Part shown: one piece after another, positions 1-64,000 of the stretch
Position numbering within the stretch: the stretch's first letter is position 1
Layout: each line of letters opens with the position of its first letter
Source: Raillietiella orientalis
Lineage: Eukaryota
DNA length: 64,000 nucleotides
Assembly: GCA_036172245.1 (NCBI GenBank)
Contig: JAYWIR010000018.1
Span: 124,001 to 188,000, forward strand
Direction: 5' to 3'
Program-made: the position numbers and the translations under genes
Notes under the pieces: generated by a model
Databases searched by the model: none
What the model was told of the DNA's origin: nothing
Seen by the model: the letters and a program-made list of their open reading frames with translations, nothing else

Positions 1-590
1 TTAAAGAAGCGTTTACGTCCATCCCCCATCAGCTCATTCTAGACACGTTGACCGTGCTAGGGGCCGGTAGTCAGTTCCATGGAATCATTGCGGAAATGTA
101 CTCGGAATCTACCACAACGATAGTGGCTTCCGGCGGACTTACGATCCCAATACCGATTCATTCCGCAGTGCGCCAAGGATGTCCCCTAAGTGGGCTGTTA
201 TTTAACATCGCTCTAGAACCCTTTATCCGAATCCTGAAGCACCAACACCCCTCTATTATTCCGCTTGCTTATGCAGACGATGTTGCGCTTATTGCTAGCT
301 CGATAAATGAGCTACAAATGGCCGTCACCACACTGACAGATTCAACCCGAGCTGCAAATTTGCAAATAAATCCAAATAAGTGCGGCTCCAAATAAGTAGC
401 CTCCCCACCGCATGTGCATAACACATCGCTGTCTGCGGATGGTGCACCAATTCCGTCCCTTTCCATCCAAGATACTTATAATTACCTAGGGAAACCGATT
501 GGCTTCGATCCACTCATTTACGACGGAAACGTGAATACCTTCATTGTCCATTTCAAATCCAACGCTGACCATCTCTTGCTAAGCCAACCG
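1..590 (+). mobile_element. Non-LTR retrotransposon reverse transcriptase remnant, possibly of the R2/NeSL/Utopia restriction-like-endonuclease type
   Basis: ORF 48-395 has VRQGCPLSGLLFNIALEP, AYADDVAL and LQINPNKC. After an in-frame TAA the same frame continues with DTYNYLGKPIG (RT domain 7). Clade assignment is an impression only. Confidence 0.85.
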
Positions 591-599
591 CACGGAAGT

Positions 600-3060
600 T
601 CAGTCGGATGGCTTGCTCATGATCCGCATTGCAAGATTCTGCATTTCTCGAGTCGTTACGTACTCGTGCCGACAAGAACTGTCCCTTTCCTTCTCTAGAA
701 GGCTCCTTTTTCTTCGGAGTTTAGAGAGAGTGCCAGCGTTCTACACGGCATCGCGAGGAACGTTGGAGACGACGTCCGGTGCCTTTCCCGATCTCCTCGA
801 AGGCAAGCGTTTCATGATTGACTGACTGGCTGCTTGCCGCCTTGCACCAAGCAGGCGTCTCCCGGCACCGGTGAGGACTGTCGCTCAGCAAGCACCTCCG
901 AACAACCGGAAAATCAGGACCTGGTACATGGAACGCGACTTGACCTGAGAACGCTCCTTACGCTTTCCTCCGAATGCCTACTTGCGGATTTCGTGGATAC
1001 CATCGAAGCTATTGTGGGCACAGTACGGCGGACCACCGTGTCCAAATACATCGCTCGCGAGTGGTCTCGGAGAGCGCACACATTGCCGAATGCAAGGAGC
1101 AGCCGCCTCTCTTTGGCGGTTTCTTCATCGCATGAAGACCTGGATTCTCGGACTCGGCCGTTGAGAACAAAACTGCTTCCTTGAAGATGCAGCGTTCCGC
1201 ATTTCCGGCTCGAACGTGTGCGACAACTGCCCGAAAGGTGCTCTCAGGCAACGCCCAAAGTGAGCCGCACTGGCCGACGGAGATAGCCAGAGCGCGCGGC
1301 GATTCCGCGCGCTGACCTTGGAGAGGAGTGCGGCGGAAGACCCGCGGAGTTGCCTCAACTCGGGGCGATTCGAGGCTTCCTGAATTCCAGGTCGCAGGAA
1401 GCGCCGAGAGGTCATGGAGTCGTGCACGCGGGAGGGCAGCGTCGGAGGAAAAGTTTCGAGTTGTCTCTGTGGGTGCAATCGAACAAGGACGAACGACCGC
1501 AAGTGCTCCTCAGGAACGGATGTCGGAGGGGATGGCGAGCTTCTCCAACGTGCGGATTCATGGGAGGCGTTCAAAGTTTTGCCTGCCCGCGAGCAGCCGA
1601 CTGCGACGGCGTGCGCTCGCCTTTGTGGAGACTAAAGGCTGGTGCCAGGAGCGCTCGTTTATTCTCGTTTATTCTTGTAGCATCGAGATGAGCTCCTTCT
1701 CCCGAATGAGACAAGTTGCAGGAACGCGGTTACGGCTGGCTCCTCTTGATCTTGGACGCCTCGAAGTACCTCAAGGTGCTTTCCCAGAAGTTGACCTCCA
1801 CCGTATACTTTTCAAAGAAGAGTCTGCCGAAATACGGCTTCATGGTGCTGACGACGAGGCTGGTACAGCCGTTGTCAGTTTTCCGGATATAATCCTGAGC
1901 AGTGAATCGGAAGATGGCGTTTCTTATCTGGAATTCCAGGTCCGGAGCAGCTTCCATCTTCTCGCAGTTTATCTACGTCCACGACAATTCCAACGGATCT
2001 CCCACCTTTCCCTTTGTACCTCCTCAGGTTCGGTCACGCCAAGAATGTCCAAGTATCTTCGGTACTCTTTTTCAGGCAAGCCCATCCCTTTATGGTTCAA
2101 GGTAAGTTGGAAGCTGATTCCTTCATCCGAAAGAGCTGTTTGTCCCAGTTTCATACTGAAAACAGATCGCTCATTGTGCGCTTGTCAAGGAGACACCTTG
2201 CAGTCTCGTCATCGACTCATTCATCCTTTACCTTTTCGCGGGAAATATCCACTGTTGTTCTTCCCTTACGTTATTGTAATCCAGGTATTGATTCTCACCC
2301 CAGATGTGGTCCCCGAATGTGAGAAATCCTTGCGCTTCGTTGGGTTCCCTGGAAAGAGTTTCCTCAGTCGTGGGAAATTCCGTGATTGCCAGTCTGCAGC
2401 ACGGCTGCTACTCCCGCATCAAGATTTCTGGCATCTCTTTTCTCCCAGAAAATTCAAGAGACGAAGTGAAGTGCATGGTGCTACAACATGGGCAGTGAGA
2501 TGTTCCCGCGTCGTAAAGAGGGCTTTGAAACAAAATTAGGCGCTGGATTGCTCCTGCTCCATTAGAAATCCTTTTTTGTCTCCACTGCTGGTGTCCTGTT
2601 TTGAATAGTGAGAGATCGCGGGCCAGTTGCATTGGGGTGGTGTCTGAGCGAACTGCTTTTCGCAAGCAGCATAACGTGGAGGACATCTTCAGGGAAGGAA
2701 ATCCTCGGTTTGTTTTGCGATCTCAAGAAAACTGACGTCAGCGAAACAGCTGTTTTCTGAATCCTGGGTATTCCTTGATGGAAATTCCTTAGATTGTTCT
2801 TGGTTCCTCGTTGCAATGGATGCCCTCGTTCATTCTTGCTGCCTTTAAAAAGCACCTTTTTTTGCATGTCAGTCTGTTTCCGGGTCTTGTCTGAGGCTCT
2901 TGTCAGAATGCAGAGGAAACAAGTATTCCAGATATCACCATCCGTTTTCCCTCGCATATCTCGTCGAGAGCAGATATTATTCCTAAGAATAGCACTGAGA
3001 CTGGTGTCCTAGCTCTCCGAATTGTTTCCCCAGTGCTTTTCTCCCCAGGACGGAGAGACA
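600..3060 (-). mobile_element. Heavily decayed LINE ORF2 remnant (L1/Tx1-like)
   Basis: Minus-strand fragments resemble RT motifs: NWPAIS near 2620 (cf. NWRPIS) and RRYLDILGV near 2050 (cf. KYLGV). Many stops and frameshifts. Confidence 0.5.
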
Positions 3061-3299
3061 AAATATGACAACTGTTGCGAAGGAAGAAAAAAATTCAAAG
3101 AACGCAGTCGTTTCTCTTTCGGTATGCCACCGCAATAAGGCCGAAAGGTCACTAATTGCTAGTCGAAGACGGACGAGACATTCCTCGGCAATGACAAGGC
3201 ACCCTTGTGGAAACCTGATTTTCTCGTTTCTTCAGTACAAATGGATGTCAAGCGGAAGTTTGCGAGCACCGTAGAAGACTACGTAGAAGGTCTTAGCGT

Positions 3300-6200
3300 T
3301 CCATGCATGCTACAACATCCAGTTCTTTGACAGAAATACCTCATAAGAGGAAAACTCGACAATCACGAAGAACAATTCCAAAGCGTTGCAGACCTCGGCG
3401 ATTTGATGAAACGACCTGGTGCACCCGCTCGCCCGCTGCATTGAGAAACGAATGATTGGTATTCGTGGCAGCCACGCCCATGTCCTAGAGGCGTGCAATC
3501 AGCTGCCTGCAGTGGTTGGTTTCTGTGAAGGAATCCCTGACTTTCTTGCATTTGCTTTCTTTACAATGTAGATAGCAGTTCTTAATACTTGTAGAAGACC
3601 GCATTTCTACAGACTGAGCTGATTTTGCATGCACGGCTCGGCTCACAAGAAATGCCGAAGGGTCCATCGTCAATATCCTACATTGAGAGTGGAGGAACCT
3701 TTGCACTTCTGTGATGTAAAAGTCTTGGCATCTTTAATCTTCCAGCAATGGCAAAGCGACACATGACATGATTTCAGCTGAAATTTCAAATCAACAAATC
3801 AATTACCTGTGGCATGAAATTGACATCTGATGATGTGGATTATCGTAGGTGGTGTCCCAGTTCTTGAAAAATGTGTATTGCATATCTGGCATGGGCGCTT
3901 CCCATCCAGGAGCGAGTCCCAATGTACCCTCGAGGGCGGTCTTCTCGTGCCTATCATTTTGGAAAGCGTCCTGCAAGACGAACACCTGGAGGAAGCGTTT
4001 ACCGTCTTGAATCTACGGTGCAGGAAGCACATAAGAAGCTGCTTCATGTCAGCTGCATTCCCACTCATCCTTGTCTACGAGTGCGCACATTCGCGAAAAG
4101 CTGGTAAAACGGCAGAGTGCAAAAGTTATCTTCCTGTTAACCAGTGATTCGAGGGTTGGGATCTGTGCATGGAATTCAGCGGCCAGGGGAAGTTTCATAC
4201 AAGCGTTGCAAACACCAGTGTTTGGTCTGCTCGTGTTTCCGAGTGAAATACCTTCGAAAGCGAAGCCACGCCCTCAAGTCAAGCGATAGGAAACTCTTCA
4301 TGACCCCATAATCCTCTGTACGCCGTAAGTGCTGCTTCTGGAGCAGCAGGAGTTGAAACGGATGGGAATTCATGCAGAGCGTTGGCGCACGGTTCCAGAA
4401 GACGAACATCGAAGAACGTGCATTGGAGGAGCACAAAAATTCCGCTCAGAGACACGTACAGGGGAAGAGATCGAAGCAAAGGCTGCTGCGGGCAAGGCGG
4501 CAAAGACAAGCGGAAGTCGCGGCCATTGCAGGAGAAACTCTGAACCCAACGACGCAGTGGCGTCAGTTTCTGCAGGAGTAATCGAACCCGTGACGCAGGG
4601 TGGTGCCACGCGCGGAAGCCTTAACCACAAAGCCTCCGACGCGGGCTTAAATCAGAAGATGGAAGAAAGCACAGACATTCTTATCGAAGGCTTGAGAGCA
4701 TCCCGATAAAATGAAAAATTATTGAAAAAAAAAAAAAGACGCTGTAGATGTGAACGCAGTTGTGCTTGAGGAATCACCTGAAAATAATCTCCAATCTGTT
4801 CTTCCTGAAAATTAATTCCAGTTTTAGGGAAATGTACACGGTGCTTTTCGTGAGTGGTGGATTCATTCCAAGCATACCTACGTCCCAGATCTGGAAGCAC
4901 GGTTTGGTAAAGCAGTTCCATGAAAGAACTTTTACCTTTTGACGTTGTTTGGGTTTTCGGATACTTTCTGAGAATCTTTACGTCATTTGCGTCCAGACAT
5001 GGTATGAGGCGGAGCTTTTTCGCAGGAGTGCCGACATTGATTTCCACGTACGCCACCTAAAACGCAGTATCCAATCTGTCCAGTCTGGACCCCACACGGC
5101 GCTCGTCATCTTCGAGATTCAGAGACGCACTTCTGCCTGCACGCAACCGCACTGTCGCTCCAGCACGCGAACCTATCCGCTACTAAGAGAGAGATTTGAC
5201 TCGGTGTCCAATGCCGGCTCACCTGCCCTGTCAAATACCCAGAGTAGCAAGCAGGATGCGTTTCGGCTTCTCCCAACCGTGCCCTTACCTGTCAGTGGTG
5301 CGAGGGATGGGGAAACTGGGGCGGTGGAACGCGGTGGCAAACGCAAACACATCGCTCGCAAAAGCTATTCCCCCCCCTTCCCCGATGCGAACTCCCACTT
5401 CGCCCACGTCTCCCGCGGCGCTTTACTCCCGGTTTTTGCTTCCTTCCGTACGGGGAAGCTTTTCACAATCGCGTTCACGCGGACAGGGGCAACTTCGACA
5501 GGAGGTGACCATCCACCGTTGCGCGCAGTTTGTCACGCAGGAAGGGAGTTCCTTGTGCAGTCTCTTTGGCTTGGATTAGCAGGTTCCGCCAAACGAGGAT
5601 GGCTTGTCCGGGAAGAAAAAAGGACACGATTCGTAGTCTCCCCAAGTCGCACATGAAGGCGCTGGCGTTGATGGCCGCGAGGTTGCAGTTTTCGCGCGTG
5701 GCACAAAACGTTTATCGGATTCGAATACCCACGTGGAGAATCCAGTACCGAGAATTTGGGAAGAAAGGGAGGGAGGGGTGCGTTGCGAATTTTGAGTTCC
5801 CCCGTAGGACGCTTGCCGACTCACAGGTTCCAGGATGACGCTTGTGCACGTCGGGTACCGGGTAACTAGCCGGAATAGGGAGTGGACCCTCCGGAGTCCT
5901 CCCAAGAATCGCAAGGCTTCGTGGTTCCGATCCAATTTGTGCAAAGGAGTCGACCTTCCCACGCATCATGGGGTTCCTATGCAGATTGCAGGCAGCGTGC
6001 TCCCTTAGGGAAGTTCCCTCAGATGGAAGTGTTTTCCGCATGTTTTTTTTCGGGGTAGTGAACAAGAAGCAAGCATCTCCCCTGACCACGTCCCGCACGC
6101 AAAACATGCGTGGCCCCGAAACCGCAAAGAGAAAACCCTGATTACTCGTAAGTTTGCCGTTCAAATGGAGGCTACAGTTCACAGTTTTCACCCTCGGGTG

Positions 6201-7400
6201 TACGTACGCACCCGCAGAAGGACCGTCTCACGGAGTCCCGGCCCTCTGCGTTCGAGGAAACCGTACTGGTGCGCTTACGTCATCGTTCTGGACGAAAATC
6301 GGAACTTTCTGCTTCCTCGAGGTTTCTTGCCTATTCTTCAGCTCAACGATAGCAGGTGCTTCATCCAGTCCATCTGTTCGGCTAGATCTCCGGGTCTTCC
6401 CTACCGTAGTTCTGGAAAAAGTAGCCATGAGCACGATGATTGCGGTCTGCCCAATAGCGAGCGGATCTTCCCTTCCATGGCAAACCATTTCAATCACAGG
6501 TCTGTAGATAAGGATCGCGGTAGCAAGAAGATGAAGCAGTCCTCAAGGAACGCAATGCCTGAGAGATGGCGTTGTTTGAAAATTTCGTGCCCATCGTGGT
6601 GCATCTTCAGATGCGAATATTGTGTTTCAAGAGTCCGCGTTAGCTGTGAAAGAGAAGCTGAGAAAGCCCTAAGATTGAGAATGCGCTTAAAAATGAGAGG
6701 TGTTCGCTTTAGGATGATCCACTGCGCACTCTCACTGCAAACTACCTGGCATTTCCGTCGATGTGGAATTTGTGCACCAATAAAAAGCCGAGAATCAAAA
6801 ACCTCATCCTTATCCAACGACTCTGGTCTTGCATTCGTTGCAGCAGGGCCCCTGTTAAAGAACATTCATGAAGCACATTGGGTTAGTATTGGAGCGTGCC
6901 AAGGAAACTTTTCAAATGACTTCCGGGATTCACCCGCATTGCGGTGCTCTCCTTCCTTACTCCTGTGGGGGTGCTAAGTTGGCTCAAACTTTTGTCATGC
7001 GCTGGTTCTGGGGATCGCCTCACCGGACACGTCCGCTTCAGGTGTGCAGAGCAGCAGTTCTTGCCAGATCAGGAGCTTCACCTGAGATTACCAGGAACGA
7101 ACCGACAGATCGGTGGGACTGAAACTCAGAAAATGCCAAGTGGTTTTCACTGCTGGGAACAGGAGGATGTTCTTTTCAGAGCGCAGCTTGTTTAAACGGC
7201 GGGAGGAATAACGTGAACTGGGCGACCATTCGTCCTCCGAATCGGAAACGATGGGCGCTTTATTGCCTCTCTTGTTTGCACCTCTCATCTTTTCTAACTC
7301 AGCCAAGAAGGGGCCCGGAAAACCTTTTCAGCCCTTGGAGCCAAGGAACACGAGAAGTTGAGTACAAGGGATTGCAGCCCTCTGAGTGCATCGCAGTCTG
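3300..7400 (-). mobile_element. Decayed LINE with ORF1 Zn-knuckle, APE-like and C-terminal Zn-finger remnants in the expected order
   Basis: Minus strand, 5' to 3': C..SAHLKRTCP knuckle near 7030-7060, RQETS near 6320 (cf. LQETH), VVRGDA near 6080 (cf. GDFN), CQICNTHF..HIIRC near 3830-3890. Confidence 0.5.
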
Positions 7401-8579
7401 AGTTGATATCGTGGAATTAATTTACCAACAGCATGGAGCCAAGCAGAAACAGTGGGAAGACTCTAGAAGCCACCCATACTCAAAGTATGGAAATGAATAC
7501 ATGGAACTGGGCGTGGTTCCTTTCAGAAAAAGAAGACGAATAGCAGCCGAGAGTTTTTTTCTGCGACACGATTTCATTTTTCTGCCATTGTCATGGCAAT
7601 TTTCACGGAAATCTTTGCAGCCAACTGTTGCTATGCGTTCCATTAGATGTCCGGAATACCTTCCCACAAGCAAGCAAGATCACCAGAGCATCATTTGTCA
7701 CACAAAATCATGCGATGAGCATTCAGGCGTGATGTAGCCCAGTGGAAGTTTACAGAAATTTAGAGCTAGTTCTAAGTCAAAAATGCAAATTGAAGCATTC
7801 CTGCTTTGTTCCTAGTTTTAAAAAGTCGTTGATCATTCGTGGAGCAATCTCTTTTAATGGTCCTAATTTCATCAATGCATCCATTCTTCACTCATGGCAA
7901 CATATTTAGAGCAATAATTACCTGACGTTTGATCCGCAGCCAGTGACTCCTTCCTGAATGGACGAGCGCGAATGACACTCGTGAAAAACTCTGCTTCCTG
8001 ATTAAGGGGAGCACTGGAGCAGAGGCCAGATGTGTGAATGATCTTCAACTCGAATGCTACTTAAACTATGGTCGGATGATCAGGTGCAAACTAGAAGACT
8101 CGATGGAATATGAGCTTGCTCTTAAGGGATTCTGATGACTGATGTCAATAATGACTGCGTGATAACAGAGCGACAGGACTGTATTTGGAAAGAATGAAAG
8201 CGCCACCTTGAGAATTTCTCCACTCTCTTCCACAGGAGATGGTATGGGAAACTGAGAAGAAAATTTCTCAGGCAATGTCTCCTTTATTCCTGCCTTGTAG
8301 TGTCGCACTTATGTCCTACATTGCTGTTTCAAGAGAGAACAAGCATTTCTTGTGATAGCCACGTGTTCTTAATGCGCAACAATTTTTTCCTACTGCCAGT
8401 ACATATACGAGAAAGAGATTGGCCATCCTTGCAAGAGATTTTTTCAGGCTTTTATTTCAGGAATCGAAGGAGCGCTCCGGAAAATGAGCCGAATAGCACA
8501 CGGAGCCATCCAAATGCTTGCTGCAACGCGGAAGCTGAGACCCCCTTGGCTGGCTTCCGGAATTGAAATATCGTGGCAT

Positions 8580-8950
8580 GAAGTTTAATACAAAGCGGAA
8601 AGGAAAGTGATGATGGGCATCAACGAAAGAAGTAACGTTTGGCTGCTTGCATCAAGGAAATTGAATTCTGATCACATCCCGGCAGCACCTTCATATCCAG
8701 ATTATATGGCAGGCTGAGAGATGGCATTCCCTTGCTGCTTGTTAAGCCAACATGGCATTCGTTGGTCACGCTTTGCGTCAGAAACAAAATGAAAACAGCG
8801 CCGTTAGATGGTAATATGTATTCTCCTCTCAACTGAAACTAGGTTGTCTTAATCATTGCCTTTTCATCCCCTATTAACAACATGTCTTTTGATCTGTCGA
8901 GTAAGATGAATACAGTCATATGACTAATATTTATGCCTTGTTTTCCCCAT
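8580..8950 (-). mobile_element. Short LINE RT remnant
   Basis: KGMPSLSLPYNLDMKVL resembles QGCPLSPLLFNLAMEVL, with a YDCI motif upstream (cf. KAYD). Confidence 0.4.
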
Positions 8951-9208
8951 GCTCATAAATTGCACATCTTAGAATATCTTGTGAAAGATTACAAAAAATA
9001 CCTGTTATGAAGTCAAGGAATCGTTAAGCGTTTTTCTCGATGGCACTTGGGAAGTGCCAGAACCAAGAACTCCATTTCTAATGCACTTGCAACATAGGCT
9101 GGGAGTAATCTATCCGCGGAATCATGCTCTGGATATGTCGCACGGCCCAGCTGCAGCAGCGAGTGGAAAATGTTGATGACTTCCTCATGTTCAGCTCCTC
9201 AGTAAGGG

Positions 9209-9368
9209 AAAACCTAAGGAAAATCTTACCTAGCGAAGGAAGACGTACATTCGGGCAGTGTTGTACATGGAGTTGCAATCTTACCCTCGCTACAGCTTTG
9301 CAACTCCTTGTACAACACTGCCTGAATGTACATCTTCCTTTGGAGGGTAAGATTTTTGTTAGGTTTTT
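9209..9368. repeat. Long imperfect inverted repeat: arms about 70 bp (9209-9278 and 9298-9368), 19-nt spacer
   Basis: Left arm aaaacctaaggaaaatcttacctagcgaaggaagacgtacattcgggcagtgttgtacatggagttgcaa matches the reverse complement of the right arm with about 10 mismatches. The ORF track gives near-mirror peptides on both strands. Confidence 0.9.
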
Positions 9369-10199
9369 TACTCGTACATGCCGAGACATCAAGATTTTAC
9401 AAAGAAAATTTCATAATGAAGTATTAAAAATGTTTACAGGCAGAACAGATATGGTTAGGTAGCAGATATGGTTTCCAGGGAGAAAGTTGGCTCCAATTCC
9501 AGCCACTCTTTCTCCTGCGAGAGTGGCGCATCTTTCTTATCCAAAGAAGGAAGATTTAGTGGAGAGAGATCCTTACGCCGATGCTATCTTGAAGACATGT
9601 CGATACGAGAGGTGAATCTCCTAGACATCATCCAAGACACTTCGGTAGCCATCTCTCGTGGCTATAAATGAGCTGAGTAAAGCGGTTTTTCAGCGCATGC
9701 TCACTGACAACAGTCTCCTCGCCAAGCAGCTAACACCTGAAACTTTTTGACTATTATGTCACGGCGCTGGCCTGGTTGAGAATTGTCGAGCTCAAGTCGG
9801 AGACTCAACAAGAGAAGGAACAGCCTCTTCTCTGTCTTACGATAAGCCAAGGACTGTAGGGCTGGCTACAACCCAGACGCGTACGGGACAACACCTGTTT
9901 CCCGCATTCGCCGCGAAACGAGGCTTTATCAATTCTCGTCAGCGCAGGAGTGACGGGAGACTTTCCCTTGCAACCCCCAAGCAATAGGATTATTGTTTGG
10001 GCGAAGGGGGGTCGAATAGTCGCTCTAAGGAGCGCGATAAATACGCAGAGTGGGTTGCCACAGGAACATACACGTACATGATAGAGAGCAAGTGGAGGTA
10101 GTTCGGGAAAGGGGCTCCGAAAGAGGGAGATTTTTAGAGCGTATGATGGATGGAGCACTCTCGAGACCTCTTAGGAGTTGCATCATCTTGCCTGGGACA

Positions 10200-10390
10200 T
10201 CGAGGTTCTCCGAGTCGGCGGTGTTGGTTGCTACCTGCACCTACACGGTGTACAACTACGAGTCTTCTGTCTCGATCCAGCACGGTGAGGAGTGGTTTGG
10301 GTAGGCTAGGCCATGGTGATTATCTGATACGCCTCCTGGAGGAATGAAAAAGTGGCAGCGGCATTACCGACGAACTAATGATGCCTGTAT
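10200..10390 (+). repeat. Diverged repeat copy, homologous to 11600-11810 in inverted orientation (probable LINE fragment)
   Basis: TYTVYNYESSVSIQHG..GLGRLG here versus TYTVYNFETPNSVQNG..GLGRLG at 11613-11801 minus. Both share attaccgacgaa. Confidence 0.7.
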
Positions 10391-11149
10391 GGGGGCTCTC
10401 ACCACCGTGAGAGCCTACCTTAGGCTGGTCTTGACAAACTAACGAACTTGGCACCAGACTAACACTGGTACCGGGGAACGCACTAACCCCTCGATGTGGC
10501 AGAATGCATTTTATTTTTGAGGAGCGAGGTTCGCACTAGAGAATTAAACTGGAGCTTAATTGTATATCAATTAGGATTGAAATCAATACAGAGCTGATTT
10601 CTTCCAAATCTATTCCTCTTGGACTTTTTTTTATAAAGACTCATGAATCCTGAAGAACCCGGTGAGAATGGTTCCGTGAAGAATATCCCCCAAGAGTGCT
10701 TCGGGCGAAAGCCCCAGAAGGCAGGAGACTACGTTCCCTGGCAGAAACCTTGGACAAGTACCTGCTTTACTTTCAACCCAGCGTCCATTGCTGGCTGCTT
10801 TAAAAGAGCTAGCTCGCAGAGTCTTCCAAGAACTATCCACCGATGACGTTAATATGGTCAAAAAGCTGATCCCTGAAGACTTTTTGACTACTACGCGACT
10901 GCCCTAGTGTGGCGCAGGATTATAGGTCTGAAGTCAAAAAAGACTCATCAGAACCTGACCATTGAAGAAGTTTTCCTCCGACTAGCTTCGACACAGGGTT
11001 TCTGTGTCCTCGAGCCTATGTGGCTTGAGACAACGCAGGTGAAGACTGAACGGCACCTGCAGCCAGAGTTCCCAGCTATGCCCACTACAACCGTGGATGG
11101 GATTCCAGGCTTACATGGAATGATTTCAACTACTTCCCTTAATGATTAT

Positions 11150-11810
11150 GGTTAAGAAATCCCGTGCCTTTGAATTGCGATCGGAATGATCTGCGCAAGA
11201 CTACGCGACCCTACCACAGTGGATTCCGCCAATTTGTGCAGACGGCTCCACTGTCAACCCAAATTTAATAGGATTTTGGCAAATTCAGGCACATAGAGAC
11301 GGAGCCCTCAACATCTTCACGAATGCAGGAGTATCCGAGACCTTTCCTCACCATCCGCAGGGAGCCGGATTCAACATGCAACTCTTGAAATCGATCTCCA
11401 TATTAGAGTCTTACATTTAGGAACTCCTGACTCTGGGGAAGGACCGCTGCTCCTTTTTGGTTGAGGCAGTAGAATAACAGACTCCTCGAGGTTTAGTATC
11501 AGGGGGCTCCCAGTGCGGTTCTAGAGAATATGTACCGGACGGACTTCGGGGCTGATTTCGAAACAGCATAGTCCGGGCTGGAGAAATTGACAGGTTTGGA
11601 ATGTTGGGTTCACTAATTCGTCGGTAATTCCCCCGTCATCCTTTCACTCCTCAAACAGCGACGAGGGAAACCGGTCCTCCCTAGCCGGCCCAAGCCGCTC
11701 TCCTCCAGACCGTTTTGAACCGAATTAGGCGTTTCAAAGTTGTACACGGTATAGGTGAGGGCGGCCAGTCCGGCGAACTCTGTCCACCGGCCTGAATTCA
11801 TTATGGGACG
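11150..11810 (-). mobile_element. Probable LINE fragment, partner of 10200-10390
   Basis: Nucleotide and peptide similarity to 10200-10390, plus weak endonuclease-like motifs (GDRF, ADHSD) further along the minus strand. Confidence 0.45.
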
Positions 11811-12159
11811 GAGACTTGATCACGTGACAGTGCCATCATTCCCGTACCCTGTTGTAACATTGAAGGCGGATTGGAGGTTCTCCGGGTGGGTCCCGATCCA
11901 AGAGGAAAAAGAACTTCCCATCAGATCTCATGGGTCGACCTCATTAAAATGCCCATTTGTTAGGCTATGAGAGCTCAGCTGCACACGCGAGGGATGACAC
12001 CTTCTCCTTCCCCGAGCGAGTGCAACCGCCACAAACATCCTGTGGTTTGCTGCTGGATGGAGAGGTGCCTTTGTTGGCACCCATTTGGAGGAGCTCACGG
12101 TGTGGGGGTGGGAAGGATCGAGCAAGAAGGAACTGGCGGGAGGAGGCCTGTGAGCTAGT

Positions 12160-12440
12160 AGAATTTTATGTTATAATTATTATTACTACAAATCAAAATA
12201 TTAAGTGGTAGTTTAATGACTATTATTTTAAGTTGGGATGGACTGGGTATTATTTCTTATTGTTTTGGTTATTTTTGATATGAATCGTTTTTATATGTTC
12301 TGATTATATAGGTATGTTGGACTGAGGCAATTAGGCGTGATATTCATGGGATTAGGGTTAGGTATGGGGATGTTGGTATATTATGATTTATTGATTCAGG
12401 TGTCAGGTTAAGTAATAGATATGGTGTTGTATTAATAGGG
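12160..12440 (+). pseudogene. nad5: NUMT: mitochondrial NADH dehydrogenase subunit 5 fragment, frameshifted and internally deleted
   Basis: 12198-12275 reads MLSGSLMTIILSWDGLGIISYC, then LVIF after a 1-nt shift (cf. GWDGLGLVSYCLVI). 12322-12399 reads LSQLGVMFMGLGLGMGMLVYYDLLIQ with AGG=Ser and ATA=Met (cf. TLSQLGLM..FHLLTH). Composition is abruptly T/G-skewed and AT-rich. Confidence 0.8.
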
Positions 12441-12834
12441 TCAGAATTTTTCAGAACGCTAATGGAATGAAATTTCTAATTTCATCTCTGGGAATGCTTA
12501 GAATGTCTTAGAATATTCATGAGATGGAACCAGTGTATTTGTATGTATTTTTCAGTGCAAAATAGGATTAATGCAATAAATGCAAAAGCAGGAGGGACGC
12601 AGAAATGAGGATTCTCGCTTTATGAGGGAGGGTTCATGCGTTCAGGGACGCGGCATTGTCCGTCCTGAAGGATATTAGAAGCAACCCCTGCTGCTGTTCC
12701 AGGGTTCGAAGCCGATGTCAACATCCCACTCAAGAGGTTTCGGTTGGAAGGGCACCCTGCTTGCGTTGGCTGCGGGCTACCCAAGGAAGCCTTTGAGGAC
12801 GGCCTTCACCTCCTCGCCCGAATGATGGGCAGTG

Positions 12835-12896
12835 GGGTGGTGGCTTTTAGCCAGAGTATGCTTTTGGGTGGTGGCTTTTAGCCAGAGTATGCTTTT
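12835..12896. repeat. Perfect 31-bp tandem duplication
   Basis: gggtggtggcttttagccagagtatgctttt occurs twice in tandem. Confidence 0.95.
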
Positions 12897-15800
12897 AGCT
12901 GGTGTCTGTAAACACGATGTGCAGACATTCCTCAAGAATAGGACTGATTTGATGAACCTGAGAGGGGCCTCCATCCATCCTTCATGGAGACATCTGTTAT
13001 TGGGAGAATATACCTTGCTACACCAGGTATAAGGGTGTCGAGGGTATCAGGGAGGAGTTGAGAGATTGGTTGGTTGTCCCTCGGATACTAGACGGGACTG
13101 TTGAAGTAGACTGTCGGACGTACCGTACCTCTTGCGAGGAAACACTCCTCACTCTACTGGAACCTGGTACGGGTCCTGGTATGTGCTCAGATAATTTCTT
13201 TCATTTGTCAGAGTGGATCCACATCACAGGCAGTAATCGTAAGACTAATCCAGTGTTGACACGGTGGAGTCTGGTAGGATACGGCATCGTAACCCCGCGC
13301 TCAGACTGGAGGTACGGTATGTGGTCTGACATTGAACCCACCATCGAAAAGCCATAGTTCCTCGAATCGACCTCATCGAGTATTCTCATAGTCCCTTCCC
13401 TCTCATCTGCAGGATACCGGCTGTAATTTGAAGCTGGCGTGACGCTTTTATCGGTACCTTACGTTGTGGGGGTGGTCCCATTGTGGAGTTGGGAGTAGAT
13501 GCATTAGCAAAAGGTTCGACAGAAGATTTTGTCATGAACCAAAAAAAAGAAGTAAGAGGAAAAGCAGTCGAGGGAAAGTGTTGTCACTGAGTGACGTGAG
13601 CGTGTGTCGAGCGATGCAGAAGCACAGTCGTTCGACAAAACGCTGATCTTCGATCAGAAGTAAGGATCAGTTCAAAAATGCAAGTGACGGAAGGAGAGTC
13701 GGTGAGACCTTTTAGAATTCAGAAGCAAGAATTTCAAGTAGGAGACCTTATATTTGATTATATATTTGATTCTTCATCGAGAAAGCTTCCTGCTTCGGTG
13801 CGAAATTGCGCATTGTGTCAGCAAGCTTGGTTGGATTTAATAGAAAAACATCCCTGCAGCGCAGGCTACTGCAGGGAAACCAGAGGACCAGAGGACTTGG
13901 TCAGTTCAAACGCCGTGACCCTCGTATCACCAAGAACGCCTTGTGCAGAGTTACTTTGGCCGAGCTGCAAATGCAGCTAATTAAATCGCCTTGTGTTAGT
14001 CATACCAATTGGCATAACTAAACAAACAGTATTACCAATTGGTAGTGAGCATAAAACCACTTGCGATGCTAATTCACGGGTGAGAGAGCTTGTCACCCGT
14101 GGATCAAAGTACTGATGTTCCAGACCCATGCGTGAATCCGCTAAGAGAGGCGGGCGGTGACCGCGTTACCGCGAGTACACCCCGGACCTAACCCTTTTAC
14201 CGTCCCGTTTCAATCTTCGTGCAATGGTGATGGCATTTTCAGATGCACAAATTATATGTCCTGTGCGAGACAGAACTGCCCGATACCCAATGCAGTATTG
14301 ATAAATCCCGGTGATATAATGCCAGCTAATTATAATTGAGCGGCAGTAAGTGCGGAGCTTGATTAACTGAGCATTACCACTGGGCAAATCACAGGAGGAT
14401 ACTCCCACCTGGTTAGTGCGTCTTTCGGCGAATTTCGCCTTGAGAGTGCGCAGGTTGAATGTGATTTGCTGATTCTCCGTTCGCTTTACCAGTGCAGACG
14501 ACCGGAGCAGGAGATCAGCCATCAGTCAGGCGACCGTCAGGAGACTTTTGACGCGTCACTGACGATAAGAATTCCAAGAATTCCAGACTGCCAGGTTCAG
14601 TTTGAACCCGGCGGTCAAGGATGTAGCTAGGAACTATTTCCTGGTCATGACGGTAGTGATGCTACCACGAATTTGAGATAGGGATCCGTTTTCGCATCAT
14701 AGGATGAGGTAGATATTGCGCTCTTCTGCTGGTGGACAACCGACACTTCGGAAATCACCTCCGAGACGAAGGAATCTACGAGCCGCCCATTCCAGCGACT
14801 CCAGAAGACTCTCAAGTCTTCTGGAGTCGTAAGTAGTCTCGTTGTCTCTGAAGAGACAACGAGGAAAAAAGAGCCTACTTTGAGCAGAAAAGCCAGCCAA
14901 AATACAAAAAACCACATATCCATGCAGTGCTGTGCTACCGTAACGGTTTTCATGAGTGGCTTCGTATGCCATAGTTTCCGTTTCCGATCGTGGAAATGCT
15001 AAACTGTGCTGTACTACAGTACATTGTACTTAGCTACTTTTGGCAAGAGGAAGTACCGCTCAACTCAAGGGAGTTGAATGCCAGTGAATCCAAATCAGCA
15101 TCTCATCTATGTATCTCATTATGTCTCATTATGTAACAACTCATTATGTATCCGGAACAATCTATCCACCAAGGTATGGGAGAAGCATCAATAGATTTGC
15201 TTAAAGCATACAAGAACGAAATAGAAGCTCAGAAGCCCTACAACAGAAGAGCTCTTCAATATTGAAGAAGTACATATGTTCCATCACAGTACCATACATG
15301 AAGTGTATATAAGAAAAACGTAGGAGCAGTACTTTCCCTTTTCCCTAGTACCCTATTCCAAGCGTGGACAACAACGAAATCCTGAATGACACCGTGCCGT
15401 AATCAACCCATCCGTAGCTACATGAACAACGAAAGCTGGAGGAGTTGGGCATTAACGTCAAATACGCTGCCACGCTGCCATGGGTACTCCCAACACTCAG
15501 TGCTCGAAGAGCCAAGTGGAGACACAGACCAGCACAGTCACTGTGACGGGTCAAAGTAATATATTTTTCGAACTGCTAGCGTATGGTAGGCGACTAATAG
15601 ATAATAGATGTCAAGGCAAAGCAGGAAAGTGGCCCTAAAAAACAGGAATCTACCAACATCCATCCTGAGAGATTACTCAACTGAACATGATAAGTTCCCA
15701 AACCCCCATTGATGATTGCACTGATGCTATAACTATCGCAGATTATGGCAATGATGGCCGAGTGACTACTTATCCGCAAACTGAAATGCGGCGAGCTATA

Positions 15801-16688
15801 TTCGGAATATCAAAAGGAAATCACATTTCAAAGAATTGTTGTAAGGTGAAGATCATGGGAGCATGGAGACGTGCTCAGCGTCCATGCTCCTAGTATCATA
15901 ATGGATTAACATCGACGGTGCGAAGGATTTGCAATTTTCGTGGGATCCATATTTTATCATCGACTATCAAAGACAGAACACAAACCGCACCTCTTTCCAC
16001 CAAGTACAGAGTTAGTAATGCGTCAGAAAATCGTTTCTTCGAAATCCGTCGTGGGACTATCCTAGTAGACAGCCTATCTGTACTCACATGAAGCTGTTCA
16101 GAGGATCACAGTTAGGGATGGTAGCAAAAGTGGTGGTTCAAGCAGCTGTCGAAAATAGCTACATAGGACCCATTAGCAAGATGACTGAATTGAATGCTGA
16201 AGATTTTAGAAAAATTCAGTGTATCCATTTAGGATAAGAAACTGGTAACCTAACACTCCAGTGCTCGAGGAGCTAGACAGAGACGTTTATAAGAAGAAGT
16301 GGACCACAAAAAAGTTTTCCAAGCAGTATTAGCAACCCAGAAGGCAGCGTCATCAATGGAGGCGGCTGTGAGAACAACCAAGGACGGCTGTAGAGGCAAC
16401 GCAGGCCAATTGGACCTGTATCACTGAACATCAGATGGCGGATACCAGCGGAATATCAGAACGTTGTCCTTTACTGACGAACGTGAAGCTGCAAATTTTT
16501 GACTCATGATTTTCTGGATCTGCTGGAAGCGGTCTGGCAGCGGTCTGGCTGGGTCTGCCAAAACATGCAGGCCTCATCTCGCTGAGCAACCTGATTAGTA
16601 CCTTACACATAAGGTACCTATTTGTTCGAAAAGCAGTTCTATTTGGCAGAAACAGTGAAACAAGGTTGGCATTTGCTACCACGGAGAT

Positions 16689-18409
16689 CAATGAATGCAT
16701 CGCCAACACAGGATACCAACGAAGTCCACAACATTATTGAACACTACAGGTGAGATTTAGACAAACAAATGATGGTCCAATTCAATGTTTGGACAGTAAT
16801 CGTAAGAGTAAAGCCCAACGGTGCAACAAAAAGGCATATTGAAAGTTCTCACAAATCACAGCCAAGAATTGATTTCGATATTGATTCCTTATTGTGAAGA
16901 ACTCTGAAAGAAAGATGACGATCTTAGATGACAAACAAAGCTGACTCGTCAGATTTGACAGTGGTGAAAAATTTACAGTTCTGACATAAAGACAGTCCTG
17001 CTGACAATCCGAGTGCTTGGAGATGCATTTGGAAACATTCCACATGCAGCGTTTAACGAGCCATAGTGGATGGGTGGGAAAGTTCATGATGCACGCTGCT
17101 GCAACCGAACACGAGGCTCCAGGAGATACACACACGCCAAAAGAATTACTTCTGGGTTATCCCTATGGGTTCGGTTGGCACACTGGAAACGTAACAAGCC
17201 TGCAGATCTCGTATCAATCTACGAGTCTTCGAAAGATCAACTACTAGGCGTGAAGCACACATTGAAGAATTCCTTCCTTTCCAATACACAAACGAACCGA
17301 GAGTGTGGTCAACCACGAAATCGACAGAAAATGAACGAGTCGTTTACAAAGAGAACGTCCAGGCGGAGCCATGGCACCTTCGCCACAGCAACCCAACAGA
17401 AACATCAAATTCTTTTGAATTACCTGAAACTTGCTGAGCCCACCGTTCCCTTCCGGAGAGAGTGCACTGAACTCCCGCCACCAACTCGAAGAACTCGCAC
17501 TGCCTCGCTCAAGCGCTGGCAATTTAAGTCGACGCCGCGACCACCCTCGCAAATGTCCTCTAGCGCTTCCGGTTGCAAGGGCCGGTTCGTTTCGAAGCCC
17601 CCGTGTCGCGTGCAGTGGCTGCCAGACTGGCGAAAGCACCCGCATACTTCCAAAGCGATCCCTAAAAGTCCGTACTGCATTTGTTGGCAGCAACCAACAA
17701 GTGCCTCGCAGCAAGTCGGTGGTTGCAAAAGGTGGCATTGCCTACAGAGTTTACTGCTCCTTCCAGACACGCGATTTCAGTATCAGGCAAACACAGCCCC
17801 GGGCAAAACAAAGCAGAAAGCGCTGGCCGAGTAGCGAAGGCGTCGTGAAGCAACGCTCTTCCGCATTTCCGAGATGCACTCCGTTATGCGAATTCGAAAT
17901 GCGGGTGCACCACTTTTTGTGCACTGTGCTGATCTTTCTTGCCTTAATACGCTAACGAAGCACCCTGACATCAAATCTTCCTTTCATCCATTCATTGTGC
18001 ACCACGAGGACCGATTACGAATGCACTCGGTGGCTCTTCCGTTTCTTTCTCCGGCACGAACTGACTTCTCTCGGGGATGGAGTGTGCATTCCAATGCAGG
18101 AGGGCTTGTGAAAATTGACTCCTCTTCTTGCACTTCTGAGAACAACAGTGTGCGCTCATTTCGAGTTCCAAGCAAAGCGCAGATCTCCGAGGCAAAGTCT
18201 TTCAAGAAAAAAAAGCAACTTCCTGGAAGCAAAAAAGACCTTGTGGGGTGAGTGGAAGAGAGAAGAGTTTGCTTCTGGGTGAACAGTCAGGGATTGGATC
18301 AACTGATCTAAAACCGAAAATTGGCAGAGGCGATTTCAACTTGCAACAGAAACGCAGTAGAAAGTAGTCGCGATGCCTACTCAATTCTGTTCTTGCATTC
18401 TTCGTCAAG
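16689..18409 (+). repeat. 1.7 kb direct duplication, copy 1
   Basis: Matches 52093-53812 at an offset of about 35403. All ORF translations from 17070 onward are identical between copies. Scattered SNPs and indels occur only in the first ~340 bp. The 3' end contains a GDFN endonuclease-like motif near 18330. Confidence 0.95.
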
Positions 18410-19649
18410 ATTTCCACATTCCTTTCCACATTTCGTGGAATTTCGTGTGGAGAAATATGTCAGGTCTTAATCCAGGAGCAGGTTTTCTCGCAATCTAAAT
18501 TACATTTGTAAGATTATGAAATGGAATTAAGGAAAAGCAATTGGCTCCATGAGAATTCAAAATTGTAATTCTGTCCTGTTTTGCATAAAGTGGAAGATCA
18601 TGGAAACGTGCAAGACGACTGTCGACGATACCAATCGTGCCTTGTCCAATGAGAGGACCGTCTACTTCTAATTGATTACCTTTGATATCCAGAAATCCCC
18701 TAGTGTTCTCTGATTTTTCATATATATTTCTGAGTTTACCTCTCCTGAGCACTCAACATGAGAATTATACAGAGAAGACACATATATTCTGTTCGCACAT
18801 CACATGAAAGCTGCCTAAATTGAGGACAAGTTAACATCAAAATTTCTTTCGCAATTTACACATTGAGTTACCACAGAGTAAAACGATAGCTGAGAATTAG
18901 GCAAAACACTGTCTGTCGCCCATGTCATAAAAATTCGATTCACTTTCAGCAACGGTACGACATGAGTCTTCTTCGAAACCTGGTCGAAAACACCGTTCGC
19001 ATCAGCTTCCGGATGCTCTGCGTGCCCATGAGGCCGAAAGTCAGGGCAGGAAGCGCGGGGAGTCCTATACTGTCCAACGTTTACTCCAGCAGGTGCTTAA
19101 CAGCTATAAAAGAACTTCGGCGACTATACCAAAATCCTGTTTATGCATTCCTGAGGTTTACGTCGACCACCATCTTGTCCTGTTGCATCCACCAATATGG
19201 CAGGATCTCTGAAAGCGTTCATCTAGTTGATGAATTCAAAGAGCAGGCAGGCGCCTCAACAAGTTGTGTTCACAATGGCCAAAGACATAATCCTGAATCT
19301 TCACATACCGATAGATCAAAATCCTCAGAGCCTTAAAAGCCATAAAATCGCTTATCCCGAAAGATTGAAATCCTGAAAACAATTCGTCATTTACTGAGGA
19401 ATTTCAATCACTGAGTGCTAGAAATGAAATAGTTACAAAGATAAAATAGATGGCTAGGGAATTATGAAAAATAATGCCGGCAATCTAAAATAGTGGAGCA
19501 AAAATTAAAATGCAAAGCAAAAGGGGGGGAGAGAGAGAATTCGACATATTTCCGTTTTCAAGGACAAAAATCGACTGTCCAGATCGGCGGAAGAATTCTT
19601 GGTATCATCACGAAGGGAATATTTTCCTCCTTTGTAAGAGCTGAACAGT

Positions 19650-20350
19650 GAGAGAAAGCATGGCAATCTCGGGTAAAGAAGCATCTGGACCAAATGTGAG
19701 TTTTGAGCCTACCCGTAAGATGGAATTGCAAGCCACTATCCAGCATTGTTTGCCCTTCGAATCTTCAGTTTGGAGTAGCAGGTTGTCGTCCTTTTAGTAA
19801 GGAATTTGACTACTTGACTCAATCATTATGTAATGAAACGTCGTCTCCGATCTTCTAAGAAGATCGGCAGCTTCTCCTGAAGGCTTTGCGTACATTTGAA
19901 TGAACAGCATGCATCAGTCTGTGAGAGATGTGAGAAGCATCTTCTTGCATCAAGCGAATCACAGTGAAACCCTACATGGAGAGATCCTCCGTTTGCTCCC
20001 GATACTTGGGAACGGGAGACTGGCATGATGCTTGCGTTGCGCAGTGCGGACGCCAGCTTCTTGCGCATGCTGTGGTCAAAGTTCATATCTACGGTGAGTC
20101 GTTTGGGTCTCCTTTCATCAAACGTGCACAGTGAAAGCATCAGAACAAATGCCCTACAGCCCGTAGGTTTCGTACAGCTACTCTCTATCCTTCTATTTTT
20201 CAGGCACTTCCTAAAGATAAATCTCCAAGCTCTGCGTCTGTTAACGTGTCTGGTGGTTCTGTGACAATTCCAGCATGCAAACTTGCTCGGAGGATTCCAG
20301 ACGCAGCTGAGCCGGGATGCTGCCCAAATCATCAGGAAGGATCATGAGGA
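19650..20350 (-). mobile_element. LINE ORF2 C-terminal remnant
   Basis: Minus-strand RCFFTRDCHAFSHC near 19650-19690 resembles the C-terminal Zn-finger (H.F..C) region. The rest is degenerate. Confidence 0.35.
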
Positions 20351-21299
20351 CGAGACCAGAGTATATACACGTCATCATAGAAGCGTTTGTTTGTGGCTGT
20401 TAACAAAAAAAAAAAACAGGACTCTTTTCCATTGATTTCCCTATTATCTCATCTGTAAAGTGGTAAACACCCTTGATATACCAACAAAACCTCTAATGAT
20501 CGGAGAGAATCGGGAAGAGGAATACTTTCGAGACTTTAATCTCTTGGTGATTACGGAGTTCACACTTTCCTCAGTTCCGACTTGCAGTGGGGTGAATTTA
20601 TTTAACACCAAGAAAGATAGAACTACATGATTTTCGCTCTTATCCACTCACATTTTCTCTCTGCCTTCTCACGCAGTTTGTTTTCTGCTTTCCCCCACAC
20701 AGTGTCCTTTTGACTATCATCATCGAGGTGTTTTCCTTTGGATGAGATGACTGGGGACTGGAGGGAAGTTCACTCACTCACTTACCAACGTCCGCGATCT
20801 TTTTCAAGATGAAGCGGTACGTCGAGGCGTTATCATGCCGCAGCTCGTAATCCCTATCTCTCGTCTCATCAATTCTTGTATCCTCTTGTCCTTGCTTTAC
20901 ACGCCGTTGATGTTCTAGGAGGCGATCCTCAGGCTACCTGTAGTCAACAGGAAGGGGTTGATTGGTGTTTCATGTGCCGTTCTTCTCGTTTTTCTTTTTC
21001 TTTCGAAAAGTGGTCATCCGTTTTTCGGATGGTCTCTTCTACTCCGTGTCGCTCTCCGACTCGATGCAGTCTCTCTTTTCCCCGAATCCGAAAACCGGGA
21101 GGGAGGGGAGAAATCTATTAAAACCAACTTTTAAACAAGCAACTTTAGGCAAACAACTTTTGTGTCGCTTCCTTTTTTCTTTTTTCTTTCCGATGTTTTC
21201 TTCGCCAATAACTTCACTATTCTTGCACTGTTCATTCCACTTCACTTTCACTTTCACATTTGTGCATCCTTTGAAGTTTGGGTTCAGGATGGGTGCAGG

Positions 21300-21780
21300 G
21301 TTGTTCCTTCTGCCTGGACGTGGTCGTTAATCTTTCTCAGGATGTAGCGATACGTCCAGTCGGGGACTTTCCTCAGCTCCTGATCCTTATCTCCTTTTGC
21401 ACGAGCCTTTTCAAGATTTCGAATGCTGGTATTCCTCTTTGGGATCTGCGCATCTTCACCCTTCTGATCACAATTGCTGTGATGAAGAGAGCAAGCGTGG
21501 TTCGAACCATCGGGTTGTACAGTTGGACGTTTCCGTTCCCCTGAAACAAACCCGCCACCATCCCCATCTTTTTACTTCTCTGCAATTTAGGTCATCGCCT
21601 TCATTTCCTGCCAATCAGGTCGAAGCGTGGGGCAGGTGAATACTGCGGAAGCTGCGTTTCTTCCGCCCCACACGCCTTGCAGAGTCCATCTTGGATGCTC
21701 CCGGTCCAGTGTCGAAGTCTGGAGCTACTCAGGATCCCCCCGTGATAGAACAACAGGAGGTTGTCCTGGGTGTCCGGGGG
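21300..21780 (-). mobile_element. LINE ORF2 C-terminal end (Zn finger plus terminal helix)
   Basis: HWTG...CKACG...FTCP, then LFQGNGNVQLYNPMVRTTLALFITAI. Clearly homologous to 43774-44020 plus (MFQGNGNVPRYNPMVRITIAFFVTSI). Confidence 0.75.
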
Positions 21781-22451
21781 AAGGCCACTCCTCCGGAGTG
21801 CAGCCCCGACCGCCTACACGTTTGCGTGCTCAAGTCCGTAGAGGCTCGAGGCTGCATCGAGGGCTTCATCATCTTGGTGTTTCTTCAAAGTTTCTTCCTT
21901 TATGTTGGCTTTGTTCATCAGCAGCCACGCCTGATATGGCAGCAATACTCGCGCCTCAGTCTCCCTCGTCGGCTACGACATTGCCCGTGCGCAAGGTTGA
22001 TATGGCAATTGTTTCCAAAACTCCTGCGTTCTGCCACTGAATCTTCGTTTCATCTCTATGCTGAAGCAGAAAGGCCGCACTTGGTGGCGATTTCCACTGC
22101 TGGCGAACTGTTCGCAAAGCAAACTTATTTTCAACCTTTGCCTCCGGTGTATCCAAAGAAAAGATTCCCTTGGAACAGACGTCAAGTGAGGTATCTCCAG
22201 GACTAGTTCTTCTTAAATTTCTCTGCTTCTGGGCACAACCTTGAATTAATGAAGTCTCACTAGTGCCTGTTTCCTTTTCCAGTTGGGATCAATGTTCATT
22301 TACTCACTCTCTATGAGGTTAGACATCAGGAGTCTCGAGTTGCTCAGCAACTTCGACTAAACTCTATGAGCTGCAAAAGGCCACTTGTCTCATTTCTCGG
22401 TGGGCTGCAGAAGTTGCCATGCCCCCATAGTCTGCATCCAACAAAAAATTC

Positions 22452-23934
22452 CTATCCCACTTTCCTGTCAAGCGAGGCACAAAACTTTGAGCCTAACCCT
22501 CGGCTTGAATCCAATGGTCCACGGTATCGAATGCTTTCTCCGTATCGGTGAAATCCAGCACCAGGTTCAGGTTCGAGGGCATCTTGTTGTTGCTCCTTGC
22601 TAGAGCCTGAATGCACTTCTTGTTCGATCTCTACTAGCCCCTTCTCTATCTGCGCAACTTGCACCAACTCCTCGCAAGGCACGGCAACTCCCGTCGGCTC
22701 TCCGGAGGCTTGTTGGGCCTGTTGCCTCAGCCTTCTCTTTCCTTTTTTCCTTTTGACCTCAGTAAATTGTTCTGCCTTTATAACAGTCTCCTCGGTCGAA
22801 GGAGCATTTTCTCTTTTTACTTTTTCTGTCTCTGGCATCTCCGGAATAAGCGGCAGTTTCTGGATCACTCTCCAGTTCGCATCCCGCTGGCATTCCTTTT
22901 TAGCAAGCGACAGCACCGGCTGGTTATATGCTTTAAGAAAGTGGCTCTGTTGGCCACACCTGTAACACCGTTTCCTAAGGCAAGCTCCGACACGGTGCCC
23001 GAACACCATGCATCCAACACAGGAAACAGACTGCTGCCTGCATTTGTTAAGAACGCCTTGGGAGTAGGCATCGATGTTGGCCACTCCCGGAAACTTGGCT
23101 TCATCGAACATTTTGATCCTGGCCATACCTTTTCTGGTGAATGTTTTCCTCATGTGGTTTCTGAATTCCAAATGGGTGACTTTCTCGAATTGGCAGAGGT
23201 ACTCCAGATTGCTGCCCTCAGGGTATGGATAAGCATCCATAAGGCATCCGTAAGGCAATCTGGAGTACCACAAAAATCCTGCGATTCCTTGCAGGAATAC
23301 TGTGGTGTTCGAGCTTTCTTCAGTATCACGCATCCTTCTTTTATTAATATTGAACCTCTGCTCCATGAGCGCGCCAACAAGCGGCTCACACAATGTATGA
23401 ATTGTAAAGCCCATTGCGCAAGGTATGATTGCCTGGATCCCGTCAAAGTCGACATTTTCCTTATGCAATGCTATGTATGTCTTTCACGTTGCCAATTTTT
23501 AGGGGTCCGTCTTAGAGGTCACTTGCCTTGACTTTCAGCCCGACTATAATTATCGAAACGTCCCCTCGTTGGATGGCGAGGACTTCCGACTTTACTGGTG
23601 TCCTTTTGTGTGCCTAAAGCACACTTGGAAAACCGACAGCCGTTGACATCTAGTTGGATTTTGGGGCAGCCACTGCCACGGCTGCGTGGGACAGCGGCTG
23701 TTGTGGCGTGCCTGCTGCCACTGCTGGTGCGAGCCCTTTATTGGAGGGGCCAGGTTGGCACGCCTCCATGGGCAAAGAGTTGTCTTTGAATTTGCTGATG
23801 TCCCAGTCGTTTCCATGGATAATTTCTCGATGTGCTTCTCGGGGATCGTTCGGTAGCTGCAGTCCAACATGACGCTCCCTTAAACTACTTGCCTGGTATC
23901 GTGGCCAACATTGCCCATTGTGAGCGCAATTCAA
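22452..23934 (-). mobile_element. Gag-like ORF1 of an L1/Tx1-type LINE with CCHC zinc knuckles, disrupted at the 5' end
   Basis: The 338-aa ORF 22452-23468 has CVGCMVFGHRVGAC and CYRCGQQSHFLKAY (second knuckle degenerate), followed by a basic KRKKGKRR tract. Confidence 0.8.
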
Positions 23935-23949
23935 ACCTCAGAATCAGAG

Positions 23950-24700
23950 AGGTACTTATTTGTACTCTCCAAGCTGCGACCGGGGAGTCGATGTAGTCTC
24001 TGGTTTTGCCGAAGATGTTTACGAAGTTCTCAGCCTAAAATGGTCTCTCCTTTAAAACTAGAGATTTCGATGCTAAACCCCTCGCCTTGTGATACCCCAG
24101 TACAAACGAATTCCTCAAGTGACTATAGGCAAATGGTTGTAAGGTCAGCCATTTTGTCTACTGAGTTCAAAAATCGTCTCCTCTCTTTTCGTGGGTTCTT
24201 GTACGAGGTGATGCAAAATGATACACTTTGGAAGGCTCATCCCAATATCGAGTACAATTGTCTAATGGCAGGAAAAATTCCTAGAAGGTTTTTTCGGATT
24301 GCCACTAACAACTCAACGGTGATGGCATGTGAGCCAAGATGAAGGATACGAACTGTTGGCACCTGAAGCACCTTACAAATTACTATCTGACTATTGATAA
24401 AACCTCAGAAATAGAAGGTACAGTGTTTCACGCAAGTGCAATTTTTGCTGCTCAGAAGGCTTATCGGCGGTGATGTAAAATCGAACATTACAAACAAAGC
24501 TACAATCCGCATACCACATGAATGAATGACGTCATAATCCCATGCGTCCCTTTTGAGAGGGAATGATTTGAAAAGCATGAAACAAGCTTCGCCTAAATCT
24601 AGATGACTGAAAAGATGCTCGTTCAAGTGCCACCATGCGAAAGTATTACACTCATCTTGGAGAATTCTCGGGTCTACATCTTAGCAATTGTTTCGGTTAG
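23950..24700 (-). mobile_element. Decayed LINE RT remnant
   Basis: Ordered minus-strand motifs PPISLLS (~24460), AFQSV (~24230) and GVSQGEG (~24090), corresponding to RPISLL, KAFDSV and GVRQGDP. Confidence 0.55.
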
Positions 24701-25899
24701 ATACTGTTAACCCAGAAAAATGATTCGCCAAATCGAAGATTTTAATAACCAATGGGTTCTGCTTGGCTACAGTAGAGCGCTCTGAAGAAGGCATCTCATC
24801 AAAGGTTGGTGTGCCTACAACTTGACTCCTTGGAGCCTTACAGAAGGGAGAAGGATGCAAGTATCTTTCTGGGTTAACAGGATCTCTTGGGTGGGGATGA
24901 ATGAGTTTTCTGCAGAGATGGACAAGTAACGCGTTACGAAGTAACGCGGGGTGACACGTTCTTCTGGACCCATAGCTGGTGCCACTTTCGAGCTTCTACC
25001 ACACGGCAATGCTCATTGCCAGTACACCTCCCGCCTTTGCGAATAGCAACAAGGTACATAAAAGGAAGATGCCCTGAGAATGAGACGTTGAGTCTGCTAA
25101 GAATGAATTCGATGAGCATAATGAACAGAGAACCAAGAAGCATCGCTGCTTCGCTCTTGGTAGGATTCGAATGCTTATGAACTGGATACTCTCCTGGACG
25201 GAAGTAGAATAGTCTCCCAAAGGTCCTTTGCAGTTGTCTATGACTTCGCTTTTTTTAGTGTTTCCTGCAAGAACTTGTGCAATAGCTCATTGTGAGCATA
25301 CTCAAATAACAATGCAAATGCAAAGACCCCTTGAGAACCATTCTGTAGATGCCCTGCAGAACGGTTTGGTTTCTTCGCCAAACCGTGTCCAAAGGGTGAA
25401 CTATTGTTCGAGTGAGGACGTGAATATTTCTTCATAAATGAAAATTCATTCCTAAACCTTGTACGACGATTACTTTGCATGAAATTGCTAGGATGCTGTC
25501 CTTGACGAATGTTGACCTTTAGTTGTCTAGGAAGTCCCAAATCGGGAAAGAATTGGAAACCGACGCTGTTCGTGTTTCCTTCCACCAACGTCAAGTTTTT
25601 TCTTTCCAGCTATAAAGAGATATTGAATGTGAGGATCTGCAATTCTGTATGGATATCCAGGGATCTCCACCCTACTGGAGTCCCTCTATCAGAGCTGGTC
25701 TCGAAGAGTTCTTGAATTTCGGAAAGTTGAAGAGACTCTGTCGGAAGCAAGTGGAATGAGATTCATTGGGATCGTCGAATTGCGCTGTCCTCTAGTGACG
25801 ATATATCCAACGTAGTTCCGCTTTCAAACATTCTATGCAAACGTCTTCTTACTTCCTGAGCACGTATGCAACATTGGATGACTCCGCTGCTTCACAGTC

Positions 25900-26970
25900 C
25901 CTCGCATTCCTCGAACGTCGTTTTGCTTCTGTGTCCCAAGGTACGCCGAGAAACAAGGGAATCACCTTGAAGTGTTAGTTGTCCGAGAGTTCTTTGCACT
26001 TGGGAATGGTCTTCAGTTTCGAGGTTCTGAATCCTCGGCCAGGCCAAGTGGACACTTTCCGGGTACTCTATGTAAGCACTCTACGCAAGACTTTGTGCAC
26101 CAGTCTTGCGTAGGCGCGCTGGAACAAGAACGGCCAGCCGTACCACGCGCTGACGATTTGGACGACATGTTTGTGGTCTTGGAGCTTCACGGCATTGGCG
26201 ATGTCTCGCATAGTGTGACCTCCTTCCGCCTGCGGGAGACACAGGTGCTCCATCTTTACTTTGGGTACTCTCCCGCTGCAGAAGAGTTCCTCTGGATGCC
26301 GACCAGTTCTGTTTCAGTCCTTGAGGAGATGGAAAGGAAAGATGCCGCGGAGAGAAACTTTGGCGTCATCGTCCCGTTCCAGAGGTTGGCCTCGTCTTCG
26401 AGAAGATATATCTTTTCTCTGACGGACCGGCTGGTATCTTCCCTTATTTTGGCCAGGGTGGTCTGTCACTGCTGCTTCTCCGTGACTGGTGGTTCGTCAC
26501 CGATAGCACTCCCAGATATTTCACTCGGTCTGGAAGCCGTGAGAGTGGAGGAAGGTGACTTCCGGTATTCGCGCAGCGAGGAGATGGGACTTTCTGAGAT
26601 TCACCTTTGGGTCTTGTTCGCCCTTCATGGCCTTCATGATGTCCACGAACGCTTTCTCATCCCACTTGTCCGACATGACGAAGAGCAGGTCGTTGGCATA
26701 CTCCAGGAGCGCGATAGTTTCTTCTTCCAGATTGACGCCTCTTATCTGGCTCTCGTTGGTAACGATGGAGCTCACTGCCTGCATGCACATCACGAAGATC
26801 GTGGGGCTCAGGGTGTCAACCTGCCGGACTCCTCTTCCCATCCTGACCTCCTCCGAAGTCAGCCCATTCCCGTTGATTGTGAAGTTCTCCTTGTCCAGAA
26901 TGTGAGCCACGTACTGAAGGAACTTACCTTGGAAGCCCAGTTTCCGCAGAATCTTCAGCAGCATGGAATG
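25900..26970 (-). mobile_element. L1/Tx1-like reverse transcriptase fragment
   Basis: LRKLGF, GRGVRQVDTLSPTIF, EYANDLL (catalytic YADD mutated) and KVNLRKS, with LCLPQAEGG downstream. Confidence 0.9.
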
Positions 26971-27697
26971 ATCCCACTTTCATATTTACTTGACGCAAAG
27001 CTTTTCAACATTGAAAAAGAAAAGCTGGAGGCAAAAACACAATGACTTTGCTGCAACATATAAATGCTAAACGTTATTTGTTCAACGTCCGGAAATGGGC
27101 ATCATCCCCTTTGTTTTGCAGTTAACGCCCATGAAGACTTTCACAAGTCGCATTGATTTTCTCAACAGTTTCAGTAGAATTCATCAAATTATTTAATTTG
27201 AATAAATAATTTGAACAAAATAAGGAGGATCATATGGCTGATGAATGAACTACAAAGCAGGTTAACGAAACGGTTAGCCAAGGAGATATTAGGTCAGTAG
27301 TACAGTTGACTGATAATGATAGGATGAAATTTGTTAGCAGACCCGATTTATCCGATCAGAGGAAAGGCAAAATAGGGTAGAGAGGGGTTATCTAAAAGGA
27401 TAATCATAAAAAAAATGTGAGCCAACATGGCTGATTCTTTCGAAACCACCAGCCATGGAGACGCTGCAAAAACTTACAGCCAAAAAAAAAAAGAAGGAAT
27501 TGGAAGCAGAAGTAGAAAGAATAGGAACAGGAAAAAAAGCTCTGCGGATTGAGAACGCTCGATTGAAAGAGATGCTTGGTTAAATCTCCGCCTGGTTCCA
27601 AACAGCTGTATAAGATAAAAAGAGACAATCCAAAAAGCAAAAGGTCTACAACCCTTGCCTGGGGTACAAGTTAGGTCAATTATGGAATCCGGCAGTA

Positions 27698-27960
27698 GTG
27701 CGCTCCTTCACGAAGGAGCTGCAAAAGCTGCAGCTAAAGCAGGAGCTCGTTTCCCTCTCCATCCTGAGCGGTAGGCAGACAGTCGAGGTGGCCTGCAAGG
27801 AGGCGAAACTTGCTCAAAGGCTGATGCACACACCGATCACAATCGGAGGGCGCAAGATCTTCCCGGTGACGGAGGACCTCTCCAAGGTCGAGAACCTTAA
27901 CGGAGTTATGGTGAGGATGACCAATGAAGCAGGTCCAATGAAGCGTCCTTTCACTGCAAT
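27698..27960 (+). mobile_element. Probable LINE ORF1 fragment
   Basis: LSILSGRQTVEVAC..LMHTPITIGGRKIFP is homologous to 50310-50513 (LSIRSGGQYAELIC..LWTPVPFEGRNL) and sits directly upstream of an RT fragment. Confidence 0.5.
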
Positions 27961-27979
27961 AATACGGGATGATCCACGC

Positions 27980-28775
27980 ACTGTGCTCAAAGCCCGGCGA
28001 CTTCCTCGATATCCAGGGGATGATTAGTGGGCTAGCTGGAGCGCGAGTGGCCGTCCGGGAAGGGGAAGAGCTTACCCACAGACTGGAGGTCAGAGCTGAC
28101 TTTCTTGGTATTGAAGCTGACCATGCTGATCCCGGAGAGGGGCGAAGTGACAGCCTCCTTTCGGCCAGAGAGTATTCTTCTGAAAGGAAGAGATTCGCGC
28201 AATCTGGGCAATTGGCGTCCGATTACTATGGTAAAGGCGTACGTCAGAATGCTCTCCAGGATGTGGGCAGCGCGGCTGAGACGCGTGGAGGACTCCTTCA
28301 TCAGCTCGGAGCAGACCCATGCTTTTACGGGCAGAAGTAGGAAGTCGATCTTGTTCCTCGCGAGAACCTGGATGAGGTTGCAACAGCAAGTTGCAGCGAA
28401 GCCCCGTAGGAATAAGATCTCCCGGAAGGGTTCGGGGAACCGTACTAGTGGAAATGCGGAAGAACTGGGCTCTCGAGATCGCGGTCGACTTGCACAAAGC
28501 GTACGACTGCATGAACGAGGAGGTCCTTCTGGAACTCATGGAGCGCCTTAGACTTCCATACTGTTTCCTGCAGTACTGGCGCTTGCTATGGCGCAATGAT
28601 CTAATCAATATTGGTTTTAGCGGTCGCAACTTTTACGACCTGTCGGTGCACCGAGGAATTGGGCAAGGTGACAGCCGGAGTCCCATCTTGTTCAGCGCCT
28701 ACTTCGAGTTGGTGCTGAGCGGGTACAGGACAACACTTGCCAACCTGCCGACGTCCTGCTCTCGTATCCGAGGGA
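27980..28775 (+). mobile_element. L1/Tx1-like RT N-terminal half, frameshifted and truncated before YADD
   Basis: GNWRPITMV, AVDLHKAYD and RGIGQGDSRSPILF. Paralogous to 29600-30190. Confidence 0.9.
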
Positions 28776-28784
28776 GCTGAGGGA

Positions 28785-31700
28785 ATGGTCCGCAGCATCG
28801 ACCACGTCTTCCTCGATGCTGACCTGTGCCCACGGGTCGGCAAACGAGGGAAAATCGCGTCCATGCTGTCGGACCATTCCCGGTTAATTTTCGAGATATG
28901 CCCGCGCGACAAGAGACCGCCATCCAGAGCGTGGCGCCTGCCGGGAGACTGGACGCGGTTCTCAGGTGCGAAACAACAGGATTCGCGAATTCCTGAGAGG
29001 CGTCACGCTCCAGAATCTCTACGATTGGGACCTTTTCATGGCCTCGGTCCGCGAGTTCTGTGAGCAGTTCCCCATGGACCGCCTGCCCCGGGGATTTGAC
29101 GAGGGAGCTCGCAACGAGAGGGCGTATTTACACACACACCATTACGAGAGGACCCCCAATGTCCATCGCCTGGCCGAATACCGCGCCGGGGCCGAGCGCC
29201 AAGCCTGGCAATCCGGGTCGGCCAGCTTGCTGGACGATCAGGGCCGGGAACGTTCGTCCCCGGCGTCGGTACGGGATCTCGTGCGGTGTTATTATTCCTC
29301 CTTTTACGCCAAAACACCACCGGAACGAGACGCCTCGCGGCGATTCCTCTTGAATGGTTCCGTGGCGATAGGGGAGGAGGAGAGGGAAAGCCTCGATGAG
29401 CCTTTCACGACCGGCGAAATTCTCGCCGGAATTAAAAGGCTCAAGAGGCGTAAGACGCCAGGGGAGGATGGCCTGCCCGCGGAGTTTATCCAATGCTTCG
29501 TGGCAGAGCTGGCAACCCTGGTGCTCGAGTTGACAAGGCTAATCCGAGACGAAGGCGATATTCCCGCCTCGTTTCGGTCAGCCAGGGTGAGGCTCCTTCC
29601 AAAGGGAGGAGACATCAGAAAGCTAAGCAACTGGTGTCCGATTACGATCGTGAATGCGGACGCCAAGTTGATTGCCGGACTGTAGGCGTCGCGTTTGGGG
29701 CAGGTGGCAGACTCCATAATTAGCCCGGAGCAGACTTACACTGTTCCCGGGAGAAGTATGGAGGCCAACCTCTTCTTCGCGAGCACATAGTTGCACGTGC
29801 AGCGGAGTGGGAAGAAAGGAAACGGAAAGATCGGCAACCCCACCTTGGGGCCGCCAGTCGGGCAGACAAGGGACTCCCGGGCGGGTGAGGGGGCCCTAGA
29901 GATCGCGGTCGATCTCCATAAGGCGTTCCACTGCGTGGACCAGGAACTCCTTCTGGAGCTCCTGGAGCGCACGGGCTTCCCACCCTCCCTTCTAACCTAC
30001 CTGCGCTCTTGCTGGCGCAGTGCCATTATAAACGTTTCTTTCAGCTGTCAAAATGTGTACGGCGTGCCGGTGAGCCGCGGGATAAGGCAGGGCGATAGCC
30101 TGAGTCCCCTGCTCTTTAGCACCTACTTCGAGTTGGTGCTGAGAGCGTACAGGGCGACTTTGGCTGCTTTGCCGAGCTCGTGCCCTGGCACGCCCGCAGT
30201 AACCTATGCCGACGATCTTCTGCTTTTGCTCCCCATGTCCGCTCCGGCAGCGGCAGTCGAGGATTTCTTCGATCTGCTAAACCGCGGGACGAGACTGCGT
30301 GTGAACAAGGCAAAGTCGTCGGCGGTGGCGGTTGGTGTGACGTGGGTTGGACGGCCTGACTGGATCCGCTTGGGGATCCCCGCGGACAGGGACCTGAAGT
30401 ACCTTGGCGTTCCGTTGAGGGACTTCTGCCCGTCAGAAGTTTGGTCAGGTCGTCTCCAAAAAGTAGAGTCGGCGATCGGCCCGTTCTTGGAGGGCAAGTT
30501 CCACTTGCCGGAATGGGCCGCGGTGTGGAACGCGTTCACGGCTCCCATCCTTTGCCCCCTGCTTTTTGTTTGCCCCGTTTCCCCCCCAGTTGAAGAAGAG
30601 GACCAAGGACCTACTCCGCATCGCCCTCTGGGGCAAGGGTAGGCCTAGAGTGCCTCTGAAGAACTTATGCGCTCCGCGTCGGGGCGGCGGTCATGGTCTC
30701 CTGACGCTGGAGCGCTTGGAAATCCAGCTGCGATGGCGCACCTCGGTCATCGCAGCGAAGTTGTGGAGCACCCCTTGGTGCGTTCCTGCCCGCCTTCTTG
30801 CCAGCCGTGTCTCCAGGACGCAAGGACTAGCGTCTTATCTTCTGTGCTCCGGTTGGAAGATACGAAGATGCGGCCTGCTCCTTGGACGCATGTCCACTTT
30901 GGCAAAGGAGAACAGCTGGATGGTCTGCAGCCCCGTCAACTCCTCCGCATGGCTGGAGGAGACCGCTGGCACGTGGGCGAAGATAAATGAGAAGAACCAC
31001 GAAACGTGGAACTGCCTGCGAGTCGGCTTCTACGCCCGCCGCAGTCTGCGTGAAATTCTTGAATTTCCAGCCAGTTGCACATGGGCGGAAGGGACACCCC
31101 TTGCTACGGCGATGCCCTTCCTCCGGAGGGCGCTTCACAACAGCCGGAAGCCGAGGTGGCAAGTCTGCTGCCGTATTGCAGGCAGAGAGAAGATGATGAG
31201 CGGCTGGACCATGGGAGAGCTGACAGACGCTAGGATCCCTAGTGTCCAGCCGAGAGGACTAAAAAGATGGGGCGAGCTGCTCGGCATCCGGTCGGATGAC
31301 CCGAAGTGGCCCCCGGTACTACTTGGATCCAGGATTCTTCTCCTGAAGTGGCAAGAATCGGCGCTTCTGTGGCTGCATTGGGGTCTACCCTGCAACGCGC
31401 GCCGCTTCCACTGGACGCGGGGAAGAGTAAATCCTGCGTGTGCCAGGTGTGGGGAGCAGGAGTCCTACCCCCACCTCCTAGTTGACTGCTCTGCCCTCCG
31501 GATTCTTTAAGATCGTCTTGAAACGGCCCTTGGGATACCGGTTGGTGGCAACCCCAGAGACGTATACAGTTTTCTCTTCGTGCGGGACGGTCTGAGTCCA
31601 GCCACAGCCTTGGCAGCACTTTGCTGCATCCGTGGTATTGTGGTGGCCTGGAGTGATGCCTAAAATGAAGATTGCAACGTGACGAACGTCATCCCATATG

Positions 31701-32031
31701 CTGTTCTCTTCCTGCAGAGAGCTACCGGATGGCCCCAGCTGGATAGAATGAAGAAGGACCTCGAGGGCATCCTACAAAGGATGGGCCCTCCCCGTAGTGG
31801 AATGTGATCCCTTCCCGGTCCTCCAAACAGTTTTTGTTTTTTTTTCTCAATTTTATTTTTATTTTCTCGTCCATCCCCTTCCACTGCCGAGGAGAGTCAC
31901 ACCGCGCTGCGTCCCGGCGTCCCGGCAGGTCCGGTGTTGCGTGGCCGTTAGTGGGGCCTTGTACCACGTTTTTTTGCATTGACCATGCAAGAGCTTTTAA
32001 ATAAACGTCCCGGAGTATCCGGGTGGCATCG
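28785..32031 (+). mobile_element. 5'-truncated L1/Tx1-like LINE, the best preserved copy (subfamily A): APE C-terminus, RT, Zn finger and 3'UTR
   Basis: SIDHVF..SDH (APE), KTPGEDG, NWCPIT, AVDLHKAF, RGIRQGDSLSP, TYADDLL, KYLGV, LCAPRRGGGHGL and CARCGEQESYPHLLVDC. A few stops and frameshifts. Followed by a T-rich 3'UTR, AATAAA at 32000 and a terminal hairpin. Confidence 0.93.
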
Positions 32032-32190
32032 TCAGTGGAGAAGGCCTTACCGGCATACAAGTCGGAAAGGACAAGTGCATAAGAAAATAAGAACAATGTG
32101 TTCTGACAGGAACACAAATACAGACCACAGCAATTAATAATTGTAAATATGTTTTTTGATAATAAAAGCCCGGCTTATCCGGGTGGAAGA
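32032..32190 (+). mobile_element. Isolated 3'UTR/terminus of LINE subfamily B
   Basis: Near-identical to 41563-41700 (agtggagaaggccttaccggcat.caagtcggaaagg.caagtgcataag...). AATAAA at 32161, then a CCCGG-5nt-CCGGG hairpin. Confidence 0.85.
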
Positions 32191-32857
32191 ACAGCAAAGC
32201 ATAGGGAAGTTTTCCCGTCCTTATCTTGAGCATCAGCATAATCTCTGCACTCTAAAAGTAGCTTAACCACTTCCTCATGTCCTGCTATAATAGCAAGGTG
32301 CAGTGGCCTTTCAAAGAGATGGGTAGACATAGAACCGATGTTAGCTCCATGTTTAAAAAGACGCTTAACAATTTGGAAATACCCTCTTTCTGCTGCCATA
32401 TGAAGACAAGTTATACCATCGCTTCGTTGGGCATTGACATAAGCACCTCTACTTAAAAGCAATTCGATAACTTCCATGCTTTCCTTTCCTTTGGTACCAA
32501 GGCATAGGGGAGTCATACTTTAGCTGTTTCCACTGCAAAGAACCTCTCTAAGACTTAAAACGAATTCAACACCATTTTTCACACCATCAACTGCGATGTT
32601 GAGTTCTATCACATTGATTTGAGCACCTCTATCTAATGTCTTGTATCTACCCTGTTAACTTTCGGACCACTTGTTAAAAGTAGTTTAGCAACCTCTGTGT
32701 GTTTATTCTGCACAGCATCATCAAGTAAAACATATCCTTGTGACCACACCGCTGGCGAGTAGGACTGACCATACGAATGAATTCAGCTTCTCTTTCTTTC
32801 TGTTCTTCCTTCACGGACGGCACAAATCAGCTCCCAGCTAATATCCTCCTCACACAT
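32175..32857 (-). pseudogene. Ankyrin-repeat protein pseudogene: intronless, frameshifted and 3'-truncated at a LINE end
   Basis: 32175-32516 has 3-4 canonical repeats (ELLLSRGAYVNAQ, GITCLHMAAERGY, RPLHLAIIAGHEEVVKLLL, DKDGKTSL). Upstream frames give MCEEDISWELICAVREGR from ATG 32857 and SYSPAVWSQGYVLLDDAVQNKHTEVAKLLLTSGPKVN. Confidence 0.85.
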
Positions 32858-35800
32858 GAATATTTACTTCTAAACGTGAACATTTCCTTGACATCAATGC
32901 AGCCAGAGTTTGTCCAGTTATTTCAATTAATTCATAATAAGTTTCATCGATTTGTTGCATCTCAACTTTAATAACTTGCTATGTTAATAATGCCACAGCA
33001 TTTTAATAATAAACATTGCCATGTACATAACGTACATTTGAATTTTACCAACTGAAATCGCAAAACTCGTTAGGGTTATTAACACCGTATTCGAGACCGA
33101 ATTTCGCTTCTTTCTTCACAAAAACAGACACGCCCTGTGGAAAAAACTTGACCCACTGAAGGGCAAAACCGTGCCCGGGCGGATCTCCGGTCGCTTCCGG
33201 TCCAAAATCATCAAAATACTTTTTCTGATTGCTATATATTGAGAAAAGTTAGTGTACATGGACGTCCACATTCGAAAGGCCCGCACTTATCCGACGATCT
33301 GTAGTTGGTCATTTCCGTTCATTCAGATCATAATTGCAGTAGCACAGCATCCAAAGGAAACACATTCTTCAGGAAGAAGAAAGAAAGCAAATGCCTCACA
33401 CCGGAAGCATTCCCTGAATTTTTGATTGCTATGCAAATTCAATCGGCATTTGCTGCAGAGAAGAAACATATTGGGAAGAGTGAATCCATTAAGAAAGATA
33501 AGCGTGCCCAATTCCATCGTCCATGGACGTTCGAAGTTAATTGCTTCTTAAAATTTAAGCATTTATGACAAACAGAACGTTATTCATTAACATGAAGAAA
33601 AATAGAATGGATGTGAAGACAAAGGTGAGTCTCCAGGCAGATTAAGGGAAAAGCAAATGATGGGAAGTGCAGGAGTTTCAGCGACTGATGCACCTATTAA
33701 TTCGACTATTTGTTTTCATTTGAGGGCACTTTGTAGCATACGAGCATGAAATACGCCATCATTTTTATTTTTCTCATATGTTTCCGCTTTATCAAGAGCA
33801 TCTTCATTATCCATCCGGTCGATCATTCCAATGGTCCATTTTATATTACTATTGTGAGATTTTCAGCTTATAAAGCATTCTCATTCTTTTATGCCAGACC
33901 ACAATTGCAAGTTTTGAAAGAAGCACCATTTATGGAATGAGACGATTCCTATCTTTAGAATTGAAACACAGTGATCTTCGTAAAAATTTTTCAGAACGCA
34001 GCACCTGCCTCCAGGGAAAATCTCACCTAAATGGAAGAATCACCTTAAAAAAATGCTACGACATCAGAAGTGCATTGACAAACTGCGACTCGCGCCCATT
34101 GGCAACTGCTAATAAATTCTATGCGGAGTGCTCATCAAGAAGACTTTGTACCTAGAAGGAGAAAGATAGATACCACCAAAACACTTTATTTTCACATTCG
34201 TTACATCCCGGGATCAGCGATTTGGGGCGCACAATAAAGAGACTATCATTAACCAGAGGATCCAGAAGTGGTGGTGAGCCATCCTTGGCTCCAACTTCCC
34301 AACGAAGACGAATAGGATGAAAGAGCCAAAGGATGCCTCGCCACCGTAAATCTTCTGAAGAAAAAAGATTTATTTTTGAGAGATAGTCGCCTCAGACCAT
34401 TCAGCTCCCTTGACCTACTGCTTCCAAGCTCTCACAAGAAACTCTACACTCAAGGCGGTGAAGAATTGAATATGGAAAACTCCGACTGACTCTAGTGGTG
34501 AGCATACTCACCATGGAACGAAGCGAGACATTATAACCCCTGATCGAGAACCATCCTTATCAAGCCAAAACCATATCATGCGTTAGATTGCCTTGTGTCG
34601 CCGGACATTTTTCATACGAGCGGGGTCACCTACTCTTCGCCAACTACTGATTCACCTATACAACAGGCAAGGGTGCAGGCAAGAGATCAATCTTGCCATC
34701 AGCGCAAAAATTGGGCGAAAACGCTGGAACGCATGTCAAATCATTGCTTGCAGAACTTGAATCTCCACATAAGGGGATAAAACGCCTTGGGCGTTTACAT
34801 TTAGAAGATGAGCGATGGGAGATCCTGGTCATCCACAAAGTATACCTGTTATGGAGTCGTTGTTAGGGCATGTCTCGTGCTGGAAAGAGAAAACGGCATT
34901 TTCACCCCGGTCGCGTGCTGAGCGTTTGAAAGAGAAACGACAGCCTCCATGAAAACACGTGAAAGAACAGAGGGAAAACATCATAAGCACATGCCTTCTC
35001 TTTTGCCATCAGCAACCCATCCGTCAGTTCGTTCGATCGACGTCCGCTCATCGAGACCCCGGAATTTCTAGAACAGGATGTCTTCCCGGTATGGAACTTT
35101 CCAGTCAACCGGATGGGTTCCGTTCAGCATCCAACACAGCAGGGACATCCACTGGGAGCAAAGGCTAGGAGATCCTCCAAGTCAAGCTGGCTTCTTGCGG
35201 AAGTGGGAGGATGGAAAGCAAATGCAATTGTTTCAAATGAAACCACGGCGATGAATAGCCAAACTTGAAAGAAAATCATAAGAAAGTTCACTTCAAACGA
35301 AAGAAGACACGTTGGAAGTGCTCTACTGTACAAGCAAATTATAAGCTTGACTGACTTGACATTTATAATTGACTTCAAACTTTGAATTCAATTATAAATG
35401 CGTGATCTGAGGGATGGTTTTCTGTTCCTCCAATTCCGAAGCACTCAGCAAAGAATAAAACAAGAATACACAGCTGCAGCTAATTATCAAGCACAATAAA
35501 ACGGACTGCAATTAATAAGGAGTGAAGAAAAGATACAAATGGAGCTGTTTTAGAGGTAACTGGCATGTAAGACACGAAGAAAACTCATTACATCGTCTAG
35601 AGATAAAGTAGATGAAGTAGACGATTAATGATACTTTGGATCTTTTGTTTGTCTGGGATGAAGTTGAGTTGCTGTGATCCATGAATGGGAAGCACTGTCC
35701 CTTTCAAAGTGTTGAAAATGCTCCACCCATGCGCTGAGCAGAACCCCAGGACAGAGAGAAATTGTATACGAACTGAGCGGAGGGTGAGATTGTTCACTCA

Positions 35801-38800
35801 TCTTTCAAAGAGTAATGGTAACTGATTTTTACATGTTCACTCCACGAGCTGCACCCTACGCCATGGCAACACTTGCATTCAGAATGCTGTTTTCCCTAGT
35901 GTGTGCTGCTCAAGTTTCCTCGGATGATACATTACTTAGGGATTGAAAAGGGTGGGATAAAAAGCAAGTGCTTAGTTGCAAATATTCCTCTTGTTGATAA
36001 AACAAGAATGTTTAAATTTCTACTTTACTTTCCCTCTTATCTGTCGCTTGCGAGACCTAGTCGTCCTCATTTCGAGGGTAGAAGCCCCGCGGAAAGAATG
36101 CAGGAATATGCTTATACTTCTGCAGAAGCTCAAAATGAGCAAGTACGTATTATAGCCTAGAATACACTTTGTATGTATTTCATCACGAAGCAAAAAACGA
36201 ACAAGTGCATCGTACTTCATGAGGAACAGTGGCGTTTCGCTTGCAACATGCCGGTGTATGGCTGCCAAAATCACAGAGAACCCTTCCAGTAAAAAAACAT
36301 TCATCCCACCCGGGATCGCATCAAAATGAAAATTCGTTGAAACGGACGTTCGAGATTCCCGAAAAGTTCATGTACAATGGACTCGTACCCATCTCACTGG
36401 ATGCCGTACCCAAATCTGGAACCTGTACGATCGGCACAGACATTCCCACACATAGGGATACATATAAAAACGTGATTAAGTATGGCTGAAGAGAATCATC
36501 ATTCCCTGTTTCGTGAAACCAGATAGATGACACAGAAAGGGAGACCTCACGCACGCTTCGTAGGATCTTGCCGCCTAAATATTGATCTTACCCACTTGCA
36601 GTCATTCCTTGTCACATGTGTCTTTGCATGTTTTTCATAAGACATACACGTATGTTGGATTTATACTTTTTAGGTGCTTCTTTCTACCAAAACATTGAAA
36701 CGGAGGAACGTTAAATAGTTTTATTTTCGTATCCAAGGGAATACTTTATATCTTTTGTTCGTCTGGGAAGGGGTTGACTTGCTCAGATCCAGGACTAATT
36801 AGTCTCCCTTTCAGTCTTTCTTCACTTGCTGATCATGAATAATTGAAGCACTCGGCTAGAAATCTAAGGACCAAAAACAAAGTGAAATAATTTGCAAATC
36901 GAACAGCCGATGAGATTATTCGAATGCAATCTTCCTATACGCTGGAAATGGAATACTTTAAACGTTGATCCGTGAAGCTCTCTAACCCATTTTGTGGCTG
37001 TTCATCTCTTCATAATGAAATGAAGATGAAAACAAAAGAGAAAAAAGACATCAATCCAAATCTCTCAAAGTCCATTTGCCAAATAGTTTCGAATTCACTC
37101 CTTTTCTCTTTCTGGAAAACAAAGCTGTAAGATAAAGATGTGAGATAGCAACTGTTTGTCTGTGCTATTATTTTTCATCTATACAGCCACATGAAAGCTG
37201 GACAATGGATTCACAAGATGAAAGATTCTTAATGATTCGTAAAGTTTCAAGAAACTTTCCATCTGCACGCGAGTGTGATAAAATCAACTGCCACTCATCA
37301 AGCATGCCTATGAAAGAAGATTAGCCAAGAAATCCGTACCCTGGACCCTATGATAGTGCACAAAGACATTTATTCATTTATTTAAGATTTACTACTAAGA
37401 TAGCGTGCAAATTTAGACGCTATTCGGCATGTCCTGTACGATGATGTTCCTGTCCAGGTTGGCGGCCACCTCCAGCGACTCTTGAAGGGAAGCGTGGGCA
37501 CACACAAAACGGACCATCAGAGCATTGCAACCAGAGGACAGATAATGGAATGCAGTAACATAGTTCTATCCCATACAGGCAGTCTGACAAGAACTTAAGT
37601 ATGGTACCATCGTTTCCAGTATTCATTCTTCCATCATTTCTGGTTTCTTGATCAAGTGATATTACTTGCAACTTGAAACAGTGGATTCCACCCATGATGA
37701 CACGAGAATCGCTAACAAAAGAACTGAAGATTCAGGCAGGTGAATCTGTGAATAAAAGATTCATTTTTTTATTTTGATAAGGATTGATTCATTACTTTCG
37801 GAAATGTGGCAGCAAAATTACATGGAAGCCATTGGTATGTTTGGTAATGATTTCCCAAGGGCTGTCAGTTACCGAGTTCGGATCCTAAGGTAGAGGGATA
37901 GCATGTAATCTGTTGGCATGATCACTGTCTACATGAGCATCAGACAAATATTGCAAGTGGTTCAACAGAGAGCATGCAGCAAGACCCTATCCAGGAATCA
38001 GACCATAGAAGCAGCAGCAAATGCAACTGTATTTTCAGTGGAATCCATTTGCAGGGTGCTTATAGCAGTGATGAAGTGGATAAGAGAGAATAATTCTTTG
38101 TTAGAGAGAAGTTGATTAGGACTTCCGCATCCTATCTTCGAATTGGATAAATAGATTTGTTTCATGAACCAAAGTGTTACTCCTGAGATCAAGAGGTGTT
38201 TGACTTCTCGTGAAATTCATGGCTAACAGCTGAAAAGAGCATCCTATGAGGAAGAGTGTTGTGCATAACAGGAGAGAAAAACATATATACAAATGCATGT
38301 GTTGTATGGAAATTGAAATGCATGCAGTAAAACAGAGTTTTTGCATTCAAGTAATGAAAAAGAAAAGCAATTCATGCATTTCAAAGCGTAAGAAGGATGA
38401 GTGACTTCCGCTCATACTGGAATTCAGATCAGTGGGTCTGTACACATTCTTTGTACAGCTCACTCTGCTCATGAGAGTAATCTCTATGGAGAATTGAAAC
38501 AGCTGAGAATAAGTTTTCGTGCCATTATGTGGGTTTTCATCTTCATGAAAACCTACCTAAAGGATTCGAATTTATCATGTAAGTTATTGATAGAGTCTTT
38601 TGCTGGGACAAAGTAGGAACTTGGGAAAAGACTAACTAAATGTGAAGTAGATGGAAAATTGGTGGCAGAATGAACTCTGGATGGTAAGGAAAAGGCTCAG
38701 CAAATTGATAGCATAAAAGGTAGTTTGGTGCTATTGGGAAGATAAAATTGGGGAATGAGGGAAGTACTTTTCCATATGATTGTTCTTAGTCAAACCTATA

Positions 38801-39983
38801 AAGTCCATCAGTCAGAATCATGGACTTTGTAGAAGCAAATCCTGATGGTTACGATAGTTGATATCACGGTTCTCCACCATAATCCTATTTTCTTGCCAGC
38901 TATGCAGACAAGTTGAACGATCAGTCAAAAATGAGAGATCCCAATCTGATGAACGCCTAATGATGGGCAAACACACCGAATGACCTAAAAGCAGTATCAT
39001 TCGCAGATAAAAAGGGAGCACTGCCAACCAACACAACGATCATAAAAGGGAGTGATTAGCTCCTGTAGATACAACTCATTCTTGCCTATGTATCTTGACA
39101 TTTCTATTAAATCTTGGTGTTTATATATTTTCTAAAAAATCTTGGTATTTACAAGTGCTGATGCGACTCTAAAAAGATGGAAAGGAATAACCACATCATT
39201 CTACTGTTTGCACATGTATAACAAAAGGAATTCTCTGGTGATCAGTGCTTTACATTGCAGCACCAACGGTTTTGCGAAAGCTGCAGAAGGTATGCTGAGT
39301 ATGCTTACATGGAATATGCGTGCTTTCAAAAACAGAAACGAATTTCCTTCGAGTTCAACTGTTGTTCAGCTGTTGCTATGCTTGAGATTGGTAAGCTCGT
39401 CATAGCAGTAACAATTCTTAAGTATTATTCTCCGAATTTCAGACAGATTCAGAATCTTGAAGAATCAAGCAAATGGACTTGCGATGTCTTTATGACAAAT
39501 CGAAACGAATTCACATCGAAAGCAAGAAGCAATCACTCACTCTGAAGGTGTGGGGGATGCTGCTATGCTAAAGACCTACCCTGATTTCCTGGAATCGTTT
39601 GAGGCAGGACAGAGAGCTCAGCTGAGTGTTATGAAAAACCTTTGGTCGGATGAGCATTCGAAACGCGCATGATAAATCTTCATTACGTCCATTGCATCTA
39701 ATATAGAACTGGCGTAGAAGAGGCCAAAACTCTTGAAATTAGTCGAATAACTTTCTTTCGAGGCCGCTGAAAGCAGCATACCTGAAACTCTCCCAATGGA
39801 TTCTTCTGTTCAAGCAAGGTTTGTAACTAGGATTCCGACATACACAAATTCTACCGTAAAAAATTTTCTTTCTTGCTGGACCTTGGAATGTTGTCTGCGT
39901 TATTGGGCTTACATGTAAACAAAGAGCTGGAATCACCACAGTGTTGTTTCATAGTTCCAAAACTTTAAACGAAAGGTCGATTA

Positions 39984-41700
39984 GGTGAACAGGACGAAGT
40001 CGTCGATCATCTTATCGGACTCGTCGCGGGCAGGATGGTCGGACTGGATCTGCTTGGGGATCCCCACGGGCGGGTACATCGAGTACCTTGGCGTTCCGTT
40101 GGGGGACTTCTGCATTGCAGAAGCCCGGTCCGACCGTCTCCAAAAGGTGCAGTTGGCGATCGGCCCGTTCCGGGACGGCAAGTTTTACCTGCGGGAACGG
40201 ACCGCGGTTTGGAACGCTTTCGCGGTCCCCCTTCCTTGCCCCTGCTTTTTGTTTGCCCCATCCCCTTCGAAATTAAGAAGAGGACAAAGGACCTCCTCCG
40301 CATCGCCCTTTGGGGCAAGGGGAGGCCCAGAGTCCCTTTAATGGACTTGTGAGCTCCGCGTCGGGACGACGGCCTCAGCCCCCTGACGCTGGAACGCATG
40401 GAGCATCAGCTCCAAACGAGGAAACTTGCCCTTGTGGCGAAATATTGGACAGCACCACGGTGTGCGCCTACAAGACTCCTCGCCCACAGGGCAACCGGCC
40501 GCAATGGATTGACCTCAATCCTAGTAGCCAACGACCGTAACCTGAACTATTGTGGGTTTCAGCTACGGGAATTGGTGGCCCTGGTGAGGAGCAGCCCGTG
40601 GATCTCCTGCAGCCCCGCAAACTGGACTACCTGGCTCCAGGAGTCCGTTTCCGCGTGGGCAAAAATCAACGGCTCCAGCGAGCTGGACTTCTCCTGCCTT
40701 CGTCGCGGCAGGAACGCTGGCCAGCCCCTGCGGGAGATAGTTTCCAACCCACAAAAGCTTTTGTGGGCTTCATTTATCCCCCTTGCCACCGTGCTGCCCT
40801 CCCTTAGAGAAGCCAGGAGGCTTCCTATGAAGTGTCCTGACTCATCGGGGGCAGGAAAAAACTGATGAAGGCGTGGACGTCCCGGGAACTAGCGGACGCT
40901 ACAACCCCGAGTGTCCCGCCAAATGGAGTTGCGCGCTGGGGCGAGCTGCTCGGTATACCACCGGATGAGTGAAGTGGCCCCCGGCGTATTGGGACAGTGG
41001 CACCCTCCCTTAGGATTGGCAGGAGACGGCGCTGCTTGTGCTCCATTGGGGACTTTTGAACAGAGCACTTTGAGCCTGTCTCACTGGACATTGGGGAGAT
41101 TGGATGCCCATTGTACAGAGTGCGGGGAAACGGAGACCTTTCCCCACTTACTAATCGAGTGTGTTGCCCTCCGCCTCACGTGGGATCGACTCTCGTCGGC
41201 CATAAACGTAGCGGTGGGGGACCCTAAAAATATTTTTCGTCGCTTCTTGATGCGGAACTCCCTGCCAGGTGCCGCGTGTGTTGCAGTTCTCTGCTGCATA
41301 CGGGGAATATTGGACAAGTGGAACGCGTCAAGGCCGCAGTAGTCGGAATGCCATCCACTGGTCAGTCATCTCCATGGAGAAGGCTTCCCGTTGGCGCCGG
41401 CTGAGAAAAATTCTGCCAGCACTTGTTCGCATCTGGAACCAGATGCAGAGGCCTCCCCTCGGCGAACCGTGATCCCTTCCCTTCCCTCCCCTCCCCATAA
41501 ACATCGTCCCCCTAGCGTTTTTACTTTTTTTTGTTTTTTATCTTTTTCTTGTCCCCTTCGCGAGTGGAGAAGGCCTTACCGGCATGCAAGTCGGAAAGGG
41601 CAAGTGCATAAGATAAGAAAATAAGAACAATGTGTTCTGACAGGAACACAAATACAATTAATTAATAATTGACAGCAATTAATGATTGTAAAAATGTTTT
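39984..41700 (+). mobile_element. 5'-truncated LINE subfamily B: RT end, C-terminal Zn finger and 3'UTR
   Basis: VNRTKS, EYLGVP and CTECGETETFPHLLIEC. Near-identical to 47820-48730. T tract and 3' hairpin at 41574-41599. Confidence 0.9.
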
Positions 41701-41929
41701 TTAAAGAGAACGCTCAAGTAAAGAAAAGTGTTTATTTTCATTAGGGAGGGCAACAAAAGATGTGCATCAGAGCCATGTGTGTTATGCACATGGAAACCGA
41801 GATTGCTACCAGTAAACCACAAAGTTTGATAATGTAAGCAGAAATAATCCAAGTTGAAAGGAGAAAATTAAATTAAATCACAGATTAACAACTCAATGGT
41901 GAATTACTGCAATCTACAACCACATTTGC

Positions 41930-42077
41930 ATCTTTTGTTTTTTTTTTTTGGTTTTCCCGTCCCCTTCGCCCGTGGAGAGTACCACACCGGCCAGCGAGTC
42001 GGTGAGGCCAAGTGCAGCATGACATATACTGTATTATTTTAAAAATAAAAGCCCCCGGCTTATACGGTTGAAAAAAT
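41930..42077 (+). mobile_element. Solo LINE 3' end (about 150 bp)
   Basis: T tract, ccccttcgcccgtggaga, hairpin 41982-42007, AATAAA at 42044, degenerate terminal hairpin and A6. Confidence 0.75.
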
Positions 42078-43689
42078 TGCATGTTTCCTCAACATGCAAG
42101 CTGAAAAATACTTTCAGATGTGTTCGCAAATTGCCACTGAGCATCAACACAAATACTGTTTTATTCACTGCTACTGATTTTTGAGATGCTTATGAAAACG
42201 CCACCAGGAGCTTCGACAGCCTGAAGAAAGCATCCGAATTTTGTGAAAAAGGAGAGCACTACTGACTCTACTCCTCGACGAATTTTCCTCCAAAAGAGTT
42301 GTGGGTCAATTTGAAGCCTGGAAATGCAAAACCTGTTCAAGGGAAGCGTGGGCTCACATACAACGGACCATCCCGCGCGGACTGCCCGCAGGCCGAGGCA
42401 ACCTACAGGCGATGGGCGGAATCGGCTCGGCACCTCGACCTACGGGACCTACTGCCCGACTCGCCAGAACGCTTGCTGTGGCACGCTCACGAATCAACAG
42501 TGATCGAAGGGAGGAAGACGAGAACTTCTTTCCTTCGGGACGGAAAGATTCCTCGCTTTCCGGAGCCAGGGAAAGGAAGCAAAGGCTCGCCAGCTGGCGG
42601 CAGGCCCGACCGGTGGGAAAGGGCGCTGCACACACGAAGACGTCCGGAAAAGGACTGCCGGGAGCTGCAGCGCCTCAACCGGCAAGGAGAGCGCCCATCT
42701 GGCTGTCCAAGAAGATGATCTGGACGGACGCTGATGCAGGGGCGCATCCGGAAAGCAGAAATTCGAAAGATGGGGAGATAAGGGTTCTGACGTCACACAC
42801 CCTCCTCTTGGCATGCCAAGGACAACTCTGGATTTCGTTGGGGAAGGATCGGCGACACGGTTCTGCATCCGGGAGCGCCCTCGGGGGGTAGGGTGGCTCC
42901 CGGAGCGATCGTCGTTTGCCCCAGGAGAGGGTGATGGCGATGTTGCTGTCGAGGCTGGTCGCCCTTTCGTGAGAACAAATTTCTGTTGCTAGGCAAACAG
43001 AAAATTGTGGAGGAGATACCCTGCTGCGGTCGTGACGTCACTCGAGCTCCGCAGTGCACTGATGAGAGTGTCAAGTCGCCGCGCAGTGGACAAGGGAAAG
43101 TTCCAAGACTCCAAGATGTAAATTTTACTTCTTATGCATGCCTTCACTTGACGCGTTGCAGGAAAGCTTTGGACTATCTTTCACGCTTACTTCTCTGTTC
43201 ACTTGGTGCGCTTTCCACTCTTCTTCAGGTTGGTTCCTTTTTTGCATACTTTTTCTTCAATGCTTTCAATGTACAAACTGAAACTTTGGATTGCTCCTTA
43301 AGTTTCTCAAATTTCTGTTGTTTCTTTAAGAAGCTTTGCACACATTCTGTTTGTCCTCGAATCTGTTTACTGTCTGTTGCCTGCTATCCTACTAGTGGTG
43401 TTCCTCTTCGTACAAAGCTATATGGAAATTGTGATGGAAAACAGAGATCAAATGATGCTTTGAGTTCCGTTCTGCAACTTGGCAACCAATGCTTTGACTG
43501 CGCGAAAATGCTTCTCAGAAATTCTCCATTGTGACTGTGAATTAGGAAATATTCATAGGACGAAATTATCTCATATAACTTGAAGATGAAAACAACCTGG
43601 GAAATGGAAGTGAAAACTTGCCCCGAATACTCCTGATGTTTCATCACGGAGGCATCCTGAGCGTCATGAGGAGGAGGCACTGGTCAGGC

Positions 43690-44110
43690 AACGCTCAGGA
43701 CGAGCTATGCAAGGCCTGAGGAGCCAGGGATACCCAACTTCACGTACTCACCTCCCCGACTCTGTGCTGGGAATTGACCAAGCTGAAGGAGGTATCAGGC
43801 CGGCAGCGGATGAACATGGAGATCCTGGCAAGGATGTTTCAAGGGAACGGCAACGTTCCTCGATACAACCCAATGGTCCGGATCACCATCGCTTTCTTTG
43901 TCACGAGCATCTTGATGAGAAGGGCAAAGACGCGGTCCGGAATAAACAGTATGCCAGCTGTGGGAATCCTGAAGGGATTCGTGAAAAGACAAATTGGAAA
44001 AAGGAGATGTAGACGTACGTTTGTCTCCCCAGGCGTTTTTGTTTTTTGTTTGTTTTTTTTGGTTTTCCCGCCCCTTCGCCCGTGGAGAGCACCTCACGGG
44101 CCTCAGGTCG
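43690..44110 (+). mobile_element. LINE ORF2 C-terminal end plus partial 3'UTR
   Basis: Homologous to 21373-21585 minus. Followed by a T tract and ccccttcgcccgtggagag as at 41961. Confidence 0.75.
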
Positions 44111-45736
44111 CCGTCTCGCAGTCGATCTCCATAAGGCTTTCGACTGTGTTGACCAGGAGCTTCTGCTGGAAATCCTGGGTCGCATGGGCTTCCCACCCTC
44201 TTGATCACTTACCTGCGCTCCTACTGGCGCAACGCGATAATTACCGTCTCTTTTAGCAGTCAAAAGGTGTAAGGCGTGCCAGTGCAGCGGGGCATACGGC
44301 AGGGCGATAGCCTGAGTCCCCTGCTCTTTAGCACCTACTTCGAGCTGGTGCTGAGAGCGTACAGGACGACATTGGCTGCCTTGCCGAGCTCGTGCCCTGG
44401 CACGCCCGCAGTAACCTATGCCGACGATCTTCTGCTTTTGCTCCCCATGTCCTCTCCGGCAGCGGCAGTCGAGGATTTCTTCGATCTGCTAAACCGCGGG
44501 ACGAGACTGCGTGTGAACAAGGCAAAGTCGTCGGTGGTGGCGGTTGGTGTGACGTGGGTTGGACGGCCTGACTGGATCCGCTTGGGGATCCCCGCGGACA
44601 GGGACCTGAAGTACCTTGGCGTTCCGTTGAGGGACTTCTGCTGGGACTCCCCGCATGGCTGGAGGAATGCGTTGCGACGTGGGCGAAGTTGAATAACCCA
44701 GGAGCAGAAAATTGGAACCGCCTGCGACTCGGCCCCAACGCCTGCTGCACACTGCGGACCACTTTGGAGTGTCCCGCCAGGAGCACGTGGGCAAAGACCA
44801 CCTCCTTGGCTTTGACGCTGTCCTTCCTACGGAGGGCCCTAACCAGCGGCCGGAAGCCGAAGCGGCAAGTCTCCTGCCGTATCGCAGGAAGAGAGAGGAA
44901 GATGAGCGGGTGGACCATGGGAGAACTGGCAGACGCCACGACCCCGAGTGTCCTCCCGCGTGGACTTCTGAGATGGAGAGAGCTGCTCGGCATCCCGACG
45001 GATGACCTGAAGTGGCCCCCAGTATTAATCGGATCCAGGCTTCTCCCCCTGAAGTGGCAAGAGTCGGCGCTGCTGCTGTTGCACTGGGGTTTACCCTGCA
45101 ACGCGCGCCGCTTCCAATGGACGCGGGGAAGTGTAAGGCATGAGTGTGCCAGGTGTGGGGAGCGGGAATCGCTCCCTCACCTCATCGTTGATTGTGCTGC
45201 CCTCCGACTTCTGTGGGAACGGTTTGGGACGATCCTCGGGCTCCCAATGGCAGCGCTACCAGAGACGTTTTCCGGCTCCTCTTCGTACGGGACGCCCTCA
45301 GTCCAGCCGCAGCTCTCGCAGCACTATGCTGCGTTCGAGGCATCGTGGCGGCCTGGAGTGATGCCGAAGATGAACATGACGTGACGGACGTCATCCCATA
45401 TGCTGTTCGCTTCCTGCAGAGAGCTACCGGATGGCCCAGCTGGATAGAATAAAGAAGGACCTCGAGGGCATCCTACAAAGGATGGGCCCTTCCCGTAGTG
45501 GAATGTGATCCCTTCCCGGCCCTCCAAACTCTTTTTGTTTTTTGTTTTTTCTCAAATTTATTTTATTTTTGTTTTCTCCCCCATCTCCTTCCACTGCCGA
45601 GGAGAGTCATGCCGGGCTGCGTCCCGGCGTCCCGGCAGGTCCGGTGTTGCGTGGCCGTTAGTGGGGCCTTGTACCACGTTTTGTACTGACCGATACAAGG
45701 TTTTAATAAACGTCCCGGAGTACCCGGGTGGCATCG
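44110..45736 (+). mobile_element. LINE subfamily A copy with an internal deletion at about 44645
   Basis: 44276-44641 is nearly identical to 30066-30428 (RGIRQGDSLSP, TYADDLL). It then jumps to the region homologous to ~30940. CARCGERESLPHLIVDC is present and the 3'UTR matches 31797-32031. Confidence 0.92.
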
Positions 45737-46582
45737 ACGACCTTCTGCTCCTGCTTCCCGGATCCACCCCGGCATTGGCGCTCGAGGATTTCTTCCACTT
45801 GCTGCGCCGTGGGACAGGCCTCGAGGTAAACAGGGCGAAGTCGTCGATTATTGCATCGGACTCGTCGCGGGCAGGACGGTCGGACTGGATCCGCTTGGGG
45901 ATCCCCAGGGCGGGTACTTCAAGTACCTTGGCGTTTTGTTGGGGGACTTCTGCGCTGCAGAAACCTGGTCCGAGTGTCTCCAAAAGGTGGAGTTGACGAT
46001 CGGCCCGTTCCGGGACGGCAAGTTTTACTTGCAGGAACGGGCCGAGGTGTGGAACGCCTTTGCGGCCCCCCTCCTTCGCCCCCTACCTTTTGTGTGTCCC
46101 GCCCCTACCCAAATTAGGACACGGACAAGGGGCCTCATCAGAAAATCCCTCTGGGGCAACCGGAGGCCCCACGTCCGACTGAAAGACTTGTGCGCTCCAC
46201 GCAGGGACGGTGGACCGCTCTCCTGACGTTGGAGCACATGAAGCGATAGCTCCCAATTTAGAAAACTTGCCCTTGTGGCGAAGAACTGGCAAGCATCTTG
46301 GTGTGCTCCCCCCCTCCCAAAAAAAACTGCTCCCTCCAGACGTTTTTCTTTTTTTTCTGTTTTATTTTTATTTTTCCCGCCCCTGCGCCACTGTGGAGGA
46401 CCTCATCAGCCTGCGGGTCGGTAAGGACAAGTGCCACAAGACAGTCGGATCATGTGTTATGACTGAAAAACAAATCAACGCATGAACAGGTTACTCAAGA
46501 AGCAAAAATGACCTTATCATGGAATTTTTTTGTATTGTAAAAAATTTTAATAATAAAATTCCCGGCCCACCCGGGTGAAAAA
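45737..46582 (+). mobile_element. LINE RT fragment starting at the DD motif, joined to a 3'UTR
   Basis: DDLLLLLP..LEVNRAKS..KYLGV..LCAPRRDGG, then a T tract, hairpin 46401-46426, AATAAA at 46552 and CCCGG-cccac-CCGGG-TGAAAAA. Confidence 0.85.
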
Positions 46583-49500
46583 CCTTGGTGTGCTTCTGCA
46601 AGACACCTCGCCCATAGGGCAACCGGCTGCTACGGATTCACCTCAATCCTGGTAGCCAACGACCGTAGTCTGAACGATTGTGGGTTTCAGCTACGCCATC
46701 TGGTTGCCCTGGTGACGGAGAATCCGTGGATCTCCTGCATCCCCGCGGACTGGACTACCTGGCTACAGGAGTCCGTTTTCGCGGGGGAAAAAATCAACGG
46801 CTCCAGCAATGAGGACTTCTCCTGCCTCCGTAGAGGCAGGTACGCTGATCAGCCACTGCAGGAGATCGTTTCCAACCCACGGAAACTTCTGTGGGTTTCC
46901 TTCAATTCCCTTGCCCCTGTGCTGCCCTCCCTCAGAGAATCCAGGGACAGCCAATAGGAGGAATCGTGGGAAGTGTCCTGCCTCATCAGAGGCAGGAAAA
47001 ACTTGTGAAGGCGTGGACGTCCCGGGAACTAGCGGACGCTACAACCCCGAGTGCCCCGCCAAATGGAGTTGTGCGCTGGGGCGAGCTGCTCGGCATGCCT
47101 CCGGAGGAGTGAAGTGGCCCCCAGCGTCTTGGAAAAACGGCACCCTTCCCCTGCAGTGGCAGGAGACGGCGTTTGCTTCTGCTCCATTGGGGACTTTCGA
47201 GCAGAGCGCGCCTGTCTCACTGGACATCTGGGAATGTGGATGCCAACTGCGCGGAGTGAGAAGGGAAACCTTCCCCCACTTAATTCTAGTGTGTTGCCCT
47301 CCGTCATATGTGGGACTCCCAAGCGGGTAAGGGGGCCCTAGAGATCGCGGTCGATCTCCATAAGGCGTTCGACTGCGTGGACCAGGAACTCCTTCTGGAG
47401 CTCCTGGAGCGCACGGGATTCCCACCCTCCCTTCTAACCTACCTGCGCTCTTGCTGGCGCAGTGCCATCGTAAACGCTTTTTTCAGCAGCCAGAATGTGT
47501 ACGGCGTGTCGGTGCACCGCGGGATAAGGCAGGGCGATAGCCTGAGTCCCCTGCTCTTTAGCACCTACTTCGAGCTGGTGCTGAGAGCGTACAGGACGAC
47601 ATTGGCTGCCTTGCCTAGCTCGTACCCCGGCACGCCCGCTGTAGCTGCATACGCAGACGATCTTCTGCTGATGTTGCCCATGTCCGCCCCGGCAGCCGCA
47701 GTCGAGGATTTCTTCGATCTGCTAAGCCGTGGGACTGGACTGCAGGTTAACAGGGCGAAGTCGTCGGTGGTGGCGGTTGGTGCGACGTGGGTTGGACGGC
47801 CTGACTGGATCCGCTTGGGGATCCCCACGGGCGGGTACATCGAGTACCTTGGCGTTCCGTTGGGGGACTTCTGCATTGCAGAAGCCCGGTCCGACCGTCT
47901 CCAAAAGGTGCAGTTGGCGATCGGCCCGTTCCGGGACGGCAAGTTTTACCTGCGGGAACGGGCCGCGGTTTGGAACGCTTTCGCGGTCCCCCTTCTTTGC
48001 CCCTGCTTTTTGTTTGCCCCATCCCCTTCGAAATTAAGAAGAGGACAAAGGACCTCCTCCGCATCGCCCTTTGGGGCAAGGGGAGGCCCAGAGTCCCTTT
48101 AATGGACTTGTGCGCTCCGCGTCGGGACGACGGCCTCAGCCCCCTGACGCTGGAACGCATGGAGCATCAGCTCCAAACGAGGAAACTTGCCCTTGTGGCG
48201 AAATATTGGACAGCACCACGGTGTGCGCCTACAAGACTCCTCGTCCACAGGGCAACCGGCCGCAATGGATTGACTTCAATCCTAGTAGCCAACCACCGAA
48301 ACCTGAACTATTGTGGGTTTCAGCTACGGGAATTGGTGGCCCTGGTGAGGAGCAACCCGTGGATCTCCTGCAGCCCCGCAAACTGGACTACCTGGCTCCA
48401 GGAGTCCGTTTCCGCGTGGGCAAAAATCAACGGCTCCAGCGAGCTGGACTTCTCCTGCCTTCGTCGTGGCAGGAACGCTGTCCAGCCCCTGCGGGAGATA
48501 GTTTCCAACCCACAAAAGCTTTTGTGGGCTTCATTTATCCCCCTTGCCACCGTGCTGCCCTCCCTTAGAGAAGCCAGGAGGCTTCCTATGAAGTGTCCTG
48601 CCTCATCGGAGGCAGGAAAAAACTGATGAAGGGTGGACGTCCCGGGAACTAGCGGACGCTACAACCCCGAGTGTCCCGCCAAATGGAGTTGCGCGCTGGG
48701 GCGAGCTGCTCGGTATACCACCGGATGAGGTGAAGTGGAGTTATGAAGGAGACATGGAACTGCCTGCGGACCGGCATATACGCCCGCCGCACTCTTCGGG
48801 AAGTACTGGAATTTCCCGCGAGCTGCACGTGGGAGGAGAGTACCCCCCTTGCTACGGCGATGCCCTTCCGGAGGAGGGTGCTTCACAGGAGACGGATGCC
48901 GAGGTGGCATATCTCCTGCCGAATCGCAGGCAGGGAGAAGTTGATGAGCGGCTGAACAATGGGAGAACTGGAGGGCGCCATGAATCCGAGCTTCGAGCCG
49001 AGATGTTTGAAGCGATTGGGTGAGCTGCTCGCTATCCCAATGGATGAGCTGAAGTGGTCCCCGTTATTGAAATAATCGAGGATCCTGCCCCTTAAGTGGC
49101 AAAGAGTCGACTCTGCTACTTTTGCACTGGGGGTTACCCTGCAACGCACGCGGCTTCCACTGGACAAGGGGCGCCGTGAATCCTCAGTGTGCCAGGTGTG
49201 GGGAGCAGAAGTCGCTCCCCCACCTCATCGTTGATTGTGCTGCCCTCCGACCCCTGTGGGAACGGTTTGGGACGATTTTCGGGCTCCCAATGGGCAGCGC
49301 TCCCATTCATCCCCCTTGCCACCGTGCTGCCCTCCCTTAGAGAAGCCAAGTGGCTTCCTATGAAGTGTCCTGCCTCATCGGGGACAGGAAAAAACTGATG
49401 AAGGCGTGGACGTCCCGGGAACTAGCGGACGCTACAACCCCGAGTGTCCCGCCGAATGGACGTGTACGCTGGGGTGCTCTTGTCGACGTACCTCCGGAGG

Positions 49501-49915
49501 AGGTAAAGTGGCCCCCAGAGACAACGGCACCTTCTCCTGCAGTGGCAGGAGACGGCGTTGCTTCTGCTCCATTGGGGACTTTTAAGCAGAGCACGCGTCT
49601 CACTGGACATTGGGGAGATTGGATGCTTATTGTGCAGAGTGCGGGGAAAGGAAGTGTGCTTTAAGTGTGCCCATTTAATAATTGTGTGTTGCCCTCCGAT
49701 AGATGTGGGATCGACTCTGGTCGATCCTAAACATTCCAGTAGGCGACTCCCAAAAACATTTTTCGACGCCTCCTGATGCGGGACGCCCTGCCAGCCGCCG
49801 CGTATGTTGCAATTCTCTGCTACATACGCGGAATCCTGGATAAGTGGACCGCATCAAGGAGAGATCGCAGCAGTCGGAAAGCCATCCACTGGGCAGTCAT
49901 CTCTATGGAGATGAC
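46583..49915 (+). mobile_element. Mosaic head-to-tail array of LINE ORF2 fragments (A/B chimeras)
   Basis: 46583-47320 is a B-like C-terminal part. 47325-47820 is A-like RT (AVDLHKAFD, AYADDLL), continuing as B sequence to ~48735. 48740-49295 is an A-related C-terminal part. 49305-49915 is a B-like C-terminal part. Confidence 0.9.
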
Positions 49916-50309
49916 CATTGATGAAGCAGTATTCGCTGTTCCATTGATACCAGAGAGGTCATGCACCAATCGCCTATGGTTACGAAACTGCCATAGGAGG
50001 GACCATCGAATTGTCACCGAAATTGGACGGTATAAGTATCCTGCTGGTCTCATCCGTAAAGCCTTTAGTATATTGGCTTTAAATTGGATTTTATTGAATA
50101 CCGAGACTATGGAGTTGCAGATGGTCCGTATGTTTGATTATATACAGGACTATTTCATCGATACTTAGTAGCATGCATACCTGGCTGGTGGTCACACGCG
50201 CTTCTTGTTAGCTGCCGAGAGCGAAGCCAACGAAGAAGTTTTTCTATGTGGAACCACCCCTTCTTCATAAGGTAGGCAACTTCTGCAATAACGACCCGTA
50301 AATTCGGGA

Positions 50310-50513
50310 ATGCCATTCGAAGGATTGGCAGTAAAGATGAGGAGAGTGTGCCTTTCTATACGGAGCGGCGGGCAGTATGCAGAGCTCATCTGCAGAGATG
50401 ATGAGCACATTGATGCAGTGCTCTGGACACCCGTTCCATTTGAGGGACGCAATCTTCTTGATCCACCTTACAGGCACAACAGTGCAGATGGCCGACGAGG
50501 GCATCCGCACTGA
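50310..50513 (+). mobile_element. Probable LINE ORF1 fragment
   Basis: Peptide similarity to 27698-27900. Confidence 0.45.
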
Positions 50514-52092
50514 ACCATCCAAACGCAGAAATTTACGCGATGTGGCGTAATCCCAACGCCTTTGGTATCCAAGGCGCATCTAAGTGGGCGAGTCGCCGCA
50601 CGCGTAACATTGCGTGAAAACAATCATTCAACAAAATCATTGTCAACAACGAATGTGTTATTGGTTTGTGGGGAAGCAGAAGTTCTGCCGGCAATGTAAC
50701 ACGTTCGGGCATCCAATTTTCAAAAGTCTTTCCGTCTTTCCGTCTTCAAGTCAACAAGTACCAGTAGATAGGTGAGCAACCATCGGAAGACTGCCCTTCA
50801 TAGTCCAGCAGATCCTCAGGGGTTAATTTACTTCACAACCGCAGATCACAATAAAATAAGGTTCTCCCCAGAGTGATAAGGAAAATTGGAACCACGACAT
50901 GAGTAGTACAGAGAATCCAGATGTAGATAAAGTATGGAACAAAGACGCTGTAGAAATTATCAGTGAACACCATGATACGTGTGGACAGAGTTTACTTGGA
51001 AAATCAAGTACCGCATCTCAAGATTGTAACGATGGCTGTAACGATGACGTAAAAAGGTAATCAGAGCCTATCAAGACTATGACACAGAGCTAATGATGCA
51101 GAGCTTCACTTGGAATTTTCGAACTGCAATCAAAAATCCAGTTGGATCAACTGAAGGCGGTCTGCCTGGAAAATAGAAACCACAGATCTCGAAAGCGAGA
51201 AACTGTGCAAACTAAGAAAATCAAGAGTTTTTGAGCATAGCTCAGGAAACAACAGCTCGAGCTCGACGACCACCAAACCGACCACCACGGCTCCGAAAAC
51301 ACCTTTTGTGACTCCACCCAGCTACGTGCAGCAAGCAATGGTCTGGCAAGTTGCTGGGCGAATCGAACGCCCCAGAGAAATGTTCCCATTCTGGAGGATG
51401 GGATCCTTGGTCCGGAGATTCATATTTCCCAATTCATATATTCGATTCATATACTCATATATTCAATATTAAATTTGGCTGATATATTGAAAAAGCGGAG
51501 ATTCGCTACTACATCATTGCTGTGGTTTGATCAGTGTGAAGTGGAAGATGTGATGTGGAAGAGCACGAAAAGATCCGCCCTACTAAGCAGTTGCACCTCG
51601 AAGGCCTCCAAGCTAATCAATTGCGACACATGGAAATGGTGTTAGCTGTATTTAAGGAGTGAACCAGAGAAAATCTGTCGTGTGCATTATCAATCGTTAA
51701 CTACGATGACAGGATGGATGGAGTTGACAGTCGCTTTTCTACAAACAGCGCAAGCTCAAGAATTTGGCGGCTTCCATGCTGCGCAAGAACAGGGCAACTA
51801 TCACAACTTGAGAAAGTGCCAATGTTTGGAATAGCAGCAGATGCAGTGATAACATCGGCCACAACTCAATTATAGAGAGAGAAAAACTGAAGCTCCGTAT
51901 GGACCGAAATCTCTTAAAGATGATATAACGACATTCCCTGAATGCAATGAAGGCCAAGAGGCCTTTTATTGCATTGCAGATGCAACGTTGTTGCAGGAGA
52001 CCGAATTCCGGATGCACACATAGGCACCAATTTGTTCGAAAAGCATGACAAAGCAGAGCAAAGCAGATGGTCGGCAGTGCTTCCGTGAATGC

Positions 52093-53812
52093 CAATGAAT
52101 CCATCGCCAACACAGGATGCCAACGAAGTCCACAACATTATTGAACACTACAGGTGAGATTTAGACAAACAAATGATGGTCCAATCCAATGTTTGGACAG
52201 TAATCGTAAGAGTAAAGCCCAACGGTGCAACAAAAAGGCATATTGAAAGTTCTCACAAATCACAGCCAAGAATTGATTTCGATATTGATTCCTTATTGTG
52301 AAGAACTCTTTTAGAAAGATGATCTTAGATGACAAAACAAAGCTGACTCGTCAGATTTGACAGTGGTGAAAAATTTACAGTTCTGACATAAAAGACAGTC
52401 CTGCTGACAATCTGAGTGCTTAAAGATGCATTTGGAAACATTCCACATGCAGCGTTTAACGAGCCATAGTGGATGGGTGGGAAAGTTCATGATGCACGCT
52501 GCTGCAACCGAACACGAGGCTCCAGGAGATACACACACGCCAAAAGAATTACTTCTGGGTTATCCCTATGGGTTCGGTTGGCACACTGGAAACGTAACAA
52601 GCCTGCAGATCTCGTATCAATCTACGAGTCTTCGAAAGATCAACTACTAGGCGTGAAGCACACATTGAAGAATTCCTTCCTTTCCAATACACAAACGAAC
52701 CGAGAGTGTGGTCAACCACGAAATCGACAGAAAATGAACGAGTCGTTTACAAAGAGAACGTCCAGGCGGAGCCATGGCACCTTCGCCACAGCAACCCAAC
52801 AGAAACATCAAATTCTTTTGAATTACCTGAAACTTGCTGAGCCCACCGTTCCCTTCCGGAGAGAGTGCACTGAACTCCCGCCACCAACTCGAAGAACTCG
52901 CACTGCCTCGCTCAAGCGCTGGCAATTTAAGTCGACGCCGCGACCACCCTCGCAAATGTCCTCTAGCGCTTCCGGTTGCAAGGGCCGGTTCGTTTCGAAG
53001 CCCCCGTGTCGCGTGCAGTGGCTGCCAGACTGGCGAAAGCACCCGCATACTTCCAAAGCGATCCCTAAAAGTCCGTACTGCATTTGTTGGCAGCAACCAA
53101 CAAGTGCCTCGCAGCAAGTCGGTGGTTGCAAAAGGTGGCATTGCCTACAGAGTTTACTGCTCCTTCCAGACACGCGATTTCAGTATCAGGCAAACACAGC
53201 CCCGGGCAAAACAAAGCAGAAAGCGCTGGCCGAGTAGCGAAGGCGTCGTGAAGCAACGCTCTTCCGCATTTCCGAGATGCACTCCGTTATGCGAATTCGA
53301 AATGCGGGTGCACCACTTTTTGTGCACTGTGCTGATCTTTCTTGCCTTAATACGCTAACGAAGCACCCTGACATCAAATCTTCCTTTCATCCATTCATTG
53401 TGCACCACGAGGACCGATTACGAATGCACTCGGTGGCTCTTCCGTTTCTTTCTCCGGCACGAACTGACTTCTCTCGGGGATGGAGTGTGCATTCCAATGC
53501 AGGAGGGCTTGTGAAAATTGACTCCTCTTCTTGCACTTCTGAGAACAACAGTGTGCGCTCATTTCGAGTTCCAAGCAAAGCGCAGATCTCCGAGGCAAAG
53601 TCTTTCAAGAAAAAAAAGCAACTTCCTGGAAGCAAAAAAGACCTTGTGGGGTGAGTGGAAGAGAGAAGAGTTTGCTTCTGGGTGAACAGTCAGGGATTGG
53701 ATCAACTGATCTAAAACCGAAAATTGGCAGAGGCGATTTCAACTTGCAACAGAAACGCAGTAGAAAGTAGTCGCGATGCCTACTCAATTCTGTTCTTGCA
53801 TTCTTCTTCAAG
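52093..53812 (+). repeat. 1.7 kb direct duplication, copy 2
   Basis: Matches 16689-18409. Confidence 0.95.
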
Positions 53813-53949
53813 CACGTGGAGCGGATGCACAAGACACCTACTCCTTGCAGCCGCCTACGTGGGGAAGGCTGAAAGGTGGCCACGTTTTCAAGTAAAGGAC
53901 GAGATTGCCCGCATCCAGCGCGGGTTTTAATACCGGTGACCCTGGACCC

Positions 53950-54258
53950 TAGCCTCTCTTTATTTTTATTTTTGTCTCATTCCTCACTCCCTTTAGCTCT
54001 GCAATTTTCCTGGTTTTGTATGTTGATCCCAGTGCATACAGAGCAAACCCAAATTTCTCCCTGCCCCAATCCCCCGGATTTCTTCTTTTTTTCTGTTTCG
54101 CCTCTCCCCTCTTCCATTCCGTACTTTTTGATATCCCGACCTGCATGTCGGTGGATCTTCCCTCGAACTTGTTTTGCCATCGGTTGGGAACCTGCTTGTT
54201 CCCAACTGGTTCCTTTTTTTCACCCGGTCACGCCTCGGGCGTGACCGGGTGAAAAAAA
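53950..54258 (+). mobile_element. Probable LINE 3'UTR ending in a perfect 21-bp-stem hairpin and A7
   Basis: Pyrimidine tracts, a ccgac-ctgcat-gtcgg hairpin (54136-54151) of the family type, and the terminus CCGGGTGAAAAAAA as at 46571. Confidence 0.55.
54214..54258. repeat. Perfect palindrome: 21-bp arms, 3-nt loop
   Basis: tttttttcacccggtcacgcc-tcg-ggcgtgaccgggtgaaaaaaa. Confidence 0.97.
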
Positions 54259-54435
54259 TTCACACTTTCGGGTGAGCTTTCGGCAGCGGCAACGGTTACC
54301 GAACCAAGGTCCGCATCGGACGGTAATCAGACGGGGAATTCTCATGAAACGGTGCTGTGGCAGCAGCCTGCGGATCAGAGCAGTCGGAGAAAGAGGAAGA
54401 GAGGGCTCGCGTGGTCGGTGGTTTCTTCTCTTCAC

Positions 54436-54612
54436 TCAGATATAAGGCAGGAGGGCGAAACAACGGAACGGTACCTTTCGCCTACGATAATTATACCGTC
54501 GCCTACGCTTAAATGTACTATTTCCAGACTTCACTACCCTACGGCGCTTGGCCACCGACGCTCTCGCAAACGCCTTCCGTTTTCGAGACCGAAAACGATG
54601 TAGTACTACCAT
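54436..54612 (-). pseudogene. cap: Truncated CRESS-DNA virus capsid: Arg-rich N-terminal arm
   Basis: From ATG 54612: MVVLHRFRSRKRKAFARASVAKRRRVVKSGNSTFKRRRRYNYRRRKVPFR. It is divergent from Rep across an intergenic region containing a stem-loop origin. No jelly-roll domain is visible. Confidence 0.65.
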
Positions 54613-54704
54613 TCGGCTGATTGACAGCCTACTGCCATTTTTTTCGCATCCCCTCACCCCTTACACTTTCACGCGCTGGTGGGCGTAGCCCATCCGACTT
54701 TCAC

Positions 54705-54786
54705 AAGTCCTTCACGAGGTCGGATTACACCAGACACTACATCTGAAAGCTTGCAAGGCTTTCCGCATGATTAAAGTCCTTCACGA
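54705..54786. repeat. 13-bp direct repeat (iteron-like) in the viral intergenic region
   Basis: aagtccttcacga at 54705-54717 and 54774-54786. The repeat is certain, the iteron role is inferred. Confidence 0.6.
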
Positions 54787-54849
54787 TCGCGGATCTGATA
54801 AGAACCAGTTTCTGAAAATATAATTTACAACTTCCTACACAATCGGTTA

Positions 54850-54881
54850 CAACAATCTGGATAATACTTATCAGATTGCTG
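54850..54881 (-). other. Rolling-circle replication origin stem-loop of a CRESS virus
   Basis: Minus strand cagcaatctg-ataagtattatc-cagattgttg: a 10-bp stem with one G-T pair and a 12-nt loop holding AAGTATTAT (54869-54861), one change from the canonical NAGTATTAC. Confidence 0.75.
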
Positions 54882-54906
54882 TGCCACCAACTACGCACTT
54901 ACGGCG

Positions 54907-54914
54907 TATATAAA
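54907..54914 (+). promoter_or_regulatory. TATA box of the rep promoter
   Basis: TATATAAA lies between the origin and the rep start (ATG at 54968 or 54993). Confidence 0.5.
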
Positions 54915-54967
54915 CCACTGGCCAGGACCGATCCACAGTCATACCACCAGTGAATTACCATTCAACG

Positions 54968-55982
54968 ATGCCATACGGACTCTTCTATCCTTATGTATCA
55001 TTGGTGTATAACTTTTAACAACTACACCGAAGACGAATTTCAAAAGATCAAATGCTGGTGCCGCAGCAACTGCAAATTTTGTATTTTAGGAAAAGAAACC
55101 GCCAGCACAGGCACACCTCAACTTCAGGGCTATATGCAACTTAAGGAGCCCAGAACCCTTCCTGGATTACACAGGAAGCCCTTCCACAAGTGCCATCTTG
55201 AGAAGAGCCGAGGAACACCTCAAAGCAACTTCAGGTACTGCACCAAGGAAGATAACCACGCGTGGGCTTATGGCATGATCGACGAAGCGAACGAAGTCAC
55301 TTCCTACGAAGAAGAGGTAACCAATACAACACTCCTTTTACACCACTTACGCCATCTAATTTCAGATTCTCGAACTCATCCAAACCGGCGCCGACGAAAA
55401 GTCCATATTGAAAAGTCATACCAAGTTTTACGCTCGCAATATTAATTTCGTTAAGGAATGCTTTCGCCTTTCCAGGAATTAAACATACTCCAACCCACTA
55501 GCCAACCTCAGACTCAGAAAATGGCAGATGGATCTCTCTGACGTCATTCGAAAGCCAGCAAGCGAAAGGAAAATTTACTAGTTCTACGACGCCATCGGAA
55601 ACGCCGGAAAAACCACCATGGCGAAGTATACCTTAAGAAAGGAGCCATTTACATGCACTCCTGCAAGAAGACCGACGCCGCACACATTTACAGCGGCGAA
55701 CCAATAATTGTCGTTGATCTCACAAGAGACAATCAGGAACACGTCCAGTACGGCTTCATCGAGAGTCTCAAGAATGGTATCGTGCTTGACTCCAAATATC
55801 AAGGTACAATCAAGTACTTTGACATACCCCACATCATCATCTTCGCCAATTGGGAGCCAGACTACTCCAAGATGTCCAGTGATAGATGGGTCATCACAAA
55901 CATTGCCAGACATGATGCTACCAAGGCAACAAATTGGACTATGAATGAGGAAATGTCCTTTGAATTTAGAGGAGCGCTGTGA
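54968..55982 (+). pseudogene. rep: Endogenous CRESS-DNA virus replication initiator (HUH endonuclease plus SF3 helicase), nanovirus/alphasatellite-like, disrupted
   Basis: Motif I WCITFNN, motif II GTPQLQGY (H to Q) and motif III YCTKE. A second frame (55402-55640) gives LRKWQ..ERKIY*FYDAIGNAGKTT (Walker A). 55653-55982 gives IIVVDLTR (Walker B), YGFIESLKNG..SKY, HIIIFAN (motif C) and MSSDRW. At least two frameshifts plus stops. Confidence 0.93.
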
Positions 55983-57832
55983 CGTGCGGACAAGATCTCT
56001 TCACGTTGTTGTATGTGGGTGCCAGTCTTACGTGAGAGCCCGTGCGTGGGGTGCAGGCTCTTGCGCAGAGACTTCTCTGAAACACTGGCAGATTGCCGAA
56101 TCCACATCTCCACCTTCAACCGATTCTTCGTAGTGTACTTCAGCGGCAACCCGTGTCGGAATTCCAATCCTTGGACAGAGGGCTAGGAGAGGTCCGATTC
56201 CCCGCATGTGACTCGGAGAGATCCTTCCATGATAGATGGCCAATGCAGTTTGCCAGGGTGGTGGCACAGCGGATAGGACACATACGGGTGTGTCACATTT
56301 CAAAAGAAAAGCACGAGTGCTTGTGGTGACATGCGTGAACCGTTGATAATGAGAATGGTGTCCCCCGTACCTTCCTCTCGATGACTGACGTAATGAGAAA
56401 CAGTCTGCCACCACCTTTCCTATTGCCACCACTGGATACATAGAGTGGTGGACAGTAGCTTTTTCGGAGAGCAGAGCTCTCACGGCTGTTTTTGTAATCC
56501 GTGCATATGATTGTCGGACCTCTTAGCGATCTCGAGACCGTGTCTGCTGCACAGGTCGCACAAACTGGATCCTCACGTTTCCCCTGCAATGAAACTTCAT
56601 TCAAGATGTTTGCGAATAGAACTACCGATACAAAATCTTGAATACAAGACCCAGCTTTCCCTTTTTTGAAGGGGACTTCGGAACTTCTTGGTCTTAAATC
56701 ACCGGAAAATTCCCTCAGACGAACGCTAGTGTTTACACCCTTGGTGTTTTAGCAGGAGCGTACTGGGAAAAACGGCGAAAACATTCACCAGTTCTTACTT
56801 GGAAAATGAAATTGCAGTGTCACAGTCTTCTGTCCCCGAGGTGTTTTCAAATTAGGATGGCAATGTGAGCGTCTTTGCCCGACGATCGTTGGTAATGCAA
56901 TCAAATAGCATCAGGACAGGATGCAGAGAGAGGAAGCAAATTTAGCTCATCGCCTGCGGTATGCACTGGAGAATTTTGAGGAAGTTTCCCCAGAGAAAAC
57001 TCAGAAATATTCTTTTCTAGGATCAAATCCCCGTGGTGATTTAGATGTCTTTACATCTTGCACAAGAGACACGTTTCGCTTAGGGAAGTGCAGCCTAGTC
57101 TTGGAAAAACAGTGTTTGAGCAGTGGCATTCCTATCGATTCATTTTGGGCGTATCTATGCAATGGCAAACGGAACTCGATGGTAAAAGCTGAAGTCTTGT
57201 AAGAAGGCAAAATGGATACGTGGTTGTCGAAGATTTTCATGTAGCAAGAATGGATTGCCGTCTCGGCTCTTCTGTCTTTACATCTTTACAGATGAATATT
57301 TCACGAAGCAAAAAAATAGAACGCGGTTGCCAGCATTGGAAGCGTTCTGCAAGACTCCACGATTTGCGTGTTTTCAAAGCGGACCGTTCGCAAAACACAC
57401 GTTGGTGCTCTTTCGGTACGGAGTTGCAGGTAGATGGGCTTCTTTTCATCTGCTCTCAAGTTAAGCTGCCTTCTCGGAAAAGCCTCTCCCTGGCTTTCGT
57501 GGCGGAACAGATTTCAAATCTCTACTTTTATGCATTCCCCCCTCAGAATTCAAATTTTTCGTGACCTGCAATACCGAAGGTCACCGCTGATGGGTGCCTG
57601 CAACCATGGAGCCAGGCAAGGTGAACGGCACGACAGATGCTTCAGATTTCGGAGAACGCGTGGTCCTGAAGGTGCATCGTCGTGCTCCTGGGACCTCGGT
57701 GTCGGTTCGGGCAGTCACGGGAACCCACGGGATGAAGAAGAATGCAAAGAGCCAAGTACTCCGGCAAGAAGAGGGAACGGCAGGAGTTAGTTGCGCATCA
57801 GTGCGTGTTGCTGATGCAGGAAGCAGAAGACC

Positions 57833-58148
57833 ATGGCATGCTCCAGCAACGGGCTTGTACTTACTGTGGAAAGAGGAAGCTATAGTATATCTCCAGAAAT
57901 TCTTCAAAATATATTATCGTTTCTGGAAATAGACGAACTGTTAAGTTTTCACTGCCTGGTTTGTAAAACCTGGAAAGAAATCATACATCATATTAGTTTT
58001 TGGGTGAAAAAATGTAGACGTGAAGGAATTCTGCTACCCCAACTAGTAGCCGACACCCTTTCTAGGTACCAAAACTGGAAAGATTTCGCATCCATTTACA
58101 AATGGCAACCATTTGGAAGGAATTTGTTGAGTAATAGCAGTGCAAAAG
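57833..58148 (+). CDS. F-box/FBA-domain protein (FBXO6/FBXO44/FBXO2-like), exon 1 of 3
   Basis: accATGg start, F-box PEILQNILSFL..CLVCKTWKEII, then PFGRNLL. GT donor at 58149 (phase 1). Confidence 0.9.
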
Positions 58149-58550
58149 GTTTTTCTGTTTTATTAGATGTGACCTTTTTCATAGTTCTTGTCTAGTTAAA
58201 CAACCATGCTTGAGTCAAAGTCATGTTGCAGCATTAAAGCCAATTCTTGTTTCACTGTAAATGCTTAATTTGGTCCTCGGAAATTCGACGAATCCTTATG
58301 TATCCTCGTTATTTTGAAGATACAATATAATTTTGCCAGATGTTAAGTAAACCTCAGACCAAGCGTTGTTCGATTAAAGAAAGGATAAAATGGAATCATT
58401 GCATATTAATAACTTAATGTATGTGTTTGACATGCAAATTGCGAGTTGATGAAGGCAAGAGATAATTATGTTAGGAATCTTTTAATTTAGCAAAAGTGCC
58501 CCAAATAAATATTGTTGGTCACGTTTTGTTTATGCTTGTTGAAATTGCAG

Positions 58551-58785
58551 AAGGATTTCTATATTGGACAGATATTATAAGGGGTGGTAATGGTTGGTTA
58601 CTTGAAGAGACGCCAGCAGGTGCTAATCCAGTTCCTGAACATGTGGTTCAAGCTTCAGGATGTAAATCTTGTTTTGCAACCTCATTTTCATTTTCTGAGA
58701 AGAAACAAAGAATAGATTTAACAAAGAAAGGTTTGCCTGAAGTAGTCTTAGATAACATACAGCTGGAATTTGCTGCTTCTGAATG
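58551..58785 (+). CDS. F-box/FBA-domain protein, exon 2 of 3
   Basis: ttgcag acceptor, EGFLYW..GGNGW..CFATSF..KKQRIDL..SEW, gtaggt donor at 58786 (phase 2). Confidence 0.9.
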
Positions 58786-58934
58786 GTAGGTAATGAAGTC
58801 AATAAATCAATTTTTCAAGCAGTGTTTTCTCAAATTACTGTTAGTTATTTGTGCTACTTTGTTTTGCATAATAAAAGTACAACTAGTTTGCTTTAGAAAT
58901 CAGCATGTTAATGCATAAACATCTTCCTTGTTAG

Positions 58935-59214
58935 GATAGCTTCATGCTTTGATTGTGGAGCAGAATATGAAATGGTAGTCAGGCTACTGAATGTAGATGG
59001 TGCAGTCATCCTCCAAGAGAAGATTAGCACATCACTAGAAGCTGGCGAAAGTAACTGGAAAAGAATTCAGCTTACCATTGTAAATAAACAACCCGGTGTT
59101 CGCCATTTGGAATTTGTGCATGGTGGTAGAGACAGCAGATACTGGTGGGGACACTTTGGTTGCAAAATGACATATGCCTGTGTAACAATTCAGTGCATAG
59201 GCAAAATGATATAG
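58935..59214 (+). CDS. F-box/FBA-domain protein, exon 3 of 3
   Basis: ttgttag acceptor, WIASCFDCGAEYEMVVRLL..PGVRHLEFVHGGRDSRYWWGHFGCKMT. Spliced CDS is 316+235+280=831 nt, a 276-aa open frame. Confidence 0.9.
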
Positions 59215-60239
59215 CTTTGCATTTTTAAACTGCAACACTGTTGTTTGTGATGGAAGAAACTGTTTATTTTCCAAAAATTTTGTTTGTTATGATCATTCCT
59301 CATTGACTTACAAAGCATGCAATATAACAAATCAAAGAAGCTGATGTTTGCAAGCATTTTCTTTGTAGCATTCGTAGTCTATTGTGATATGTGTTAAGAA
59401 CATAATTTTTGTTTGGAATGAGTGGCCAACCATTAAAATTTTCCTATTCTTTTTGCGACTTTCTGTTGGACAAAGTATTGTTTTGGTTTTAGTTACAAAA
59501 AAACAGTTGTTTATGCTATGCATTATAAAGTATTAAAGCTACAATTTAATCGCAAGTTTATTTGTGAACTAAATTATAAATTGTCTGGCAGTAGGCTGCT
59601 CACAATGTGAGCATAAAACTAAGCATAACCTGCCACCTACTTGTTTACAAAGTTAAAACTCAATTTGGTGCCAGGTATCTTACATCATCCAGTGTTTCTA
59701 TTCACATCATTGGCAATGAATCATCTTTCATCAAGTTCAAGTGTGCTTAGTCTTGGACCATTAAAAGAGTTAAAGCCTAGCATTTCCATTTTGTCACGTG
59801 ATTATGCAAAGAACCAAATATTTCACAAGAATGCAATGTACCATCATGTCAAAAAGAACATCCTTAAGGTCCTCAGAATATGTGAACATGAATGAGATGT
59901 GCTATAGCCTAGATTCTCCTGCATCATCAACAAGCATGGATAGTAAAACAAATACAAAAAAATTTGGCCTCTGTAATCCGTGTCCACTACATAATGCAAA
60001 GCTCAAATTTCAAATTTATTTCAGTGTGGATCCAAGTATAGGATTTCCTGATAATTGCATGCTAGAATAGAGGTTCCAAGCTTTGTTTCTCCATGGTTTA
60101 TTAACCGTCTGACCAGTCCCCCAAAATCCATATTACGGAGAGGACTAGGAGGGAGATCCCCTCCGCTGCTGGCGTAGCTCCGTAGCAAGGTAAACCGCCT
60201 CGATACCATGGATGCAGCACAAGATCTTGAACTTCTGCA

Positions 60240-61950
60240 TCGGTCATTGAAAGTCTATCTAGTACGAAGAAACGTCTCGTGAGTTCTTTGAGAAAATCTT
60301 TCGGGTAGAAGTTCTCTTGCCACCCCCTTCCAACCCTATTTTAGATCATCGTAACTCAATAGCAGGTGAGGGACGGTTTCTTCCGAACCAGATTGGACAC
60401 AGTCCGGAGAAACTTTTCTCCCTGGTCCATGCTGTTGGTGTGAGCATGTCGGACACCTGAGCTCTAGATAAACTCGGTTTTCAATATGATCTACAGAAAT
60501 AGGGAAATCATTCAGCCAACTTAGCGGCTGGTTGTATTGCAAGTTTGCCAACCAACAGCTCTGATTTGTAAGCCTGATATCCGACATGGGGCACGAAGCT
60601 GTGGTCACGAATTCGGTAGTGAAAATTAAACATCTACTCAATATTTCATTCATTGGCGTTAGGGTTGGCTACCAAGAAACCCAAGATCTAACTCGAGAAT
60701 GATCCACCACGGTCATCTTCGACATCTCGAAAGTGATGTACGCTTTCGTTCTGCTGCGTGGAGAACGAAGAGTATGATTTCAGAAGCGAGGTGGAATCTC
60801 GATGAGGAGCCACGACCTAGGCAGCCGATTCATCTGATAAATGGCATCTATATTCCAGAACAGAAGCCAAGTGGTCAAAGAAGAAGACTTGCATTTTCTC
60901 TGAATGTACGATGCCATGAAAAAGCATGGCAGAACGATTGAAAAGAATTATTTTGTTCAGCTCTTCACCTACAACAAACCCCTCATCCTAGGTCACTTGA
61001 AGAAGCAGCAACAAGGAATTCTTTAAAGCTGCAAGCGGACATCGAATGGGCAAAAATCGCATCGGGATTTCAAGATGAAGGCAACAACTCGAAAGTATTG
61101 GTCATTCATGCAACGGAGGAACCTGGGATATCAAAGGAATTCAAGAATCAGGGAGAAGCTTTCCCATCTTGCTAAGTCTCAGTGATTTGTTCTCCTGGTG
61201 GTGAATGGATTCTTGATGCCTTCACTTGAGCGACGGCGCAACGGTGATTCTGAAATCCACATCACTGCAGCATTAGGCATAGCATGAGATCACGAAGAAT
61301 TTCTTTCCCTCAAGTGAAATTTCTTGCTTTGATGGTAGCTGCAATCCCTTTCACTTGTTCACAACCACAAAATATGAACAGTAATGATTCTTTTATTCCA
61401 GATGCTTAACAGATTCGCTTCAAAGAAGCGCTAAATTCTTCATTTCCCTGATTTCGCCTTTCCGATCTATCATAGTCTAATGCTTCCTTGAAGAATCAGC
61501 TTGCATCGACTCAAAGAAAACCAAATGCGCTGCATGCAAATGCTTCCTTCAAACTCCAGAAATCGCTATAGTGGGAATCCAAGGATACTTGCACGTCGTG
61601 GACGTTCGTCATAATGGCATCCCTGACACCAAGCAGCTGTCTCGTGTATGGAGACTCGATTCAGTCGGTCCACGTGTCGGCACGTTGAAAACCAATATCT
61701 CAGTATTAGGGAAAGTTCCTTCCGTCTCGGTGATCCCGTTTCCTTCAATTCCACGAACTATCAGTGCTTTCCTCTCCTTTCAGCAAACTACTTGATGCAT
61801 TTTCCAACTTTTGGGCACGGGGAAGTCTCAACAATCCACGCCCTCCACGAAATTTTGTCAGAGGGACCAGGAAGTCAGCACATGGAAAAGTCTGCTCACT
61901 GCGCGGCTATCTTTTTTTTTAATTCTGCTTCGTTTTGGAAAATAGGCAGT
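60240..61950 (-). mobile_element. Decayed LINE ORF2 with large internal deletions
   Basis: Minus strand DRLNRVSI (~61660, cf. SRLDR), SPPG (~61200), and C-terminal DCVQSGSEETVPHLLL (60360-60410). Confidence 0.55.
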
Positions 61951-61999
61951 AGATAATGGAATTCTTCTCGAACCCTATCGGGGGGGAGACCACGGCCTG

Positions 62000-63500
62000 C
62001 TCTCCTGAGCAATCGCAGGAAGGGCTTTCAGGGGTGGCTCCGCAGACTAAATTCTGCACAGCTACCCCGATTTATGGAATTCCCTTCACTGTGGCATCCC
62101 TTGTTCCTCGACTATTCGTGAACGCGCTGAGCAGTGTGCAGCTTTTGACCAAAGGAGCCACGTCGTGAGGGTTCCAGCCGGATACAACTCGCTTGCGAAC
62201 GAGGTGACGAATTCTCTGAAGCATTCTTCTGGTGCGTTGCGCGAGGACGGATCTCGAATGAGTCTTCGTCTACGTGATGCCGCCGTGTCAATCTCTTGTA
62301 TTCTTTCGAACCGTTCCTTGTTCCCGTCACTCAACGTCTTAACAGAGTTCCGGTGCTCCTCTGACGAACTCGACTCCGGGATGTGCCGCCACAGTTGCGA
62401 CGTTCCGCGTGTTCGGTTCTTTCTTTGATGCACTTCGTGGAGCACGGGTCTCACGCTGGCCGACCCATCCACATCGGTGCGAAGGCCAGCGGTAGGCTGT
62501 AAACACAACAAGAATGGTCCCAAGAAAGGAAAGCACATGTGAAGGGCTCGGCATTGGCAGCGCTTCTTGCCGAGCGGACCACGCGCTGGCAATTCTGCGA
62601 CAGGCACTGAGATTTTCGCTAGTGAGATGGCATGTTCCCTGAGTGGATGAGCGTAGTAGGACCACCTGCCCCACCACTGCCTTTGCAAGTTTATTGCTTT
62701 CCAGTGAACGACACAGCATGACCGGGTGGCAACTCCGGAAGGCACTATGCTACGAGATTCTCCAGCCCCAAGAACTGATCTCTCTGCGCGCCTTTTCCCC
62801 TTCCCTTTCATGTTCAGCCGGAGTCCCTTGCGCGTTGCAACCACGCGACAGGACGCCCTTTCTCAGCAGTAGGACCAGCAGCACGGTCGCCGCACGGATC
62901 ACGTCCACGTCAACGGAAGACATAGGGATAGGCTCATCGGCGGGACGATGAGAGTCCCAGGCATCTAATAAGAATTTCCTTGAACCTTCTTCGATCTGCA
63001 TTTTCTCGCGTGCTGAAAGAGGGCGTCCCCTTCACGCCCGCTTCTAAAGACTGCGGGCGTGAAGGGAATCCTTTAGGCAAAGCAATTCCCCTCTCTTTAG
63101 CATGATGGTTCTCCGTTCCTTGAGTCTTTCTTCAGATCAGCAGCTCTCGTTCTTCCCTTCAGGAGTGCGGAGTAACCACGGTTTTTCTGCTTCCACTACC
63201 CATCCGACGCTCGAGTCACACATGCACATTGCGTGTCTCAGGATCCCTGGGCGACGAGGCGCTTTTGTGCCTTCCGTTTGTGTGGCAGACCCAAGCCGGA
63301 ACCTCTTCGCATCCAGCATCACTGAGCTTCGGAACCTTGCCTTCATCAGAAGGAATCTCTGCTTCCAAAAGAAACGCGTTCTGCAGGGGTGTTTTCATCG
63401 CTCTTCTAGGGAGCACCGGACCTCCATCGGAAGGAAGGAGCCCTGCGGAATGAAGGAGGAGCGTCAGAAGTAGAGCGTCTGTCTCTTGCAAGAGGCTGGA
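62000..63500 (-). mobile_element. Probable decayed LINE RT fragments
   Basis: KAINLQR near 62690 resembles A.DL.KA. Composition is GC-rich like neighbouring LINEs. Motifs are weak. Confidence 0.3.
63028..63066. repeat. Perfect 14-bp GC-rich hairpin with an 11-nt loop
   Basis: cccttcacgcccgc-ttctaaagact-gcgggcgtgaaggg. Confidence 0.95.
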
Positions 63501-64000
63501 TGATTTCTGATAGGACGCTGCCTCCCTGGCCTTTTTCCCAACTTTAAGGATAAAATAAGAAGCTTGTGTGCACGAGGTCTTCCCGCAGCTCCTTAATCTG
63601 AAAGCGGAAGAAGAAGGGGAGCGTTTTTGCTCCTGCGTTCAACGAAAGCTGACGATCCTTCACCCTCCTCCAGGCGCGGCAGCTCCTACCACAGGATCAT
63701 CCACGTGACTAATGCGTGAAGTCGGTACCCCACCTGAAGTGCGCCATGCAAAGGCGCACACGCATACACGGCGCTGCCCTTGACAGTTGCTTGCAAACGG
63801 AGCGACTGCAGACTGCAACGAAGTTGCCGCAAGTCGGGTTCCGCGCCGGCATGTATTTTTCCACAGACTCCGACAACTTGGGAAGATGCGTCGCGCAAAG
63901 CGCCGCTCACCGTGGGCGCGCGCCACTAGCGGAAGCTCCCGCCTCCATAAGTTGTCTCGTTGAATATGTGGATTTTTCCATCTAAGGGGTGGAACTCCGT

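What the first reader, a model, noticed from the sequence alone, without database searches (positions are those of the whole stretch)
54436..55982. Endogenous CRESS-DNA virus preserving cap-ori-rep architecture, with a nanovirus/alphasatellite-like Rep in an animal genome
Seen: all HUH motifs (I-III) and SF3 helicase motifs (Walker A GNAGKT, Walker B VVDLTR, motif C IFAN) spread over frameshifted segments, a divergent Arg-rich ORF, and a ~355-bp intergenic region with stem-loop, TATA box and 13-bp repeats. Known: the pattern D(I/L)xR..Y..IE.LKNG...KY..AN..S.DR matches Nanoviridae/Alphasatellitidae-type and related unclassified CRESS Reps rather than Circoviridae. Nanoviruses and alphasatellites do not carry cap on the rep circle. 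Inference: this is a fossil of a monopartite ambisense virus from an unclassified lineage, which would tie that lineage to an invertebrate host. Stops, frameshifts and TE flanks argue for real integration rather than contamination.
Basis: partly seen in the sequence, partly recalled or inferred. Interest (0 to 1): 0.88.

Follow-up and report, generated by a model that had tools for sequence, protein, structure and literature searches.

The report
Broken CRESS-DNA virus fossil in eukaryote genome
This is a decayed, integrated piece of a small circular single-stranded DNA virus (replication gene, replication origin and the first part of a likely capsid gene) from a virus group related to the recently named family Anicreviridae; such viral fossils are already well known in animal genomes.

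Summary
Window 54436-55982 carries one complete but disabled CRESS-DNA virus Rep gene (54993-55982). A profile of 87 full-length relatives covers it colinearly in three frame segments, positions 7-309 of 324. Upstream lie a stem-loop with a near-canonical nonanucleotide on the opposite strand, a TATA box and two exact 13-nt repeats. A divergent 58-aa Arg/Lys-rich ORF follows.

Lesions: two in-frame stops, one frameshift, and loss of the motif II histidine. The first "frameshift" is better read as a 49-nt GT-AG intron (55317-55365).

Nearest named relatives are four genera of Anicreviridae, which NCBI places in order Mulpavirales with Nanoviridae. Two of them are CRESS4 in Kazlauskas 2018. The nearest relatives are monopartite, ambisense viruses with the same origin arrangement. 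The helicase is not circovirus-type, but the nuclease domain scores higher against circovirus Reps.

Trees leave family membership open: the free tree puts the Rep outside the clade, while the constrained tree has the higher likelihood (p-AU 0.675).

The capsid call rests on position and composition only. No capsid body is present and none of 66 relatives' capsids matches.

The host was not identified; the flanks look metazoan. Integration could not be checked with reads.

Verdict: a real feature and a new member of a known kind.

The parts
54436..54612 (-). Arg/Lys-rich ORF (58 aa plus stop). It is the likely remnant of the N-terminal arm of a capsid gene, transcribed away from Rep.
   Evidence: 22 R/K of 58; one of only two places in the window with 17 or more R/K in 45 aa. 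No capsid homology was found.
54613..54992 (.). Intergenic region of 380 nt between the two divergent start codons.
   Evidence: Relatives have intergenic regions of 95-432 nt.
54705..54717 (+). First copy of the exact 13-nt direct repeat AAGTCCTTCACGA.
   Evidence: 2 copies in the window; 0 of 100 shuffles gave 2.
54774..54786 (+). Second copy of the 13-nt direct repeat.
54849..54882 (-). Origin-like stem-loop. The loop on the minus strand reads ATAAGTATTATC and holds the nonanucleotide-like AAGTATTAT (54861-54869). It differs from NAGTATTAC at the last base.
   Evidence: pair I3; z -3.06 and -3.77. Relatives carry (T/C)AGTATTAC on the strand opposite Rep in 9 of the 9 nearest loci.
54907..54914 (+). 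TATATAAA, 79 nt before the Rep ATG.
   Evidence: This is a sequence pattern only; function is inferred.
54993..55316 (+). Rep exon 1: HUH nuclease domain with motifs I and III intact. Motif II reads PQLQG, so the His is lost.
   Evidence: PF02407, 4.6e-14; profile positions 7-122; PDB Rep nuclease domains, E 2.4e-13 to 4.8e-11.
55317..55365 (+). 49-nt GT...AG interval, read as a viral spliceosomal intron.
   Evidence: the profile alignment resumes without missing positions across it; it is the best of 83 stop-free GT-AG candidates, at 99.6 bits against 82.1 unspliced.
55366..55640 (+). Rep middle part: linker/oligomerisation region and Walker A (GNAGKT). It has in-frame TAA at 55480-55482 and TAG at 55579-55581. 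The frame is lost at about 55633-55645.
   Evidence: (profile positions 114-211, 55.5 bits; X at both stops, the second at a conserved W).
55641..55982 (+). Rep C-terminal part of the SF3 helicase: Walker B IIVVDLTR, IESLKNG, motif C IIIFAN, SSDRW, then stop TGA at 55980-55982.
   Evidence: 5079 hits; 989 at E<=1e-10; profile positions 210-309, 150.6 bits.

Best explanation
A roughly 1.55-kb fragment of a small circular Rep-encoding ssDNA virus became integrated in a eukaryotic, probably metazoan, chromosome and has since decayed.

The source virus was monopartite and ambisense. Its rolling-circle origin was a stem-loop with NAGTATTAC on the capsid-sense strand (genome 'type II'). Its Rep gene was interrupted by one short intron, and its capsid gene began with an Arg-rich arm.

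Its Rep belongs to, or sits just beside, the CRESS4/Anicreviridae assemblage in order Mulpavirales, the order that also holds Nanoviridae.

The integrated copy holds the whole Rep gene, the whole intergenic region and only the first ~58 codons of the capsid gene. The capsid body (roughly 600-700 nt, judging from relatives) is missing.

Rep can no longer work: it has two stop codons, one frameshift and no motif II histidine. The origin nonanucleotide has also lost its last base identity.

Shown: homology, colinearity, the lesions, the origin-like hairpin, and the relatives' genome layout.
Inferred: the intron, the capsid identity of the Arg-rich ORF, germline integration, and the host being an animal.
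For: Rep identity:
-. The profile of 87 relatives covers positions 7-309 of 324 in colinear order.
- no other match to that profile in the window.

Decay:
- One search shows X at both stops, Q in place of the profile's H in motif II, and a frame switch at 55635-55644.

Intron:
-.
- A relative (L019) has a 55-nt GT-AG interval whose removal gives one colinear match of 328.5 bits over profile positions 1-299.
- PMC6186406 passages flag Rep introns in related unclassified genomes.

Origin:
-.
- The 9 nearest IMG/VR loci, 9 of 9, are ambisense with (T/C)AGTATTAC on the strand opposite Rep.
- That nonanucleotide lies 20-83 nt before the Rep ATG in 7 of those 9.

Lineage:
- The best overall relative is P0006, at 39/45/52% identity in three segments.
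- Named hits are Ketkevirus, Manawavirus, Otevirus and Kopavirus, all Anicreviridae.
- DflaCV-10 and CynNCXV are CRESS4 in the supplement of PMC5923481.
- The window has Thr at the position after D-L in Walker B and Glu in IESLKNG. I match these by eye to the paper's positions, where Ser/Thr is said to mark CRESSV4 and Glu to mark CRESSV4-5, Nanoviridae and Smacoviridae, with Leu in Circoviridae (PMC8780604 passages).
- The tree constrained to put the window with the 23-row clade holding all four named genera has a log-likelihood 10.42 higher than the free tree (p-AU 0.675).

Host context:
- The left flank 52016-53812 is a repeat, 97.4% identical to 16605-18409.
- Six ORFs in the window match reverse transcriptase.
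- An F-box ORF lies at 57815-58192.
- Two retroelement ORFs resemble clusters that are 91-100% eukaryotic, with Mollusca, Chordata or Arthropoda commonest.
Against: - No capsid similarity was found. The 66 putative capsids of relatives gave nothing at the ORF or anywhere in the window.
- A profile of 10 capsids gave its best hit on the Arg-rich ORF, but at E 6 and -7.4 bits.
- The power of that test is limited: only 10 of 36 capsid pairs among the 9 nearest relatives detect each other.
- The free IQ-TREE search (45 rows) put the window with another long branch (P0013) outside the Anicreviridae-holding clade, on an unresolved backbone with support 52. In FastTree (87 rows) it paired with the long branch L023. 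Highest identity to any relative is only 37-38%.
- The clade used in the AU test was named after the tree was seen.
- No Nanoviridae, Alphasatellitidae or bona fide Circoviridae Rep sequences could be put in the tree.
- No genome is held and no reads could be listed, so integration and copy number are untested.
- The 13-nt repeats lie 63-144 nt from the hairpin, further than typical iterons.
Confidence: 0.8

Rival explanations
1. Contaminating or episomal defective virus DNA was joined to host sequence by misassembly, so this is not a chromosomal insertion.
For: No genome is held and no run could be listed, so the junctions are unverified. CRESS viruses are frequent contaminants of sequencing samples (general knowledge).
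Against: The viral stretch is internal to the contig. It has about 54 kb of non-viral sequence on its left and 8 kb on its right, so two chimeric joins would be needed. The Rep is disabled by two stops, a frameshift and a lost catalytic His. Only about 1.55 kb of a genome of roughly 2.0-2.5 kb is present.
Confidence: 0.08
2. The Rep comes from a true nanovirus or alphasatellite, that is, a multipartite or satellite ~1-kb circle, and the Arg-rich ORF is a coincidence.
For: The helicase signature is shared with Nanoviridae according to PMC8780604 passages. The 'AlphaNanoSmacolike' label appears in the supplement of PMC5923481.
Against: All named nearest relatives are Anicreviridae with 2.1-2.3-kb Rep+Cap genomes. 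Walker B has Thr, where the paper reports Asp for Nanoviridae and Ser/Thr for CRESSV4. The nuclease piece scores 31 bits against 6h8o/2hwt, recalled as a nanovirus Rep, but 46-54 bits against circovirus Reps. The Arg-rich ORF is one of two such places in 64 kb and sits exactly where relatives have cap.
Confidence: 0.03
3. It is an endogenous member of Circoviridae (a circovirus or cyclovirus).
For: The nuclease domain's best solved matches are circovirus Reps. The type II layout with NAGTATTAC is also found in cycloviruses (recalled).
Against: The helicase piece finds no solved Rep at E<=1. The profile of relatives matches the full-length circovirus Rep 7lar only over residues 14-162, not its helicase. 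The window has Glu, not the Leu reported for Circoviridae, at the conserved alpha-3 position.
Confidence: 0.03
4. The Rep gene belongs to a non-viral mobile element, either a Rep-encoding plasmid or an HUH transposon such as a Replitron or Helitron.
For: HUH Rep genes also occur in plasmids and transposons (PMC10288648 abstract).
Against: Of the 67 related loci of at most 3.6 kb in which a Rep ORF was called, 66 also carry a second large ORF, often with an Arg/Lys-rich start, and a nonanucleotide hairpin. The window keeps the same hairpin and an Arg-rich divergent ORF. The Rep occurs once in the window and has no terminal repeats around it.
Confidence: 0.03

Closest known systems
Anicreviridae (order Mulpavirales): e.g. 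[quoted passage not shown] The two of these found in the supplement of Kazlauskas et al. 2018 are group CRESS4.
   Same: They share the Rep domain order and the helicase signature (D-x-S/T-R Walker B, IE.xKNG, FAN, S.DRW). They share the ambisense layout with NAGTATTAC on the strand opposite Rep, and an intergenic region of similar size.
   Different: Identity is only 37-38% at best. Placement inside the family is unresolved. The window copy is integrated, broken and lacks the capsid body. It carries an intron-like interval not seen in the named members' single-ORF Reps.
Endogenous 'nanovirus-like' and 'circovirus-like' Rep sequences in eukaryote genomes (Liu et al. 2011, PMC3198968)
   Same: These are Rep-dominated viral fossils in animal and protist genomes, often with stops and frameshifts. 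They fall near but outside the classical families (passages).
   Different: That survey counted 302 Rep-like but only 3 capsid-like pieces. This copy additionally keeps the origin hairpin and the start of a probable capsid gene. Whether this host or lineage was among those surveyed could not be checked.
Nanoviridae / Alphasatellitidae Reps
   Same: Nanoviridae is in the same order according to NCBI taxonomy. Nanoviridae shares Glu at the alpha-3 position.
   Different: Those are multipartite or satellite circles of about 1 kb with one gene each (recalled). Their Walker B position is Asp, not Ser/Thr. No sequences of either family could be compared directly here.
Circoviridae Reps (solved structures 7lar, 5xor, 2hw0, 7kii)
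   Same: The nuclease domain is clearly homologous, at E 2.4e-13 to 4.8e-11.
   Different: The helicase domain is not detectably similar at E<=1.

Membership tests
CRESS-DNA virus Rep (Cressdnaviricota) | N-terminal HUH nuclease with motifs I-III, followed by an SF3 helicase with Walker A, Walker B, motif C and an Arg finger, in that order. | tested here: met
   All motifs are present in order, but the motif II His is replaced by Gln and the gene is broken.
CRESS-DNA virus genome | Stem-loop origin with a NANTATTAC-type nonanucleotide in the intergenic region. | tested here: met
   The hairpin lies at 54849-54882, with AAGTATTAT on the minus strand. This is one mismatch from the NAGTATTAC seen in relatives.
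CRESS-DNA virus genome | A capsid gene homologous to those of relatives. | tested here: not met
   Only a 58-aa Arg-rich ORF is present. The 66 capsids and a 10-capsid profile gave no significant match. The body is absent from the window.
Anicreviridae / CRESS4 | Rep groups with the family's members in a phylogeny. | tested here: inconclusive
   FastTree puts the window inside a 33-row group with the four named genera, support 85. IQ-TREE quick puts it outside the 23-row clade on a backbone of support 52. The constrained tree is 10.42 log-likelihood units better, p-AU 0.675.
Anicreviridae / CRESS4 | Ser/Thr at the Walker B position where most groups have Asp (PMC8780604). | tested here: met
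   The window reads VVDLTR. Among the first 150 hits the commonest forms are DLSR 19, DFSR 14, DFTR 14, DLTR 9, DYTR 9 and DYSR 7; 38 had no match to the pattern. I matched the position to the paper's description by eye.
Anicreviridae / CRESS4 | Monopartite ambisense genome of about 2.1-2.5 kb, with the nonanucleotide on the capsid-sense strand. | tested here: inconclusive
   The orientation of Rep, hairpin and Arg-rich ORF fits. Genome size and a full capsid cannot be read from a 1.55-kb fragment. I did not see the family's official criteria.
Nanoviridae / Alphasatellitidae | Rep alone on a circle of about 1 kb; no capsid gene beside it. | tested here: not met
   A divergent Arg-rich ORF lies 380 nt upstream. 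The relatives are 2.0-3.4-kb Rep+Cap genomes. The definition itself is recalled.
Nanoviridae / Alphasatellitidae | Rep groups with the family's members in a phylogeny. | not testable with these tools
Circoviridae | Circovirus-type SF3 helicase domain. | tested here: not met
   there is no match to the helicase part of 7lar. The window has Glu where the paper reports Leu at the alpha-3 position.

The most novel reading that the evidence does not exclude
The fragment is the germline fossil of a still unsampled sister lineage of Anicreviridae with a spliced Rep. It would be the first direct evidence that this virus group replicates in the nuclei of a specific animal host. Until now the group has been known only by association with arthropods, molluscs, faeces and nests.
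Probability: 0.3. Interest if true: 0.55.

Novelty: new member of a known kind. Interest (0 to 1): 0.4.

Why it matters
Hosts of most CRESS-DNA virus families are known only by association. One review table lists Anicreviridae simply as 'Invertebrates, Vertebrates' (PMC11945456 passage).

An integrated copy in a chromosome is direct evidence that such a virus once reached the germline nucleus of that organism. A retained spliceosomal intron would argue for a eukaryotic host.

The gain is modest, because Rep fossils of this general kind have been catalogued in many invertebrates since 2011. It also depends on naming the host and confirming the junctions, and neither could be done here.

My searches for 'Anicreviridae' (2 papers, neither on endogenous copies) and for 'CRESSV4' with 'endogenous' (0 papers) found no report of endogenous copies of this group in the held library. 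That library lacks most subscription journals and the ICTV proposals.

Tried and rejected
- Whole genome: none is held.
- Sequencing runs: none was listed for 53900-56500, and no RNA holder was listed.
- Earlier findings of this scan: nothing for this genome or sequence. One unrelated diatom plastome note came up.
- Word-based protein search with the nuclease piece against longer proteins: none at E<=0.001.
- IMG/VR scan with the nuclease piece: no relative. With the helicase piece: one locus, L001, at 45% identity.
- Metagenome scan with the helicase piece: none.
- Capsid searches: tblastn with the L001 cap; 66 caps against 52500-58500 and against the whole window; a 10-cap profile. All were negative or non-significant.
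- Pfam on the Arg-rich ORF and on the smaller Rep pieces: nothing significant.
- Host identification: the RT ORF gave one unnamed 68% hit. Two Atlas look-ups gave only metazoan-leaning clusters. There was no Rfam family and no tRNA in the window. CpG observed/expected of 0.84 argues weakly against a vertebrate.
- No poly(A) signal AATAAA was found at 55901-56300.
- No tandem repeats lie in 53500-57000.
- The bacterial promoter scan of the intergenic region is not relevant to a eukaryotic virus and was set aside.
- Intron scans of L073 and L025 gave candidates that cross contig ends. L053 gave no candidates, and L066 gave no colinear solution. None of these four was used.
Full report
**What is there**

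Window 54436-55982 was read on both strands.

On the plus strand a Rep gene is recognisable from an ATG at 54993 to a TGA at 55980-55982.
- The piece 54954-55316 matches Pfam Viral_Rep (PF02407) at E 4.6e-14. The other five pieces I submitted gave no significant family.
- The piece 55644-55979, scored against 1.84 billion representative proteins, found 5079 proteins at E<=1e-3 and 989 at E<=1e-10. Most of the best 150 were 40-52% identical (range 36-52%).
- I built a profile from 87 full-length hits (270-400 aa; the two-copy protein P0001 was left out). I ran it over the six frames of 53800-56600 with stops as X. It matched three colinear segments:
  - positions 7-122 in the frame of 54996 (77.8 bits);
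  - positions 114-211 in the next frame, from 55363 (55.5 bits);
  - positions 210-309 back in the first frame, from 55635 (150.6 bits).
  The profile has 324 positions, so the whole Rep is present.
- Over the whole 64-kb window nothing else matches this profile, apart from a noise hit at E 0.5.
- Motif coordinates are given under 'parts'.

**Lesions**

The alignment shows four defects:
- an in-frame TAA at 55480-55482;
- an in-frame TAG at 55579-55581, at a position where the profile has a conserved Trp;
- a change of frame between about 55633 and 55645;
- Gln in place of the profile's His in motif II (PQLQG).

The gene is therefore dead. I give no repair.

**The first 'frameshift' is probably an intron**

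- Homology in the first frame ends at 55316 and resumes in the next frame at 55366.
- The 49 nt between begin with GT and end with AG, and the profile loses no positions across the gap.
- Among 83 stop-free GT-AG intervals with donors in 55250-55420, removing 55317-55365 gave the best profile score: 99.6 bits, against 82.1 for the unspliced frame.
- A related IMG/VR genome, L019, has a 55-nt GT-AG interval inside its contig. Removing it turns two frame segments into one colinear match of 328.5 bits over profile positions 1-299.
- Passages of PMC6186406 state that some related unclassified genomes have Rep ORFs interrupted by an intron.
- A 1-nt frameshift within a variable linker cannot be excluded.

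**Intergenic region and origin**

- Between 54613 and 54992 lies a hairpin at 54849-54882, with 11-nt arms (one mismatch) and a 12-nt loop.
- It folds better than shuffles on both strands (z -3.06 and -3.77).
- On the minus strand the loop reads ATAAGTATTATC. This contains AAGTATTAT, one base off the NAGTATTAC of relatives.
- In the 9 IMG/VR genomes nearest by Rep (L001-L009), 9 of 9 are ambisense and carry (T/C)AGTATTAC in a hairpin on the strand opposite Rep.
- In 7 of those 9 the nonanucleotide lies 20-83 nt before the Rep ATG that I called. In the other two it falls inside my ORF call. Intergenic regions span 95-432 nt.
- The window's values are about 120 nt and 380 nt.
- TATATAAA lies at 54907-54914.
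- The 13-nt repeat is exact and occurs twice, at 54705 and 54774; 0 of 100 shuffles gave two copies. Any role as iterons is inferred, and the repeats lie rather far from the hairpin.

**The 'cap'**

- The minus-strand ORF from 54612 to the stop ending at 54436 has 58 residues, 22 of them Arg or Lys.
- Of 30,700 stop-free 45-residue windows in all six frames of the window, 22 have 17 or more R/K. They lie at two places only: this ORF and a plus-strand frame near 13500.
- The ORF's place and direction, divergent from Rep with the origin between them, are those of the capsid gene in the relatives.
- There is no sequence evidence beyond that:
  - no Pfam family;
  - no tblastn match with the L001 capsid;
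  - no match of 66 putative capsids of relatives in 52500-58500 (best E 0.012, at an unrelated plus-strand place);
  - no match of those capsids anywhere in the window at E<=1.
- A profile of 10 mutually related capsids gave its best hit on the Arg-rich ORF, but at E 6 and -7.4 bits.
- The test has limited power: among the nine nearest relatives only 10 of 36 capsid pairs find each other at E<=1e-3.
- No capsid body is present on either side of Rep. At most the first ~58 codons of a capsid gene survive, so 'cap-ori-rep architecture preserved' is only partly true.

**Lineage**

- The best overall relative is the unnamed protein P0006 from a 2026-nt contig, 39%, 45% and 52% identical over three segments.
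- A profile search with 22 relatives returned 838 proteins at E<=1e-10 (120 listed). Named hits among them were:
  - Dragonfly larvae associated circular virus-10 (Manawavirus);
  - Otevirus soksuewis.
- All four are Anicreviridae. NCBI taxonomy places that family in order Mulpavirales with Nanoviridae, Metaxyviridae and Amesuviridae.
- The supplement table of PMC5923481 assigns DflaCV-10 and CynNCXV to group CRESS4. A neighbouring CRESS4 row (Littorina sp. associated circular virus) carries the domain label 'AlphaNanoSmacolike'. The paper's conclusions place CRESS4 and CRESS5 basal to Nanoviridae.
- Passages of PMC8780604 say that CRESSV4 has Ser/Thr at the Walker B position, where Nanoviridae and Circoviridae have Asp. 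They also say that CRESSV4-5, Nanoviridae and Smacoviridae have Glu at a conserved alpha-3 position, where Circoviridae have Leu.
- The window reads VVDLTR and IESLKNG, which fits CRESSV4. I matched these positions by eye.

**Solved structures**

- The nuclease piece matches circovirus-type Rep nuclease domains best (7kii 53.8 bits; 2hw0, 5xor, 6wdz, 8h56 and 7lar at 46-50 bits). It matches 6h8o/2hwt less well, at 31 bits. My identification of those two entries as a nanovirus Rep is recalled.
- The helicase piece matches no solved Rep at E<=1.
- The 22-sequence profile matches the full-length circovirus Rep 7lar only over residues 14-162.
This is the mixed pattern that PMC5923481 describes for many uncultured Reps (abstract).

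**Trees**

The window Rep entered the trees as five pieces joined by X.
- FastTree on 87 rows placed it in a 33-row group (support 85) that holds all four named genera. It was joined to the long branch L023, and the tool warned of long-branch attraction.
- IQ-TREE (quick, LG+C20 PMSF) on 45 rows placed it with another long branch, P0013 (SH-aLRT 91). That pair lay outside the 23-row clade (support 89) with the four named genera, on a backbone of support 52.
- The best tree found with the window held together with that clade had a log-likelihood 10.42 higher than the free tree, p-AU 0.675. The group was named after the tree was seen.
- I conclude that the Rep lies in or beside Anicreviridae, with membership unresolved.
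- No Nanoviridae, Alphasatellitidae or bona fide Circoviridae Reps were available as rows. One row, AHEaCV-27, is labelled 'unclassified Circoviridae' in NCBI taxonomy but carries this helicase type.

**Context and integration**

- The left flank 52016-53812 is 97.4% identical over 1811 aligned nt to 16605-18409, so it is a dispersed repeat. The viral part is unique in the window.
- Six ORFs in the window match reverse transcriptase.
- An F-box ORF lies at 57815-58192.
- Two retroelement ORFs resemble Atlas clusters that are 91-100% eukaryotic, with Mollusca, Chordata or Arthropoda commonest.
- CpG observed/expected is 0.84.
- The host is therefore eukaryotic and probably an animal, but it was not identified.
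- No genome is held. The read-based checks are recorded under Tried and rejected.
- Two things make integration much the likeliest reading: the viral part is internal to the contig, and Rep is disabled. Integration is nevertheless inferred, not shown.

**Comparison and novelty**

- Passages of PMC3198968 report 302 Rep-like and 3 capsid-like endogenous sequences in 35 eukaryotes.
- This finding is a further example of that kind.
- Three points go beyond the usual: the retained origin hairpin, the probable viral intron, and the affinity to a family whose hosts are known only by association.
- I found no paper on endogenous copies of this group in the held library. ICTV proposals and bioRxiv supplements were not visible to me.

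Noticed in passing
window 54214-54258: A perfect palindrome with 21-nt arms and a 3-nt loop (DNA fold -26.5 kcal/mol, z -9.0). It lies about 180 nt beyond the end of the Arg-rich ORF. Its origin is unknown: it could be a foldback or transposon end, or a scar of the insertion.
   Followed up: partly
window 52016-53812 and 16605-18409: Two copies of a ~1.8-kb repeat, 97.4% identical. They share identical 255-aa and 175-aa open frames that match no Pfam family.
   Followed up: partly
window 57815-58192 (+): An ORF with an F-box-like domain (PF12937, E 4.2e-9), about 1.8 kb to the right of the viral part. It is possibly a host gene exon.
   Followed up: no
window near 13500 (+): The only other place in the window with 17 or more Arg/Lys in a stop-free 45-aa frame. 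It lies in a stretch of high GC skew (0.20 for 12001-14000).
   Followed up: no
protein P0001: A 354-aa protein that NCBI labels as a hypothetical protein of a Methylococcales MAG. It holds two tandem copies of this CRESS helicase domain and no nuclease domain, on a 3.9-kb contig. It is probably a mis-binned viral or endogenous sequence.
   Followed up: no
L019:1984-2038: An IMG/VR relative with a 55-nt GT-AG interval in Rep. Removing it gives one colinear profile match (328.5 bits), which suggests a spliced Rep.
   Followed up: partly
L013 / P0271: [quoted passage not shown] Its Rep was retrieved by, and clusters among, Reps with this non-circovirus helicase type. The label looks like a legacy one.
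   Followed up: no
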